Below are positions 1-64,000 of a stretch of 64,000 nt of DNA, in pieces. The notes under the pieces are model-generated. The model had not been told where the DNA came from. It worked only from the letters and a program-made list of their open reading frames with translations, and did no database searches. A program made the position numbers and the translations under genes. Every line of letters begins with the position of its first letter. Within the stretch, counting starts at the first letter, position 1. Origin of the DNA: an uncultured Gemmatimonadaceae bacterium (GTDB lineage: Bacteria; Gemmatimonadota; Gemmatimonadetes; Gemmatimonadales; Gemmatimonadaceae); contig CAVXGK010000002.1 of assembly GCA_963761305.1 (NCBI GenBank), positions 2,624,001 through 2,688,000 on the forward strand, written 5' to 3'.

Positions 1-65
1 GCGGTCTCGACGTGATGAAGCAGATCAAGCCGAACGACGTCATGAACTCCGTGCGCGTCGCCTGA
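1..65 (+). CDS. 3' end of probable cyclophilin-type peptidyl-prolyl isomerase (partial)
   Basis: Frame from nt 3 reads GLDVMKQIKPNDVMNSVRVA*, resembling the cyclophilin C-terminus (GxDVVxxI..gD.i.sV.I); truncated by the window edge. Confidence 0.6.
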   Translation, partial: GLDVMKQIKPNDVMNSVRVA

Positions 66-88
66 CGGCGCGCGCCTCAACCATCGCC

Positions 89-277
89 ATGGCACACGAC
101 CCCCACGACCACCACGATCACGCGCACGAAGATCACACGTTCGGCTCGGACACCCGAGCCGCGTTCCTTGGCCTGTTCATCGGCGCGATCGTCCTCTTCG
201 GTCTCGTGCGCACGATCATCGCGTTGACGAACGCCAAGTACGCGAACGAACGACCCGCGCCCGAAGCAACGAAGTAA
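89..277 (+). CDS. small membrane protein with His-rich N-terminus
   Basis: 62 aa, MAHDPHDHHDHAHEDH followed by one hydrophobic helix; typical codon usage. Confidence 0.7.
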   Translation: MAHDPHDHHDHAHEDHTFGSDTRAAFLGLFIGAIVLFGLVRTIIALTNAKYANERPAPEATK

Positions 278-290
278 AGCGAGCGTTTCG

Positions 291-542
291 AAACTGGTTT
301 GCCGCAGAGGCGCGGAGAACGGCCACAGAGGCGCAGAGAACGGCCGCCGAGGGCGTCGATGCGCCACGAGCCGGGATTTTTTGGAACTGACGCTCGGGAA
401 GCACTGGTGCTGGGGAGCGACGTTCCGCCGCAACGTGGCACCCCGAGCGGCTTCAACAAAAAACATCCCGGCTCGTTGCGCGACGGACTCGATCCTCTGC
501 GGCCGTTCTCTGCGTCTCTGCGCCTCTGCGGTAAAGCAGTTC
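291..542. repeat. nested palindromic intergenic element, copy A (REP/REPIN/MITE-like)
   Basis: Outer arms AACTGGTTTGCCGCAGAGGCGC / GCGCCTCTGCGGTAAAGCAGTT; inner inverted repeats 366-377/465-476 and 391-398/442-449; lies between convergent genes. Confidence 0.8.
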
Positions 543-576
543 TGGGCCAGCGCCCCGAAACCGGCCTCGCGCCGCC

Positions 577-1392
577 CTACAGGTGTCTTAGAAACCGCTC
601 CGGCCCATTCAGGAAATCGCGCGTGATCACCACGTGCTCCAATTCGTCGAACGGCACCGCTTCGACCGGTGCGCGGTCGCACGAATAGATCAGCGCCCCG
701 GGAAAGCCGAGCAGAATCGGCGAGTGCGTCGCGATGATGAACTGCGAGTCCTGCGCGACCATGTCGCGGATCATCGCGATCAGCGCGAGTTGGCTCTGCG
801 GCGACAGCGGCGCCTCGGGCTCGTCGAGCAAATAGAGTCCGCCCGGCACGAAGCGCGACTGGAAGAGTTTGAGAAAGCTCTGACCGTGTGAGTTGGCGTC
901 GAGATCGATGCCGTAGCGCCGTTGCATGTCCGCCAACGACGATGCGACCGGTCCCCTGGCCAGCCCCTTCGCTTTTTCCGAGCGCTCCGCGAACTCGACG
1001 TCGATCTCGGCGAGCCGGGCCTGCAGTTCCGCGCGCTCGCGCGACAGCGCCTTGGTGAATCCGAAAAAATCTTCGGCGCGCAGGAAAAAGCCGCGAAACG
1101 CCCGGCGGTCCCACGTCAGCTTGAGCGATTTGCCCAGGAACCGCTGCGCCGCGAGCGTCTCGTCGCGCTCCACGCTCATGCTGCCGACGGCCGGCAGGCC
1201 CGCCGCGACCGCGATCCCTTCGAGCAAGGTGGATTTGCCGGATCCGTTTTCGCCGACCAGGAACGTGACCGGCCGGTCGACCCGGAGAACCGGCAGGGTC
1301 CGAATGACCGGTACGGTGTAGGGGAACCGGTCGGCCGCCGCTTCGGGGATCCTGCGAAGCTCGACCGACCGAAGGTGGTGGGCGGGGGCCAT
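577..1392 (-). CDS. ABC/AAA-family ATPase (predicted ATPase, COG3910-like)
   Basis: Walker A GENGSGKST, signature SHGQSF, Walker B LYLLDEPEAPLSP, H-loop ATHSP. Confidence 0.9.
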   Translation of the reverse strand: MAPAHHLRSVELRRIPEAAADRFPYTVPVIRTLPVLRVDRPVTFLVGENGSGKSTLLEGIAVAAGLPAVGSMSVERDETLAAQRFLGKSLKLTWDRRAFRGFFLRAEDFFGFTKALSRERAELQARLAEIDVEFAERSEKAKGLARGPVASSLADMQRRYGIDLDANSHGQSFLKLFQSRFVPGGLYLLDEPEAPLSPQSQLALIAMIRDMVAQDSQFIIATHSPILLGFPGALIYSCDRAPVEAVPFDELEHVVITRDFLNGPERFLRHL

Positions 1393-1542
1393 CCGGGAAT
1401 GCTACTCCCGCGCGGCCGATGGCTCCAAGCTCCAGTTCCGGAACTCCCCCTCCCCGCTGATCGACCCGCCGTAAAGGCGGGATATGGTCCGGAGCGATGG
1501 GGTTGGAGCCCAAGGAGCCTTTCCGCGTGGTAATATTGAAGG

Positions 1543-2208
1543 ATGACCCCCACCGAAAACGCCGGTTCGTCCCCTACTCTGCCGTCCCGGGACGAAGCCT
1601 TGGCGCTGGTGCACGAATACACGGCCAGTGAATCCCTGCGAAAGCACATGCTGGCCGTCGAGGCTGCCATGCGGGCCTACGCCGGCCAGTACGGCGAGGA
1701 CCCCCAGCGTTGGGGGCTGGCCGGGCTGATTCACGACTTCGACTATGAAAGATTTCCGAACGCGTCGCGCTCGCCGGGCAACGAGCATCCGTCGTCAGGT
1801 GTCGCCATCCTCCGCGAGCGCGGCTGGCCAAGCGACATCCTCGACGCGGTGATGGGACACGCGGCGTACACCGGCGTCGCGCGGGAGACGCGGATGGCAA
1901 GGGCGCTGTTCGCCGTCGACGAGCTGACGGGACTGATCACCGCGACCGCACTCGTCAAACCGACGAAGAGCGTGCACGATGTGGACGCCCGGTCGGTCAT
2001 GAAAAAGATGAAGGACAAAACGTTCGCCAAGGGCGTGAGCCGCGAGGACGTCACGGTGGGCGCGCAGGAGTTGGGCGTCGATCTCGAACAGCACACGCAG
2101 TTCGTGATCGGCGCGATGCGCGGCGTCGCCGGGCCGCTCGGCCTCGCTGGAACGCCCGCGACTCCCGCTGCACCTACGGCGTCACCCGCCGAGGAGCCGG
2201 CCCGCTGA
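1543..2208 (+). CDS. HD-domain (HDIG-like) metal-dependent phosphohydrolase
   Basis: SLRKHMLAVE...GLIHDFDYE...H...GH...FAVDEL motifs. Confidence 0.85.
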   Translation: MTPTENAGSSPTLPSRDEALALVHEYTASESLRKHMLAVEAAMRAYAGQYGEDPQRWGLAGLIHDFDYERFPNASRSPGNEHPSSGVAILRERGWPSDILDAVMGHAAYTGVARETRMARALFAVDELTGLITATALVKPTKSVHDVDARSVMKKMKDKTFAKGVSREDVTVGAQELGVDLEQHTQFVIGAMRGVAGPLGLAGTPATPAAPTASPAEEPAR

Positions 2209-2301
2209 GCCGGTCCGCAGACCCTTGGGAACTCGTCGATTGCGCGATCAACGTTCACCCGCCACGGGCCGTTTATGAGAGTGGACACCGGCCACGTCCC
2301 G

Positions 2302-2892
2302 ATGACCGCTGCGACCACAATCGAGTTGCCGTTCGGCATGTCGCCGACCACTGACGCCAAGCCGGACGAGCGAGCGCTCGTCGTCGCGGCGCAACGGGGG
2401 TCGAGCGAAGCGTTCGCTCAGCTCGTCCGGTTGCATCAGCGTCGGGCGTATGCCGTGTGTCGCGCGATCGTGCTCACGCACGAGGACGCGGAGGACGCGG
2501 TTCAGGAAGGATTTCTTCACGCCTTCAAGGCACTGGACCGATTTCTTCCCGATCAGCCGTTCGGCGCGTGGCTCTACCGCATCATGGCCAACGCGTCGCT
2601 GGACCTGGTGCGGCGGCGGAAAGTCCGCGACGCGGACGAGCTGCCGGAAACGGTTCCCATGCCGTTCCGGGATCCGGGTGAGTCGGACGAGCTGCGGCGG
2701 CGTCTCAACGAGGCGTTGACGAAGCTCACTGACCGGCAACGGTCGGTAATCGTTTTACATGATGTAGAAGGTTTCACGCACGGCGAGATTGGCGCGATGT
2801 TGGGGATTCCCGAAGGTACGGCACGATCGGACCTGCATCACGCACGCGCGGCACTGCGCCGCATTCTCGGGGACGTTCGGAGCGATCTATGA
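2302..2892 (+). CDS. ECF RNA polymerase sigma factor
   Basis: Region 2 DAEDAVQEGF..AWLYRI; region 4 HGEIGAMLGIPEGTARSDLHHAR; start uncertain (2275/2302/2338). Confidence 0.9.
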   Translation: MTAATTIELPFGMSPTTDAKPDERALVVAAQRGSSEAFAQLVRLHQRRAYAVCRAIVLTHEDAEDAVQEGFLHAFKALDRFLPDQPFGAWLYRIMANASLDLVRRRKVRDADELPETVPMPFRDPGESDELRRRLNEALTKLTDRQRSVIVLHDVEGFTHGEIGAMLGIPEGTARSDLHHARAALRRILGDVRSDL

Positions 2893-3248
2893 GCGACATT
2901 CGGCTTCTTCCAGATGATGACGACGTAGTGCGCGGCTTGCGCGCGATCTACGCCGCGCCGGCGGGTGAGGCCTACTGGAGCGAACTGCAGGCGCGCGTCA
3001 TGTCGCGTGTCGCCGACGTGGAGTTGGGCTGGTGGACCGAACTCGATCGCTGGGCGCGTCCCGCGCTCGCGGCTGCGGCCGTCCTGCTGCTCTCGGCGGG
3101 CGTCGCCATGTTCCGCGCTCACCAGTCCGAGGCGGACATCGCCGCCGATGCGATGTTGTCTTCACCAGCCGTGCCGGTATCGAGTGCGATCCGGCCGGCA
3201 TACCAGGACGATCAGGGCGCGCGGCTGCGCTTCCTGTTCGGCCGCTAG
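2889..3248 (+). CDS. putative single-pass anti-sigma factor
   Basis: ATGA overlap with the ECF sigma; one TM helix (ALAAAAVLLLSAGVAM). Confidence 0.65.
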   Translation: MSDIRLLPDDDDVVRGLRAIYAAPAGEAYWSELQARVMSRVADVELGWWTELDRWARPALAAAAVLLLSAGVAMFRAHQSEADIAADAMLSSPAVPVSSAIRPAYQDDQGARLRFLFGR

Positions 3249-3262
3249 ACTCGGAGTTCACC

Positions 3263-3655
3263 ATGCAGCGCTCAAAACAGCAGGCGCTGATGTTCCTGCT
3301 CGGGGCCGTCCTCGTGGGCGGCGCGCTCGGCTTCTCGGCCGACCGTTACCTGGGCCATGAAAGGTTCGCCGCGTCGTACGGTCCGCGGACCAAGTTCTAC
3401 GACGCGATCGGACTCTCCGAGGTGCAGCGCAACACGCTCGACTCGCTCGCCTTCTCCCAGGACTGCGCGATTCGCGCGCTGCTCAAGCCGGAGAAACCCC
3501 AGCTCGACTCGATCCGCGCCACCTTCAAGGCGCAGGTCCGCCGCGTGTTCACGCCTGAACAGCTGCAGAAGTACGACGAGCGAGACGCCGAATTCAAAGC
3601 CCGCCGAGACGCGGAGACGCAGAAGGAGCCGAAGAGAACATGTTCCGCCAATTGA
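3263..3655 (+). CDS. exported helical protein, Spy/CpxP-like
   Basis: ATG after GGAG; signal/TM segment; LSEVQ and FTPEQ (LTxxQ-like) motifs. Confidence 0.7.
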   Translation: MQRSKQQALMFLLGAVLVGGALGFSADRYLGHERFAASYGPRTKFYDAIGLSEVQRNTLDSLAFSQDCAIRALLKPEKPQLDSIRATFKAQVRRVFTPEQLQKYDERDAEFKARRDAETQKEPKRTCSAN

Positions 3656-4971
3656 CGTTGCTGGTGGCCGTGCCGCTGTCGCTGACAGCGCAGACGCCAC
3701 AGCAGACGCCGCAAACGCAGCAGATGGGCGACACCTCGATGCACTCGATTTCGCTCGCCGAGGCGATTCGCCTGGCGAACGACAGAAACGTTTCGAACAT
3801 CATCGCATCGAACGGAGTGCGCTCCGCCACCAATAGCGTGCGCTCGGCGCGAGCGCAGCTGATTCCGCAGGTGATCGCGAGCGCGGGCCAGAGCAAGAGC
3901 TACGGCGATCGCGTCGGACAGAGCAACCAGATCGTCTCGTTCGTCCCCGCCTGGAGCTACAACACCGGGGTCCAGTCCTCGATGACCATTTTCGATGCCG
4001 GCAAGATGTTCGCCGACATCAAGACGGCAAATGCGAACGTCATTGCCGCCGAAGCCGGCGTGGTGAACACCGAGTTCAGCGTCTCGCTGCAGGTGAAGCT
4101 GGCGTACAACTTGATCCTCGCGAACAAGGAATCCGAAGCCGCCGCTCAGGCCCAGCTCGAGGCCGCGAACGTGCAGCTTCAGACCTCCATCGCCAAGGTC
4201 AACGCCGGCGCGGCCAACGTGTCCGACTCGCTCCGCGGCATCGTGCAGGTCGGCACCGCGCAGCTCGCGCTGTTGACGGCGCAGAACGCGTCGCGCACGG
4301 CGGCGGCAGCGCTCACGCGCCTCGTCGGCACGCCGTACTTTGTGACCGCGCAACTGCAGGACACCGTCGAGCGTCCGCCGCAGGCGATCGACAGCGCGCA
4401 GGTGCTCCAGCTCGCGCTGGATGGTCCGGGCATCCGCCAGGAGCAGGCGACGATCGTCGCCAACGAGGCCGCCATTCGCTCGGCCAGGACGGCGTATCTA
4501 CCCACCGTGACAGCCGGATTCAACTTGGGCGGAAGCGGGACATCGGCCATTTACGGATTCAACAGCAATCCGTTCCCGTATACGCGCACGATCAACGTCA
4601 GCCTGAACTATCCGCTCTTCAACCGCTTCACGCGCGAGAACAACATCGCCGCGGCGCAGATCAATCTCGAGAACACGCAGGCCACGCTCAAGGACGACCA
4701 GTTGGCCGCGCAGCAGAACATCCTCACGGCGATCGCCACGATGCGGAACGCCGAAGAGACGATGCGCGTGCAGCAGATCAACGTCGAGGCGAGCCAGGAA
4801 GATCTCCGCGTCCAGCAGCAGCGTTACAACCTCGGCGCCTCGGTTCTGCTCGACGTCCTCAACTCGCAGCTCGAGCTCGTGACGGCGCGGCAGCAACTGA
4901 TCCAGGCACGACTCAACTACCGCAACGCGCGGGCGCAGATCGAGTCCTACATCGGCCGCGACCTCCCGTAA
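3640..4971 (+). CDS. TolC-family outer membrane efflux protein
   Basis: Signal peptide; two OEP repeats (ISLAEAIRLA, AYLPTV, RYNLGASVLLDVL). Confidence 0.9.
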   Translation: MFRQLTLLVAVPLSLTAQTPQQTPQTQQMGDTSMHSISLAEAIRLANDRNVSNIIASNGVRSATNSVRSARAQLIPQVIASAGQSKSYGDRVGQSNQIVSFVPAWSYNTGVQSSMTIFDAGKMFADIKTANANVIAAEAGVVNTEFSVSLQVKLAYNLILANKESEAAAQAQLEAANVQLQTSIAKVNAGAANVSDSLRGIVQVGTAQLALLTAQNASRTAAAALTRLVGTPYFVTAQLQDTVERPPQAIDSAQVLQLALDGPGIRQEQATIVANEAAIRSARTAYLPTVTAGFNLGGSGTSAIYGFNSNPFPYTRTINVSLNYPLFNRFTRENNIAAAQINLENTQATLKDDQLAAQQNILTAIATMRNAEETMRVQQINVEASQEDLRVQQQRYNLGASVLLDVLNSQLELVTARQQLIQARLNYRNARAQIESYIGRDLP

Positions 4972-4998
4972 CGAGGTAGCAGCCGAGTACGAGCTGGG

Positions 4999-5033
4999 CT
5001 GGGCGGGGGCCGAAAGCCCCCGCCCCAGTTTTT
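4999..5033 (+). terminator. intrinsic terminator after the TolC-like gene
   Basis: CTGGGCGGGGGC-CGAAA-GCCCCCGCCCCAG followed by TTTTT. Confidence 0.75.
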
Positions 5034-5134
5034 ACCCGGCCGCGCATTCAGCGATCTCGCCTTTCCACGCGTACTTCCAGCAGGCAGATTGAACAGCTCG
5101 CGGCCAGACCGCCCGGCCGATAGGAGATATTCAA

Positions 5135-7141
5135 GTGAAAAGAATTTTGGGAGCGGCGCTGCTCGCCGTCGCCGCGGCTTGTGCCCGCAAGTCGCAGACG
5201 CCGACGGTCCAGACCGCTCTTGCCACGCGCCGCGACATCATCGTCGACGCGCAGGCAAACGGCACGATGGAACCGATCGCCATCATCGACGTGAAGTCCA
5301 AGGCCTCCGGCGTCATCGACAAGATGACCGTCGAGACGGGAACGAACGTCAAGCCCGGTGATCTGATCGTTCAGATCAACACGCGCGACGTGCAGAACCG
5401 GTACGACCAGGCCAAGGCCATGCTCGATGCCGCGCAGGCCAAGCTCCAGGTCTCCGAAGCGAACAAGACGCGCAACGAAGCGATGTTCAAGGCGCGCGTC
5501 ATCACGCCGCAGGAGTTCGAGCAGGTCGCCGTCGATTACGAGAACGCGAAATCCGGCGTCGTGAACGGGCAGGCGAACCTCGACCTCGCCAAGCAGAGCC
5601 TCGAAGACGCCACGGTCAAGGCGCCGAGCGAAGGCACGATCATCACGAAGAACGTGTCGGAGGGAACGGTCATCGCCGGCGCGACGAACTCCGTGAGCGG
5701 CGGCACGACGATCGTGCAGATGGCCGACTTGAGCATCGTCAGAATCCGCGCGTTCTTCAACGAGTCCGACATCGGCAACGTGCACCCGGGCGAGCCGGCC
5801 AACGTCACCGTCGACGCGTATCCCGATCGGCGCTTCAGCGGCGTCGTACAGAAGATCGAGCCGCAGGCCGTCGTACAGCAGAACGTCACGATGTTCCCGG
5901 TGCTGGTGAACCTCGAGAATCACGACGGGCTTCTTCGCCCCGGCATGAACGGCGAAGTGTCGGTGCTGATCGATGAAGTCGACAACGTCGTCGCCGTGCC
6001 CAACGACGCGATCAAGAATCCGCGCGAGGCCGTGGCGACCGGCGCGATGCTCGGCCTGAACGCCGACTCGGTGCAGGCCTCGCTGCGCGCGCAGGGATTC
6101 ACCGGCGGCGGCAATCGCGGTGGTTTTGGCGGACGGGGCGGGAACGGCGCCGGCGGCGGTCGTAACAGCGGCGCGCCGGGTGGTGGAGGTGCGCCGGGTG
6201 GCGCTCCGGCTACGAACGGCGCGACCAACGGCGCTGCGACGCCCACCGGCACCGCGTTCGGTGACGTTGCGCTGGCCGGCGAGCCCGCGCAGGGACCCGG
6301 CAACGGCGCCTCCCAAGGCGGCGGCCAGTTCGGCATGCAGGTATCGGATACCGACTGCAAGAAGATCGACGACGTCCTCAAGGCGCATCCGAAAGAGAAG
6401 AAGCAGCTCGACGATCTGCGGACCAAGATGCAGGCGCTCCGTCCGGCCAACTTCGGCAACAACGGAGCGAACGGAAATCGCGGCTTCGGCGGCCGCACCC
6501 GCGGCGACTCGGCCGGCGGGTCACGTCCGCGCGGCAACGGTGGCGGCGGCGGTGCCGATTCATCCGGCCAGCGCCGTCGTGGCGGCAATGGTGGTAATGG
6601 TGGTGGCGCCAACGGCGGAGGCGGCAATGGTGGCGGCTTCCGCGGCTCGCCCGAGATGCAGGCGATCAACGACCAGATGCGCACGATTTACACAACGCTC
6701 AAGATCGACGCTCGTACGGCCGGCGCGTGTGCTCGCCGTCAGGCTGGCCCAGCGGGGCAACAGGCGAGCGGCGGCGCTTCGCGGACGAAGGGTGCGCAGG
6801 CTGGACAGGGCGCGCTCACGCCGTCCCCGGAGTACGCGGCGCGACCGACTCGCGCACGCACCGGCCTGGTGTTCGTCTCGGACAGCACCAAGACGCACTT
6901 CGCTCCGCGCATCGTGCAACTCGGCGAGGGCAACCTCGACTACACCGAAGTGCAGAGCGGTCTCAAGGAAGGTGAGCGGGTCGTGATGCTGGGCGCGCTC
7001 GCGCTGCAAGCGCAGCGTCAAGCGCAGCAGGATCGCGTGCGCGCCACCGCCAGTCCGCTTGGCGGCGGCCAGCAGCCTGGCCCCGGTCCCGGCGCCGGCG
7101 GTGCACGTGGTGGGGGTGGCGGCGGCGGGCGTGGAGGCTGA
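5135..7141 (+). CDS. MacA/HlyD-type periplasmic adaptor lipoprotein with long Gly/Arg-rich insert
   Basis: GTG start after GGAG; lipobox AAAC; lipoyl halves (VKSKASGVI, VKAPSEGTI); LRPGM; GLKEGERVV. Confidence 0.9.
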   Translation: MKRILGAALLAVAAACARKSQTPTVQTALATRRDIIVDAQANGTMEPIAIIDVKSKASGVIDKMTVETGTNVKPGDLIVQINTRDVQNRYDQAKAMLDAAQAKLQVSEANKTRNEAMFKARVITPQEFEQVAVDYENAKSGVVNGQANLDLAKQSLEDATVKAPSEGTIITKNVSEGTVIAGATNSVSGGTTIVQMADLSIVRIRAFFNESDIGNVHPGEPANVTVDAYPDRRFSGVVQKIEPQAVVQQNVTMFPVLVNLENHDGLLRPGMNGEVSVLIDEVDNVVAVPNDAIKNPREAVATGAMLGLNADSVQASLRAQGFTGGGNRGGFGGRGGNGAGGGRNSGAPGGGGAPGGAPATNGATNGAATPTGTAFGDVALAGEPAQGPGNGASQGGGQFGMQVSDTDCKKIDDVLKAHPKEKKQLDDLRTKMQALRPANFGNNGANGNRGFGGRTRGDSAGGSRPRGNGGGGGADSSGQRRRGGNGGNGGGANGGGGNGGGFRGSPEMQAINDQMRTIYTTLKIDARTAGACARRQAGPAGQQASGGASRTKGAQAGQGALTPSPEYAARPTRARTGLVFVSDSTKTHFAPRIVQLGEGNLDYTEVQSGLKEGERVVMLGALALQAQRQAQQDRVRATASPLGGGQQPGPGPGAGGARGGGGGGGRGG

Positions 7142-7145
7142 TTAA

Positions 7146-8366
7146 ATGCTGATCGGCGAAATCATCAGCGTCGCGCTCGGCGCGCTGCGTGCCAACAAGC
7201 TGCGTTCGCTCCTTACGATGCTCGGCATCGTGATCGGCGTCGGCGCGGTGATCGCGGTCGTCGCGCTGGGCACCGGGGCGCAGCAGGCGGTGAAGGATCG
7301 CATCGCGGCACTCGGCACGACCCTCCTCACCGTGAGCCCGGGCCAGCAGCGCGGCCAGGGCGTGGCGATCGCGGGCGCCGTGCAGCGCCTCACGATCGAG
7401 GATGCGAAGGCGGTGGACGAACACGCGATGCATCTCCTGGCGGTGCAGCCCGAAATGCGCTCGATGCAGCAAATCGTGGTCGGCAACAAGAACGCGAACA
7501 CGCAGATCATCGGGACCACGCCGAACTACCTCGAGGTTCGCAAGTACTCGCTGCAGGCGGGGCAGATGTTCACCGCGGCGGACGACGAGGGCCGTCAGCG
7601 CGTCGCGGTGGTCGGCAACACGGTCGTCAACAACCTCGGTATCACGACCCCCGAAGCGCTCGTCGGCGAGACGGTGAGAATTCGCGGAACGCAGTTCACC
7701 GTCGTCGGCGTGATGGCCCCCAAGGGGCAAGCCAACGCGTTTCAGGATCCGGACGACGAAATCCTCGTTCCGATCGAGACCGCGCGCTTCCGCGTGAACG
7801 GATCCGATCGTCTCGCGTCGATCAGCGCGCTCGCCGAGTCGGAGGATGAGATCCCGGACGCGATGGCGGAGATTCAGCGCGTGCTGCGCCGCCAGCACAA
7901 GATTCGCCAAGGCCTCCCGGACGATTTTCAGATCCGTAATCAGGCCGACATTCTGCAGACGACGCAGGAAACGACGCAGGTCATGACCTACCTGCTCTCC
8001 GGCATCGCGGCCGTATCGCTGCTGGTCGGCGGCATCGGCATCATGAACATCATGCTCGTGTCGGTCACCGAACGCACTCGAGAGATCGGAATTCGAAAGG
8101 CGCTCGGCGCGACACGCGCAAACATCCTGCTGCAATTCCTCATCGAGGCCGTTGTGCTCTGTCTCCTCGGCGGCATGATCGGCATCGCCCTCGGAGCGGG
8201 CGGAGCGACGGTGATGAGCCATACGGCGGGATGGTCGACGCAGGTATCACTCGGCGCGGTCACCATGGCGTTCGCGTTCTCGGCACTGGTCGGCCTTTCG
8301 TTCGGCGTGTGGCCGGCCCGGCGGGCCGCGGTGCTCGATCCGATCGTGGCGCTGCGGTACGAGTAG
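7146..8366 (+). CDS. MacB/FtsX-type ABC transporter permease
   Basis: NKLRSLLTMLGIVIGV; GGIGIMNIMLVSVTERTREIGIRKALGA; LDPIVALRYE. Confidence 0.95.
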   Translation: MLIGEIISVALGALRANKLRSLLTMLGIVIGVGAVIAVVALGTGAQQAVKDRIAALGTTLLTVSPGQQRGQGVAIAGAVQRLTIEDAKAVDEHAMHLLAVQPEMRSMQQIVVGNKNANTQIIGTTPNYLEVRKYSLQAGQMFTAADDEGRQRVAVVGNTVVNNLGITTPEALVGETVRIRGTQFTVVGVMAPKGQANAFQDPDDEILVPIETARFRVNGSDRLASISALAESEDEIPDAMAEIQRVLRRQHKIRQGLPDDFQIRNQADILQTTQETTQVMTYLLSGIAAVSLLVGGIGIMNIMLVSVTERTREIGIRKALGATRANILLQFLIEAVVLCLLGGMIGIALGAGGATVMSHTAGWSTQVSLGAVTMAFAFSALVGLSFGVWPARRAAVLDPIVALRYE

Positions 8367-8397
8367 ACGACGCGCCGTTTCGGCAATCACGAGTTGA

Positions 8398-8443
8398 GCT
8401 CAACCGCGCAGGGGACTTGGTCTCCTGCGCGGTTGAGCGTTTT
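8398..8443 (+). terminator. intrinsic terminator after the permease
   Basis: 15-bp inverted repeat GCTCAACCGCGCAGG / CCTGCGCGGTTGAGC followed by GTTTT. Confidence 0.7.
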
Positions 8444-8486
8444 GCGGGATTGCCTGAGCGACGGACATTGCTTGCCGTGCCCGTCT

Positions 8487-8546
8487 CCGCACCCCGCACC
8501 CCGCACCCCGCACCCCGCACCCCGCACTCCGCACTCCGCACTCCGC
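8487..8546. repeat. heptamer tandem repeat (CCGCACC)5(CCGCACT)3CCGC
   Basis: Read directly; abuts TTGACA. Confidence 0.95.
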
Positions 8547-8606
8547 TTGACACGATATATCTCCCCGTTATATCGTACTTGCACAACGATATATCGAACT
8601 AGGAGG
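8547..8606 (+). promoter_or_regulatory. sigma70-like promoter with probable PadR operator and RBS
   Basis: TTGACA 8547-8552; TATCGT 8571-8576; inverted repeat ACGATATA/TATATCGT; palindrome CGATATATCG 8587-8596; AGGAGG 8601-8606. Confidence 0.7.
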
Positions 8607-8610
8607 CACC

Positions 8611-9246
8611 ATGTGGGGACCATTCGCTCTCGGAATCGACTCTAACACCTGTGGCGAGCGCCGTTTCCGCTGGGGCTGGGACGCCTTCGGCGGCTGGGGC
8701 ACTGGCGGGCCCCGCGGACGGCACTGGAAGGGCCGTGCAGGCCGCCTGTTCGAGCAGGGAGACCTCAAGTACGTCATCCTCAGGCTGCTCGAGGAGAAGC
8801 CCCGCCACGGGTACGAGATCATCAAGGAGCTGGAAGGCCGCTTTGGGGGCTCGTATGTGCCCAGTCCGGGCACCGTCTACCCCACCCTGACCATGCTCGA
8901 AGACCTGGGCTACGCCCGGGCCGTTCCCGAAGAAGGTGGCAAGAAGGTCTACGAGATCACGGACGAAGGCCGGAGGTACCTGGCCGAGCACAGCACTACG
9001 GTCGACGACATCTTCGAGCGGATCGCGCGGTTCGTCGAAGGGTTCACCGACACGCCGATGATGGAGCTCAATCAGGCATTCCAGCGCCTCGCGCGGAGCA
9101 CGTACAAGACGGCTACGGCCCACATTGGGGAGAAGGAGATGCTGGAGCGTCTCCGTGACATCATTCGTCGCGCAGGCGACGAAGTCGAGGCCGCGACCAA
9201 GGGATCGCCGTCGCCGGGCGCGGCAGCCGACCCGCCGCCCGAGTAA
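8611..9246 (+). CDS. PadR-family transcriptional regulator (YqjI-like)
   Basis: GDLKYVILRLLEEKPRHGYEIIK...PSPGTVYPTLTMLED...KKVYEIT. Confidence 0.92.
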   Translation: MWGPFALGIDSNTCGERRFRWGWDAFGGWGTGGPRGRHWKGRAGRLFEQGDLKYVILRLLEEKPRHGYEIIKELEGRFGGSYVPSPGTVYPTLTMLEDLGYARAVPEEGGKKVYEITDEGRRYLAEHSTTVDDIFERIARFVEGFTDTPMMELNQAFQRLARSTYKTATAHIGEKEMLERLRDIIRRAGDEVEAATKGSPSPGAAADPPPE

Positions 9247-9274
9247 GTTGCCGCGAACCGGCGCGGCGGCCTGC

Positions 9275-9343
9275 TTGGACCCCTCTCAGGCGAGCGCTAG
9301 ATTTCAAGACTGGGTCGCGGATGCCGTTCCGCGACCCGTTTTT
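9275..9343 (+). promoter_or_regulatory. putative kup promoter followed by a terminator-like hairpin
   Basis: TTGGAC-17 nt-TAGATT; hairpin GGGTCGCGGA/TCCGCGACCC followed by GTTTTT. Confidence 0.5.
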
Positions 9344-9411
9344 GCGTAGTCTCCGACGGGTCGTCTCCCGTGCGACAAAGGAGCGACGCGCCCGTTGCTG
9401 AAGCACCGTTC

Positions 9412-11541
9412 ATGACCTCTCGCCCTAGACCCGCTGGCAGTGACGCGAGCGATCCTCCGCCCGCGGGCTCGGTCTCCGGTTCGCCCGCCACCCCCACCAG
9501 CCCTCAGCCCGCCGAGTCGACGACGACGCCGCTGCCGCTTCCAGGCAGCGCGCCGCAGACGACCGGTACGACGACTGGATTTCACGCGGCGGCGGTTCCG
9601 CAGCGTCACCCCGTCGAGGCGAACCCTCGGGGCAAGCGGCTCGGCCTTCTCTCGCTGACCGCGCTCGGCATCGTCTACGGTGACATCGGGACGAGCCCGC
9701 TCTACGCGCTGCAGCAGTGTTTCACGTCGAAGGAGCACACGATTCCGCCGACCACGGCCAACGTGTACGGCGTGCTGTCGTTGATCGTGTGGCTCCTCGT
9801 GCTCGTCGTCGCCGTGAAGTACCTCGTGTTCATCATGCGCGCCGACAACCGCGGCGAGGGCGGCATTCTCGCGCTGCTGGCGTTGCTCCTCCAACAGGAG
9901 CGCCGGTCGCGGTCGCGGCGGCGTATCGTCCTCGTCGGACTCGGACTGTTCGGCGCCGCGCTGCTCTACGGCGACGGTATGATCACACCGGTGATCTCCG
10001 TGCTCGGCGCGATCGAAGGCTTGAACGTCGTCACGCCGGCGTTCCAGAGTATGATCGTGCCGGTGTCGGTGGTGATCCTGTTCATGCTGTTCGCGGTACA
10101 GCGCTTTGGCACGGGACGAGTCGGCACGGCGTTCGGGCCGATCATGTGCGTCTGGTTCGTGGCGATCGGCGGGCTGGGCTTGTGGGAAATCGCGAAAGAA
10201 CCCCGCATTCTCGCCGCGCTGAATCCGTTGCACGGTCTGCAGTTCTTCGCCGACAACGGCCGCGTCGGATTTCTCACGCTCGGCGCGGTCGTGCTCGCGG
10301 TGACGGGGGCCGAGGCGCTCTACGCGGACATGGGACACTTCGGCAAGCGGCCCATTCGACTGGCCTGGTTCGCGCTCGTCATGCCGGCGCTCCTGCTCAA
10401 CTATTTTGGCCAGGGCGCGATCCTGCTGCGCAATCCGGCCGCGGTGGCGAATCCGTTCTATTTTCTCGCGCCGCGTTCGCTCCTGGTGCCGCTCGTGGTT
10501 CTGGCGACGATGGCCGCCGTGATCGCGTCTCAGGCGCTGATCTCGGGCGCGTTCTCGCTCACGCGGCAAGCCGTGCAGCTCGGCTACTCGCCACGCGTGA
10601 CGATCCTGCACACATCGCGCAGCGTGGCCGGGCAGATCTATGTGCCGGAGATCAACAACATCCTGATGATCGGATGCCTGGTGCTCGTCATCGCGTTCGG
10701 ATCTACCCAGGCGATCGGTGCGGCCTACGGCATCGCGGTCACCGGCACGATGGCCATCACGTCGCTGCTGTTCGCCGTCGTCGCACATTCGCGATGGAAT
10801 TGGTCGCTGGGGCACGTGCTCCCGATCATGATCGCGTTCTTGACGATCGACGTGTCGCTCTTCGCGGCCAATGTGATCAAGATCTGGTACGGCGGTTGGG
10901 TGCCGATCGCGATCGCCATCGGCGTGTTCACGCTGATGAGCACGTGGAAGACGGGCCGCTATCTCCTCACCAAGACGCTCAACGCCGGCGCGCTGCCACT
11001 CGACCTCTTCCTGGGCGACGTGGCGCGACGGAAGCCGCCGCGCGTTCCGGGAACGGCCGTCTTCATGACGTCGTCCAACGAGGCCGTGCCGGTCGTGTTG
11101 CTGCACCACCTCAAGCACAACAAGGTGCTGCACGAGCAGGTGATTCTCATGTCGGTGGTCACCCACGAAGTGCCCGAAGTCCCGGCCGAGGATCGCGTGT
11201 CGGTCGAGAAGCTCGAACAAGGCTTCTATCGAGTGACGGCGGGCTACGGGTTCATGGAGTCGCCGAACGTGCCCGAGGTTCTGCAGCGCGCGCGCGATTT
11301 CGGCATCAAGGCCAAACGCAACGAGACGACCTTTTACTTGGGACGCGAGCGCGTGATCGTCGCCGACGGCAAGCAGCGCAGCGAAGCGCGGCGGCCACCT
11401 GAAGGCGTTCCGCTGCCCACGATGTCGCGGTGGCGGAAGAAGCTCTTCATCATCATGTCGCGCAACGCGCGCTCGGCGACCGAGTTCTTCGGCATTCCGC
11501 CGAACCGCGTCGTCGAGCTCGGGGCACAAGTCGAGTTCTGA
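9412..11541 (+). CDS. kup: KUP/HAK/KT potassium transporter
   Basis: GIVYGDIGTSPLYA, DNRGEGG, GDGMITP, GAEALYADMGHFG, YGFME; start 9412 or 9370. Confidence 0.97.
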   Translation: MTSRPRPAGSDASDPPPAGSVSGSPATPTSPQPAESTTTPLPLPGSAPQTTGTTTGFHAAAVPQRHPVEANPRGKRLGLLSLTALGIVYGDIGTSPLYALQQCFTSKEHTIPPTTANVYGVLSLIVWLLVLVVAVKYLVFIMRADNRGEGGILALLALLLQQERRSRSRRRIVLVGLGLFGAALLYGDGMITPVISVLGAIEGLNVVTPAFQSMIVPVSVVILFMLFAVQRFGTGRVGTAFGPIMCVWFVAIGGLGLWEIAKEPRILAALNPLHGLQFFADNGRVGFLTLGAVVLAVTGAEALYADMGHFGKRPIRLAWFALVMPALLLNYFGQGAILLRNPAAVANPFYFLAPRSLLVPLVVLATMAAVIASQALISGAFSLTRQAVQLGYSPRVTILHTSRSVAGQIYVPEINNILMIGCLVLVIAFGSTQAIGAAYGIAVTGTMAITSLLFAVVAHSRWNWSLGHVLPIMIAFLTIDVSLFAANVIKIWYGGWVPIAIAIGVFTLMSTWKTGRYLLTKTLNAGALPLDLFLGDVARRKPPRVPGTAVFMTSSNEAVPVVLLHHLKHNKVLHEQVILMSVVTHEVPEVPAEDRVSVEKLEQGFYRVTAGYGFMESPNVPEVLQRARDFGIKAKRNETTFYLGRERVIVADGKQRSEARRPPEGVPLPTMSRWRKKLFIIMSRNARSATEFFGIPPNRVVELGAQVEF

Positions 11542-11543
11542 CG

Positions 11544-11584
11544 AAAAAACGACGCCGGGCGAAAGACACATCGCCCGGCGTCGT
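11544..11584 (-). terminator. terminator between convergent kup and the PDZ gene
   Basis: 14-bp inverted repeat ACGACGCCGGGCGA/TCGCCCGGCGTCGT with an A6 tract on the left. Confidence 0.75.
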
Positions 11585-11607
11585 GCACTGCCCCCCGGCG
11601 TTTCAGC

Positions 11608-12603
11608 TCACCACGAGACGCGATTGCCGAACGCGAAGCCGCGTCCGACACCGGCCAGCGCTCCACCCACCGCGGTGCTGGCGATGCGCGCGCCGTCGAT
11701 CGCGCGCCGAACCTGGTCGCCGATGTCCTGGCCGCCGATGGCCATCGGACCGACGATCCGCGGAAAATCGAAGTTGTCGCCGCCCATGATGGTGACCGAG
11801 CGATTTCGACGTGAGAAGTCCGAGGCACGCGCCGCCTTCAACGTGACGTTCTTGTACTGCCCGTTGAAGTAGACGCGGAGCGTGGCGTCGTCGCCGGGCT
11901 TGAGCCGCGAGATCTCGCGCTCGAGCCGTGACACCGTCGACGTCCGGAACATCATGTCGTCTTCGTCGGTCGAGTGGCTGGCGCGGACGTCGACGGTGTT
12001 GATCGACGCGATGCGGCTTCCTTCTTCGATGCCCGCTTTCGCGGCCGGTCCGTTTTCGTCGACGCCGAGCACGAACACGCCGAGCGAGTCGCGGCGGCTG
12101 CCGGTGCTGGCGAGCTGGAGACCGAGCGACGCGCGGTCGTCGAGCGTCCGCCGCGAGAGCGACTCATAGAGCGAATCGGAGGAGATCGTCTTCACCTTCA
12201 CCGCCTTCGTCTGTCCGCTGGTGTAGACGTGGAGGTCGACCTCGTCGCCCGGCTTGAGCTTGTCGAGCTCGCGCGTCAAACGCCGCGTCATGACGCCGGC
12301 CATGTCGTCGTCGCCGACGTCGGCAGCGTTGAGCTTGAGGTTCACGCCGTCGATCGACGCGATCCGGTTCCCTTCCTCGAGGCCCGCCTTGTCGGCGGGG
12401 CTTCCCGTCCGGATCGAGGTGACGAGTACGCCGAGCGTGTCGCGGCTCGACACGGCGCTCGACGTCGTGATGCCGATGACGGCTTGGGGCTGGCCCGTCA
12501 GGGACAGCCGGTACGGTCCGGCCTCGACCCGCGCCCGCGCGGGGTTCTGTGCGGCGAGCGCGCTCGCGGCGAGCAGGGCGGGGCTCAGAGCAATCAGTCG
12601 CAT
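11608..12603 (-). CDS. exported tandem-PDZ-domain protein
   Basis: Signal peptide; two PDZ repeats (GSPADKAGLEEGNRI, GPAAKAGIEEGSRI); no protease domain visible. Confidence 0.85.
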   Translation of the reverse strand: MRLIALSPALLAASALAAQNPARARVEAGPYRLSLTGQPQAVIGITTSSAVSSRDTLGVLVTSIRTGSPADKAGLEEGNRIASIDGVNLKLNAADVGDDDMAGVMTRRLTRELDKLKPGDEVDLHVYTSGQTKAVKVKTISSDSLYESLSRRTLDDRASLGLQLASTGSRRDSLGVFVLGVDENGPAAKAGIEEGSRIASINTVDVRASHSTDEDDMMFRTSTVSRLEREISRLKPGDDATLRVYFNGQYKNVTLKAARASDFSRRNRSVTIMGGDNFDFPRIVGPMAIGGQDIGDQVRRAIDGARIASTAVGGALAGVGRGFAFGNRVSW

Positions 12604-12707
12604 AAGACCTCGTGAAATCGTGGATGTGCGACCTGTGAGTCACGCCGTCGACCGAGGAGGGTTTACTGGCCGCCTTCCCCCGGGTCCCGCGTGGCCTACC
12701 TTGTGGC

Positions 12708-13847
12708 ATGACTCAGGAAGCACCCACCCGCCCGACCGTCGACCTTCACACCTTCCACCATCACTGGCAGGACGAGGCCGACGCGGCGTATCTGTATCGG
12801 CTGTTGGCCGGCGCCGAGAAGGATGCGAAAAAAAGCGACCTGTATCGCCGGCTCGCCGATGTCGAGGACCGACACGTCGAGATCTGGGCGACGCTGCTGC
12901 GCGAGCACGGCGGCGACCCCGGGACGTTCCGGCCCAGCGCGCGGACGAAGCTTCTCGCGAATCTCGGCAAGGTGCTGGGTCCTGGATTTCTGCTCCCGAT
13001 GCTGCTCGCCGAGGAAGGGCGCGAGGTCAGAAGCTATCTCGACATGCACCGGCGGACGACGCGCGGCGCGCCGGGGGCTTCGGAATCGCTGCTCCTGGCG
13101 CGTGAGTCGGCCGAGCACGCGACGACGCTCACCGAGATTTCCGGGCGGAGCGGCGAGCCATGGCACCGCGCCGAGTCGGGCGGGTTCCTGCGCAACGTCG
13201 TCTACGGATTCAACGACGGGCTGACGGCGAACTTCGGTCTCGTCGCGGGCGTGATCGGCGCGTCAGCCCAGGCGGCGCATCACACGGTGATCGTGGCCGG
13301 CGTGGCCGGTCTCATCGCCGACGCGCTGTCCATGGGGTCGAGCGGCTATCTGGCGGCAAAGAGCGAGCAGGAGGTCTACGCCAACGAGATCGCGATGGAG
13401 CGCGACGAGATCGCGTTGATGCCCGAGGTCGAGCGCGACGAGCTGGCCCTGATCTACGAGACGAAGGGCATGTCGGCGGATTCCGCGCTCGCGCTGGCGA
13501 CGGAGGTGATGGGCGATCCGCAGCGGATGCTGCACGAACAGGTGCAGCAGGAGCTCGGCATCGGCGATCCCCACATGTCGCCGCTGCGCGAGGGCTGGGT
13601 GACGGGCGGGGCGACGGCGATCGGCGCGTTCATCCCGGTCTTTCCATTTCTCATATGGTCCGGCACGACGGCCGTGGTGTTGTCGTTCACCGTCTCGATG
13701 GCGTCGCACTGGATCGTCGGCGCGGCGAGGTCGGTGTTCACGGGCCGCAGCGTGTTCCGGTCCGGCCTCGACATGTTCGTCGTGGGACTCGGCGTGGCCG
13801 TCGTCGCCTATTTCGTTGGCGAATGGATCGCTCGGCTCATCGCGTAG
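12708..13847 (+). CDS. rubrerythrin/ferritin-like domain fused to VIT1/CCC1 transporter
   Basis: N-terminal DEADAAYLY..EDRH; C-terminal LRNVVYGFNDGL, ALSMG, IPVFPF. Confidence 0.9.
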   Translation: MTQEAPTRPTVDLHTFHHHWQDEADAAYLYRLLAGAEKDAKKSDLYRRLADVEDRHVEIWATLLREHGGDPGTFRPSARTKLLANLGKVLGPGFLLPMLLAEEGREVRSYLDMHRRTTRGAPGASESLLLARESAEHATTLTEISGRSGEPWHRAESGGFLRNVVYGFNDGLTANFGLVAGVIGASAQAAHHTVIVAGVAGLIADALSMGSSGYLAAKSEQEVYANEIAMERDEIALMPEVERDELALIYETKGMSADSALALATEVMGDPQRMLHEQVQQELGIGDPHMSPLREGWVTGGATAIGAFIPVFPFLIWSGTTAVVLSFTVSMASHWIVGAARSVFTGRSVFRSGLDMFVVGLGVAVVAYFVGEWIARLIA

Positions 13848-13867
13848 TCCTTTTCGCTCCGACAACT

Positions 13868-14159
13868 GCACCTGCGCCCTGAACTGCTCAACTCAAGACG
13901 CAGAGGTCGCAGAGACGCAGAGGGTTCTCCGCCCGGGTGGTGAAATCGCAGCGGGCCGGGAGAAGTGCCTTTTTGTTACAGCCGCTCGGGAAGCCCCTGA
14001 GCGCACGGTGCCCATGACGTCCCGAGCGGCTGTTCCCAAAAAAACACGTCCCTTGCAGGCCGAACCCTGGCTGATGTGCAGTTCTCTGGGTTCTCTGCGC
14101 CTCTGAGTCGAAGCAGTTGCCGTTGCTGTTGCTGTTGCTGTTGGTGTTGGCGCAGATGC
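13868..14159. repeat. nested palindromic intergenic element, copy B, plus GTTGCT tandem repeats
   Basis: Arms AACTGC..CGCAGAG repeats / CTCTGCG..GCAGTT; perfect 14-bp inner inverted repeat 13978-13991/14020-14033; lies between convergent genes. Confidence 0.8.
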
Positions 14160-16670
14160 TCAGACGACGACGTTGAGCAGTCGCCCCGGAACGAAGATGA
14201 CTTTCTTCGGCGTGCCGGTGACGAACTTCGCGATGGCCTGATCGGCGAGCGCGGCGGCTTGCGCGGCGTCCTGGCCGGCGCCGGTCGGGATCTGCACGGT
14301 GCCGCGTGTCTTTCCGTTCACCTGCACCGCGATCGTCACCAGATCCTCGGCCGCGATGGCCGGATCGAATGACGGCCACCCCGAGTCGAACACGCTCTGG
14401 TCGTGGCCCATTCGTTCCCACAGCTCCTCGGCGACGTGCGGCGCGAAGGGCGACACGAGCTGCACCAGCGGCTCGACTTCGGCGCGGTGCGCGGTGCGTT
14501 CCTCGCGGCGCACGACATTGATGTACTCCATCATCGCCGCGATGGCCGTGTTGTAGCTCAGCGCGGGAATGTCGGACGACACCTTCTTGATCGTCTGGTG
14601 GAGCTTGCGCATGACGAGCGGATCCGGCGTGCCGGTGGAGCCCGCGCCGTCGACCGACGCCCACAGTCGCTCGATGAATCGGCGAACGCCGGCGATGCTC
14701 TGATCGCGGAAGTCGCCGCCTTCCTCGTACGGGCCGAGGAACATGAGGTACGTGCGGAACGTGTCGGCGCCCCAGCGCTCGACGTACTCGTCGGGAATCA
14801 CGACGTTGCCGCGGCTCTTCGACATCTTGGCGCCGTCGCGCACGATCGTGCCGTGCGCGCGGAAGCGCGTGAACGGCTCCTCGAAGCGGAGCATCCCGGC
14901 GTCGTGCAGCACCATGGTCGTGAAGCGCGAGTACAGCAGATGAAGAACGGCGTGCTCGTTGCCGCCGATGTACGACTCGACGGGAAGCCATTTCTCCGTG
15001 CGCGCGGCGTCGAACGCGACGTCGTCGCGCTCGGTGCTCGGGTAGCGCAGGAAGTACCACGCGCTGTCGAGGAACGTGTCGGACACGTCGGTCTCGCGCC
15101 GCGCCGGTCCGCCGCACGACGGACACTTCACGCGATACCACGACTCGACGCGCGCCAGCGGCGAGACGCCGGTGTCGTCGGGCTTGAAGTCCTCGACGAA
15201 CGGCAGCTCGACCGGCAGGTCTTTCTCCGGCACCGGCACGGTGCCGCACTTGTCGCAATAGATGATCGGGATCGGCGGACCCCAATAGCGCTGCCGAGAG
15301 ATGCACCAATCGTGCAGCCGATAGTTCACGATCGCGCGCCCGTGTCCTTTGACGTTGAGCCAGTTGGTGATCTCACGCTTTCCGTCCTCGATGCTCGACC
15401 CGGAGAACTCGCCGGAATTCACAAGCCGCGCGCCGTCGATGTCCGTGTACGCTTCGTCGAGGCGCGCGTGCGCGGCGTGCGGCCCCGGGCCGGCGACGAC
15501 GCGCACGATCGGCAGATCGAACTCATTCGCGAACTCGAAATCGCGTTCGTCGTGGCCCGGAACGGCCATGATCGCGCCGGTCCCGTACTCCATCAGCACG
15601 TAGTCGGCGACCCACACCGGGATCGGCCGCTGCGTCGCGGGGTTGATCGCATACGAGCCGGTGAAGACGCCCGTCTTCTCCTTGCTGACTTTCCGGGAGA
15701 CGATGTCTTGCTTTGCGGCGCGCGCGACGTACCCCAGGACGGCATCGCGCTGCTCGTCGGTCGTCAGCCTGTCGAGCAGCGGATGCTCCGGCGCGAGAAC
15801 GAGATAGGTCGCGCCGAAGATCGTATCCGGCCGGGTCGTGAAGACCTTGATGTCGATCGGCTGGAGCGTGTACTCCCCGCTCAGCCCGATCTCGGTGGTC
15901 GCCGTCCCGGTGAGCTCTTCGAGATCCTGGACGCGAAAGACGATCTCGGCCCCGTCGGACCGGCCGATCCAGTTGCGCTGTGCCTGCTTGGTCGAGTCCG
16001 ACCAGTCCAGGCGATCCAGGTTGTCGAGCAGTCGTCCGGCGTAGTCGGTGATGCGGAAGAACCACTGCTCCAGGAACCGCTGTTCGACCCGGGCCCCGCA
16101 CCGTTCGCACTCGCCGGCGATGACCTGTTCGTTGGCGAGGACGGTCTTGTCGTTGGGGCACCAGTTGACGGCCGCGCCCTTCTTGTACGCCAGGCCGCGC
16201 TTATAAAGCTGTAAAAACAGCCATTGCGTCCACTTGTAGTACCGCGGGTCTGTGGTCGAGAGCTCGCGGTCCCAGTCGATCATCAGTCCGGCACGCTTAA
16301 GCTGGCGGCGGAAGTTGTCGATGTTTCTAGGGATCAGTGTCGCGGGATGGGTTCCGACCTTGAGCGCGAAATTCTCGGAGTGTATGCCAAACGCGTCATA
16401 ACCCAGCGGCTCCAGGACCGTGTGGCCCTGTAAACGCTGGAATCGTCCATAGATGTCGCTACCGGTGAACGCGAAGAGGTTGCCGACGTGAAGTCCTTCG
16501 GCGGACGGGTACGGGAACATCATGAGGGCGTAGAACGGCCTTATGCCCTGGTCGATGTCGGTCGTGTTCGTCCCGTGAGCCTCCCAGCGTTCCTGCCATT
16601 TTCGTTCGATGGCGCCGGGGTCGTAGCCCCCCGGCTCGGTGGCCGAGGTTCGTTCGAGTGGTTCAGTCAT
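14160..16670 (-). CDS. leuS: leucine--tRNA ligase
   Basis: MFPYPSAEGLHVGN (HIGH), FTTRPDT, YGTGAIMAVPGHD, DWCISRQRYWG, KMSKS. Confidence 0.98.
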   Translation of the reverse strand: MTEPLERTSATEPGGYDPGAIERKWQERWEAHGTNTTDIDQGIRPFYALMMFPYPSAEGLHVGNLFAFTGSDIYGRFQRLQGHTVLEPLGYDAFGIHSENFALKVGTHPATLIPRNIDNFRRQLKRAGLMIDWDRELSTTDPRYYKWTQWLFLQLYKRGLAYKKGAAVNWCPNDKTVLANEQVIAGECERCGARVEQRFLEQWFFRITDYAGRLLDNLDRLDWSDSTKQAQRNWIGRSDGAEIVFRVQDLEELTGTATTEIGLSGEYTLQPIDIKVFTTRPDTIFGATYLVLAPEHPLLDRLTTDEQRDAVLGYVARAAKQDIVSRKVSKEKTGVFTGSYAINPATQRPIPVWVADYVLMEYGTGAIMAVPGHDERDFEFANEFDLPIVRVVAGPGPHAAHARLDEAYTDIDGARLVNSGEFSGSSIEDGKREITNWLNVKGHGRAIVNYRLHDWCISRQRYWGPPIPIIYCDKCGTVPVPEKDLPVELPFVEDFKPDDTGVSPLARVESWYRVKCPSCGGPARRETDVSDTFLDSAWYFLRYPSTERDDVAFDAARTEKWLPVESYIGGNEHAVLHLLYSRFTTMVLHDAGMLRFEEPFTRFRAHGTIVRDGAKMSKSRGNVVIPDEYVERWGADTFRTYLMFLGPYEEGGDFRDQSIAGVRRFIERLWASVDGAGSTGTPDPLVMRKLHQTIKKVSSDIPALSYNTAIAAMMEYINVVRREERTAHRAEVEPLVQLVSPFAPHVAEELWERMGHDQSVFDSGWPSFDPAIAAEDLVTIAVQVNGKTRGTVQIPTGAGQDAAQAAALADQAIAKFVTGTPKKVIFVPGRLLNVVV

Positions 16671-16727
16671 GATGTGCGGAGTTACAGCGGAATCTAGCCG
16701 TCGATGAACCCACGTCCCAGTACGAGC

Positions 16728-18965
16728 ATGTTCGCAATCTCGCATTCCCCGGGTGGCCGTCAGTCGGCGCGTTCTCTGCGCTGGCGGATCCTGAGCCTGG
16801 CGGGAGGCGGGGCGCTCCTCGTGCTCGGCATCGTGGGCTACGCGGGACTCCTCATGCTGCAGAAGTCGATCGCCGGCGACGAAGACGCACGCATCGTCAG
16901 CTCGGCGTCGCTCTCCCAGCAGCTCGTGCAGCGCCTCCTCGCGGAGCGCGCGCGACAGGTCCAGCTCATCGCGTCCGAGCCGACGGTGATCGCCGCGGTC
17001 AAGAAGGGCACGGAGGTGTCGCGCGCGAAAGGCCTTGAGAACCACTCGATCGCTGACCTCGAGCAGATGTTCAAGGTCGCGCGCTCCCAGCAGGTGGACG
17101 ACAACGCTCTCCGTTACCTGAACGCGCTGCTCCCCAAGCTCGACATCGCCGAAGTCATGCTCACCGATGAATTCGGCTACAACGCGGTCACGACGTCCTT
17201 GTCGTCGGACTTCGTACAGAGTGATGAGGCGTGGTGGCAGGCGGCATGGGGTAACGGACTGACGACCGCGCAGGCGACGATCGATCCGGTCATTGGACGC
17301 ACGGTCGTCGAGCTCGCGGGTGTCGTGCGCGACGGCAACACGCGCGTCGGCGTCTTGAAGGTGAAGTTCGGTCTGTCGCTGGTCGACTCGGTCCTCGCAC
17401 AGGGCAGCGGCAGCGGCTCGAGCCTTCGCGTGGACCTCGTGGACTCAGCGGGCAAGATCATCGCCAGCTCCGGCCACGCCGCGCGCTTCAGGAACCTGTC
17501 GGGCTTCTCGACCGTCGCCACGCAAGACGCGGGGTCGGTCTTCAACTTCTCGGCCGACTCCATCCGGCAACGAGGTTCGGTGTTCGCGACGAACGCCGGC
17601 CGCTGGCGCGTCGTGGCGCACATGAGCGTCGCCGACGCGAGCCGCGCGTACAACGAGGCGCGCTGGGGACTGCTCATCGGGCTGTTGCTGATGCTCGCCT
17701 TGATCCTCACGTCCCTCTCGGTGGTCGGACGGTTCATCGAGCGACGCATCACCGGCCCGGCACGCGAGCTCGCGGTCGCCGCTGAGGCGGTCGCCGCCGG
17801 CGACCTGTCGAAGCAGATTTCGCAGACGGGCGACGAGGACGAGATCGGACGCCTCGCCAAGGCGATCGCCGCGATGATCTCCGAGCTGCGACGTCTGGCG
17901 ACCGCGCTGAACGAGTCCGCCGCGGAAACCGGCAGCATGACGGTCGAGATCACGTCGAGCTCCGAGGAGATGGCGGCGTCGGCCGGGCAGATCGCCCACA
18001 CGGCGTCCGATCTCTCACAGCAGTCGAGCGTGATGGCCGAGACGATTCAGGCGTTGGCCGCGTCGTCGGAAGACCTCGTCGGCTTGGCAGCGAGTCTGGA
18101 CGCCGGCGCGCACGAAGGCGTCGAGCGCAACGCGCGACTTCGCGCGCTCGCCCTGGAGAATCGCGCGCGTCTCGACGACAGCTCGCGCTCGCTGTCGACG
18201 CTGAGCGCCGACGTCGAGGCGAACGCCGCGGCGGTCGAGCAGCTCGCGTCAGCGTCGGAAGAGGTTCGAACGTTCGTCACTCTCGTACAAAAGCTCGCGC
18301 GCCAGTCGAAGCTGCTCGCGCTCAACGCGGCGATGGAAGCCGCTCGCGCGGGCGAGCACGGACACGGCTTTGCGGTCGTCGCCGAAGAGGTTCGCCGCTT
18401 GGCGGCGATGTCGTCGGACGCCGCCGAACGGACGGAACGCGTCGTCGGCGACGTGCTCCGAGGCGTCGCCCAGTCGCGCGCGTCGAGCGATCGGACGGTG
18501 GGGACGGTCCGTACGGTGCGAGACGCGACCGAACAGGGCTCGCAGTCGTTCGGCCAGATCGAGCACGCGGTGGCCGAGGCCGACACGTGGACCGGGTCGA
18601 TCGAGAATGCGGTTCACGCGGCGAGCAGCCTCGTGCGCGAGATGCGCGCCAAGCTCGACTCGTTGGCCGTTGGGACCGACTCGTTCGCCGCCGCGATGCA
18701 GGAAGTCGCCGCCTCGAGCGAAGAGCAGAGCGCGAGCACCGAAGAGATTGCGGCCGCCGCGGGCACGCTGTCCGGTGCGGCCGAGCGACTCACCGTGCTC
18801 GTGTCGAACCTGCGCCTCGAACAGCCGCAGGCACCGGCGCCGAAGAGCAACAACGACGACTTCAACGGGCCGCCCGGCGAGACACCGCTCGCGGCAGTGC
18901 TGCGTCGCGCGAGCCAGCCGCGCAGCATGCCCGCCGTTCGCGTCGGCAAGCCGCTCCGGGCCTAG
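16728..18965 (+). CDS. methyl-accepting chemotaxis protein (periplasmic sensor, HAMP, MA domain)
   Basis: Two TM helices; HAMP DEIGRLA; LLALNAAMEAARAGEHGHGFAVVAEEVRRLA; start 16704 or 16728. Confidence 0.93.
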   Translation: MFAISHSPGGRQSARSLRWRILSLAGGGALLVLGIVGYAGLLMLQKSIAGDEDARIVSSASLSQQLVQRLLAERARQVQLIASEPTVIAAVKKGTEVSRAKGLENHSIADLEQMFKVARSQQVDDNALRYLNALLPKLDIAEVMLTDEFGYNAVTTSLSSDFVQSDEAWWQAAWGNGLTTAQATIDPVIGRTVVELAGVVRDGNTRVGVLKVKFGLSLVDSVLAQGSGSGSSLRVDLVDSAGKIIASSGHAARFRNLSGFSTVATQDAGSVFNFSADSIRQRGSVFATNAGRWRVVAHMSVADASRAYNEARWGLLIGLLLMLALILTSLSVVGRFIERRITGPARELAVAAEAVAAGDLSKQISQTGDEDEIGRLAKAIAAMISELRRLATALNESAAETGSMTVEITSSSEEMAASAGQIAHTASDLSQQSSVMAETIQALAASSEDLVGLAASLDAGAHEGVERNARLRALALENRARLDDSSRSLSTLSADVEANAAAVEQLASASEEVRTFVTLVQKLARQSKLLALNAAMEAARAGEHGHGFAVVAEEVRRLAAMSSDAAERTERVVGDVLRGVAQSRASSDRTVGTVRTVRDATEQGSQSFGQIEHAVAEADTWTGSIENAVHAASSLVREMRAKLDSLAVGTDSFAAAMQEVAASSEEQSASTEEIAAAAGTLSGAAERLTVLVSNLRLEQPQAPAPKSNNDDFNGPPGETPLAAVLRRASQPRSMPAVRVGKPLRA

Positions 18966-18988
18966 TCCGCAGTCGGCGTCTTACCGAA

Positions 18989-20950
18989 TCACTTAACTCC
19001 CTTCTCGAGAAAGCGAATCCATCCGCGATAGCGGACGGGCGTCCAGCCGCTGTCCGGCGGCGGCGCGCCGGCGTTCGGCCCGACTGACGCGATCGCCACG
19101 CGAGCGCCGGCAGCCGCGAATTCGCCGAGCAGTGAGTCCCGGCCGGCGTGCGAGAGGCGCCAGAACGCCGGCACGACTGGCGTCGGCACGCTCGCCACGA
19201 TCTTGAGGCGGCCGGTGCGAGCCCAGTATGAGTCGGCGTGTGGACCGATCACGGCGATGGGCGTTCCGGGGCCGATTCCATGTGTCAGCAAGTCGGCGGC
19301 GACATTGGCCTGCAGATTTCCCCACGTGGGTGAGCCGGCCCGGTCGAGCGCGGCGCGATCGTCGCCCAGGCGCGCGCCGAGGCGAAGGACGAGCAGCGTC
19401 GCGACCACCAGCGCCAGCGCGCCGCTGAAGTCGTGGGCAAACCGCACGGGATGCCACGCGCGAATCGCCGCGCGCGACATCGCCCAGAGAATCACCGCGA
19501 GCACCGCACCACCGAGGAGAAGAATCCCGGGAAACGCGGCAGGCAGGATTACGTGCGTTATCGCGGCGGCCGCGAGGACGCCGATCGCCCAAAGAAAACG
19601 CCGTCCACCCGTCCACCCGTCCACTCGTCCACCCGTTCCCAGCGCGCTACCAGCCAGCATCGCGCCGACGATCGACACGACCAGCGCCAACGCCACCGCG
19701 CTGCGGTCGTCGATCGATTCGAGACCGATCGGAATCGCCACGCCGACGAGCATCGCGAGGGGGTGTACGCGGCGCGGCACGGGCAGAGTTGCCAGGAGCA
19801 CGAGCGTTCCGGCGAGCGCGAACGCCATGAAATAGCGGGCGGTCACGAGCACCATGGCATAGCCGAGCATTCCGGCCGACACCGGCACGAGCACGACCCA
19901 CGTTCGTCGCCACGCATCACGGCGCGACGCCGCGGGAGCCACGGCGATGAGCAAAATCAGAAACAGGAACGGCGCCAGATTCTCGACGTAGAACCGGCCG
20001 GAAATCGTCAGCGACACGAACTGATCGTGCACGTTGAAATGCGGCGCGACCGGTCCCTTCCACCGATCGGGATCGAACCACATCGGATCCGTTCCCGGCG
20101 CGTCGCCGGTGACGCCGCTGCCGGGAAGGATCGCTTCCGTTCGCGCGGTGCGGGCGCCCATCGGTACCCCGCCGAGCGACGGCGCGTCCTCATGGTTCAC
20201 GTACCAGGCGTAGGTCATGCGGCCGGTGTCGCCGAAGGTGAGGCGCCGGACCGCGCGCGTGAGCGCCGCCGTCCACGGTCCGACGAAGACCAGAAACAGG
20301 ACCATCGCGGTCGCGACGCGGCCGAGGCCATGCTTGCGGAGCGCGATCGCCGCCACGGCGAAACAGACGATCGCCCACGGAATCATGAACGACTTGGCGA
20401 GACCGCCCAATCCCAAGCTCACGCCGAGAACCAGCGCCGCGGACCCCGCGTTGCCCGCCGACCGCTGAAGCCGGAGGAGCGCGCCCAGCGCCGCGAAGGT
20501 CGCCGCCGCCGCGAGCAAGTCGGGCGTGGTGAGCTCGATCGGCGTCAGCGTGAACGCGACGCAGACGAAGAGCGCGTACGCCGCGGCCCGTCCCCACGGC
20601 CCGCCCAGCACCGCGTGTCGCGTGTCGGACGCGATTCTCAGAACTGGCGTGAGGAAATACTCATACGCCGAGAATGTCGCGATGAACGCGAGGGCGTTGA
20701 CGACGTGAACCAGCGGCACTTCGGCGGCGGGCGTCGGGCGCGCGACGAGCCGCGCCGCGCCGATCAGCAGCGGATAGAGCGGGCTCCAGTAGAGATTCAC
20801 CAGGCCGCCCCAATGGCCGGCGACCACCGCGTCGCTGAGATCCAGATACGCGACGCCGTCGGGCCCGACGGCGTACCGCTGCGCGTACGCCTGAAATCCG
20901 GCGAGCGCGACGACGAGCACCCACGCGAGACCGCGAATCCCGCGCGTCAC
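18989..20950 (-). CDS. polytopic membrane protein, possibly GT-C/PMT-like glycosyltransferase
   Basis: More than 10 TM segments; early loop PDGVAYLD..YWSPLYP typical of GT-C-like proteins. Confidence 0.6.
   Translation of the reverse strand: MTRGIRGLAWVLVVALAGFQAYAQRYAVGPDGVAYLDLSDAVVAGHWGGLVNLYWSPLYPLLIGAARLVARPTPAAEVPLVHVVNALAFIATFSAYEYFLTPVLRIASDTRHAVLGGPWGRAAAYALFVCVAFTLTPIELTTPDLLAAAATFAALGALLRLQRSAGNAGSAALVLGVSLGLGGLAKSFMIPWAIVCFAVAAIALRKHGLGRVATAMVLFLVFVGPWTAALTRAVRRLTFGDTGRMTYAWYVNHEDAPSLGGVPMGARTARTEAILPGSGVTGDAPGTDPMWFDPDRWKGPVAPHFNVHDQFVSLTISGRFYVENLAPFLFLILLIAVAPAASRRDAWRRTWVVLVPVSAGMLGYAMVLVTARYFMAFALAGTLVLLATLPVPRRVHPLAMLVGVAIPIGLESIDDRSAVALALVVSIVGAMLAGSALGTGGRVDGWTGGRRFLWAIGVLAAAAITHVILPAAFPGILLLGGAVLAVILWAMSRAAIRAWHPVRFAHDFSGALALVVATLLVLRLGARLGDDRAALDRAGSPTWGNLQANVAADLLTHGIGPGTPIAVIGPHADSYWARTGRLKIVASVPTPVVPAFWRLSHAGRDSLLGEFAAAGARVAIASVGPNAGAPPPDSGWTPVRYRGWIRFLEKGVK
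19601..19636. repeat. octamer tandem repeat (CCGTCCAC) x~4.5 inside a CDS
   Basis: CCGTCCAC CCGTCCAC CCGTCCAC TCGTCCAC CCGT. Confidence 0.9.
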
Positions 20951-20959
20951 TCGGCGGCG

Positions 20960-22153
20960 CTATGGCTTGATCATGACGCCGCTGAGCTGCGGGGTCGGTT
21001 GTTCAGATTTCTTGTACATGTAGGCGCAGTCCTCGAGACGCGCGCCGTTCGCGTCGGCGACGGCGAACTTGGAGCCCTCGTAGCAGCACGCGCCGGCGTA
21101 CTCGCCCTTCTTGTTCACCGCGTAGTACTGGAGCTGGAAGAACGGCCGCCCATTGTCGGCGAGGAGGCGCTTCTCGGTCATCGCGATCACGCGCTCCATG
21201 ACTTTCATGAGCGCCTGCTGCGGCGGCATCCCCTGGCGCATGAACTCCACGGCGAGGAAGGCGCCGCAGACCTTGATGTTCGCTTCGCCGCGGCCGGTGG
21301 ATCCCGCCGCGCCGACCTCGTTGTCGCAGTACTGTCCTGCTCCGATGATCGGCGAATCGCCGACGCGGCCGGGAATCTTCCAGGACAGACCGCTCGTCGT
21401 CGTCACCGACGCGATGTCGCCGCTCGACGTGACGGCATTCATGTTGATCGTGCCATACGTGTACGGCACGCCGGAGCGGTCGTACCAAATGTGCACGTTG
21501 CTCGCTTGCTCGTTCTCGTCGCGCGTCGGGCGGACCGGCTCCGGCGGTTTCGACGGTTGATCGAGCCAGGCGTCGTTCGGATTGACGCGCGACTTCCACC
21601 GCAGCCAATCCTGCCGGCTCTGCTCGGTGAGAAGATTCTGCTCCTTGAATCCCAGTTCGAGGGCGAACTTCTTCGCGCCCGCGCCGACCAGGAAAATGTG
21701 GTCGGTGTTGTCCATGACGGCCTTGGCGACGGCAGCGGCGGTCGCCACGTCCTCGAGGCAGCCGACCGCGCCGGCCCGCTTCGTCGGACCGTGCATGCAG
21801 CTCGCGTCGAGCTGCACCACGCCTTCTTCGTTCGGCAGCCCGCCGAGTCCCACGGACTGATCGTTCGGGTTGAGCTCGACGATCTGCACGCCGGCGACGA
21901 TGGCGTCCAGCGGATCGGCGCCGCCCGTCATCATGTCCCACGCGACCTTGATTCCCTGCTTGCCACTCGGATCTCGATCGTGTCCGTTGGCCGCCGAAAT
22001 GATCACCGGACGTCCTGCGAACGACGCGGCGGCCGGTTCGGATCGATCGCGAACGACGATTCGCGGCATCGCCGCGGCGACGTTCGGAAGAGCGAGGCCG
22101 GCTGCGGCAGCGGCACCGGCACCGAGGAAATCACGGCGCGAGACGGTCATCAT
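20960..22153 (-). CDS. Tat-exported N4-(beta-N-acetylglucosaminyl)-L-asparaginase (Ntn hydrolase)
   Basis: SRRDFL Tat motif; SVGLGGLPN, QLDASCM, YGTI nucleophile, TTTSG, GRVGDSPIIGAG. Confidence 0.9.
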   Translation of the reverse strand: MMTVSRRDFLGAGAAAAAGLALPNVAAAMPRIVVRDRSEPAAASFAGRPVIISAANGHDRDPSGKQGIKVAWDMMTGGADPLDAIVAGVQIVELNPNDQSVGLGGLPNEEGVVQLDASCMHGPTKRAGAVGCLEDVATAAAVAKAVMDNTDHIFLVGAGAKKFALELGFKEQNLLTEQSRQDWLRWKSRVNPNDAWLDQPSKPPEPVRPTRDENEQASNVHIWYDRSGVPYTYGTINMNAVTSSGDIASVTTTSGLSWKIPGRVGDSPIIGAGQYCDNEVGAAGSTGRGEANIKVCGAFLAVEFMRQGMPPQQALMKVMERVIAMTEKRLLADNGRPFFQLQYYAVNKKGEYAGACCYEGSKFAVADANGARLEDCAYMYKKSEQPTPQLSGVMIKP

Positions 22154-22340
22154 CGGTCTCCGACGAAGAGGCAGTGACAGGCGCCTCAATGATACGTGCG
22201 CGGCGCCTCGCGGGCCATCGCCGCCCGCCGCGAGGTCGCCAAACACCGCGGGTCACCACACACCGTCTCCGCACACCGTGACCGTTCACCGCGCGGTCTC
22301 CGCACCCCGTTCACCGCACTCGGCGTTATCTTGTCCGGCG

Positions 22341-24227
22341 ATGTCCGCCACCGTTCGCGACCGGCTGCGCCAGACGCAGTTCCTCGAGGGACTCACCGAC
22401 TCGGCGATCCACCAGCTCGCCAAGGTCGTCGCGCCGGTCATGTACGAAGCCGATTCGGTGCTGTTTCACGAAGGATCGCCGCGCGACTTCATGTCGATCC
22501 TCGTCTCCGGCGCCGTGGCGATCGAAAAAGGACTGAACGGAAAGCCCGTGCGCCTGGTGACGCTGGGCGCCGGGCAAGCGCTCGGCGAAGGGCTGCTGCT
22601 CGACGAGCTGCCGCACGGAACGAGCGCGCGCGCCCTCCAGCGCACCGAGGCGTACCAGCTGACCATCGCACAAGTGCACGAGCTGGTGAAGGAACAGCCC
22701 GCGCTCTACGCGGCGTTGGTCGGTCGCGCGGCGCGATCCATCTCGCAGCGGCTCGCCGCGACCGACGCGACGCTCGTCGGACACAAGCGCACGCTCGGAT
22801 TCACCGGATCGCGCACGCGAAAGGAGCACGACCTCCTCGGCGAGCGCGACGTGCCTGAGGATGCGCTCTACGGCGTGCAGACGCTGCGCGCGCTGGAGAA
22901 TTTTCCGATCACCGGCATCGCGCTGCGCGAATTTCCGGCGCTCATCGAGGCGCTTGCCTCGGTGAAGGAAGCGGCGGCGGCGGCCAACGGCGAGCTCGGG
23001 CTCCTCGACCCCGCGATCGCCGAGCCGATCAAGCGCGCGGCGCAGGAAATCCGCGGCGGCCGCCATCACGAGCACTTCGTCGTCGACATGATCCAGGGCG
23101 GCGCCGGCACGTCGACGAACATGAACGCCAACGAGGTCATCGCGAATCGCGCGCTCGAGCTGCTCGGCAAGGAGCGCGGCAACTACGCGGCCGTGCATCC
23201 CAACACGCACGTGAACCTCAGCCAGTCGACCAACGACGTGTATCCGACGGCGGTGAAGCTGGCGCTGCACCACGCGATCGAAGAGCTGCGCGACGCGATG
23301 CGCAAGCTCGCGGACGCGTTCCTCGTCAAGGGCGCCGAGTTTTCCGCGTTCGTGAAGATGGGACGCACGCAGCTGCAGGACGCGGTGCCGATGACGCTCG
23401 GGCAGGAGTTCGCCGCGTTCGGCCACACGATCCAGGAAGACGTGGACCGACTCGGCGAAGCGCAGGCGTTGATCCGCGAGATCAACATGGGCGCGACGGC
23501 GATCGGCACGGGGATCACCGCGCCGGCGCGGTACGCGGAGACGATCTGCCGCGAGCTGTCACGAATCACGGGACTCACGCTCATCACCGCGCCCGACCTC
23601 GTCGAAGCGACGGCCGACACGGGCGCGTTCGTGCAGCTGTCGGGCGTGCTCAAGCGGTGCGCGGTGAAGCTTTCAAAGATCTGCAACGATCTTCGGTTGT
23701 TGAGCTCCGGACCACGCGCCGGCCTCGGCGAGATCAACCTGCCGCCGATGCAGCCGGGATCGTCGATCATGCCGGGCAAGGTGAACCCGGTGATTCCGGA
23801 AGTGGTGAACCAGGTGTGCTTCGACGTCATCGGCGGCGATGTCACGGTGACCATCGCGGCCGAAGCGGGTCAGCTCCAGCTCAACGTGTTCGAGCCGATC
23901 ATCGCGTACCGATTGCTGCGGGGCATCGAGACGATGAAGAATGCCTGCACGGTGCTGCGGGAGCGATGCGTCACCGGGATCACCGCGAACCCGTTTCGCA
24001 TGCGGCAGTTCGTGGAGCACTCGATCGGCATCGTCACGGCGCTGCTTCCGCAACTTGGTTACGAGCAGGCGACGTCGGTCGCCAAGGAAGCGCTCGAGTC
24101 CGGTCGCGGCGTGTACGACGTGGTCATGTCGCGCGGCCTGCTCACGCGCGAGCAACTCGACAAGGCGCTCGACCCCGACTCGATGACGGGCGGGGGCGGG
24201 GGCAACGGGGACGGTCGGAAAGCGTAA
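22341..24227 (+). CDS. aspA: aspartate ammonia-lyase with N-terminal cyclic-nucleotide-binding domain
   Basis: CNB fold (LFHEG..ILVSGAV..LGEG); aspartase motifs QGGAGTSTNMNANEV, GRTQLQDA, GSSIMPGKVNP. Confidence 0.93.
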   Translation: MSATVRDRLRQTQFLEGLTDSAIHQLAKVVAPVMYEADSVLFHEGSPRDFMSILVSGAVAIEKGLNGKPVRLVTLGAGQALGEGLLLDELPHGTSARALQRTEAYQLTIAQVHELVKEQPALYAALVGRAARSISQRLAATDATLVGHKRTLGFTGSRTRKEHDLLGERDVPEDALYGVQTLRALENFPITGIALREFPALIEALASVKEAAAAANGELGLLDPAIAEPIKRAAQEIRGGRHHEHFVVDMIQGGAGTSTNMNANEVIANRALELLGKERGNYAAVHPNTHVNLSQSTNDVYPTAVKLALHHAIEELRDAMRKLADAFLVKGAEFSAFVKMGRTQLQDAVPMTLGQEFAAFGHTIQEDVDRLGEAQALIREINMGATAIGTGITAPARYAETICRELSRITGLTLITAPDLVEATADTGAFVQLSGVLKRCAVKLSKICNDLRLLSSGPRAGLGEINLPPMQPGSSIMPGKVNPVIPEVVNQVCFDVIGGDVTVTIAAEAGQLQLNVFEPIIAYRLLRGIETMKNACTVLRERCVTGITANPFRMRQFVEHSIGIVTALLPQLGYEQATSVAKEALESGRGVYDVVMSRGLLTREQLDKALDPDSMTGGGGGNGDGRKA

Positions 24228-24259
24228 GCCGAGGACGAGCTCGACCCTAAGGAGTGTGC

Positions 24260-24658
24260 ATGGCCGGTCTACGCCTCGATTCCGCCGGAGTCAACAAGAT
24301 GAAGACGCTCGACGATGCGCTGCTGCATCTCCAGCGCATTCATGGCGTCGTCGAGCAGTACGCGATGGCGGTGAAGCGCAACCAGCCGGCGTCGACCTTC
24401 ACGATGAATCTTCGCCGCCAGCTTCCGTCGCTCGCCGCGAATCTGAAGGCGCAGTTCGGCATGGTCGCCGAGCAGATCACGGCGGTCAACTTGGCGACGA
24501 CGCGCGGGGCGAGTGACGCCCAGCGGGTGCGTGGCCTGCGAGAAGGCGTGGCGCAGGTGAAGCAGGCGCTCGAGATTGCCGTCACGCAGACGAAGGAGAG
24601 GCACGCAGTGAAAGAGGCGTCCGGCGAGAGCGCCGACGGGTCCGGCGAGCGCGCGTGA
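24260..24658 (+). CDS. hypothetical helical-bundle protein
   Basis: AAGGAG RBS before ATG 24260; 132 aa, amphipathic helices. Confidence 0.75.
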   Translation: MAGLRLDSAGVNKMKTLDDALLHLQRIHGVVEQYAMAVKRNQPASTFTMNLRRQLPSLAANLKAQFGMVAEQITAVNLATTRGASDAQRVRGLREGVAQVKQALEIAVTQTKERHAVKEASGESADGSGERA

Positions 24659-24823
24659 TCGCCCCCGTAAGCTGCTGTGCGGTCAGCGTCTAGTTGGGTA
24701 TTTACTCGCTTGATCTGCCTCCCCTGAGCCGATAGGTTCCGCATGCTCGCCCCACACAAATTCGATCGAGCGCGTTGCCGGCGTACGGGCAGCGTGCTCA
24801 GAACGCCGGTACAAGGAAACGAC

Positions 24824-26158
24824 ATGCCTTTTCTTGCCCGCCTGCGCCGGCCGGGCATCCGCAAAGCGGGTGCGGCCGCGCTGACGGTAGGCCTCGCGTT
24901 GTTGCTTGCTGCGTGTGGCCAGGATCATCCCGATTCGATCTTTCACCAGCGGACGGACGTCAATCGGGACGTCACTTTCCTTTTCAAGATTCTGATCTGG
25001 GCCGGGGCCGTCGTCTTCGTGTTCGTCGAAGGCATCTTGGTCTACACCCTGGTCAAATACCGCAAACGGCCCGGCCAGGCCGAACCAGAGCATGTGCACG
25101 GCAACACCGCCCTCGAGATCACCTGGACGGTGGTTCCGCTGCTGATCCTCGTGATCATCGCGATCCCGACGCTCACGACGATCGCCAGGACTCAGGCGGC
25201 GGCGCGGTCCGACGCCCTCCAGGTGGAAGTGATCGGACACCAGTGGTGGTGGGAGTTCCGCTACCCGCAGTACAAGATCGTCACGGCGAACGAGTTGTAT
25301 CTCCCGATCGGCCGCACCGTGAATTTCACGCTCCACAGCGCCGACGTGATCCACTCGTTCTGGGTCCCGGCGTTGTCCGGCAAGCGTGACGTCGTCACGA
25401 ACCACACGAACTTCCTCTGGTACACGCCCGATTCGTCGGGCAGCGCGGCGTGGAACGGCGCCTGTGCCGAGTACTGCGGCGCGAGCCATGCCAACATGCG
25501 CTTCAGGGCATTCACGGTAAGCCCGGACGATTTTGAGAGTTGGGCGGCGCATCAGGCCGAGCTGGCCGTCGGAGCGCAAGCCGCCGCGCCCGCAGCGACG
25601 ACGCCTGGCGCCCCGACCGCGACTCCGCCGACGTCCGGCGCGGCCACGACAAGACCGGCTGTCGCGGCAACCACCGCACAAGCTCCGGCCGCGGCGCCCG
25701 CGCCGGCCACGCTCCCGGTGGCGCAAGCGGGTTTCATCTCGTTCCCGCGAGAGAAACTGCCGCCGAACGTGATTCCACAGACGCCGTATCCGGCGGGCCT
25801 CAACTTCGACGACAACCTGCTGGCGACGGGTGACCCGGCGAGCGGCGCGAAGCTGATGGTCGGCGCCGGCACGTGTCTCGGCTGCCACATGATCAACGGC
25901 GTGCCCGGCATGATCGGCGTCATCGGTCCGAATCTCACCCACGTCGCAAGCCGCACGACGATCGCCGCGGGGCTCTACCCGAACGACCCGCCGCACCTTG
26001 CGCGCTGGATCAAGAACGCTGAGGAGATGAAGCCGGGCGTCGTCATGCCGACGATCGGCGCGGGCGAGTACGACCCGAGGATGCACACGAAGTCGTTCGT
26101 GAATTTGAGCGATAAGCAGATCGCCGACATCGTGGCGTATCTACAGACTCTGAAATAA
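24824..26158 (+). CDS. ctaC: cytochrome c oxidase subunit II with fused cytochrome c (caa3-type)
   Basis: Lipobox LAAC; HQWWW; DVIHSFW; CuA motif CAEYCGASHANM; heme motif CLGCH. Confidence 0.96.
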   Translation: MPFLARLRRPGIRKAGAAALTVGLALLLAACGQDHPDSIFHQRTDVNRDVTFLFKILIWAGAVVFVFVEGILVYTLVKYRKRPGQAEPEHVHGNTALEITWTVVPLLILVIIAIPTLTTIARTQAAARSDALQVEVIGHQWWWEFRYPQYKIVTANELYLPIGRTVNFTLHSADVIHSFWVPALSGKRDVVTNHTNFLWYTPDSSGSAAWNGACAEYCGASHANMRFRAFTVSPDDFESWAAHQAELAVGAQAAAPAATTPGAPTATPPTSGAATTRPAVAATTAQAPAAAPAPATLPVAQAGFISFPREKLPPNVIPQTPYPAGLNFDDNLLATGDPASGAKLMVGAGTCLGCHMINGVPGMIGVIGPNLTHVASRTTIAAGLYPNDPPHLARWIKNAEEMKPGVVMPTIGAGEYDPRMHTKSFVNLSDKQIADIVAYLQTLK

Positions 26159-26186
26159 CGAAACGCGGAACTGGAGGCATAGAGGA

Positions 26187-28184
26187 ATGGCAACCGCTGC
26201 TGTCAGCCCCGGCTACGCGCACGCCGACGAGGCGTACAAGAACGGAGTCTGGAGCTGGCTCACCACCGTCGATCACAAGCGGATCGGCGCGCTGTACATG
26301 TACACCGCACTCGCCTGGTTCGGCATCGGCGGCATCGAAGCGATGCTCATGCGCTGGCAGTTGAAAGGACCCAACGGCACGTCGGTATCGGCCGAGATGT
26401 TCAATCAGCTGTTCACGATGCACGGCACGACGATGATCTTCCTCGTCGTCATGCCGCTCTCGGCAGCGTTTTTCAATTTTCTGATTCCGCTCCAGATCGG
26501 CGCACGCGATGTCGCGTTCCCGCGGCTCAACGCGTTCAGTTACTGGGTCTATCTCTTCGGTTCGCTGTTCATGAACTCGTCGTGGCTGTTCGGCATGGCG
26601 CCGAACGGCGGCTGGTTCGGCTACGCGCCGCTCACGACGATCCCGTATTCGCCGGGGCTGAACATCGACTTCTGGATGCTCGGCCTGCAGATCCTCGGCG
26701 TGTCGTCGCTCGCGGCGGCGTTCAACTTCATAACCACGATCATCAACATGCGCGCGCCGGGGATGAACCTGATGCGCATGCCGATGTTCACCTGGATGGC
26801 GTTCGTCGTGCAGTTCCTGCTGGTGCTGGCGTTCCCGGTGATCACGATCGCCCTCGTGTTCCTGCAGTTCGACCGGTTCTTCGGGACGAACTTCTACACG
26901 ATGACGGCCGGCGCCGATCCGCTGCTCTGGCAGCACCTGTTCTGGATCTTCGGGCACCCGGAGGTCTACATCCTCATCCTGCCGGCGTTCGGGCTCGTCT
27001 CGGAGATCCTCCCGACGTTCTCGCGCAAGCCGATCTTCGGCTATCCGGTCATGGTGTACTCGGGAATCCTCATCGCGTTCCTCGGCTTCGGCGTGTGGGC
27101 GCACCACATGTTCGCCGTCGGCATGGGCGCGATCCCCGATTCGGTGTTCGCGATCACGACGATGCTCATCGCCATCCCGACCGGCGTGAAGATCTTCAAC
27201 TGGATCTTCACGATGTGGGGCGGGAACCTGCGGTTCACCGTCGCGATGAAGTACGCCATCTCGCTCGTCGGCCTGTTCGTGATCGGCGGCATCTCGGGCG
27301 TCATGCACGCGTCGCCGCCGGCCGACCTCCAGCAGACCGACACCTACTTCATCGTCGCGCACTTCCACTACGTGCTCGTCGCCGGCTCGATGATGGGTCT
27401 CTCGGGAGGCATCTACTACTACTTCCCGAAGATCACCGGCCGCCTGCTGGACGAGAAGATCGGCAACTGGCAGTTCTGGCTCACCTTCATCGGCGTCAAC
27501 CTGACGTTCATGCCGATGCACTGGGCCGGGTTGTACGGCATGCCGCGCCGCGTCTACCGCTACGACTCGGGCCAGGGTTGGGAGATCTTCAACCTGTTGA
27601 GCTCGATCGGCGCCGGCATCCAGCTGATCGCGGCCCTCATCGGGCTTTACAACATCCTCAAGAGCCGCAAGAGCGGCGAAGTGGCGGGCAACGACCCGTG
27701 GGGTGGCGGCACGCTCGAGTGGTCCATCCCGTCGCCGCCGCCGGAGTACAACTTCGCCGTCATCCCGACCGTGACGTCGCGCTATCCCCTGTGGGACGTC
27801 AAGGCGCCGGGACTGGCGGCCGACGTGCCGCACAGCCGCCACGGCGACGAACGGAGCGACATCACCGTCGGCGGACGCCACGTCGGCTCGATGCACGACC
27901 ACATGAGCGCGGGCACCCCGGAAGGCGGTGTGAATCCGCACGCCAAGCAGTCGTCGACCAAGGTCTCGCTCAAGACGGCCGAAGAGCTCGGGATTCCGAT
28001 TCCCTACCCGACGATCAAGCCGCTCTTCGTCGCGCTGTTCATGACGCTCATGTTCGCCAGCCTGCTGTTCATCCACGAGAACATGCTGAAGGTCGCCATC
28101 ACGGGAATCATCCTGTGCGCGGCGACGATGACGACGTTCCTCTACGCCTGGCTCACGTCTCCTCTCGAACCCCATCACGCATGA
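26187..28184 (+). CDS. ctaD: cytochrome c oxidase subunit I (type A1)
   Basis: DHKRIG, HGTTM, FGHPEVY, WAHHM, AHFHY, GMPRR. Confidence 0.98.
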   Translation: MATAAVSPGYAHADEAYKNGVWSWLTTVDHKRIGALYMYTALAWFGIGGIEAMLMRWQLKGPNGTSVSAEMFNQLFTMHGTTMIFLVVMPLSAAFFNFLIPLQIGARDVAFPRLNAFSYWVYLFGSLFMNSSWLFGMAPNGGWFGYAPLTTIPYSPGLNIDFWMLGLQILGVSSLAAAFNFITTIINMRAPGMNLMRMPMFTWMAFVVQFLLVLAFPVITIALVFLQFDRFFGTNFYTMTAGADPLLWQHLFWIFGHPEVYILILPAFGLVSEILPTFSRKPIFGYPVMVYSGILIAFLGFGVWAHHMFAVGMGAIPDSVFAITTMLIAIPTGVKIFNWIFTMWGGNLRFTVAMKYAISLVGLFVIGGISGVMHASPPADLQQTDTYFIVAHFHYVLVAGSMMGLSGGIYYYFPKITGRLLDEKIGNWQFWLTFIGVNLTFMPMHWAGLYGMPRRVYRYDSGQGWEIFNLLSSIGAGIQLIAALIGLYNILKSRKSGEVAGNDPWGGGTLEWSIPSPPPEYNFAVIPTVTSRYPLWDVKAPGLAADVPHSRHGDERSDITVGGRHVGSMHDHMSAGTPEGGVNPHAKQSSTKVSLKTAEELGIPIPYPTIKPLFVALFMTLMFASLLFIHENMLKVAITGIILCAATMTTFLYAWLTSPLEPHHA

Positions 28185-28217
28185 CGCCCAGCGTCAGCGT
28201 TTCGAACTGAAAACCAC

Positions 28218-28871
28218 ATGGCCACTGCCGTCGCAACTCACGCCCATCCGCCGACCAGCACCGGGCTCGATCACCGGAAGATCGCCATCTGGGCGTTCAT
28301 CGGGTCCGAGTGCATGCTGTTCGCGTCGCTCATCTCGACGTACCTGATCTACAAGGGACGGAGCATCGTCGGCCCGTTCCCCCACGAGGCGTGCGACCCG
28401 CCGCAGTGCGCGACCCATCTGAATGCGATCCTCAACATCCCGGTCACGTCGCAGTCGACGTTCGTGCTGCTGATGTCGTCGCTGTTCATGGTGCTCGCGC
28501 TCGAAGCGGTCGAGAACAAAGGCAAGCCGGGATACACCGGCATCCGTGGGTCGTCCAAGTTCTGGCTGATGGCGACGGCGATCGCCGGCGCCACGTTCCT
28601 CGGCTACCAGGCGTTCGAGTTCACGTCGTTCGTGCACGAAGGACTCACGATCCGCACCAACCTGTTCGGCTCGTCGTTCTTCACGCTCACGGGGTTCCAC
28701 GGCGCGCACGTCACGGCGGGCGTCCTCTGGCTGCTCACGTTGTTCGCGATCGACGTCAAGCGCGGGCTCGGTCCGAAGGACGCGCTCCTCGTCGACATCT
28801 CGGCGTTGTACTGGCATTTCGTCGACGTCGTGTGGATCGCGATCTTCACTCTCGTCTATCTCATCAAGTAA
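28218..28871 (+). CDS. ctaE: cytochrome c oxidase subunit III
   Basis: FIGSECMLF, FFTLTGFHGAHV, YWHFVDVVW. Confidence 0.95.
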   Translation: MATAVATHAHPPTSTGLDHRKIAIWAFIGSECMLFASLISTYLIYKGRSIVGPFPHEACDPPQCATHLNAILNIPVTSQSTFVLLMSSLFMVLALEAVENKGKPGYTGIRGSSKFWLMATAIAGATFLGYQAFEFTSFVHEGLTIRTNLFGSSFFTLTGFHGAHVTAGVLWLLTLFAIDVKRGLGPKDALLVDISALYWHFVDVVWIAIFTLVYLIK

Positions 28872-28894
28872 GCGGCGCCGGAGCGACTCATCTC

Positions 28895-29245
28895 ATGGCC
28901 AACGACGACATCTTCCAGCATACCAACCCCGACGTCGACGTCCACGCGATGGGCGAGGTGCACGAGCACCCGACGTGGAAAGAGTACAAGTGGGTGGCGC
29001 TCATCCTCACGCTCATCACGGTCGTCGAGGTGTGGGTCTACTACACGCCATTCTCGAAGACGCCGCTCTTCGTCCCGGTATTGCTCATCATGTCGATCAT
29101 CAAGTTCACGATCGTCGTGATGTTCTACATGCACCTCAAGTACGACCACAAGTTGTTCCGTGCGTTGTTCACCGGCCCGTTGACGATCGCGATGTCCACG
29201 CTCATCGCCCTCCTCTTCCTCTTCGGGAAGTTCGCGGGACGCTAG
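28895..29245 (+). CDS. ctaF: cytochrome c oxidase subunit IV family
   Basis: LITVVEV...KFTIVVMFYMHLKYD; position in the operon. Confidence 0.85.
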   Translation: MANDDIFQHTNPDVDVHAMGEVHEHPTWKEYKWVALILTLITVVEVWVYYTPFSKTPLFVPVLLIMSIIKFTIVVMFYMHLKYDHKLFRALFTGPLTIAMSTLIALLFLFGKFAGR

Positions 29246-29269
29246 CCTCCGGAGCAGGATGATGGACGG

Positions 29270-30112
29270 ATGACCATGCCGATCGTCGCGCTGCTGCACG
29301 TCGGCGCGCGCATGAGCTTGAGGAGTTTCTCGGTGCACCCGAGCACCGTCATCGGCATCATCGCGCTGGCGTTCCTCTACGAGTGGGCCGCGCGGAGGTT
29401 CGTCCCTGCCGACTCCGAGCACCAGCCGCGCCGGCTCGTCTTTCACGGCGCGCTGGTGATCATGTTCTTCTCGCTCAACGGGTGGCTCCACGACCTGAGC
29501 GACGCGTATCTCTTCAGCGCCCACATGGTCCAGCACCTGATGCTGGCGCTGGTCGTCGCACCACTGCTGCTCATGGGCGTGACCGGCGAGATGCTGCGGC
29601 CGGCGCTATCGCTCCGGGGCGTGGCCCCCGTGGCGCGCTGGCTCACCAAGCCGACGCATTGTTTCGCGATCTTCAATGTCGTGCTGGCGGCATGGCACCT
29701 CCCGCCGCTCTACAACTACGCGCTGGCGCACCACCCGGTGCACATCGCCCAGCACCTCATGTTCCTCGTGGCGTCGGTGATCATGTGGTGGCCGGTTCTG
29801 AGCCCGCTGCCGGAGCTGCCGAGGCTCAGCTTCCCGGGGCAGATGCTCTACGTCTTCCTGATGAGCATCCCCATGGCGATCGTCGCGGTCTACATCGCCT
29901 ACGCCGACGAGGTCCTCTATCCGCTGTACGCCTCCGCGCCGCGCGTCTGGGGCATCACGCCGATGAGCGACCAGATGATCGGAGGGCTCATCATGTGGAT
30001 CCCCGGCGGGCTGTTCTTCTACGCCATCGTCTCAGTCGTGTTCTTCCGCTGGCAGCAGAGGGACGGCGTAGAGAGCCGAGCGGGGGCGCAGGTGGATTGG
30101 CACGCGGTCTGA
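29270..30112 (+). CDS. ctaG: caa3-type cytochrome c oxidase assembly factor
   Basis: FSAHMVQH, WHLPPLY, HIAQH, DQMIGGLIMWIPG. Confidence 0.92.
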   Translation: MTMPIVALLHVGARMSLRSFSVHPSTVIGIIALAFLYEWAARRFVPADSEHQPRRLVFHGALVIMFFSLNGWLHDLSDAYLFSAHMVQHLMLALVVAPLLLMGVTGEMLRPALSLRGVAPVARWLTKPTHCFAIFNVVLAAWHLPPLYNYALAHHPVHIAQHLMFLVASVIMWWPVLSPLPELPRLSFPGQMLYVFLMSIPMAIVAVYIAYADEVLYPLYASAPRVWGITPMSDQMIGGLIMWIPGGLFFYAIVSVVFFRWQQRDGVESRAGAQVDWHAV

Positions 30113-30247
30113 CTCGCCATCAATTTGGCCCTTCGGGAAGGGCTCTTTCGCGATACCTCGGTGGTAGCATACTAGTCTGTAAGAATGGGCCCTGTGCGCG
30201 GTTGCGCCCCTCGGCCCAGGCCCGAATTCCCAATCAGGACGGTTAAC

Positions 30248-31585
30248 GTGGCTACGACCGTTCAGCCTCCCTCCGCTCCACCCGGCCCGGGTTCCAGCTC
30301 AGAGCGCGACGTCCGCCCGGGATCGAACGAACCGCCCGGCGGGCAGTCCGCGCGCGTCCCCGAAAAACAGCAAACGGCAAAGGCCCCCAAGGAGCGCCTT
30401 CTTTCGCTCGACGTTTTCCGCGGTCTCACGATCGCGGGGATGCTGCTCGTCAACGACCCGGGAACCTGGAGCTCCATCTACCCGCCGCTCGAGCACGCGG
30501 CGTGGAACGGCTGGACGCCGACCGATCTCGTCTTCCCGTTCTTTCTGTTCATCGCGGGCGTCACGACGCACCTCTCGCTCACGTCGCGGCGCGCGCGCGG
30601 CGACGACGAGTCGGCGATCCGGCGCCAGATCATTCGTCGCGGACTGCTGATTTTCCTGTTCGGCTTCCTCGTCAACGGATTCCCGTTCTTCACGTGGGGG
30701 CACGTGGACGGCATCGCCGACCCGACGTTCGTCCAGCGCGTCGTGGACCGCCTGTACCACTGGCGGATCATGGGTGTCCTGCAACGCATCGGTCTCGCGT
30801 ATTTGTTCGCGGCGCTGCTCACGCAGGGGCGCAGCCTGAAGCGGCAGATCATCACGGTCTGCGCGCTGCTGTTCGGCTACTGGGGGTTGATGACGCTGCT
30901 GCCGGTCCCGGACAGCGGCGTGATGGGGTACCTGACGCTCAACGACGCGCCGAAGACGATGGCCGCCTGGTGGGATCGCTATCTCCTCGACTGGACGCGC
31001 TTCGGCCTCGGCAACCACACTTGGGTGAACAGTCTGACCTGGGATCCGGAGGGGATTTTCTCGACGATCCCGGCGATCGGAACCGCGATGCTAGGCAACC
31101 TGGCCGGACAGTGGATCGGTACCAAACGCCAGCTCGTCGACCGGCTCAACGGACTGTTCGCGGTCGGCGCGCTGGGGATGATGGCCGGGCTCGTCTGGAA
31201 CTGGGTATTCCCGATCAATAAGAGCATCTGGACGAGCTCGTACGTCGTGTTCAGCGCGGGCATGGCCTGCGTTTCGCTCGCCACGATCATGTGGATCGTG
31301 GACGTGCAGGGTTGGAAGCGATGGACGAAGCCGTTCGTCATCTACGGGATGAACCCGATGGTGGCATTCGTCGGGTCCGGCGTGATGGCCCGGTGCATCT
31401 ATTCCATCTTCACGGTTAACTATCACGGCCAGACGATTCCGCTCGAGACGGGGATCTATCAGGCACTGTTCGCCTCATGGCTCGACCCGGTCAACGCCTC
31501 GTTGGCTTTCGCGATCACGTTCGTCTTGTTCTGGTTTGGCATCCTCTACGCACTCTATCGCAAGCAAATCTTCTTCAAAGTCTGA
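30248..31585 (+). CDS. heparan-alpha-glucosaminide N-acetyltransferase-like membrane acyltransferase
   Basis: [49 protein letters not shown]; probable GTG start. Confidence 0.88.
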
Positions 31586-33190
31586 TGTTCGATTCTCGCG
31601 TTGGCAGGATGGAGAGGGCGGGCGGGCCGCTGATCGTCGTGAGACGACTGGCGCTCGCGGCCGGTGTGCTCGTTGCGAGCACGGCGCCCGCCACGGCGAT
31701 GCAGGCCGGCGGCGTGTCCTCGTCGTCGCTCGCGGCGATCACGACTGCGCCGACGACGACCAGGAAGCCGAAGCGATCGACCACGACGGCGAAGAAACCG
31801 GCCAAACCGGCGTGGTCGGCGACGGTCGGCAGCGACGCGCTCGCCACGGCGGTGGCCGACGCGCTGAGCCACCGCACGCACGGCGGCACCTGGGGCGCGA
31901 TCATCGTCTCGCTCACGCGGGGCGACACGCTGTTCTCCCAGAACGCCGACGCCATGCTGCAACCGGCCTCGACGCTCAAGATGTACACCTCGGCGGTCGC
32001 GCTCGACCGCTTCGGTCCCGACTATCGATTCAAGACGTCCGTCCTGCGCGACGCGCCGATCGAAGCTGACGGCTCGGTCGCCGGCGGCCTCTACCTGCGG
32101 GGCGTCGGCGATCCGTCGCTCAGCGCGCGCTTCTGGCACGACCAGAATCCGATGGACGCGCTCGCATCCGAGATCGCATCCACCGGCATCAAGCACGTTC
32201 GCGGCGACCTCGTCGGCGACGCGACCGCTTTTGACGACAAGCTCGTTCCGGAAGGCTGGAAGACGAGCTACCTCGGCGCCTCGTACGCGGCTCGCGTGTC
32301 GGCGCTGTCGCTCAACGAGAACCTCGTATGGGTGTCCGTGGAGCCTGGCGGCGGCCGGGCGGTCGTGACGCTCGAGCCGGCGACGACGACGATTCCCGTC
32401 GAGAACAGCGTGCGCGTGGTCAGCGGCGGCAGCGGCCGCATCAGTGCCGTCCGCCAGAACGACGGATCGATCAGCGTGCGCGGGACGATCGGATCGCGAT
32501 CGGGACCGCTCAAGTATTCGCTCGTCGTCGACAACCCGCCACTATTCACCGTGGGCGCGCTACGCGCCGCGTTGCGCAAGCAGGGCATCACGGTCGACGG
32601 CCAGACTCGGCTCGGCGCCACACCCGACGGCGCCACAGAGGTCGCAGCGATCGCGTCGCCAGCCGCTCGGCCAGATCATCGGCGAAATGGACCGGGAGAG
32701 CATCAACGTCGTGGCCGAGCTGTTGTTCCGCGCCGCCGCCCACGCGGCGACGAGTCAGCCGGGTTCCGCCGAGACCGGACTCACCAACCTGCGCGACTTC
32801 ATGACGAAGAAGGTCGGCATCGACGGTTCGGTCGTCCAAGTCTCGGACGGCAGCGGGCTTTCGCTGCTCGACCGGGTGACGCCGCGCTCCATGGTCGACC
32901 TCCTGTCGTACGTGCATCGCGCGGAATGGGGTCCGGTCTTCCACGCGGCGCTCCCGGTGGAGGGCGAGTCGGGCACGCTCAAGCGTCGCGCCCGCGGCAC
33001 ACCGGCGCGTGGAAACCTGCACGCCAAGACCGGCACGACGAACACGGTCGCCGCCCTCGGCGGTTTCGTCACCGCTAAGAACGGCGAGGTGCTCGCGTTC
33101 TCGCTGCTGTACAACGGCGGCGACCGCTGGAACGCCAAGACGGCGATGGACCAGATCGGCGCCACGATGGCGGAGTTCGTCCGCCAATAG
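31585..33190 (+). pseudogene. dacB: D-alanyl-D-alanine carboxypeptidase/endopeptidase (PBP4, S13) split by a 1-nt frameshift
   Basis: PASTLK (SxxK) and GVGDP in one frame; ESIN (SxN), DGSGLS and KTGT in another; apparent extra base near 32661. Confidence 0.85.
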
Positions 33191-33205
33191 CCCGGCCGCG
33201 CGGAA

Positions 33206-34345
33206 TCAGGATTCTTTGATGTCGATTCCGCGCTTCCGCAGCTCGCTGATGTAGGTGGTCGCCGGCACGCATTCGTCCGGCGTGCACACGCCGGGCGGCG
33301 CGATCTGCCCGCGCACCTGCATCAGCCCCGTGATCGAGAGCGAGTAGCCCGTCGTGCGCATCATCGCGCTCACACCGTGCTTCTCGTCGTAGCGGTCGAC
33401 GAGCTCGAACGACCTGCTCGCTTTCGTCCCGTTGTTGGAACCCGTCACGACGACGCGCAGCGCGACGAGATCGCGCCCCTTGGGCTTGGTGAGCTTGGGC
33501 TGCACGACGGCGATGAAGGCGTCGCGCGGCGCGACCTTCACGCCCTTCACGTCCACCGGGGCGGTGTCGAGCAGGCCGAGCGAGCGGATGTCCTCCATGA
33601 TCTGGGCGTGTCCGGGATAGCGAAGGGTCTTGTACTCCATCGCCGGAATCTTCCCCTCGTAGCGGAACGCCATCGTCGACAGGCCGCCGGCCGTGTGAAA
33701 CGCCTCGAGCTCGCCGAGCTGCGAGAACGTCACCGGCTCCCGCTCGGAGAGGGCCGTCACCTGCGTTCGCTTCCCGTCGCGCAGCACCCACGACAGCGTC
33801 GTGTAGTAGTCGAGCGCGCCCTCGAGCGAATAGACCAGCATGTAGTTGAGCGGCGGCTCGGGGTGCTGCGGCAAGCCGCCGACGAAGATCTTCACCGAGT
33901 CGACGCGATCGAACTGCTCGATGCCGTACTGCGCGAGGATGTTCACCATGCCCGGCGCGAGGCCGCAGTCGGGAACGACGGTGACGCGCTTTTCCTTCGC
34001 GTAGGTATCGAGCCCCTTCTGCTTGAAGACGATTTCGGTGTTGCCGCCCAGATCGCAGAAGTGCACGCCGGCTTCGACCGCCAGGCGGGCCATGTCGTAG
34101 TTGAGGTAGTATGGGATCGCGCTCATGACGGCGTCGCACTGGCGCATCGCGCCCAGGACAGCCGCGTGATCGCGCACGTCGAGGACCGTGGGGAGAAGCC
34201 GCGGCCCGGAGTAGGGAGCCAGAAACTCAGCCAGATGGCCGCCGTGGACGTCGGCGAGGCGGACTTCTTCTACGTCTTTGTCGTGAAGCAGGTCATACGC
34301 GCAGGCGGAACCCTGCAGCCCTGCGCCCAACACGAGCATTCGCAT
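33206..34345 (-). CDS. saccharopine dehydrogenase / lysine 6-dehydrogenase family oxidoreductase
   Basis: Rossmann VLGAGLQG; DLGGN; DCGLAPG; VGGLP; KTLRYPGH. Confidence 0.9.
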   Translation of the reverse strand: MRMLVLGAGLQGSACAYDLLHDKDVEEVRLADVHGGHLAEFLAPYSGPRLLPTVLDVRDHAAVLGAMRQCDAVMSAIPYYLNYDMARLAVEAGVHFCDLGGNTEIVFKQKGLDTYAKEKRVTVVPDCGLAPGMVNILAQYGIEQFDRVDSVKIFVGGLPQHPEPPLNYMLVYSLEGALDYYTTLSWVLRDGKRTQVTALSEREPVTFSQLGELEAFHTAGGLSTMAFRYEGKIPAMEYKTLRYPGHAQIMEDIRSLGLLDTAPVDVKGVKVAPRDAFIAVVQPKLTKPKGRDLVALRVVVTGSNNGTKASRSFELVDRYDEKHGVSAMMRTTGYSLSITGLMQVRGQIAPPGVCTPDECVPATTYISELRKRGIDIKES

Positions 34346-34405
34346 CTTGGGGAGAAGCTCCGGTGGCTGAAATCGAGGGGTCGGGCAGAGAAACCTAACG
34401 CGACC

Positions 34406-35371
34406 CTACCGCTCGACGATCAGCGTTCCCCGGCGTGCGTCGAAGGTCCAACGCCCGCTCCGCAGCAGCGTCGCGACGTCTGCCGGCGTCGCGAGCCAGA
34501 CACCCGAGCGCAGCACCGAGATTCCGGTCGGCCGGTCGAGCGTTGGAAGCCGATCGCCGGGCACCTGCTCGTGGACGGACCCGTCGAGGTGCAGCGTCAG
34601 CGTCGCTGAGCTCGCGTCGCCACTCGGCGCGAAGCGCCCGAGGTCGGAGAGGCCGATCCGCGCCTGAGCTCCGGACGGCAGGCGTGCCGCGGTCACCGGC
34701 TGGTTCAGCATCGTCAAGCTGCCGATGCTCACGCTGTCGGCTACCGCGAGAAAGTCGCTGTCGCCTGTAGTATCCGCCCCGGCGGCGAACAAAGGAAGCG
34801 GGCGGTTCCCGAGCGCCGACCGCGAGACGGCGATGCCGCGCGCGCCCGCACTCACCGATGCGACGAGCGTCACGCCGTTGACCCGAATCGCGACGTTGCC
34901 GAGCGAGGCCGCGTCGTCGTTCGGCGCGATCGCCAGCGTGATCACCGAATCCGGCGCGACGACGCGCGGGTCGTGCGTCGTGAGCCACTTCGCGCGCTCG
35001 CGCTGAGCGGGCGACGCGGCCGGCGACGCGGCGAGCGGCGCGAAGTCGGCCATCTGGAGATACGCCCCGACCAGCTCGCGCCCGACGACGACCGGATCGC
35101 CTCCGAACTGCAGCGCTTCCTCGAGCAGCGTCGCGCCAACGCGCGTCGCTCCTCGTGCGATGAGAAATCGCCCCAGCGCCGCGCGGGCCGGCGGATCTCG
35201 CGGCCGATTGCGCGCGCCGGCATAGTACGCCGACTCGGCGCGGACTAGATCGCCGGCGGCGAGCAACGAGTCCGCCTGCGCGGATGCCTGGCCGAGCGCC
35301 GGCGTCGGCGCGACGAGCGCGACACACAGCGCCGCCGCCGTAGTGCCGATGCGCTTCACGACGGCGGTCAC
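34406..35371 (-). CDS. exported hypothetical protein (TPR-like N-terminus, beta-rich C-terminus)
   Basis: GTG overlapping the upstream TGA; signal peptide; helical repeat followed by beta-strand-rich region. Confidence 0.65.
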   Translation of the reverse strand: MTAVVKRIGTTAAALCVALVAPTPALGQASAQADSLLAAGDLVRAESAYYAGARNRPRDPPARAALGRFLIARGATRVGATLLEEALQFGGDPVVVGRELVGAYLQMADFAPLAASPAASPAQRERAKWLTTHDPRVVAPDSVITLAIAPNDDAASLGNVAIRVNGVTLVASVSAGARGIAVSRSALGNRPLPLFAAGADTTGDSDFLAVADSVSIGSLTMLNQPVTAARLPSGAQARIGLSDLGRFAPSGDASSATLTLHLDGSVHEQVPGDRLPTLDRPTGISVLRSGVWLATPADVATLLRSGRWTFDARRGTLIVER

Positions 35372-37017
35372 TTGGCCGGCGTAAGCCGCATGGCCGCCAG
35401 CAACGTGACCTTTGGATCGAGGTCGACTTCCGATGGCGACGTCGGCGATCCGATTCGGATGGAGTGCAACTCGGTGTCGGCTGGAATCGGCAGCATCGCG
35501 CGGTGCACTCCGCCTAGCGAGTCGACGACGTCGATGAGGAGCGGGAACCGGAACGTGCCGAATCGCGACGACTGGCGGACGTCGATCACGGCCTCGTGCG
35601 TCTCGTGATCGTAGCGCCACCGCGCGTCCACTTCGGGATAGCCGGGGCGCCGCAGCCACTGGTCGAAGAACCAGTCCAGCTTTTTGTTGGCTGCGCTCTC
35701 CATCGCCGACTGGAGATCGTCGGTGACCGCGTTGCCGTCTCGATGCGCGGCATAGTACGAGCGTAGCGCGTGGAAGAAGGCCGAATCTCCGACCTCCGTG
35801 CGGAGCATCTGGAGCACGAAACCGCCCTTCTCGTAACTGTTGCGATTGAGCAGCTGGATCAGAGTGGTTTCGATCGTGTCGATGACCGGCCGCTTGGTGA
35901 CCGATACGGTGTCGCGCAGCACGGTCGTGCGGATGGCACGCATTCGCGTGCGGAAGGCCGAGTCGCCGCGCGCCTCGCGGTCCCACAGCGCCGCGAAGTA
36001 CGTGGCGAAGCCTTCGGAGAGCCAAACGTGCGGCCATGCACGCTCGGTGACGGCGTCGCCGAACCACTGATGTGCGGTCTCGTGGGCGATGAGGTCGTCG
36101 TTCATCGTGCCGCGGCGGAACGCGCCGTCGGAGTAGAAGATCTCGCTCGCGTTCTCCATCCCACCGTAGCGCGTCGACGATTGCAGATGCGCGAGCTTCT
36201 CATACGGGAACGGCGCGACGAGGCGCGAGAAGAGCGCGACGATGTCGCCGGCGCGCGCGAACGGGCCGGGCATCGTCTTCGCCTGTTCGGGCGCGGTGTA
36301 GACGAACTGCGGCACGCACCGCTGACCGTCGGCCAGGCCACATGCTGTTTCGCCCAGGTCGTACCGTACGAGCGGCGCCGCGGCGATGACCATGAGATAC
36401 GTCGGGATCGGACGGGACTCGCGCCAGACCCACTCGGTACGCGGTCCGGCCTGCCCGTCGGCGACCGGGCGGGTCGAGACCAACGCTCCATTCGCCACGA
36501 CGGTCTTGGCCGGCGACGCGCGCACGCGCCACGTGACGGTCGCCTTGTCGCTCGGATGGTCGAGACTCGGAATCCAGTGTCGCGCGCGGTCCGGCCAGTT
36601 GTCGCCGAAGTACGTCCAGCGGCCGGCACTATCGCGGCGCGCGATCAGTCCGTCGGTGACCGCGCCGCCATACTCGACTTCGACTTGCGTCCTGTCGCCG
36701 ACGCGTGCCGCGGGGAGAACGACGGAGATACCGGCGGGCGTCTGCCGAAACACGGCGGCCTTTCCGTTCACGGCCACGCGAGCGACCGTGAGGTCGAGCA
36801 GGTCGAGCATCAGCGTGTCGCGCGGAGCGGTGCGTTCCACGGTGAGCGTCGCGTCGGCATGGATCGTCGCGCCCGAGTCGGGAACGTCGATCGCGATGTC
36901 GTAGTGTCGAACGCGAAACCCCGGGCGATAGGCGGCGGTCTGCGCGCCGGATCGCGGCGCGATCGTCGTCCCGAATGTCAGAATTGCCGCGACGGCCAGC
37001 CGGGTTCGCATGGTCAT
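35368..37017 (-). CDS. M1 family aminopeptidase, exported
   Basis: GGMEN; HETAHQWFG...WLSEGFATY; YEKG. Confidence 0.93.
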   Translation of the reverse strand: MTMRTRLAVAAILTFGTTIAPRSGAQTAAYRPGFRVRHYDIAIDVPDSGATIHADATLTVERTAPRDTLMLDLLDLTVARVAVNGKAAVFRQTPAGISVVLPAARVGDRTQVEVEYGGAVTDGLIARRDSAGRWTYFGDNWPDRARHWIPSLDHPSDKATVTWRVRASPAKTVVANGALVSTRPVADGQAGPRTEWVWRESRPIPTYLMVIAAAPLVRYDLGETACGLADGQRCVPQFVYTAPEQAKTMPGPFARAGDIVALFSRLVAPFPYEKLAHLQSSTRYGGMENASEIFYSDGAFRRGTMNDDLIAHETAHQWFGDAVTERAWPHVWLSEGFATYFAALWDREARGDSAFRTRMRAIRTTVLRDTVSVTKRPVIDTIETTLIQLLNRNSYEKGGFVLQMLRTEVGDSAFFHALRSYYAAHRDGNAVTDDLQSAMESAANKKLDWFFDQWLRRPGYPEVDARWRYDHETHEAVIDVRQSSRFGTFRFPLLIDVVDSLGGVHRAMLPIPADTELHSIRIGSPTSPSEVDLDPKVTLLAAMRLTPAK

Positions 37018-37035
37018 GCGTCGTCCCTCACAGGG

Positions 37036-38004
37036 TTACACCGCGCTTCGTCCGTCCTGCGCGGCCGCCGCGAACGCTTTTGCGAAATCGACCGCCGTCT
37101 GATATCGGTCGTTCGGCTCGCGCCGCATGGCTTTCTCGAGAACGACGTCAACCTGGCGCGGAAACCGCAGGTCGGGACGCGCCTCGTGCAGGGTAATCGG
37201 ATCTTCTTTGAGCCGCGCGATCATGAGCGCCTGCTGCGTGCGTCCGCCGAACGGCAGCTTGCCCGTGAGCATCTCGAAGGTGACGAGTCCGAGCGCGTAC
37301 ACATCGGACCGGCGATCGAGCGATCTGCCGCGCAGTTGCTCGGGACTCATGAACTCCGGCGTACCCAGCACGATGCCGGTGGCGGTGAGCTTTTCGAGCT
37401 CTTTGCCGGCGTTGTGTGCTTTGGCCAAACCGAAATCCATCACGACCGCGTGCACGCCGCCGGCGTCCGTCCGGATGATGACGTTCTCCGGCTTGAGATC
37501 GCGATGCACGATTCCATTCTCGTGAGCGGCGTGCAAACCGGCGGCAATGTCGCTCACCAGGCGAACCACCTCGTCGAGCGGAATTTGGCCGAGGCGGTTC
37601 GTCCGCTCGACAAGTACCTCGCCTTCGACGTAGGGCATGACCATGTACGTCGCGCCGTCGGCCGTCTGCCCGAGGCGGATGATGTGGCAGATGTTCGGGT
37701 GGGCGAGCCGCATGCCGTACGCGGCCTCTCGCCGCAGACGCACCATCGCCTTGGGATCGCGGCCGAGGCCGCGAGTCAGCACTTTGATGGCGACGATCTC
37801 GTCCGTCGTCTTGTCCGACGCGAGATACACGAGGCTCATCCCGCCTTCGCCCAGCTTGCGCTGGATCTCGTAGCGATCGTCGAGCGTCTGGCCGACCAGT
37901 TCGGCCGTCGGTGGCGTCGGAACGACCAGCCGGGTTCCGTCGCGCGTGCAGAAATTGGCTTCGTCGCCGTATTCTCGGCCGCAGTTCGGACAACGTTTGT
38001 TCAC
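37036..38004 (-). CDS. Hanks-type Ser/Thr protein kinase with N-terminal zinc ribbon
   Basis: CPNC..CTRD; LGEGGMSLVY, VAIK, HRDLKPEN, DFG, SPE, SDVY. Confidence 0.93.
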   Translation of the reverse strand: MNKRCPNCGREYGDEANFCTRDGTRLVVPTPPTAELVGQTLDDRYEIQRKLGEGGMSLVYLASDKTTDEIVAIKVLTRGLGRDPKAMVRLRREAAYGMRLAHPNICHIIRLGQTADGATYMVMPYVEGEVLVERTNRLGQIPLDEVVRLVSDIAAGLHAAHENGIVHRDLKPENVIIRTDAGGVHAVVMDFGLAKAHNAGKELEKLTATGIVLGTPEFMSPEQLRGRSLDRRSDVYALGLVTFEMLTGKLPFGGRTQQALMIARLKEDPITLHEARPDLRFPRQVDVVLEKAMRREPNDRYQTAVDFAKAFAAAAQDGRSAV

Positions 38005-39518
38005 GTTCTGACCTGGTTCCTCCCGCCTGACTTCGCGCGATACAGCGCCTCGTCGGCCCGCGCGAACAGGTCGTCGGTCGACGCCACTCCGGACGAAGGA
38101 AACGTAGCCAGGCCTATGCTGACCGTGAGTCGCACCGACCGCTGGCCGCCGATGTCGAAGACCTGCGCCGCGATCCGCTCGCGCAGACGTTCGGCGAACA
38201 CGGCGGCACCGTCCATCAGCGTTTCGGGAAGCATCGCGACGAACTCTTCGCCGCCGTAGCGCGCGAGGACGTCGACCTTTCGCATCGCGTCGGACAGGAG
38301 CGCGCCGAGCTGGCGGAGCACGCTGTCGCCCGCGAGGTGTCCGGCGGTGTCGTTGATTTCCTTGAAGTGGTCGATGTCGAACAGGAGCAGCGCGAGCGAC
38401 GAATCATATCGACGCGCGCGGTCGCACTCGGCGGTGAGACGGTCCAGCAGCGCCCGCCTGTTGAGGACGCGTGTGAGCGGGTCCGTCGTCGCGAGCGCCT
38501 CGAGGCGGCGGTTCTCGGCGCGGGTCGTCTCCAGCGCCTGCGCACGGCGAACCACGGCGACAGCGGCGCGCAACACGGCGTCGACGAACGACACGTCTTC
38601 GGCGGTGAGTGCGCGCTCTTCGCGCAGCGTACGCAGCAGCAACGCGCCGGACCGCCAGCGGTCGATCGCGAACGGAATCGCCGCCGACGACCGAATCTCG
38701 GCGCGCGTTCCTTCGCGCCCCGCTCCGGGAACGTCGGCGAGCTTCGCGTACAGCGGATGTCCTCGCGCATCCTCGATCAACAGCGATCGTCCCGACGCGA
38801 TCGCGGTCGCGACTTCGGGATAGGCCTCGAGGCGAATCTCCGGACCGTGCACCGACTCGCCCTGCGCCGCGGCGAGCATGCCCGTCGTTTCGCCCGGACG
38901 CGCCAGCAGGATCACCGATCGCGGCAGGCCGAGCGCGCGGGCGATTCGCCGCGCGAGCACGCGATAGATCTCCGACGCCGCGAGCTCCCCCGTGATCTCG
39001 TGCAGAATCTCGACGAGACGACGATTGCTGGCCGCGTCTTCGCGGACGCGCTCGAGCTCCACCGTCGTGTCGTGCAGCGCGGATCGCGCGGCGCGAAGCT
39101 GGTCGCTGGCGCGAAGCTGCGTGCGAACCCGGCCGAGCAGCTCGGCGACGCGCAGCGGCTTGCTCACCCAGTCGTCGGCACCTGTTGGGAGACCCTCGTC
39201 CGCATTGCCGGCCGGCCAGGGCGTGGTGACGACGACGCGCACGTCGTGACAGCGCTCGTCGGCACGCAGGTCCGAGAGTACGCCGAGGTCGCGCTGCGCG
39301 ACGCTGCCGTCGAGGACGATGAGATCGGGCGCGTCGCTCTCGATCAGCTTGAACAGCTCGACGCGGTCGCTCGCCGTCGAGACGGTGAAGCCGTGCTCGC
39401 GCAGCAGCCAGGAGATTGTTCCCGCGACCACCGGATCGCGTTCGGCGACTACGACACGAGTCCCCGTGGCCGGGGTGGACGTAGGCGTGGCGAGACGGAT
39501 CTCACCCGAGGAGCTCAC
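38001..39518 (-). CDS. diguanylate cyclase (REC-GAF-GGDEF)
   Basis: PDLIVLD and SKP (REC); TDPLT..NRR, DIDHFK.IND..GH, I-site RKVD, RYGGEEF. Confidence 0.93.
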   Translation of the reverse strand: MSSSGEIRLATPTSTPATGTRVVVAERDPVVAGTISWLLREHGFTVSTASDRVELFKLIESDAPDLIVLDGSVAQRDLGVLSDLRADERCHDVRVVVTTPWPAGNADEGLPTGADDWVSKPLRVAELLGRVRTQLRASDQLRAARSALHDTTVELERVREDAASNRRLVEILHEITGELAASEIYRVLARRIARALGLPRSVILLARPGETTGMLAAAQGESVHGPEIRLEAYPEVATAIASGRSLLIEDARGHPLYAKLADVPGAGREGTRAEIRSSAAIPFAIDRWRSGALLLRTLREERALTAEDVSFVDAVLRAAVAVVRRAQALETTRAENRRLEALATTDPLTRVLNRRALLDRLTAECDRARRYDSSLALLLFDIDHFKEINDTAGHLAGDSVLRQLGALLSDAMRKVDVLARYGGEEFVAMLPETLMDGAAVFAERLRERIAAQVFDIGGQRSVRLTVSIGLATFPSSGVASTDDLFARADEALYRAKSGGRNQVRT

Positions 39519-40476
39519 GCAGCCCGTCCCATTCGATGTTGCCGCCGCTCAAGACGGCGACCGTCGCGCCGTTTCCGCGCGGCCGGACTTTGCCATCGAG
39601 GAGCGCGGCGACGGTGATCGCACCGCTCGGCTCGACGACCAGCTTCATGCGGTCGAGAAGAAGACGCATCGCGCCGGGCAGCGACGAGTCGTCCACCGTG
39701 ACGACGTCGTCGAGAAAGCGCTCATGGTGCGCGAAGGTGAGCGAACCGATTTGGACGGAGAGCAAACCGTCGGCGAGGCCGCCGCTGTGCTCGATGCGCA
39801 CCGGCTTTCCCGCCTCGCGGGCGCGCGACAGCTTCGCGGCGCCAGTCGGTTCAACGCCGACGACGCGCGCATTGGGTAGCGAGAGCTTGATAGCGGCTGA
39901 AACGCCGGCGCTGAATCCGCCGCCGCCGACCGGCACGAGGACCGTGTCGACGTCCGGCATGTCGGCCGCGATTTCGAGACCGACGGTGCCCTGCCCCGCG
40001 ATGATCCACGGATGGTCGTACGGCGGCACGAGCGTGAGCCCCTCTTGGGCGACGAGCTCCTCGGCCCGCTCGAGGCGATCCTGGGTCGTGCGTCCGGCCA
40101 ATACGACCCGCGCGCCCAGCCGCTCGGCGCCGGAACGTTTGGCGGGCGTCACCGTCACCGGCATGACGACGGTCGCCGGTACGCCGTAGAGCTTCGCCGC
40201 GAGCGCGACCGCTTGCGCGTGATTTCCAGACGACGGCGCGACGACGCCGCGTTGGCGAGCCTCGGGCTCGAGGCGCGAGAGAAAGTTGTACGCGCCGCGG
40301 AACTTGAACGCGCCGCCGCGCTGGAGCGTCTCCGGTTTGATCCACACGGGGGCGCCGGCCTTCTCGGCGACGGCTTCGGCGGCGAGTACGGGCGTCCGCA
40401 CCGCCACGGGCGCGATGACCCGCGCGGCGTCGCGGATCTCTTCGAGCGTCACCAACTGCTGCGTCGTCGTGATCAC
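39502..40476 (-). CDS. PLP-dependent threonine/serine dehydratase
   Basis: QRGGAFKFRGA, SSGNHAQA, VPVGGGG, VEPSGA, SGGN. Confidence 0.92.
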   Translation of the reverse strand: MITTTQQLVTLEEIRDAARVIAPVAVRTPVLAAEAVAEKAGAPVWIKPETLQRGGAFKFRGAYNFLSRLEPEARQRGVVAPSSGNHAQAVALAAKLYGVPATVVMPVTVTPAKRSGAERLGARVVLAGRTTQDRLERAEELVAQEGLTLVPPYDHPWIIAGQGTVGLEIAADMPDVDTVLVPVGGGGFSAGVSAAIKLSLPNARVVGVEPTGAAKLSRAREAGKPVRIEHSGGLADGLLSVQIGSLTFAHHERFLDDVVTVDDSSLPGAMRLLLDRMKLVVEPSGAITVAALLDGKVRPRGNGATVAVLSGGNIEWDGLRELLG

Positions 40477-40596
40477 GTTTTGAAGAATGGGGTCGTGTAA
40501 GCTATGGATGGAGTTGTACCCCGGAAAGCACGAAGGCGTGGAACATGTCGTTCCACGCCTTCGCGAGTCTTGGAGACGCGTACCACCGGGCGGCGT

Positions 40597-43110
40597 CTAC
40601 TCTTCGTCCGAACCGCCAACCACGGCCGGGTGCTCGGAGCCCTCGCCCGGCTCCTCGTCGTCGTCCGGAACGACGCGGGCGACGTCCATGACCAAGTCGT
40701 TCTCCTCGAGGTTGACGAGGCGAACGCCTTGCGTGTTGCGCCCGGCGACGCGGATGCCCTTCACCGGCATCCGGATGGCGACGCCCTGCTTCGTGATGAG
40801 CATCAGCTCGTCGTCCGGCAAAACTTCTTTGATCGAGACGGCGTCGCCGGTCTTGTCGGTGCGGTGGACGGTGATAATTCCCTTTCCACCCCGTTTCTGG
40901 ACTCGGTATTCATCGATGGGCGAACACTTGCCCATGCCCTTTTCGGTGACGACCAGCAGGTTCGCCTCGCGCTTGATCACGACCATCCCGATGAGGCGGT
41001 CGTCCTTGCTCAACTCGATGCCCTTCACGCCGGTCGTGTCGCGCCCCATCTCGCGCGCGTCCTGCTCGTGGAAGCGGATCGACAGCCCGTGCTGCGTGGC
41101 AAGCACGATGTCGTTCGTCCCGCTTGTCACCTGCACGTCGATCAGCTCGTCCCCGGCCTCGATCTTGATCGCCTTGATGCCCACCGTGCGCGGGTTCGAG
41201 TACTGCGAGAGCGACGTCTTCTTCACTGTGCCGAGCTTGGTGGCGAAGAGGAGGAACTGATCCTCGGGGAAGTCGCGCGTGGTGACGAGTGCCGAGACCT
41301 TCGTATCAGGTGACACGTTGATCATGTTGACGATCGGCTTGCCCTTAGCGGCGCGTCCGGCCTGCGGGATCTCGTGCACCTTGAGCCAGAAGCAGCGGCC
41401 GTCGTCGGTGAAGATCAGCACATAGTCGTGCGTCGACGCCACGAACAGGTGCTCGATGAAATCCTCGTCCTTGAGCGTCGCGCCATTGTTGCCGCGTCCG
41501 CCGCGTCGCTGCCGCTTGTACGTCGACGCCGACGTGCGCTTGATGTAGCCCGAGTGCGAGATGGTGACGACCATCTCCTCTTCGGCGATGAGGTCTTCGA
41601 TGGTGAACTCGCCCTCGTCGCTGGTGATCTCGGTGCGACGCTCGTCGCCGAACTTCTTCGCGACGTCGGTGAGCTCGTCCTTGAGCACCTTCATGCGTTT
41701 GTCCTTCGAGTCGAGGAGCGCGCGCAGGTCCTTGATGAGGGCGCGCACTTCCTTGAGCTCCTCTTCGAGCTTTTCGATCTCGAGGCCGGTGAGCTTGGCG
41801 AGGCGCATGTTGAGGATCGCCTCGGCCTGCCGCTCCGTGAGCTTGAAGCGTTTCTGGAGCTGCGTGCTGGCGGCCGGCGTGTCCGACGCGGCGCGAATGA
41901 CCTTGATGACCGCGTCGATGTTGTCGACCGCGATCTTGAGGCCGTCGAGGATGTGCTCGCGCTCGAGCGCCTTGTCGAGATCGAACTGCGTGCGTCGGAC
42001 GATGACTTCGTGGCGGTGCGCGATGTAGTGCTCGAGGCATTCCTTGAGCGACATCACCTTCGGCACGAGGCTGCCCGTCGTCGCGTCGGGCACCAGCGCG
42101 AGCATGATCACGCCGAACGTCGCCTGCATCGCGGTGTGCTTGTAGAGCTGATTGAGCACCACTCGCGGGATGGCATCGCGCTTGAGCTCGATCACCAACC
42201 GCACGCCGTCACGATCCGATTCGTTTCTCAGATCGCTGATGCCCTCCAGCTTCTTGTCGCGAATCAGGTCGGCAATGTTGGCGACGAGGCGGTCCGGGTT
42301 GACCTGATACGGCACTTCGGTGATGACGATCTGCGCCTTGTTCGACGATTCCTTCTCTTCGATCACCGCGCGCGCGCGCATCACGATGCGCCCGCGTCCC
42401 GTCTCCTGATAATCCTTGATTCCCGCGCGGCCGTAGATGTACGCGCCGGTCGGGAAGTCCGGACCCTTGATGAGCTTTCTGATGTCGGCGAACGACGCGT
42501 CGGGATCGTCGATCAGCAGCGTGATCGCGTTGATGACCTCGCGCAGATTGTGCGGAGGAATGTTCGTCGCCATGCCGACGGCGATGCCCGACGATCCGTT
42601 GACGATGAGGTTCGGCACGCCCGCGGGGAGAACGGTCGGCTCTTCATCGTGGTCGTCAAAGTTCGGCGTGAAGTTGACCGTCGCCTTGTCGATGTCGGCG
42701 ACCATCTCCAACGCGATCGGCATGAGCCGCGCTTCGGTGTACCGGTACGCCGCCGGCGGATCGCCGTCGACCGATCCGAAGTTTCCCTGCCCGTCGATGA
42801 GCGGATAGCGCAGCGAGAAATCCTGCACCATGCGCACGAGCGCGTCGTACACCGAGCTGTCGCCGTGCGGGTGATACTTGCCCAGCACGTCGCCGACGAC
42901 GGTCGCGGATTTCTTGTACGGACGTCCCGGCACGAGCCCCGTGTCGAACATCGAGTACAGCACGCGCCGATGCACCGGTTTCAATCCGTCGCGCACGTCG
43001 GGCAGCGCGCGCGACACGATGACGCTCATCGAGTAGTTGATGAACGACTCTTTGATTTCGTCGTCGATCAGGCGCGGAAGAATGCGTTCGCGATTGTTCG
43101 GAGCGGTCAT
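40597..43110 (-). CDS. gyrA: DNA gyrase subunit A
   Basis: [22 protein letters not shown] (catalytic Tyr), GyrA-box QRRGGRG, C-terminal pinwheel repeats. Confidence 0.98.
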
Positions 43111-43319
43111 GGAAAACCGGGTGGCCGATAGGCGGTTTCGACCGTCGCACCGAGCGGCGACGGCGTGTTTTCAGGGGCGTTTTGCGAGACCCTGAAAGGT
43201 ACCCGAACACCCAGCGAAAATCAACGCGCGGCCTGTCTGGTAACGCCTTAACTCACAACGGGTTACAGCATCACGCGCCGAGCCACCCGAGGTCTTCCGC
43301 GCACTCCGGCGCTATCGAG

Positions 43320-44132
43320 TCAGCCCTTCGGTTCGCTCGGCGGAACTGCCTGGTTCACCTGCGGCGTTTTCCGGGCGCGCTCGGCCGCTTCCTCGGCGCG
43401 AATCTCGGCTTCGCCTTCGGCGTTCTCTTCGCGCTCGCGCTCGATCGCTTCCGCACGCTCGCGACGATATCGGTTGTACCACTCGCGCGTGATCTCCGCG
43501 GCGAGGTCGCGATTGCCGAGTCCGAATGCGAGAGCGAGCGCGAATGCGATCGCGCCGAACAAAATCGCGAATGCCGTGGTGACGATGTCCGTGGCGATGC
43601 CGAGCTGCTGCAGCGCCATGAAGATCGCGAGCACGATCACGCCGCCGCGGCCCAGTCGGGCGAGCGCTCGCCCGCCGTGCACCGCGCCTGCCGACGCCGC
43701 GATCAAGCCGCCGACGAATCCGCCGAGCACGATGCCGACGAGGATGATCACGATCGCGGCGATCACGCTCGGGATGTAGCTCACGAGCGTCGACACCACG
43801 TTCGCCAGCGAATCGAGTCCGAGCGCGTTCGCGGCGAGCAGGATCACCGTGAACATCACGAGCCAGAACACGAGATTCGCTAGCACGCGCACGGGATTCA
43901 CGTGCGTACCCGACCGCTCGACGGCCTGGATCACGCCGCCGCGCACGAGCATTTGGTTGAGACGAATCTTGCGCAGGCCCTTCTCGACGGCCTTCTCCAA
44001 CAGCTTCGCCAGCAAATAGCCGGCGAACAGAATGACCAACGCGCCGAGCATCGCGGGCAACGTCCGCCCGAGAAGGTCGGTCACGGCGCCGTGGAGACGG
44101 TCGCCGAGGTTCGAGGTGTCTGGCTGTTGCAT
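43320..44132 (-). CDS. CmpX-like / MscS TM-helix-repeat membrane protein
   Basis: YIPSVIAAIVI; LALAFGLG; GGAGG RBS. Confidence 0.8.
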   Translation of the reverse strand: MQQPDTSNLGDRLHGAVTDLLGRTLPAMLGALVILFAGYLLAKLLEKAVEKGLRKIRLNQMLVRGGVIQAVERSGTHVNPVRVLANLVFWLVMFTVILLAANALGLDSLANVVSTLVSYIPSVIAAIVIILVGIVLGGFVGGLIAASAGAVHGGRALARLGRGGVIVLAIFMALQQLGIATDIVTTAFAILFGAIAFALALAFGLGNRDLAAEITREWYNRYRRERAEAIEREREENAEGEAEIRAEEAAERARKTPQVNQAVPPSEPKG

Positions 44133-44245
44133 GTAGGGCCGCCTCCAATCTACCGGGACCGGACTCGGGCGTCACGCAATCGGGGAGACAGCTGGGCGGC
44201 TAGGCGGCTGCATAGAATACGACGACCGCCTGTCGACGGCAGCGC

Positions 44246-44473
44246 TCAGTTTCGCGTTCCGCGCTTCACGTCGAATAGCACGCTGCGCCGGCATTCCGGG
44301 CAGATCAGCCACTCGCGGTTTCGGGCGTACCCCAGGCCGAAGGACCCGCCGCCGATCTTGCGCGTCGTCATGGTAGCGCCGTCTCGAGGACAGACGAGCG
44401 GTTCGCCGGCGGCAAAGCGCGCGCGGAGTCCGCGTTCCTCGTCGGGGTCGTACCGCGCCGACGCGTCGGTCAC
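44246..44473 (-). CDS. small zinc-ribbon protein
   Basis: GTGA-coupled start; CPRD...CPEC; 75 aa. Confidence 0.7.
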   Translation of the reverse strand: MTDASARYDPDEERGLRARFAAGEPLVCPRDGATMTTRKIGGGSFGLGYARNREWLICPECRRSVLFDVKRGTRN

Positions 44474-45507
44474 GAGACGCGGACCACGACCTTGCCGAAG
44501 CGCGCCGGATCGGCCTGCCGCTCGAACGCGGCGCGTCCCTGCTCGAGCGGAAACTCGCTGTCGATCACCGGCAGCAGCCGCCCGGCGCGCAACTCGCCGA
44601 CGACCGCGTCGAACTCGGCGTCGTTCCCCATCGTCGATCCGAGAATCGACCACTGATTCCAGAACAATCGGCGGACGTCGGTCTCGACGATCGGGCCGGA
44701 TGTCGCGCCGCACGTGACGAGGCGGCCCCGCCGTCCGAGCGCGACGAGCGACGAGCTCCACGACGCCTTGCCGACGTTGTCGATCACGACCTCCACGCCG
44801 CGCTTCGCCGTGCGGTCGCGGACCACTTTGCCGACGTCGAGGCGTTCGTGGTTGAGCAGCTCGTCGGCGCCGAGGCCCGCCGCGCGCTCCAGCTTGTCGT
44901 CGCTCGACGACACGGCCCACACCCGAGCCCCGATCTGCTTGCAGAGCTGCAGGGCCGCGAGCGCGACGCCGCCGCTGATGCCCCAGATCAACACGTTCTC
45001 GCCCGACTGCACGCGTGCGCGCGTCACGACCATGCGCCACGCCGTGAGCGCCGCCAGGACGAACGCGCCGGCGTGCGGCGGCGAGATCGTCGGTGGCACG
45101 GTTCGGACGTTGGCCTCGGGAACGACGACGAGTTCGGCGAGCGTGCCGGGATGATGTTCGCCAAGCAAGCCGAACCGCGGGCAGAGCGGCTGCTCGCCTT
45201 CGCGACAGTACTCGCATGTGCGATCGCTCAACCCCGCGTTCACGACCACGTGATCGCCCGGAATGACCGACTTGACCTCGTCGCCGACCGACTCGACGAC
45301 GCCGTACGCGTCGGCGCCCAGGATCCATGGCGGCTTGATCGTCACACCGGGCAGCCCGGCGACCACGAAGAGATCGAGATGGTTGAGCGCGGCCGTGCGC
45401 ACGCGAATCCGCACGTCGGTCGGCGTTCGAATCTCGGGCGCGGCGACGTCGTCGCGCACCTCGAGTCGATCGAGCCCACCGTGTGCCGAGATCGTGAGTG
45501 CGCGCAT
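44470..45507 (-). CDS. zinc-binding dehydrogenase / quinone oxidoreductase (MDR family)
   Basis: LNHLD, CEYC..C, GISGGVA, CGATSG, FGKVV. Confidence 0.9.
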   Translation of the reverse strand: MRALTISAHGGLDRLEVRDDVAAPEIRTPTDVRIRVRTAALNHLDLFVVAGLPGVTIKPPWILGADAYGVVESVGDEVKSVIPGDHVVVNAGLSDRTCEYCREGEQPLCPRFGLLGEHHPGTLAELVVVPEANVRTVPPTISPPHAGAFVLAALTAWRMVVTRARVQSGENVLIWGISGGVALAALQLCKQIGARVWAVSSSDDKLERAAGLGADELLNHERLDVGKVVRDRTAKRGVEVVIDNVGKASWSSSLVALGRRGRLVTCGATSGPIVETDVRRLFWNQWSILGSTMGNDAEFDAVVGELRAGRLLPVIDSEFPLEQGRAAFERQADPARFGKVVVRVS

Positions 45508-45575
45508 AGTGGTTTGTTGGACGGCGTTATATTCAAGCCGTCCGTCAAGTTAGTCCACCGTCCCGTGCGCACTGC

Positions 45576-46883
45576 ATGACCGCCATCAAAGTTCCCCCGC
45601 TTGGTGAATCGATCACCGAAGCGACTGTATCGCGCTGGTTGAAAAACGAGGGCGATTCGGTCGCGGTCGGGGAGACGCTCGTCGAACTCGACACGGACAA
45701 GATTACGGTCGAAGTTCCAGCGATGATGGCCGGCGTGCTGACGAAGCGAGCCCACGCCGAAGGCGACGTCGTGAAGGTGGACGACCTCCTCGCCGAGGTG
45801 GATGAGAACGCCGCTCCGACCGCGGGAGCAGCGCCAACTGCCGCTTCGCCGACGAAAGCGCCCACCCCGCCGCCCGCTCCGGCTCCAAGCGCTCCCGCCC
45901 AAAAGGCGGCGCCACCGAGTCCGGCGTCACCGCCGCCGCCTCCGCGTGCCGAGGACGTCCGCGTTTCGCCAGCGGCGCAACGCGTTGCCGCGGAGCGCGG
46001 GATCGACGTCGGGACGGTTCAGGGCACGGGGCGCGGTGGCGTGGTCAGCAAGCCGGACGTGATCGCCCGCGCCGAGCAACCGCCGCCGGCCACGCCGCGA
46101 CAGCAGCCGGTGCAGCAGCCGCAGGTAAACGTCATTCGGCCGATGGCGCCGAGCGCTGTCACGCCGACCGACGGGCGCGCGGCCGGTCAGCGTGAGACGC
46201 GCGAGAAGATGACGACGCGCCGCAAGCGCATCGCCGAGAATCTGCTCGAGTCGCAACACGCGACGGCGCACCTGACGACGTTCAACGAGATCGACATGTC
46301 GGCCGTGATCGGCGTGCGCGAGCGGCTCAAGGAGCGCGTCGAGAAGGAGCACGGCGTCAAGCTCTCGTTCATGCCGTTCTTCGTGAAGGCAGCGTGCATC
46401 GCGCTCGAACAGTTCCCGACCGTGAACGCGCTGGTGGACGGCGACACGATCGTCTATCGCCACTACGTGAACATGGGGATCGCCGTCGCGGTCGACTCGG
46501 GGCTCGTCGTGCCGAACATCAAGGACGCCGATCGCAGAACCATGATCGAGGTATCGCGCGAGATCGGCGAGCTGGCGAAGCGCGCGCGCGACACGAAGCT
46601 CACGATGGACGACCTCACCGGCGGCACGTTCACGATCACCAATGGCGGCGTGTTCGGCTCGCTCGTCTCGACGCCGATCATCAACTATCCGCAGGTGGCG
46701 ATTCTCGGTCTCCACAAAACGCAGGATCGCCCCGTGGCGATCGCCGGCAAGGTCGAGATCCGGCCGATGATGTACGTCGCGCTCTCGTACGACCACCGGA
46801 TCATCGACGGACAGCACGCGGTGCTGTTCCTCGTGCGCGTGAAGGAGCTGATGGAAGATCCGGCTTCGATGCTCGTGGGCTGA
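45576..46883 (+). CDS. sucB: 2-oxoglutarate dehydrogenase E2, dihydrolipoyllysine succinyltransferase
   Basis: GESITEATV, lipoyl [32 protein letters not shown]. Confidence 0.94.
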
Positions 46884-46906
46884 GCACAATGGGAGCGTCA
46901 TCGAAC

Positions 46907-48340
46907 ATGACTGCGGCCGGCACGACGCCCGCGGATGTCGTCATCATCGGTGGCGGTCCCGGCGGCTACACCGCCGCGATTCGCGCCGCCCAGCTTGGGC
47001 TCTCCACCGTCTGCGTCGAGATGGACAAGACGCTCGGCGGAACGTGCGTGAACGTCGGGTGCATTCCGTCGAAGGCGCTGCTCACGTCGACGGAGCACTA
47101 CGATTTCATGAAGCACGCCGCGGCGGCGCATGGGATCGGCGTCGGTGACCTGACGCTCGATCTCCCGACGATGCTCGGCCGCAAGGACGAGGTCGTGCGG
47201 CAGAACACGCGCGGCATCGAATTCCTGTTCCGGAAGAACAAGATCACCTGGGCGAAAGGGCGCGGCGTGCTGCGGCCGGGGAATCTGGTGGAGGTCGAAG
47301 CGGTCGGCGGAGCGGGGGGCCCCCCCGCTGAAAAAATCGCCGAGTATCAGGCGAAGAGCGTCATCATTGCGACCGGCTCCGTACCAATCGAGCTCCCGTT
47401 CCTGAAATTCGACGAGACGCGGATCCTCTCGAACGTCGGCGCCCTCATCATCCCCAAGGTCCCCGAGCACCTCATCGTCGTCGGCGGCGGCGTGATCGGA
47501 CTCGAGCTCGGCTCCGTCTGGCGCCGGCTCGGCGCAAAGGTCACCGTCGTCGAGCTCATGCCGACGATTCTGCCCGGCATGGACGACGACGTGATCAAGG
47601 AAGCCGACCGCGTCCTGCGCAAACAGGGCCTCGACATCCGCACGAACACGAAGGTCGTGAACGGCGGCCTCACCGACGCCGGTGTGTTCATCGAGATTGA
47701 GCGCGACGGAGCGCGCGAGCGCATCGAGGGCGATCACGTGCTCGTCTCCGTCGGCCGCCGACCGTCGACGAACGGAATCGACGCCAAGGCGCTGGGCCTC
47801 GAGATCGGCAAACGCGGCGAGATTCTCGTCGACGATCAGATGCGAACAAACCTGCCCAACGTTTACGCGATCGGCGACTGCGTGCCGGGGCTGATGCTCG
47901 CCCACAAGGCCGAGCACGAGGGCGTCGTCGCGGCGGAAGTCATCGCCGGACAGCCGTCTCACATGCACTACAAGGCGATTCCCAACGTGGTCTACACGTG
48001 GCCCGAGATCGCCGCCGTCGGCCTCACCGAACGCCAGGTCAAAGAGAGCGGCCGTGAGTACCGCACCGGCAAGTTCCCCTTCTCCGCCAACGGCCGAGCG
48101 CGGTCGATGGGCGAGTCTAACGGATTTGTAAAGTTCGTGGCTGACGCCAAGACCGACGAGCTGCTCGGCGCGCACATGGTGGGACCAAACGTCTCCGAGC
48201 TCATCGGCGAGGTGGTTCTGGGCTTCGAGTACCGGGCGTCGTCGGAAGACATCGGCGTCACGATGCACGCCCATCCAACCCTTTCCGAGGTCACGAAGGA
48301 AGCGGCGCTTGCGACGCTGGGGCGCGCGTTGCAGATCTGA
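46907..48340 (+). CDS. lpdA: dihydrolipoyl dehydrogenase
   Basis: GGGPGGY, GGTCVNVGCIPSK, MLAHKA, HAHPTLSE. Confidence 0.97.
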   Translation: MTAAGTTPADVVIIGGGPGGYTAAIRAAQLGLSTVCVEMDKTLGGTCVNVGCIPSKALLTSTEHYDFMKHAAAAHGIGVGDLTLDLPTMLGRKDEVVRQNTRGIEFLFRKNKITWAKGRGVLRPGNLVEVEAVGGAGGPPAEKIAEYQAKSVIIATGSVPIELPFLKFDETRILSNVGALIIPKVPEHLIVVGGGVIGLELGSVWRRLGAKVTVVELMPTILPGMDDDVIKEADRVLRKQGLDIRTNTKVVNGGLTDAGVFIEIERDGARERIEGDHVLVSVGRRPSTNGIDAKALGLEIGKRGEILVDDQMRTNLPNVYAIGDCVPGLMLAHKAEHEGVVAAEVIAGQPSHMHYKAIPNVVYTWPEIAAVGLTERQVKESGREYRTGKFPFSANGRARSMGESNGFVKFVADAKTDELLGAHMVGPNVSELIGEVVLGFEYRASSEDIGVTMHAHPTLSEVTKEAALATLGRALQI

Positions 48341-48344
48341 GGTT

Positions 48345-48827
48345 GTGACCGGCTACTTCGCGCTCGCTCCGCGCCCGCTGCAACCCGAGGACTCGCAGGG
48401 CACTCGGAACCTGCTCATGGGGGCGCTCGGCGTCACGCCGTACATCGACCGGGCCATCGAGGTTCTCGCGCTCGCCGAGCGCGGACACGACCCGGAGCAC
48501 AAGGCGCTCGTCATCGCTCGCGACGGAACGGTCGCCGGACTCGCGCTCTTCGGTCCGATCGCCGGCACCGCGCACGGAATGCGGTTGCACGTCGCCGTAC
48601 TGGCGCCCGGCGTGGACGCCGAGGACGTGGGCGACCGGCTGTTGAGCGCCGTCGCCGACGCGGCACGCGCCGACGGTGCGACGTACTTGCTCGCCGAGCT
48701 CCCCGACGATCCCGCGCTCGGAACCGTCGTGTCGCTGCTCAAGCACCACGGCTTCAAGCAGGAAGCACGCATCCCCGATTTCTATCGCGACGGCGTCGCG
48801 CTGACGTTGTCCCGCCTGGCGCTGTGA
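48345..48827 (+). CDS. GNAT-family acetyltransferase-like protein
   Basis: VGDRLLSAV..A; HGFKQEARIPDFY. Confidence 0.65.
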   Translation: MTGYFALAPRPLQPEDSQGTRNLLMGALGVTPYIDRAIEVLALAERGHDPEHKALVIARDGTVAGLALFGPIAGTAHGMRLHVAVLAPGVDAEDVGDRLLSAVADAARADGATYLLAELPDDPALGTVVSLLKHHGFKQEARIPDFYRDGVALTLSRLAL

Positions 48828-50539
48828 CTCTCCAAACGAAAATGAGATCGATCATAATCTCCGTCGCCGCGATGGCGACCCTGTCGGCGTGCACCCATCC
48901 GACCACGAATCCCGCTCCGGCATCCGTCGAACGATTCGACGTCGTCATCGAGAACGGACGAATCGTCGACGGCACGGGTGCCGCGTGGTTCTACGGCGAC
49001 GTCGGGATTCGCGGCGACCGCATCGCCGCCGTGACGCCGCGCGGGCTTCTGCACGGCGCACCGGCCACGGCGCGCGTCGACGCGCGCAACATGGTCGTCG
49101 CCCCGGGCTTCATCGACATCCAGGATCAATCGGGCGGACAATTATTGCTCGGAGACGGGCGGCAGCTCGGCAAGATCACGCAGGGCGTGACGACGGGAAT
49201 CCTCGGCGAAGGTTCGACGCCCGCGCCGCTCAATCCGGCGAACCTGCCTCCCGACGCGAGCGAGCTGTTGCGCCGCTTCGCGCAGCCGCACGGCTTCGAC
49301 GCGTGGCTCAGCGCGATGCAGGCGCACGGCATCTCGCAGAACGTCGGGTCGTTCATCGGCGCCGGCACGATTCGCCAGTACGGCATGGCCGAGCGCATGG
49401 GCGCCGCGACCGGCGCCGCGCTCGATTCGATGCGCGCCGCCGTGCGTCGCGGCATGGAGGACGGCGCGTTCGGTCTCGCCAGCGCGCTGATCTATCCGCC
49501 CAACACGTACGCGTCGACCGAAGAGCTGGTCGAAGAGTCGAAAGCGATGGCGCCGTACGGCGGCGTCTACATCACGCACATGCGGTCGGAAGCGGATCAT
49601 CTGCTCGAAGCAGTCGACGAGGTCGTTCGCATCTCGCGCGAGGGCGGTGTCCCCGGCGAGATCTACCACCTCAAAGCGGCCGGCACGCGGAATTGGAGCA
49701 AGGAAGCGCCGATGATCGCCAAGATCGACTCGGCGCGCGCCGCCGGCGTCGACGTGCAGGCGGACATGTATCCCTACACCGCCGGCGCCACCGGACTCAC
49801 ATCGTGTCTTCCGCCCCCGTTCTCCGCCGAGGGCAAGCTCTACGAGAACCTCGCCAGCCAGGACATTCGCGTGAAGATCCGCGAAGAGGTCGCCCACCCG
49901 ACGAGCGATTGGGAGAACCTGTGCGAGCTCGCGACGCCTGAGAACGTTCTGATCACGAATCTCAGAAAGCCTGAGAATCAGCCGTACATCGGCAAGCGGC
50001 TGGCGGAGATCGCGCGGATGAAGAACGAGACCTATCTCGACGCCGCGATGGATTTGATCCTGAGCGAGCACAATCGCGTCGAGACGACGTACTTCCTCAT
50101 GAGCGAGGACAACGTCAAGCTGCAGCTGCGGCAGCCGTGGATGAAGTTCGGCACGGACGCCGGCGGACCGGATCCCGACAGCGTGCGCGCGCTCGTCCAT
50201 CCGCGCACGTTCGGCAACTATCCGCGCATCCTCGGCCTCTACGTGCGTGACGAGAAAGTGATCCCGCTCGAGGACGCGATTCGCAAAATGACGTCCGCGG
50301 TGGCGACGCGGCTCTCGATCCCCGATCGCGGTTTGCTGAAGCCCGGGATGTACGCCGACGTCGTCGTGTTCGATCCGGCGACGATCGCCGATCGCGCCAC
50401 GTACGAACAGCCGAAGCAGCTTTCGGTCGGCGTGCGCGACGTATGGGTGAACGGCGTCCAGGTATTGCGCGATGGAAAGCACACAGGCGCCACGCCCGGG
50501 CGCGCGTTGCGCGGCCCGGGCTACCGGACGGCGCGCTAG
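48824..50539 (+). CDS. N-acyl-D-amino-acid deacylase family amidohydrolase (lipoprotein)
   Basis: GRIVDGTG, APGFID, THMRSE, YHLK, YPYTAG, HPRTFG; lipobox LSAC; start 48824 or 48842. Confidence 0.88.
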   Translation: MTLQTKMRSIIISVAAMATLSACTHPTTNPAPASVERFDVVIENGRIVDGTGAAWFYGDVGIRGDRIAAVTPRGLLHGAPATARVDARNMVVAPGFIDIQDQSGGQLLLGDGRQLGKITQGVTTGILGEGSTPAPLNPANLPPDASELLRRFAQPHGFDAWLSAMQAHGISQNVGSFIGAGTIRQYGMAERMGAATGAALDSMRAAVRRGMEDGAFGLASALIYPPNTYASTEELVEESKAMAPYGGVYITHMRSEADHLLEAVDEVVRISREGGVPGEIYHLKAAGTRNWSKEAPMIAKIDSARAAGVDVQADMYPYTAGATGLTSCLPPPFSAEGKLYENLASQDIRVKIREEVAHPTSDWENLCELATPENVLITNLRKPENQPYIGKRLAEIARMKNETYLDAAMDLILSEHNRVETTYFLMSEDNVKLQLRQPWMKFGTDAGGPDPDSVRALVHPRTFGNYPRILGLYVRDEKVIPLEDAIRKMTSAVATRLSIPDRGLLKPGMYADVVVFDPATIADRATYEQPKQLSVGVRDVWVNGVQVLRDGKHTGATPGRALRGPGYRTAR

Positions 50540-51075
50540 CGGAGGGCCACCGCCGCCTTCGTGCGGTCGAGCAACGTCTGCTCGAGATGGCCCGTGGTGC
50601 CGCACGGGATCCGGTCCGAGCTGTCGCCGCTCAGGTCCTGGCCCAACGCGGAGAACGTCATCTGCACGAGGGTTCCACCCTTGTCGTCGGCCCTGATGTC
50701 GGTGAGAAGCGACATGTAGATGCGGTAGCTCGCCGCCTTCGCGCCGATCATCCCGGATCCGCAGTCGACGAACAACGTCATCGACTCACCGCCCAGCTCA
50801 CGGGATTTGTAGAAATTCTGATTGCCCATCTGGTGGCCGCTCGGATTCTCGAACGTGACCGGAATGCCGAGCGACGCGTAGGCCTGCTTGGCGGCGGCCC
50901 ACACGACGGTGACCGGGGCCGCGATGTTCATCATCGACGCGCGCGGCTTGTCGGCGTCGAGTCGCGCGGTGGAGGCGTCGCCCGCATAGATGGTCGCCTG
51001 CTTCGGCGTATAGGTCTCGCCGGAATTTCCGCTCGCACAGCCAGCCAGGAGCAGGAGTAATGCGACACGACGCAT
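50536..51075 (-). CDS. hypothetical lipoprotein
   Basis: MRRVALLLLLAGC lipobox; two further Cys residues. Confidence 0.75.
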   Translation of the reverse strand: MRRVALLLLLAGCASGNSGETYTPKQATIYAGDASTARLDADKPRASMMNIAAPVTVVWAAAKQAYASLGIPVTFENPSGHQMGNQNFYKSRELGGESMTLFVDCGSGMIGAKAASYRIYMSLLTDIRADDKGGTLVQMTFSALGQDLSGDSSDRIPCGTTGHLEQTLLDRTKAAVALR

Positions 51076-51140
51076 GAGGATCCTCGCCAGGTTCGAGGTG
51101 TGAACAAACAACTTGTCGTACCGCGCAACGCCTGAAAAGG

Positions 51141-51794
51141 TCAGCGCCGGGAGCTCAGGATGCCCGTGGCGATGGGGAGGATAGCGCGGGCCCACTGAAG
51201 GTACATCGCCGCCGACGGATGCAGACCGTCTCCAGCCACCAAAGTGCGGTCGCCGCCGGCGAGGCGCGAGAGACCGGTGATGTCCACGTAGTGCGCGCCG
51301 GCGGCGGTCGCCTCGTCGCGATTCACCGTATTGAACGCGTCGACGTCGGCGGCAATCTTGTGGCGATCGCGCCCCTGCGCGTGCGGCGTGACCCCCCAGT
51401 CGGGAATCGAGATCACGATAACCGACCTCGGCCGCTTCCCGGCGTGCGTCAACGCGCGATTCAGCGCAAGATGGAACTGCGACCTGTATTCGCCGGTGGA
51501 CCGGCCACGATATTGGTCGTTCACGCCGATGAGCAGCGTGACCAGGTCGAACGGGCCGCGCGGCCGCGCGTCGTCGATCGCCACGCTCAGCTCGCGCGTT
51601 GTCCATCCGGTGCGCGCGATGATCACCGGGTCGTCGACGTCGATGCCGCTCGAGCGAAGCATGCCGGCGAGCCCCACCGGCCAACGATCGTCCGACGAGA
51701 CCGATTCGCCGATCGTATAGGAATCTCCCAACGACAACATCCGCAACCGCGCGAGCGAGTCACTCCGGCTTCGGTTCGGCGCCGCGTGCGTCAT
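51141..51794 (-). CDS. SGNH/GDSL hydrolase
   Basis: LGDSYT, GWTT, IGVND, DGLHPS. Confidence 0.92.
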   Translation of the reverse strand: MTHAAPNRSRSDSLARLRMLSLGDSYTIGESVSSDDRWPVGLAGMLRSSGIDVDDPVIIARTGWTTRELSVAIDDARPRGPFDLVTLLIGVNDQYRGRSTGEYRSQFHLALNRALTHAGKRPRSVIVISIPDWGVTPHAQGRDRHKIAADVDAFNTVNRDEATAAGAHYVDITGLSRLAGGDRTLVAGDGLHPSAAMYLQWARAILPIATGILSSRR

Positions 51795-52945
51795 GGCTTC
51801 ACGTAGCCGCCGAACACCAGGTCGGCGTATCCGCGCAACTCGCCGCCAGCGTAGCGCTTGGCGAACGAGTCCATCGTCTCGATCATCGAGGTGCTGATGT
51901 TGCCCGCCGCCGGCACATAGAGCGGATGCACCATGCCCAACCGTCCGAAATAGCTGCGGATGATGACGCTCGTGCTGTCGCGCGGCAACGCGATGACGTT
52001 GCGCGCGTACTCCTCGAACCCGCCGTCGCGGCCGAGCAGATACTGCTCGACGTTCGACAAATAGAACGCCGAGATCACCTGATGGTGGTCGGTCGCGTAC
52101 TGGCCGACGGCCTTCACCGCTTTCTCGCCGGCGACATTGCCGACGACCGGCACGATGAGGTCGCGCACTTCCATCGATCGCACGAACAGGTATCGGTCTT
52201 CTTCAGCCAGGTAGCTCGCCGCGCGGCCGCCGCGATCCGGGGCGAGCATGAGTTGGCGGAACGTCGGATAGTCCATGCGATTGTTTCGGCCGATGCTCGA
52301 GTAGCGGGTGTCGAGCCCGTCGCCGATGAATTCGGACCGATAGCGATCGATCATCGTGCGGTCGCGCGCGTCGAGCGGAACGCCGAAGCTCGCAATGCGC
52401 TCGTTGCTCAGCCGCCGGGTTTCGGCGACGGCCGCCGAGTCGGTCGGGGTTCGCTCGAGATAGGCGAGGACCAGACCGAGTTGCCGTCCCGTCCACTTGT
52501 CGATGTCCGCCGGCACCGGCTTGCCGAACAGGCGGCAGAGAAATTCAGTCCGGTTCCGCGACAGCTCGAACAACGATTTGTAGAAGAGATGCTCGAGCAG
52601 ATTATCGCGCCGGATGTCGAGCATGAACGCGATCGACGGGCGGATGAGCGCGATGTACGAGAAATTCTGATCCGGCCCGACGCCGACGTACACGCCGCCG
52701 TGCGTGCCGGTCTTGGTCAGCTGTGTCGTGACCTGGAGGTATGATTCCTCATTGGAGATGATGTTGTCGGAGTCGAAATAGCCCGCGTTCTCCGAAAGTC
52801 GCGCGACGAGCGCCGCGAACGATGAATCCGCCGGCCGTTGCGCACGGGCCGACATAATCGCGGGCTGCGCCAGGACGAGCGCCTGAGCCAGCGCGCCCGC
52901 GGCAAGCCACGCGCGTGGCGTGGCGCGACGAGTGATGGCGGTCAC
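51791..52945 (-). CDS. exported hypothetical protein
   Basis: Signal peptide; conserved-looking DNIISNE, GVGPDQNFSY, YLSNVEQY; possibly methyltransferase-like fold. Confidence 0.75.
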   Translation of the reverse strand: MTAITRRATPRAWLAAGALAQALVLAQPAIMSARAQRPADSSFAALVARLSENAGYFDSDNIISNEESYLQVTTQLTKTGTHGGVYVGVGPDQNFSYIALIRPSIAFMLDIRRDNLLEHLFYKSLFELSRNRTEFLCRLFGKPVPADIDKWTGRQLGLVLAYLERTPTDSAAVAETRRLSNERIASFGVPLDARDRTMIDRYRSEFIGDGLDTRYSSIGRNNRMDYPTFRQLMLAPDRGGRAASYLAEEDRYLFVRSMEVRDLIVPVVGNVAGEKAVKAVGQYATDHHQVISAFYLSNVEQYLLGRDGGFEEYARNVIALPRDSTSVIIRSYFGRLGMVHPLYVPAAGNISTSMIETMDSFAKRYAGGELRGYADLVFGGYVKP

Positions 52946-52955
52946 ACCCGAGAAT

Positions 52956-53153
52956 TTACTGCTTTGCCGGATGCGTCATGACGGCGCGGAGGCGGGAGAG
53001 AAACGCCTCCGGACCGGCCCCATCGGGCAGAGCGGCAAGAACTCGGCGCACGTCGTCCTCGCGGATGGCGAGGCCCGCGCTGAGCGCATTCGGATCGACT
53101 CCGACGCGTTCGAATTCGCGAAGCAGCTGGTCGAATCGTTCTTCTTGTGACAT
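52956..53153 (-). CDS. small hypothetical protein
   Basis: 65 aa, MSQEERFDQLLREFERVG...; fits the gap in the gene string. Confidence 0.5.
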   Translation of the reverse strand: MSQEERFDQLLREFERVGVDPNALSAGLAIREDDVRRVLAALPDGAGPEAFLSRLRAVMTHPAKQ

Positions 53154-53233
53154 GTGGCGCGACGATGAGCTCGCCGACCAAAGTGCACGTGCGGCGACCA
53201 CTTTGGAAGCCCGAGGCCGCTTGGTGGCGAACG

Positions 53234-53265
53234 AAAAGGCCGGCCCACGAGCGGGCCGGCCTTTT
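53234..53265. terminator. intrinsic terminator (bidirectional form)
   Basis: AAAAGGCCGGCCC-ACGAGC-GGGCCGGCCTTTT. Confidence 0.85.
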
Positions 53266-53298
53266 GTCGATCAAGAACCAGGTTGCCGTTTCGGGCCC

Positions 53299-53754
53299 TT
53301 ACCGGGCGAACACCATCACGGTGATCGTCACGGCGGCGGCAGCCACCACGAGGGCAGTGGCGGTCGCGACGGCGAACTTCGGCGTCACGACGAATTCCCG
53401 TCGGTACCAGGGCGTGATCACCACTGGGACCGTTTGCGGCAGAGCTTCCATGATGCGCGTTTCGACGTAGGCCGGAGTGCGCATGCGGCGGCGGCGGTCG
53501 ACTTCGACGTTGATCTGTTTCCAGAACTCGACGTCGCGACCCGTTTCGCCCTTCCGGACACTGGCTTCCGGAAGTTCTCCATCCAACCACGCGTGTACGG
53601 CCGGCGCCAACACGCGGGCATCCTGTTCCTGGTGACCCAGCGGGACCTCTCTATCGGCGAGCGGACGTTCCTGTTCGGGACGTTTGCGCGCGCGATCGTG
53701 AAAGTGTCCGTCGAACCCGCTGAGGCCGTCGTCGGAGCGGAGATCGTCAATCAT
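53299..53754 (-). CDS. putative anti-sigma factor
   Basis: Starts immediately after the ECF sigma stop; HAWLDGEL (degenerate ZAS-like motif); C-terminal TM. Confidence 0.65.
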   Translation of the reverse strand: MIDDLRSDDGLSGFDGHFHDRARKRPEQERPLADREVPLGHQEQDARVLAPAVHAWLDGELPEASVRKGETGRDVEFWKQINVEVDRRRRMRTPAYVETRIMEALPQTVPVVITPWYRREFVVTPKFAVATATALVVAAAAVTITVMVFAR

Positions 53755-54336
53755 TTAGGCGTACTTCTCCTCTAAGAGTGCCTGGAGCGCCTCTCGCGCG
53801 CGATGTACGCGCATCTTCAGCGCTCCAACCGTGGTACCGAGTAGGTCGGCCATCTCTTCATAAGAGCGGCCTTCGACGTGCTTCATTACGAATGCCTCGC
53901 GCAACGACGCGGGGAGCGTCGTCAACGCGCGGTCCAGATCACTGCGCAACTCCGTCCGATCCAGCTCTTCATCGGGCGTCGCGTAGGCGGATGGCTGGTC
54001 GTCTTCGTCGTAGCTCAGGTGAGATCGACGAATGTTCTTGAGCCAATCCTTGCAGCCGTTCGCGACTATCCTGAATACCCAAGCATCGAAGCGTCCGCGG
54101 ACTTCCGCGAGGTGTTGGTACGCTTTGATGAAGCTGAGTTGCAGAATGTCTTCAGCAACGTCTGGGCTGCCCGTCATGCATAGCGCATGTCGATACAGCG
54201 GATCGCTGTAACGCGTGATCAAGATTTTGAACGCGTCCCGGTTGCCTCCCAGAACACGCTGGATCACGAGTTGATCAGTGTTTTCCTGATCAACGACGGT
54301 TTCATCAGCCCGCAGAACTGCCTCCGTCGTCTTCAC
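53755..54336 (-). CDS. ECF RNA polymerase sigma factor (SigW/RpoE-like)
   Basis: AEDILQLSFIKAY..AWVFRI; SYEEMADLLGTTVGALKMRVHRAR; start uncertain. Confidence 0.9.
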   Translation of the reverse strand: MKTTEAVLRADETVVDQENTDQLVIQRVLGGNRDAFKILITRYSDPLYRHALCMTGSPDVAEDILQLSFIKAYQHLAEVRGRFDAWVFRIVANGCKDWLKNIRRSHLSYDEDDQPSAYATPDEELDRTELRSDLDRALTTLPASLREAFVMKHVEGRSYEEMADLLGTTVGALKMRVHRAREALQALLEEKYA

Positions 54337-54513
54337 GACAACAGAGTAATTCGGTTGCTGCGCTTCGGACAGTGCGCGAGCTCCGCTTCGCTGCTCCAGA
54401 AGGGTCGCCACGTGATCAAGACGAGATTCCTCGGCTGAGGTAACAAAGGGTTGCAACAGAATCTCGCGGGTAAAGTCGCGAGGCCCGTAAATCAAGGTTC
54501 GGCCTTGCCCCGC

Positions 54514-55626
54514 CTACCCGTTCTTGGCCCTCAAGGGTGTAACAATTTTGAACACCCCCCACCCATGCTGGCGAATCATATCGGAATGCTCACCAAGTGT
54601 GGGAGGTGCAAAACGCACGAATCCGGGAACACTCGGGGCGACACCCGTGAGCGGCGAGGCGCCGGCATCCCGCAACGCCTCGAGCACCGTGCGAACGACG
54701 CCGCTCGGGACGCCGGCCAGCGCCAGCCGTTCGCTCCAGTGCCGCGCCGGTTGGGTACCGAGTCGCTCGGAAAATGCCGAGACGATTCGGTCGCGTTGGG
54801 CGAGCCGCCCGGGGTTCGTGGAAAGCGTTTGGTCATCGGCAAGCGAGTCGAGTTCTAGCGCGCGAGCACAAGCCACCCACTGGGCGTCGCTCCCCACGGC
54901 GACCACGATCGGACGGTCGGCCGCGCGGAACAGCTGATACGGAACGAGATTCGGGTGCGCGTTGCCCCAGCGCCGGGCGTCGTGCCCCGTGACGAGTGCG
55001 TTCTGGGCGACGTTGACAAGTGCCGCCCTCGCCGAGTCGATGAGCGAAATCGAAAGCCTCGCCCCGCGACCAGTTCGGGCCCGCTGGACGAGAGCCGCCA
55101 GGATGGCGATCGCCGCGTCCTTCCCGGCCAAGACGTCGGCCAGCGCCACGCCGACTTTCATTGGATCACCATCCGGTTCGCCGGTGACGGCCATCCACCC
55201 GCCCTCGGCTTGCGCGACGAAATCGTAGCCCGGACGGTCGTTGCCGAGCCCAAAACCGGTGACCGTGCACCACACGAGATCCGGCCGTCGCGCGCACCAC
55301 TCCGCCGGCGACAGACCGCGGCGATCGAGGACGCCGGGACGGAAGTTGTCGACCACGACGTCGGCCTCGCCCAACAGTCGTTCGACATATCGGCGATCCC
55401 CTTCCCCGTCGAGGTCGGCGGCCATCCCGAGCTTGTTTCTATTGATACTGAGGTAGTAGGCGCTTCGGCCCTTGGCGTCGAAAGGCGGCCCCCAGGTTCG
55501 CGACTCGTCCCCAGTTCCCGGTCGTTCGACCTTGATGACATCGGCGCCCAGGTCGCCAAGCAGCATGGTGCACAGTGGACCGGCCAGCACCCGCGTCAGG
55601 TCGAGCACTTTCACGCCGGATAGCAT
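54514..55626 (-). CDS. CaiB/BaiF family class III CoA-transferase
   Basis: VLDLTRVLAGP, GADVIKVE, NRNK, NFRPG, PGYD. Confidence 0.93.
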   Translation of the reverse strand: MLSGVKVLDLTRVLAGPLCTMLLGDLGADVIKVERPGTGDESRTWGPPFDAKGRSAYYLSINRNKLGMAADLDGEGDRRYVERLLGEADVVVDNFRPGVLDRRGLSPAEWCARRPDLVWCTVTGFGLGNDRPGYDFVAQAEGGWMAVTGEPDGDPMKVGVALADVLAGKDAAIAILAALVQRARTGRGARLSISLIDSARAALVNVAQNALVTGHDARRWGNAHPNLVPYQLFRAADRPIVVAVGSDAQWVACARALELDSLADDQTLSTNPGRLAQRDRIVSAFSERLGTQPARHWSERLALAGVPSGVVRTVLEALRDAGASPLTGVAPSVPGFVRFAPPTLGEHSDMIRQHGWGVFKIVTPLRAKNG

Positions 55627-55870
55627 CTACTGTCGCGAAAGTGTCTCGTTGCGTGTATGAAGATGAACGCAGTGGACGCCAAAAATCGCCAAAGACGACT
55701 CGCTTGTTAGTACAGTCGAACCTGTCTTGCGTAGCTAACGGAGAATCATATACTTCCGCCGTTCGACGCCCTGGCCGCCGAACTTAGCGCACCCGCCAGC
55801 GCACGACAACGAGCAGTCCCAGCCGCGACCTCCCCTTCCGCTCGTTTTCTCACGCGACCCATCACCATCT

Positions 55871-56527
55871 ATGGCGGAAAAACCGCAGCCTCCTTCCCCG
55901 GTTCCAAGCGACTCGAGTGACCCGGCGAACCCGGCGGTTCGTCGATCACCTGGCCATCGTGTGGACATGCGCGATGCAGTCGCCGAGCTGGCCGAACGGG
56001 CCCAGGTCATCAGCCAGGAAGCGGGGACCAAGGTTGCCTCGGCGATGAAAGACGTCGTCAGCGCGGCGGCCGGCATCGCGGGGTTCGCGATCGAGAGCGC
56101 GCGGGATCTTGTTCAATACATGGTACGGCGAGGTCAGATGACGCCCGAAGAGGGCGAGCGGCTGATCCGCGAAGCCGAGGCGGCGCATGACAAACGGTCG
56201 CCGGGAGACAAAGCCCGGGCGACCGCTTCGAAGATCGCCGAGCGTGCGGCTGCCGCCAAGGCTGAAGCGGCCGCGCGGGCGGCAGCCCAGGTCACAGCCT
56301 ACTCGAGACCGATCGCGAAACAGCCGGCGGTTCCAACTCCGAGCAGCACGAAGGCGGTTCCGGCGAGCAAGACTCGTCCGGCGAAGCCGTCGGCTGCGAA
56401 GCCGGCGGCTGCGAAGCCGGCGGCTGCGAAGACCGCTGCTGCGAAGCCGGCGGCGCCCGCCAAGGTCGAGAACGCAAAGCCGGTCAAGCCCGCCAAGGCC
56501 AGCAAACCGGCCAAGAAGCGGAAGTAA
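55871..56527 (+). CDS. phasin-like protein with histone H1-like AAKP tail (PhaF-like)
   Basis: LVQYMVRRGQMTPEEG; C-terminal AAKPA repeats ending in KKRK. Confidence 0.65.
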   Translation: MAEKPQPPSPVPSDSSDPANPAVRRSPGHRVDMRDAVAELAERAQVISQEAGTKVASAMKDVVSAAAGIAGFAIESARDLVQYMVRRGQMTPEEGERLIREAEAAHDKRSPGDKARATASKIAERAAAAKAEAAARAAAQVTAYSRPIAKQPAVPTPSSTKAVPASKTRPAKPSAAKPAAAKPAAAKTAAAKPAAPAKVENAKPVKPAKASKPAKKRK

Positions 56528-57346
56528 TCAACCGGCGCGAACCGGTCGGGCGCGCAACAACACCACCGCTTCCAACAACTCCAGCATCGCCGCAGGCGAG
56601 CCGACGAAAAACTCGGCCGACGTCGGTCGCGCGTGAAGCACCGGCTCCACGGCCACCGTGACCGACGCGCGCGCCCGTTCCCGCACGGCGCGGAGCATGT
56701 CCTCATCCGTTTCGTCGTCGCCGGCACACAGGATCGACGCGCCGTGATCGAGCGCGCCGAGTCGATGGGCGAGGTCGATCGCCGCGGTGCCTTTGTTGAT
56801 GCGAACCGGAGGTCGCAGTTCGAGCACTTCTTTCCCGCCGGTGACGTCGAGGCCGAGCTCGCGAGCCACGCGGCGGACTCTGAGGCCGAGCTCCGGGACG
56901 GAATCGCGTTCGGCGAGGCGATAGTGAACGCTGAGCGTCCACCGCTTGTTCTCGAGGATCGTTCCCGGAACGGAGCGAACCATTTGCGCCAGCCTCGCTG
57001 CCGCGACGTCCACCGGATGCGCGAACTGCGCAACGGCATCCGGGACCGTGGGCGGTTCGCCGGGCGCCGCGACCTCCAACCCGTGATTCCCGACGTACCA
57101 CGAGCCCTCGACGCCGACCAGGCGACGCGCGTCGCCAACCGACCGACCGGTGACGACGGCGACGTGGACGCCGTCGGTGCGCGTCAGCTCGTCGAGCAGA
57201 TGGCGCGCGCGCGGCGACACGACGGCCTCCGCCGGAGTCGGCGCGATCGGCGTCAGCGTGCCGTCGATGTCGAGCAGAAGCAGGAGCGGAGTTCCAACGA
57301 GGCGCGCCGCGAGGTCCGTCGGAACGGGCAGCGCGGGGATGGTCAT
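56528..57346 (-). CDS. otsB: trehalose-6-phosphate phosphatase
   Basis: LDIDGTL, TGR, GNHG, NKG, GDDETDED. Confidence 0.92.
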   Translation of the reverse strand: MTIPALPVPTDLAARLVGTPLLLLLDIDGTLTPIAPTPAEAVVSPRARHLLDELTRTDGVHVAVVTGRSVGDARRLVGVEGSWYVGNHGLEVAAPGEPPTVPDAVAQFAHPVDVAAARLAQMVRSVPGTILENKRWTLSVHYRLAERDSVPELGLRVRRVARELGLDVTGGKEVLELRPPVRINKGTAAIDLAHRLGALDHGASILCAGDDETDEDMLRAVRERARASVTVAVEPVLHARPTSAEFFVGSPAAMLELLEAVVLLRARPVRAG

Positions 57347-57350
57347 CGTT

Positions 57351-58838
57351 CTATGCCGGTTCGGGCTGTGGCAGAAGTCCCATGATCTCGGCAGAGCGTT
57401 CGAGAATCGACTCGAGCCAATCGAAGATGGTCGAATTGTGCAGCTGCCGCCGCATGCGATGCATACGCCTCCGGCGTTCTTCCGGGGACATCGACAGTGC
57501 GGCATGAATCGCCGCGACGAACCCGTCGATGTTGAACGGATTGATCAGCATGGCGCCGTCGATCTCTTCGGCCGATCCGGTGAATCGGCTCAACAGCAAC
57601 ACGCCGCGCTCGTCCAGTTGGCAAGCGACGAATTCCTTGGCGACGAGATTCATTCCGTCCTGCAGCGACGACACGATGCACATGTCGCCGGCCCGGTAGA
57701 CCGCGGCGAGCAGATCGGCGTCGACGTTCTCGCTGATCAGCACGATGGGAGTCCAGTGGCTGTTGCCGAAACGGGCGTTGATCGAGATCACCGCGTCGAC
57801 GACGTCGCGCTCGAGCGTCGTGTACGCGGGGACTTCGCTGCGCGACGGCGTGCACACGAAGATAAATGTGAACTGCTCGCGAAGCTCGCTCGACTCGGTC
57901 CACAGTGTGTCGAGCGCGCGAATGCGCTCGAGAATCCCCTTCGTGTAATCGATCCGGTCGACACAGACGCCGAGCTGACGCGTGGGCGCGTGGCGTTTGC
58001 GCAAGGTCCGGGCGAGCGTCCGCGAAGCGCGCGACCCGGCCATTTCCTCGAACTTGGCGACGTCGATGCTGATCGGAAACGCGCCGACGTGGACGGTGCG
58101 GCCGCGGAACTGAACGACTTGATTCGCCCGGTCGATCTTCGCTTCGGGAACGAATCGCTCGACACAGTCGACGAAGTTGGTCGCGTAGCGTTCGATCTGA
58201 AATTCGATGAGGTCGTTGCCGAGGATTCCGAGCAGCACGGCCTCGTTCGTTCGCGACGGCAGGAGCTGGAGAATGTCCGGCGGCGGAAAGGGGATGTGCC
58301 AGAACTGATGGATGAACTGCGGCGGACGCATCGCCCGCAGCATCGCCGGGACGAGCGCGAAGTGATAATCCTGTATCCAGACGGTCGCCTTTCCCGACGA
58401 GCGTTCCGCCTCGTCGGCCACCGCGTGGGCGAATCGCAGGTTGACGTCGCGATACCGGTTCCAGTACTCCGTGCGATACTCGAAGTGCTGGATGAGCATG
58501 TGGCAGAGCGGCCAGAGCGCGCGGTTCGCGAACCCATGGTAGTAGCCGTTCACGTCGGCTTCGTCGAGCCAGACGCGTCGCAGCGTGTAGGACTGCTCGC
58601 CTTCCGGCACCGCCACGCGGCCCATCTCGTCGGCGACCTCGCGGTCCGCCGAACCCGATCCCCACGCCACCCATGTCCCGTGCGTTCGGCGCATCGTGGG
58701 ATCGAGCGCGCTCACCAAACCACCGGCCGGCTGCTTTACTTCAGGCGTGCCGTCGACGCCATGGAAATGCTCGTACGGCTCCCGATTGGAGACAAGAATG
58801 AACTTGCTGTCGCCGAGGTAGTGCGTGAAATCGAGCAT
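57351..58838 (-). CDS. otsA: trehalose-6-phosphate synthase
   Basis: AGGLV, YYHGFAN.LWP, QDYH, HIPFP, DRIDYTKG, DGMNLVAKE. Confidence 0.95.
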   Translation of the reverse strand: MLDFTHYLGDSKFILVSNREPYEHFHGVDGTPEVKQPAGGLVSALDPTMRRTHGTWVAWGSGSADREVADEMGRVAVPEGEQSYTLRRVWLDEADVNGYYHGFANRALWPLCHMLIQHFEYRTEYWNRYRDVNLRFAHAVADEAERSSGKATVWIQDYHFALVPAMLRAMRPPQFIHQFWHIPFPPPDILQLLPSRTNEAVLLGILGNDLIEFQIERYATNFVDCVERFVPEAKIDRANQVVQFRGRTVHVGAFPISIDVAKFEEMAGSRASRTLARTLRKRHAPTRQLGVCVDRIDYTKGILERIRALDTLWTESSELREQFTFIFVCTPSRSEVPAYTTLERDVVDAVISINARFGNSHWTPIVLISENVDADLLAAVYRAGDMCIVSSLQDGMNLVAKEFVACQLDERGVLLLSRFTGSAEEIDGAMLINPFNIDGFVAAIHAALSMSPEERRRRMHRMRRQLHNSTIFDWLESILERSAEIMGLLPQPEPA

Positions 58839-58949
58839 TAGGGGCGAAAGAGGTGCAACTGGCGTGCCCGCTACGGATTGTGTCCGAGCGCACTGCGCAA
58901 CGCATCGGAACTGGCGCGCGGCGGCGGGCAGCACGATCATTTGTCCCCC

Positions 58950-59924
58950 GTGAGCGACACGATCATCACGCGCGCACCAACGCGCATCGACTTCGGCGGC
59001 GGATGGACCGACGTGCCGCCCTACTCGGACGAAGTCGGCGGCTTCGTGTGCAACGTGGCCATCAATCGGTACGCAACAGCGACGGTGACGCGTTCGGTGC
59101 ACTCGATCGTCGCGCCGGTGACCGCGTCGTCATCGGCCGGCGATCAGTCCATCGCGCTCGCCGCCGCGCGGCGCTTCCATTTGTCCGGCGCTCACATCGA
59201 CGTACACAGCGATTTCCCGGCGGGTGCCGGATTGGGCGGGTCGTCGGCGGTGGGCGTCGCTATCGTTGCCGCGCTCAGCGCGGTGAGCGACGGTTCGACC
59301 GAGTCCAACGACGATCGCACTTGGCTCGCCGAACTGAGCCGAGCAGTCGAGATCGGCGACCTGGGCGTTCCGGGTGGGCGGCAAGATCACTACGCCGCGG
59401 CGTACGGTGGCGCGCTCGGTCTTCGGTTTTCGCGCGGGCGCGTGGACGTGCGACCCATCCCACTGAGCGACGCGCTGCGCTCCGAGCTCGAGCGGCGATG
59501 CATCGTGATCTACACGGGACAGAGCCGCATTTCCGGCGAGACGATCGATGCGGTGCTCGGCGCGTACGCCCGACGCGAGCCGCGCGTGCTGGCGGCGCTC
59601 GAAGGCATGCGCGAGACAGCCGAGCGGATGGCGACTGCGCTCGAGGCGGGCGACCTCGACGCCCTCGCGGCGTTGGTTGCCGAACAGTGGATGCACCAGC
59701 GCTCGCTCCATCCGGCGATTCCGACGCCGCTGATCGACGAGATCATCGAACGAGGCACCAACGCAGGAGCAGCGGGCGCAAAAGCGCTCGGCGCGTCGGG
59801 CGGCGGATGCGTGCTGCTCATCGCGCGCCCGGAGCGGGTCGACGAAGTGCGCACCGCGATCGCGCCGCTCGGCGAGCTGCTGTCGTTCGCGGTGGATGAA
59901 CACGGAGTCCAGCGTTGTCGATAG
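58950..59924 (+). CDS. GHMP-family sugar kinase (HddA/fucokinase-like)
   Basis: RAPTRIDFGGGWTD, PAGAGLGGSS, GRQD, GASGGG. Confidence 0.88.
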   Translation: MSDTIITRAPTRIDFGGGWTDVPPYSDEVGGFVCNVAINRYATATVTRSVHSIVAPVTASSSAGDQSIALAAARRFHLSGAHIDVHSDFPAGAGLGGSSAVGVAIVAALSAVSDGSTESNDDRTWLAELSRAVEIGDLGVPGGRQDHYAAAYGGALGLRFSRGRVDVRPIPLSDALRSELERRCIVIYTGQSRISGETIDAVLGAYARREPRVLAALEGMRETAERMATALEAGDLDALAALVAEQWMHQRSLHPAIPTPLIDEIIERGTNAGAAGAKALGASGGGCVLLIARPERVDEVRTAIAPLGELLSFAVDEHGVQRCR

Positions 59925-61072
59925 CGCGCGGCGACGCGGCGGCGTTGACGCGCGAATTGGTGCGCGTCGATTCGCGCAATCCCTCGCTCGTTCCGGGCGG
60001 GCCGGGAGAGAACGCCGTCGCCAAGACGCTCGCCGCGGTGCTTCAGGAGTGGGGACTGCGCGTCGACCTTCAGCACGCCGCACCGCAGCGCCCGAACGTC
60101 ATCGCGCGAGCGGGCCGCGCCGGCGGACGCACGTTGATGTTCAACGGACACCTCGACGTAGTCGGCGTGGACGGCATGACGCACGCGCCGTGGGACGCCT
60201 TTCAGCGTGAAGGGCGCATCTACGGGCGCGGGTCGGCGGACATGAAGGCGGGCGTCGCGGCGATGTGCGCCGCGGCGGCGCGCGCGGCCGACGAGCTCGA
60301 GGGAGAAGTGGTGATCACGGCGGTCGTCGACGAAGAGTACGAGAGCATCGGGACGCGAGCGCTGGTCGCGGCCGGCGTTCGAGCCGACGCGGCGGTCGTC
60401 ACTGAGCCCACAGGGCTCGCGATCATGCCGGCGCATCTCGGATTCGTCTGGGCAGACGTCACCATGCACGGACGCGCGGCGCACGGCAGCCGATGGGAGA
60501 TCGGCGTCGACGCCATTCGACACGCCGGCTACTTCCTCACCGAGTTGGATCGGATCGATGCCGAGGATTTGCCGCAGAAATCGCATCCGCTGCTTGGCAG
60601 GCCGTCGGTGCACGCGTCGCTGATCGAAGGCGGATCGGGGATGTCGACCTATCCCGATCGCTGCTGCGTTCGCATCGAACGACGCACGATTCCCGGCGAG
60701 AAACCTGCCGACGTCGAGCGCGAGCTTCGCGACGCGTGCGACCGTGTGGCCGCGTACCGGCCGGGCTTCAGCGCCACTGTGCGAATCACGTTCGCGCAAG
60801 AGCCGTCGGACGTAGCGGTGGAAGCGCCGATCGTGCGCGCGCTCTCGACGGCGATCTGCGAAGACGACGACGATCCGCGCATCGCCGGCATGTCGGCGTG
60901 GACCGACGCCGCGATTCTCAACGCGGCCGGGATTCCAGCCGTCTGTTTCGGGCCGGGCGACATCGCGCTCGCCCATTCGGCGGAGGAGTACGTGCCGGTG
61001 TTCGAGATCGAACGAGCGACGACGATTCTCGCGTCGCTCGCCAAGCGTTGGTGCTCCGTCCGCATCTCGTGA
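59915..61072 (+). CDS. ArgE/DapE-family (M20) deacylase
   Basis: NGHLDVV, GRGSADMK, DEE, EP, GRAAHGS, AHSAEE. Confidence 0.92.
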   Translation: MSIARGDAAALTRELVRVDSRNPSLVPGGPGENAVAKTLAAVLQEWGLRVDLQHAAPQRPNVIARAGRAGGRTLMFNGHLDVVGVDGMTHAPWDAFQREGRIYGRGSADMKAGVAAMCAAAARAADELEGEVVITAVVDEEYESIGTRALVAAGVRADAAVVTEPTGLAIMPAHLGFVWADVTMHGRAAHGSRWEIGVDAIRHAGYFLTELDRIDAEDLPQKSHPLLGRPSVHASLIEGGSGMSTYPDRCCVRIERRTIPGEKPADVERELRDACDRVAAYRPGFSATVRITFAQEPSDVAVEAPIVRALSTAICEDDDDPRIAGMSAWTDAAILNAAGIPAVCFGPGDIALAHSAEEYVPVFEIERATTILASLAKRWCSVRIS

Positions 61073-61290
61073 GTCCGCTGAGTCATCGCGACTACGACAC
61101 CCTCGAGAGCGCAGTCTCGAGAGGAGCGCGCGTCGCGATCAGCCGCCCGGGCCGCCGTGAGCTCGTGCTCGTGCCGTTGACGCTCAAGTTGGACGACGGG
61201 CGCGAGGTGATCACCGCACGCAACCCGACGACCGGCCACGAGCTGACCATCTTCCTCGACGAAGTGGAACGAATTGAGGCAGTGACGTGA
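61069..61290 (+). CDS. small Sm/WYL-like protein resembling the Rho modulator Rof (YaeO)
   Basis: GTGA-coupled on both sides; PLSHRDYDTLESA helix followed by ~5 beta strands ending IFLDEVERIE. Confidence 0.6.
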   Translation: MSPLSHRDYDTLESAVSRGARVAISRPGRRELVLVPLTLKLDDGREVITARNPTTGHELTIFLDEVERIEAVT

Positions 61291-61913
61291 GCCGCGCGAG
61301 GGACGGGAGTGGAGATGGGGTGCCGAGACCGACTCCCGAGGTGCAGCAACCGGCGCAGGGGGCGGAAACCGCGCTGCGGCGGATCGCGATCTTCGCCGAC
61401 GAGTCGTGCCTGGGCAACGGTCGCGAGGGGAGTAACCCGGGCGGGGCGGCGGGCGTCATCGAGTATGTGAGCCCGTCGGGCCGGCTCTCGCGGCACGACT
61501 ACTGGGTGTCGGAACCGGCCACGACGAACAACCGCATGGCGCTGCGCAGCGCGATCGAGGCGCTGAACGGCATCGCGCGGAAAGGCGCGCGGTTCCGCGT
61601 CGAGTTCACGAGCGACTCGCAGTATCTGATCAAAGGAATGAGTGAGTGGGTGCACGGCTGGATCGCGCGTGGGTGGCGCAAGAAGGACGGCCCGATACTG
61701 AATCTGGAGTTGTGGCAGGATCTGGTCGAAGCGACGCGCGGGCACGTCGTGAGTTGGCGGTGGGTGCGCGGCCACGAAGGACATCCGCAGAACGAATACG
61801 CGAACGACCTCGCCGTGCGCGCCGCGAAGGAGCAGTCGTCGTCGAAGGGTATCGTCGACTCGCACTTCGATGAGTGGCTGGCGGCGGAGAGAGAAAAGGG
61901 ACGAATCAAATGA
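61287..61913 (+). CDS. rnhA: ribonuclease HI with atypical active site
   Basis: FADESCLGN, TTNNRMAL, SDSQY, NLELWQ, WVRGHEGHPQNE. Confidence 0.9.
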   Translation: MSRARDGSGDGVPRPTPEVQQPAQGAETALRRIAIFADESCLGNGREGSNPGGAAGVIEYVSPSGRLSRHDYWVSEPATTNNRMALRSAIEALNGIARKGARFRVEFTSDSQYLIKGMSEWVHGWIARGWRKKDGPILNLELWQDLVEATRGHVVSWRWVRGHEGHPQNEYANDLAVRAAKEQSSSKGIVDSHFDEWLAAEREKGRIK

Positions 61914-62092
61914 AGAAGCTATTGGTGGCACTGATCCTCGGGCTGGCGATGGGGTATCACTGGGGATACGACGAAGGGAGCGACGGCAAGCCGTCGATCG
62001 CGCTTCGCGTGCTCGACAAGTTCGGCGCGTCGAAGCTCAGGAACGCCCAGGAGGCCCAGGACAAGCGCGTCGAGGAAGCCAGCAAGCCTTGA
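61910..62092 (+). CDS. small membrane-anchored protein
   Basis: ATGA overlap with rnhA; MKKLLVALILGLAMGY. Confidence 0.7.
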   Translation: MKKLLVALILGLAMGYHWGYDEGSDGKPSIALRVLDKFGASKLRNAQEAQDKRVEEASKP

Positions 62093-62181
62093 CCCGGAGT
62101 CGGCCCGGTAGTCGATGAACGACCTTGCGCGCTAGGTTGGTGCGAAGGCTCTCCCCTTTTCCGACAGTCGGCACCGAAGAC

Positions 62182-62973
62182 ATGGACAACCTCGATCGGA
62201 TGTACCGCCATCTGGTGAGGGTGGTGCGTTCGCGGTTCCCGCAGCATCTCGTTCAACCGTTCAGCGTCTCCGACCTCAACCAGACGATCCTTCCATATCG
62301 TCTGCACCGGCGAGAGCTCGGCCTCGACACGAACGACGACTACGAGCTCACGCTCACCGAGCTGGTCTCCGGGACGCGGGACTATCTCATCGTCGACGAC
62401 ACGATGCGCGACACACTCGGCGCGGCACTCGCCGAGGTGAATCCGGACCCGTCGGCGTTCAAGAAGTTCGCGTCGTCGATGGTCGCGCTCTCGCCAAGCG
62501 CGCTGCGCAGTCTGGACGTCGGTCTGGACGAAGGGGCGGGCTCGTCCATCCTGCCGGGTGTGCGTTCCGCCGCAATGTCGCCGGCGACGACCGCGGCTGC
62601 CGCGGGAGTCGCCGCGGCAGCCGCGCCGGCAGCCCCGGCTCGAGGCGCCGCTCGGCCTGCACCCTCCGCCCCTGCGCCGGCAGCGGCGCCAAAGGCACCC
62701 AAAGCACCCACGACCCCGGCGACTTCACCCGCTCCAGCGATGCCGACCCCCACGACGACAACAAAAACCAGCGGCGGTGTACGAGTCGTTGTCCCTCAGG
62801 CGGGCGATCGATGTCGATCGTGCAGTGAACCGTTGCCCGCCGGGCGTCCGATCACGTTCTGCCCACACTGCGGCTCGAACGTGACGACGTTGAACTGTCC
62901 AGCGTGTGGCTCGGAGTTGGAACTAGGATGGAAGTTCTGTCCATCGTGCGGGCGGCCGGCCGCGACGCGGTAG
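62182..62973 (+). CDS. double zinc-ribbon domain protein
   Basis: Globular N-domain, Ala/Pro linker, then CRSC/CPHC/CPAC/CPSC. Confidence 0.85.
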   Translation: MDNLDRMYRHLVRVVRSRFPQHLVQPFSVSDLNQTILPYRLHRRELGLDTNDDYELTLTELVSGTRDYLIVDDTMRDTLGAALAEVNPDPSAFKKFASSMVALSPSALRSLDVGLDEGAGSSILPGVRSAAMSPATTAAAAGVAAAAAPAAPARGAARPAPSAPAPAAAPKAPKAPTTPATSPAPAMPTPTTTTKTSGGVRVVVPQAGDRCRSCSEPLPAGRPITFCPHCGSNVTTLNCPACGSELELGWKFCPSCGRPAATR

Positions 62974-63014
62974 CGCCGCCACAACGGAAGAAGGTTGTCC
63001 GCCGGCGCGCCGCG

Positions 63015-64000
63015 TTGCGCGTCGCAGGTTCGCTCGCGGCGTTCATCCTCGTCGCGACGGCGTGCATGACTCCCGCCGGACGCACTTCGGGTGCGCGCCG
63101 GGTGTCGCCGAGAAACCGAAGTCGCGCCTCGACGCAGCCGGCGCAGCTTCAGCAGCGCGGTTGGCGCGTCTCGACCGGCGAACACATCGATTTGTGGCTG
63201 CACGGCTTCGCGCTGCTGACGAGCGACACGGGGCGCGTACCGTTCTTCGCGCGCGGGTACAAGCAAGAGATCACGGCGATCAAGCGACAGAAGAACGCGT
63301 ATTCGCTGCTCGACGCCAACCAACCGGAGCTGTCGGCTCGCTTCGCGACGAATCCCGAGCTCGCCAACGCGCAGTTCCTGGCGATGTACTTCACGACCTT
63401 TCCGGAGATCGTGAGCGCGACGGACTACTTCATTCGCTCCGGCGGCAACCCGCGCTCGGCCGCCGATCCGAGAATTCAGCAGGAGATCGCTCTCCTCGCC
63501 GCGAACTTTCGCACCGACGCCGACCGCAAGTGGCTTCGACTGTTCGTGCAGAGCCTGGATGATGAGAGCAAGAAGTTCTATCACGACTACTGGATGGGCG
63601 AGCAGCAGACACGCGGCGCGGCGCTCGCCCAGGTCGTGCAGCAGTGGACCAACACGTACTACCCGAAGCTTTCGCGTTTCCTGAACAACACACAGCAAGC
63701 GTCCGGCGAAATCATCCTCTCGCTGCCGTTGGGCGGCGAAGGGCGCACGGTGAACAACGGGAAGCAGTCGAACACCGTGGCCGTCGAATTCCCGAAGACG
63801 GCAGCCGACGCGCCCAACGCGCTGTTCGCGTTCGTTCACGAGGCCGTGGCGACGATCGTCGACGGCGTGATTCGCGACAACACGACGCCGGCCGAGCAGC
63901 GTTCCGGCGTGACGTCGGGCTACGTGGGGAACGGCGCCGTCCGCGGCGGAGCCTTGCTGCTGCAACACATCGCGCCCGAGTTGGTGCCGGCCTACATGCG
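63015..64000 (+). CDS. hypothetical lipoprotein (partial, runs off the window)
   Basis: Open frame from TTG 63015: ..FILVATAC lipobox, EHIDLWLHGFA, LPLGGEG, FVHEAV; no stop before the window end. Confidence 0.7.
   Translation, partial: MRVAGSLAAFILVATACMTPAGRTSGARRVSPRNRSRASTQPAQLQQRGWRVSTGEHIDLWLHGFALLTSDTGRVPFFARGYKQEITAIKRQKNAYSLLDANQPELSARFATNPELANAQFLAMYFTTFPEIVSATDYFIRSGGNPRSAADPRIQQEIALLAANFRTDADRKWLRLFVQSLDDESKKFYHDYWMGEQQTRGAALAQVVQQWTNTYYPKLSRFLNNTQQASGEIILSLPLGGEGRTVNNGKQSNTVAVEFPKTAADAPNALFAFVHEAVATIVDGVIRDNTTPAEQRSGVTSGYVGNGAVRGGALLLQHIAPELVPAYM

What the first reader, a model, noticed from the sequence alone, without database searches (positions are those of the whole stretch)
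61069..61913. Rof/YaeO-like mini-protein translationally coupled to an atypical RNase HI: possible R-loop/termination module
Seen: a 73-aa ORF (the ORF track shows it only as the tail of a longer frame) overlaps both the upstream gene and rnhA by GTGA. Its N-terminus PLSHRDYDTLESA matches the E. coli Rof N-terminus as I recall it (PINCDDYDNLELA). Its beta-strand pattern ending G..LTIFLDEV parallels Rof's G..RELRLDKI and also fits a stand-alone WYL/Sm fold. Established: Rof inhibits Rho, and Rho and RNase HI are the two main R-loop-limiting factors. Inference: a Rho inhibitor co-translated with RNase H could couple relaxed termination to R-loop removal. I know of no such operon described, and Rof is known mainly from Proteobacteria.
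Basis: partly seen in the sequence, partly recalled or inferred. Interest (0 to 1): 0.72.

Follow-up and report, generated by a model that had tools for sequence, protein, structure and literature searches.

The report
Stand-alone WYL/Rof-like protein beside RNase HI
A real 73-residue gene lying just ahead of the RNase HI gene in one order of Gemmatimonadota encodes a small Sm-fold protein that resembles both WYL domains and the Rho inhibitor Rof; it likely binds single-stranded nucleic acid or, less likely, Rho, and its function is untested.

Summary
Window 61069-61290 (+) is a 73-codon ORF whose GTG overlaps the stop of an M20 deacylase gene (GTGA) and whose TGA overlaps the GTG of rnhA. It is a real gene: one copy in 95 of 101 genomes of its family, and in two families of one order.

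An AlphaFold model (pLDDT 91.8) gives an N-terminal helix plus a five-stranded Sm-like barrel. The best structural matches are WYL domains (Z 9.6-10.6), then Hfq (9.1-9.7), then V. cholerae YaeO/Rof (8.4).

The protein passes no Pfam threshold. Among 29 relatives, 6 give sub-threshold full-length WYL hits and 1 a ROF hit.

The recalled Rof N-terminus was correct (7 of 13 identical, including Rof's Rho-contact residues Y13, D14, E17). However, the Tyr is not kept in the sister family.

rnhA follows the gene in 54 of 54 (family f1) and 26 of 26 (f2) genomes compared. It does not in a third family, and sister families have the same RNase HI without the small gene.

The "atypical" RNase HI is the known LC9-type DEDN enzyme (PDB 4IBN, E 1e-71).

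Verdict: a new stand-alone family of the WYL/Rof Sm-like superfamily, function open. Rho inhibition is a live but unsupported reading.

The parts
61069..61290 (+). Small gene, 73 codons plus stop: stand-alone Sm-fold protein of the WYL/Rof superfamily (helix 6-18, strands 21-25, 32-42, 45-51, 58-62, 68-72)
   Evidence: Sequence and translation. Homologues. AlphaFold model, pLDDT 91.8. Fold matches.
61287..61913 (+). rnhA, 208 aa: type 1 RNase H of the LC9 'DEDN' kind, with a ~30-aa N-terminal and ~25-aa C-terminal extension. It is the only RNase_H Pfam match in the genome.
   Evidence: Pfam PF00075, 3.8e-30. PDB 4ibn, E 1.1e-71, with alignment. One match in the own genome. Motifs conserved in relatives.
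59915..61072 (+). Upstream gene: ArgE/DapE-family M20 deacylase, 385 aa. Its stop overlaps the small gene's start.
   Evidence: Pfam Peptidase_M20 and M20_dimer. NCBIfam TIGR01910, 231.6 bits over the cut-off of 217.6. Upstream of the small gene in 11 of 12 f1 loci and in 0 of 20 f2/f8 loci.
61910..62092 (+). Small predicted membrane protein (MKKLLVALILGLAMG...). Its ATG overlaps the rnhA stop (ATGA). The ORF listing gives a longer 72-aa form starting at GTG 61874.
   Evidence: Sequence. tblastn hits in 8 of 12 f1 loci begin at residues 11-15 of the 72-aa form, which fits the ATG at 61910. No Pfam family over threshold.
62125..62973 (+). Protein of 282 aa with a C-terminal double zinc ribbon, the conserved downstream neighbour of rnhA in this order
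   Evidence: Pfam DZR, 2.7e-10. Found in 11 of 12 f1 loci, in several f2 loci, and beside rnhA in the three f1/f2 genomes that lack the small gene.
58878..59924 (+). GHMP-family kinase gene, overlapping the M20 gene by 10 nt. It is the likely first gene of the same transcription unit (inferred).
   Evidence: Pfam GHMP_kinases_N and GHMP_kinases_C. Coordinates.

Best explanation
The ORF is a real, order-wide conserved gene for a stand-alone Sm-fold protein of the WYL/Rof superfamily, and this protein is predicted (not shown) to bind single-stranded nucleic acid and likely to act on the same substrates as the RNase HI encoded directly downstream.

Shown:
- The gene exists, is conserved, and overlaps its neighbours.
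- Its confident model is an N-terminal helix on a five-stranded Sm-like barrel.
- The nearest solved folds are WYL domains that bind ssDNA, then Hfq.
- rnhA follows it on the same strand throughout two families.

Inferred:
- Like nearly all Sm-fold relatives, it uses its barrel loops to hold a single strand. These loops carry conserved Arg21, Arg26 and Arg45 and the P-x-T-G hairpin.
- The strand would be, for instance, the displaced DNA strand or the RNA tail of an R-loop.
- Being made from the same mRNA as RNase HI, it would help that enzyme find or process hybrids.

It is not an obligatory subunit. RNase HI of the same type exists without it in sister families.
For: Fold. AlphaFold pLDDT 91.8, pTM 0.76. 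WYL domains of CapW, BrxR, DriD and PafBC are the best matches: Foldseek E 4e-4 to 9e-3, TM 0.76-0.84; VIA Z 9.6-10.6 over 70-73 of 73 residues. Hfq follows at Z 9.1-9.7. Several of those WYL entries are ssDNA complexes by title (9c5g, 7tzv, 8tp8).

Sequence. 6 of 29 family members give full-length sub-threshold Pfam WYL hits, best 20.4 bits against a cut-off of 21.8. hhalign of the family against a canonical WYL protein of the same genome aligns the whole domain, E 0.0036.

Conserved arginines. Arg21 is invariant and Arg26 nearly invariant across 29 diverse members; Arg45 is invariant in the 31-sequence f1 alignment. By the VIA register (model 3-73 = DriD 145-218), they lie near DriD's phosphate-contacting Arg176/178 and Arg189 (PMC10853764, passages read). 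This mapping is approximate.

Context. rnhA is the next gene on the same strand in 12 of 12 f1 loci. In places I compiled by hand, it follows in 54 of 54 f1 genomes. In 26 of 26 f2 genomes it lies within 1 kb downstream (12 directly, 14 after a 0.67-0.96 kb gap). The upstream neighbour changed meanwhile: M20 in f1, a ThiL-like AIRS protein in f2.
Against: WYL residues replaced. The residues that define ssDNA binding in canonical WYL domains are missing. W-Y-L aligns with E-V-I, and R-x-F-R-x-D-R-I aligns with L-T-I-F-L-D-E-V. There is no Arg between residues 52 and 67 of the window protein.

Charge. The family is not basic: net charge median -1, range -4 to +2, in 40 members. The two canonical WYL domains of the same genome are +5 and +9, and E. 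coli Rof is -8.

No threshold passed. The window protein has no Pfam or NCBIfam hit.

Linkage not obligatory. A tandem-USP gene lies between the two genes in 3 of 3 gapped f2 loci tested. One f2 locus (L034) and both f8 loci have no rnhA within 3 kb. In 20 of 20 further loci, RNase HI carries the same motifs with no small gene beside it; 17 are from families f3 to f8, and 3 are from f1/f2 genomes that gave no small-gene match.

Coupling not specific. 4-nt overlaps join all genes of this operon.

No fusion found. No fused form was found among longer proteins, which is weak evidence by the tool's own note.
Confidence: 0.35

Rival explanations
1. It is a Rof analogue. The N-terminal helix and the loop before strand 3 would dock on the primary RNA-binding site of the Rho N-terminal domain and block termination. 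Co-expression with RNase HI would then couple relaxed termination to R-loop removal.
For: Architecture. Same stand-alone layout and size as Rof: helix plus Sm-like barrel, 73 against 84 aa.

Fold. Rof/YaeO chains are among the fold matches: 8w8d_d TM 0.75/0.71, rmsd 2.2 over 70 columns; 8ptm_a E 7e-3; 6jie Z 8.4 over 64 residues.

Sequence alignment. hhalign aligns the family collinearly with E. coli Rof over 64 columns, E 0.0059. With the f1 alignment only the first 17 residues align, E 0.035.

Contact residues. In that register L4, H6, Y9, D10 and E13 fall on Rof I8, C10, Y13, D14 and E17, and E46 falls on Rof E50. Those Rof residues contact Rho Q85, R87 and R88, and Y13A and D14A abolish Rof action (PMC11018626, section 7 read and passages). 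L4, H6 and Y9 are invariant in the 31-sequence f1 alignment, and D10, L12, E13 and A15 are at 90% or more. E13 is invariant and E46 nearly so in the wide alignment.

Rho side. The segment S-P-S-Q-I-K-R-F is invariant except for Ile in 29 Rho N-domains of the family.

Other leads. The nearest named cluster by language-model features is a 79-aa 'Rho-binding antiterminator' cluster: score 0.89, 188 shared features, ROF on 19% of members. This is a lead only. One of 29 members hits Pfam ROF over its full length, E 0.008. Rho_RNA_bind is present in 301 of 301 genomes of the phylum.
Against: No ROF match. The window protein gives no Pfam ROF hit at E up to 1, and none lies at this locus in the genome.

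Fold rank. Fold similarity is lower than to WYL and Hfq.

Sister family differs. In f2 the Rof-like Tyr is M, L or F, the His is W or T, and the Pro sits elsewhere (RWTPxxMDQLERA). The f1 match may therefore be partly coincidental.

L-E is not Rof-specific. An L-E at the same helix positions also occurs in a canonical WYL protein of this genome. E13 may therefore be structural.

Charge. The family is near neutral, whereas Rof is strongly acidic.

Expression. Rof is an accessory, stress-linked gene. This is a core gene in a housekeeping operon.
Confidence: 0.25
2. It is an Hfq-like RNA chaperone. The Sm barrel would assemble into a ring and bind small RNAs or mRNA ends, in a phylum where Hfq was not found.
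For: Hfq chains score Z 9.1-9.7, rmsd 1.7-2.0, over 60-63 residues. This is within 1 Z unit of the WYL matches. Pfam Hfq was found in 0 of 301 genomes of the phylum, while the control genomes rang.
Against: There is no Pfam Hfq hit for the protein or for any of 29 relatives at E up to 10. The gene is confined to one order plus one further family (f8), although the whole phylum lacks Hfq, so there is no complementary distribution. The protein is not basic. Ring formation was not tested.
Confidence: 0.1
3. Its function is unrelated to RNase HI or Rho. It would be a small ligand- or protein-binding Sm-fold module whose position before rnhA is inherited gene order only.
For: The whole block (small gene, rnhA, membrane protein, zinc-ribbon protein) is conserved in the order. 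Adjacency may therefore be inertia. The linkage is broken in f8 and in one f2 genus. A USP gene can sit between the two genes. The WYL family also includes small-molecule sensors: a c-di-GMP-sensing WYL regulator is listed, of which I saw only the title and the start of the abstract.
Against: The adjacency outlasted replacement of the upstream neighbour and holds across two families, in 54 of 54 and 26 of 26 genomes compared.
Confidence: 0.2

Closest known systems
Rof / YaeO (Pfam PF07073), Rho-binding antiterminator of Pseudomonadota
   Same: Stand-alone protein of 70-85 aa with an N-terminal helix on an Sm-like barrel. N-terminal P-[LI]-x-[HC]-x-D-Y-D-x-L-E-x-A motif in family f1. A Glu before strand 3 aligns with Rof E50. 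G...L-D-x-[VI] near the C-terminus.
   Different: No Pfam ROF match. Z is 8.4, against 10.6 for WYL. It lacks Rof's R-x-L-R before L-D-K-I. It is near neutral rather than acidic. It is found in Gemmatimonadota, not Pseudomonadota. It is a core gene beside rnhA, not beside yaeP. Rho binding is unknown.
WYL domain (Pfam PF13280) of DriD, PafBC, CapW, BrxR
   Same: Best fold match over the whole protein, including the helix. Sub-threshold full-length Pfam hits in 6 of 29 relatives. The L-x-x-A-x-x-x-x-x-R-[VI] start, a basic strand 1-2 loop and the L-D-x-[VI] end are shared.
   Different: It stands alone, with no HTH or WCX partner domain. The W-Y-L and R-x-F-R residues that hold ssDNA in DriD are replaced. 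It is not basic.
Hfq (Pfam PF17209)
   Same: Sm fold with an N-terminal helix and similar size, Z 9.1-9.7.
   Different: No sequence match, and no Hfq-type motifs seen. The oligomeric state is unknown.
LC9-RNase H1 (PDB 4IBN), for the downstream gene
   Same: E 1.1e-71 over residues 18-200. The same A-D-E-S-C-L-G-N, N-R-M-A-L, D-S-[QR]-Y and Y-A-N motifs. The same C-terminal tail.
   Different: None of note. The window enzyme is an ordinary member of this known type. The paper title 'atypical DEDN active site motif' was seen only in a reference list.

Membership tests
Rof (PF07073) | Scores over the Pfam ROF gathering cut-off (27.6 bits) | tested here: not met
   No ROF hit for the window protein at E up to 1. 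The genome-wide ROF search has its best match, E 0.95, at another place. One of 29 relatives reaches 16.7 bits.
Rof (PF07073) | Stand-alone Sm-like barrel preceded by an N-terminal helix | tested here: met
   Model pLDDT 91.8. Rof chains 8w8d_d TM 0.75, 8ptm_a E 7e-3. 6jie Z 8.4, rmsd 2.1, 64 aligned.
Rof (PF07073) | Rho-contact residues of helix 1 (C10, Y13, D14, E17) and of the loop with K47, N48, E50 | tested here: inconclusive
   H6, Y9, D10, E13 and E46 align with C10, Y13, D14, E17 and E50. They are conserved in f1. In f2 the Tyr and His positions change. K47 and N48 have no clear counterpart.
Rof (PF07073) | Binds the Rho N-terminal domain and inhibits termination | not testable with these tools
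   Needs a binding or termination assay with the cognate Rho.
WYL domain (PF13280) | Scores over the Pfam WYL gathering cut-off (21.8 bits) | tested here: not met
   No hit for the window protein, and none at this locus in the genome search at E up to 1. 6 of 29 relatives score 14.5-20.4 bits over the full length.
WYL domain (PF13280) | WYL-type Sm barrel with a preceding helix | tested here: met
   9c5g_B Z 10.6, rmsd 2.1, 72 aligned. 7t8k_A Z 10.1. 8tp8 Z 10.0-10.2. 6sj9_B Z 10.0. Foldseek E 4.2e-4, TM 0.84.
WYL domain (PF13280) | W-Y-L motif and R-x-F-R-x-D-R-I strand that contact ssDNA | tested here: not met
   hhalign to a canonical WYL protein of the same genome puts E-V-I on W-Y-L and L-T-I-F-L-D-E-V on R-V-F-R-V-D-R-I. 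The roles of the DriD residues come from PMC10853764.
WYL domain (PF13280) | Joined to an HTH or other effector domain | tested here: not met
   The protein is 73 aa and stands alone. Relatives are 69-80 aa. No longer relative was found (weak by the tool's own note).
Hfq (PF17209) | Pfam Hfq match | tested here: not met
   None for the protein or for 29 relatives. None in the genome.
Hfq (PF17209) | Hexameric ring | not tested
   No oligomer prediction was run.
LC9-type (DEDN) type 1 RNase H, for the downstream gene | RNase_H Pfam match; Glu directly after the first Asp; Ala at the usual Glu place; Asn at the last Asp place | tested here: met
   PF00075, 105.4 bits. Alignment to 4ibn, and to E. 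coli RNase HI chains that read 'nrmal' and 'nercn' at those places. The E. coli residue numbers are recalled.

The most novel reading that the evidence does not exclude
This is the first Rof-type Rho antagonist outside Pseudomonadota. It is hard-wired in one operon with RNase HI, so that every relief of Rho termination comes with the enzyme that removes the resulting R-loops. It also shows that Rof is a stand-alone offshoot of the WYL domain.
Probability: 0.2. Interest if true: 0.75.

Novelty: new variant of a known kind. Interest (0 to 1): 0.45.

Why it matters
Stand-alone Sm-fold proteins with a known role in bacteria are few; Hfq and Rof are the ones known to me (recalled). Rof is reported only from Pseudomonadota.

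This is a third, unnamed family, and it sits between WYL and Rof in sequence and fold. It is a core gene of a little-studied soil order and is tied to the only type 1 RNase H of the genome.

If it binds Rho, it widens the range of Rho regulation and links termination control to R-loop removal. If it binds single strands for RNase HI, it would be a bacterial counterpart of the targeting help that RNase HI gets from SSB in E. coli (recalled). Either result can be tested with a 73-residue protein.

As it stands the finding is a well-defined orphan family, not a demonstrated module.

Tried and rejected
Complex prediction. I ran the Rho N-domain (alignment A3, 29 rows) with the small protein (alignment A2). 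The result was score 0.00 in two runs, no verdict.

Genome-contig scan. The search for related loci with A2 on genome contigs returned an error, because no stretch was conserved enough.

Fused forms. The search among longer proteins found none at E up to 0.001 (weak by the tool's own note). The longer hits in the representative search (P0092, P0124, P0133, P0131) look like read-through or chimeric calls, not fusions.

Toxin-antitoxin reading. 8 of 29 relatives give local sub-threshold PhdYeFM_antitox hits, best 20.4 bits against a cut-off of 29.8. These cover residues 9-38 only. No toxin gene is adjacent and the fold is an Sm barrel, so I rejected this reading.

HU/IHF reading. The profile search of PDB sequences gave only HU-beta, E 0.65, through ARNPTTGHELTI against GRNPQTGKEITI. 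The motif is not kept in f2 (LPMTGEEL) and the fold is not HU. I take it as a local hairpin likeness.

Pre-toxin TG hit. E 0.079, sub-threshold. I took it as noise.

Link between RNase HI type and the small gene. This is rejected. All 29 loci with the small gene and all 20 loci without it have the same motifs.

Complementary distribution with Hfq. This is rejected, because Hfq was found in 0 of 301 genomes.

Rho presence as a discriminator. It is uninformative, because Rho_RNA_bind is in 301 of 301 genomes.

dN/dS beyond the genus. Synonymous sites are near saturation: median pN/pS 0.54 over 55 pairs, maximum 1.08. Only the within-genus value of 0.17 is useful. A first version of that script crashed.

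Promoter and terminator scan of 58500-63200. Nothing above the shuffles.

Earlier notes of this scan. None for this genome or sequence.

Literature. A search for WYL + Rof + Sm-like found 0 papers. I found no paper on this family.
Full report
**1. The observation**

The window holds a 73-codon ORF at 61069-61290 on the + strand. The ORF listing reports it only as the tail of a 265-aa frame, 60493-61290, that overlaps the M20 gene out of frame.

The DNA reads ...ATCTCGTGAGT... at 61069. The GTG 61069-61071 therefore overlaps the TGA 61070-61072 of the upstream gene (59915-61072). At 61287 the DNA reads ...ACGTGAGC..., so the GTG of rnhA overlaps the TGA of the small ORF.

The translation is VSPLSHRDYDTLESAVSRGARVAISRPGRRELVLVPLTLKLDDGREVITARNPTTGHELTIFLDEVERIEAVT.

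Such overlaps join every gene of this operon. The GHMP kinase and M20 genes overlap by 10 nt. The rnhA stop overlaps the ATG at 61910 of a small membrane protein. The coupling is real but not special to this pair.

**2. It is a real gene**

- A search of 5.8 billion proteins gave 54 hits among 54 candidates, at 49-96% identity. Most are 73 aa. The two that carry an organism name are called hypothetical proteins of Gemmatimonadaceae.
- A profile of 31 sequences found one copy in 95 of 101 genomes of the family. This tally includes two unpublished genomes, G007 and G034; without them it is 93 of 99.
- Across 301 genomes of the phylum the gene was found in 177. By family: f1 67 of 69, f2 101 of 125, f8 3 of 4. 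Elsewhere there are only weak single matches: f3 1 of 3, f4 1 of 6, f6 1 of 23, f7 2 of 47, all at E above 1e-4. Families f5 and f9 to f12 have none (G007 is included).
- An exhaustive HMMER search of 1.84 billion cluster representatives found only 78 with E up to 0.001. The family is narrow.
- In other genera the gene has its own ATG and often a GGAG-like site upstream.
- dN/dS is 0.17 for the within-genus pair. More distant pairs are saturated.

**3. What the protein is**

*Family scans.* Pfam and NCBIfam give no hit for the window protein.

*Fold.* The AlphaFold model built on the alignment is confident: pLDDT 91.8, pTM 0.76. It has a helix at 6-18 and five strands.

| Match | Foldseek | VIA-align Z |
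|---|---|---|
| WYL domains (CapW, BrxR, PafBC, DriD) | E 4e-4 to 9e-3, TM 0.76-0.84 | 9.6-10.6, 70-73 residues aligned |
| Hfq | E from about 2e-2 | 9.1-9.7, 60-63 residues aligned |
| Rof / YaeO | 8ptm_a E 7e-3, TM 0.63; 8w8d_d E 1.2e-2, TM 0.75/0.71 | V. cholerae YaeO 6jie 8.4, 64 residues aligned |

By the tool's own note, rows within 1 Z unit are tied. The fold is therefore an Sm-like barrel of the WYL/Hfq/Rof kind, with WYL nominally first.

*Relatives scanned one by one (29 members).*
- 6 give full-length sub-threshold WYL hits, best 20.4 bits against a cut-off of 21.8.
- 1 gives a full-length ROF hit, 16.7 bits against a cut-off of 27.6.
- 8 give a local PhdYeFM hit.

*Profile comparison.* The family aligns with E. 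coli Rof over 64 columns at E 0.0059. It aligns with a canonical WYL protein of the same genome over 65 columns at E 0.0036. A second canonical WYL protein gives E 0.34.

*Language-model features.* The nearest named clusters are a 79-aa 'Rho-binding antiterminator' cluster (score 0.89, ROF on 19% of members) and an 81-aa cluster carrying WYL on 14% and ROF on 11% of members. These are leads only.

I conclude that this is a separate family within a WYL/Rof Sm-like superfamily. It has Rof's stand-alone architecture.

**4. The Rof likeness in detail**

Seven of 13 positions are identical.

In the hhalign register:

| Window protein | E. coli Rof |
|---|---|
| L4 | I8 |
| H6 | C10 |
| Y9 | Y13 |
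| D10 | D14 |
| E13 | E17 |
| E46 | E50 |

Said et al. 2024 (PMC11018626; section 7 read, other passages) report the following:
- Rof I8, C10, Y13, D14, E17 and E50 contact Rho Q85, R87, R88 and S82/S84.
- Y13A and D14A abolish Rof's effect.
- Rof is restricted to Pseudomonadota.

On the Rho side, the corresponding segment S-P-S-Q-I-K-R-F is invariant apart from the Ile in 29 Rho N-domains of this family. The paper attributes such conservation to RNA binding.

Three things weigh against the reading:
- In the sister family f2 the motif is RWTPxxMDQLERA or LTPDALDALERA. The Tyr becomes M, L or F, and the His and Pro positions are not kept.
- A canonical WYL protein also has L-E at the same helix positions.
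- The family is near neutral (median net charge -1 in 40 members), whereas Rof is -8.

**5. The WYL likeness in detail**

In DriD the ssDNA is held by Tyr168, Ser172, Arg176/178, Arg189, the Tyr of the WYL motif, and Arg204, Trp206 and Arg207. Residues outside the WYL domain also contribute (PMC10853764, passages read).

In the alignment to a canonical WYL protein, W-Y-L falls on E-V-I and R-V-F-R-V-D-R-I falls on L-T-I-F-L-D-E-V. That half of the site is gone.

The conserved Arg21 and Arg26 and the Arg45 of f1 lie roughly where DriD has Arg176/178 and Arg189. This uses the VIA register and is an approximate mapping. Half of a basic site may therefore remain.

**6. Context**

*Family f1.*
- All 12 loci, the window's own included, have rnhA directly downstream.
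- 11 of 12 have the M20 gene upstream.
- 8 of 12 have the small membrane protein.
- 11 of 12 have the zinc-ribbon protein.
- 11 of the 12 end in [AG]TGA.

*Hand comparison of the places listed.*
- f1: rnhA starts within about 130 nt downstream on the same strand in 54 of 54 genomes.
- f2: rnhA lies within 1 kb downstream in 26 of 26 genomes, 12 directly and 14 after a gap of 0.67-0.96 kb.

*Family f2, 18 loci fetched.*
- 17 have rnhA downstream and none has the M20 gene.
- The upstream gene is a ThiL-like AIRS protein in 4 of 4 tested.
- The gene in the gap is a tandem universal stress protein in 3 of 3 tested.

*Family f8.* The two f8 loci have no rnhA nearby, and it lies on other contigs.

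*Loci without the small gene.* I fetched 20 further loci around rnhA. Seventeen come from families f3 to f8, and three come from f1/f2 genomes that gave no small-gene match. None has a small-gene match at E up to 10. The rnhA/zinc-ribbon pair persists in the three f1/f2 genomes without the small gene.

The linkage is old and outlasted a change of upstream neighbour. It is nonetheless neither universal nor needed by RNase HI.

**7. The RNase HI**

- It is the only RNase_H Pfam match in the genome.
- It matches PDB 4IBN at E 1.1e-71 over residues 18-200.
- The alignments show Glu directly after the first Asp (A-D-E-S), Ala where E. coli has its catalytic Glu (N-R-M-A-L), and Asn where E. coli has its last Asp (Y-A-N).
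- The best E. coli chains are variants that read the same at those places. The E. coli residue numbers are recalled.
- This is the LC9-RNase H1 type with a DEDN motif. I saw its paper only as a title in a reference list.
- All 29 loci with the small gene and all 20 without it share these motifs and a conserved C-terminal tail. The 'atypical' enzyme is a known, class-wide type and is independent of the small gene.

**8. Other partners and rivals**

- Rho_RNA_bind is in 301 of 301 genomes of the phylum.
- Hfq is in 0 of 301.
- RNase_H is in 297 of 301.

None of these patterns separates the hypotheses. No fused form was found. The complex prediction gave no verdict and is listed only under Tried and rejected.

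**9. Reading**

The gene encodes a stand-alone WYL/Rof-type Sm protein. I put the readings as follows:

| Reading | Confidence | Basis |
|---|---|---|
| Binds single-stranded nucleic acid, connected with RNase HI | about 0.35 | The base rate of Sm-fold function, the best fold matches, the remaining arginines, and the conserved neighbour |
| Rof-type Rho antagonist | about 0.25 | The helix and E46 correspondences and the shared architecture |
| Hfq-like chaperone | about 0.1 | Fold similarity and the absence of Hfq from the phylum |
| Function unrelated to either neighbour | about 0.2 | Linkage that may be inherited gene order only |

All functional steps are inferred. Only the gene, its conservation, its fold class and its linkage are shown.

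**10. Novelty**

The family passes no curated threshold, and I found no paper on it. It is a new variant within a known superfamily. Its interest is moderate, and would be high only if Rho binding is confirmed.

Noticed in passing
window 61287-61913: rnhA is the LC9-type 'DEDN' RNase H1 (PDB 4ibn, E 1.1e-71). Glu follows the first Asp, Ala stands at the usual Glu place, and Asn at the last Asp place. A conserved ~25-aa C-terminal tail (S-x-G-x-V-x-S-x-F-x-x-W-L) is also present. The same holds in 29 of 29 and 20 of 20 RNase HI loci of the class that I examined, with or without the small gene.
   Followed up: yes
L037 (G000:C2:2399131-2402565), about 1940-1950; also L015: The genome's main rho gene changes frame after about codon 148. 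The relative G030 reads through in one frame, and tblastn splits the own gene into frames 1 and 2. This is an assembly error or a real frameshift. The N-terminal domain is intact.
   Followed up: partly
L016:565-2601 (+), G000 contig 1: A second, intact Rho-like protein of 678 aa. It has a ~310-aa N-terminal extension, a Rho_RNA_bind domain and an ATPase domain. Most genomes of the class give two Rho_RNA_bind matches.
   Followed up: partly
phylum-wide: Pfam Hfq was found in 0 of 301 Gemmatimonadota genomes searched, although the control genomes rang.
   Followed up: partly
window 61216-61251 (residues 50-61 of the small protein): ARNPTTGHELTI resembles the tip of the HU/IHF DNA-binding arm, GRNPQTGKEITI (HU-beta, E 0.65). 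One database protein, P0129, is an HU N-terminus joined to this family's C-terminus exactly at the motif. It is probably a chimeric assembly. The motif is not kept in family f2.
   Followed up: partly
window 61910-62092 and 62125-62973: A small membrane protein starts by ATGA overlap with the rnhA stop. A 282-aa protein follows, with an unassigned N-domain, an Ala/Pro-rich linker and a double zinc ribbon. Both travel with rnhA in this order, also in genomes without the small gene.
   Followed up: partly
L018, L022, L028 and other f2 loci: In family f2 the small gene follows a ThiL-like AIRS gene, often with a 4-nt overlap. In about half of the genomes a tandem universal-stress-protein gene is inserted between it and rnhA.
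   Followed up: partly
L068 (G000:C1:1743177-1746380): Two adjacent canonical WYL-domain proteins of 324 and 329 aa, in a PafB/PafC-like pair arrangement (naming by recall).
   Followed up: no
L001 (G095:C1:120065-123283): The M20 and rnhA genes of this same-genus genome are split over several frames in tblastn. This suggests indel errors in that assembly.
   Followed up: no
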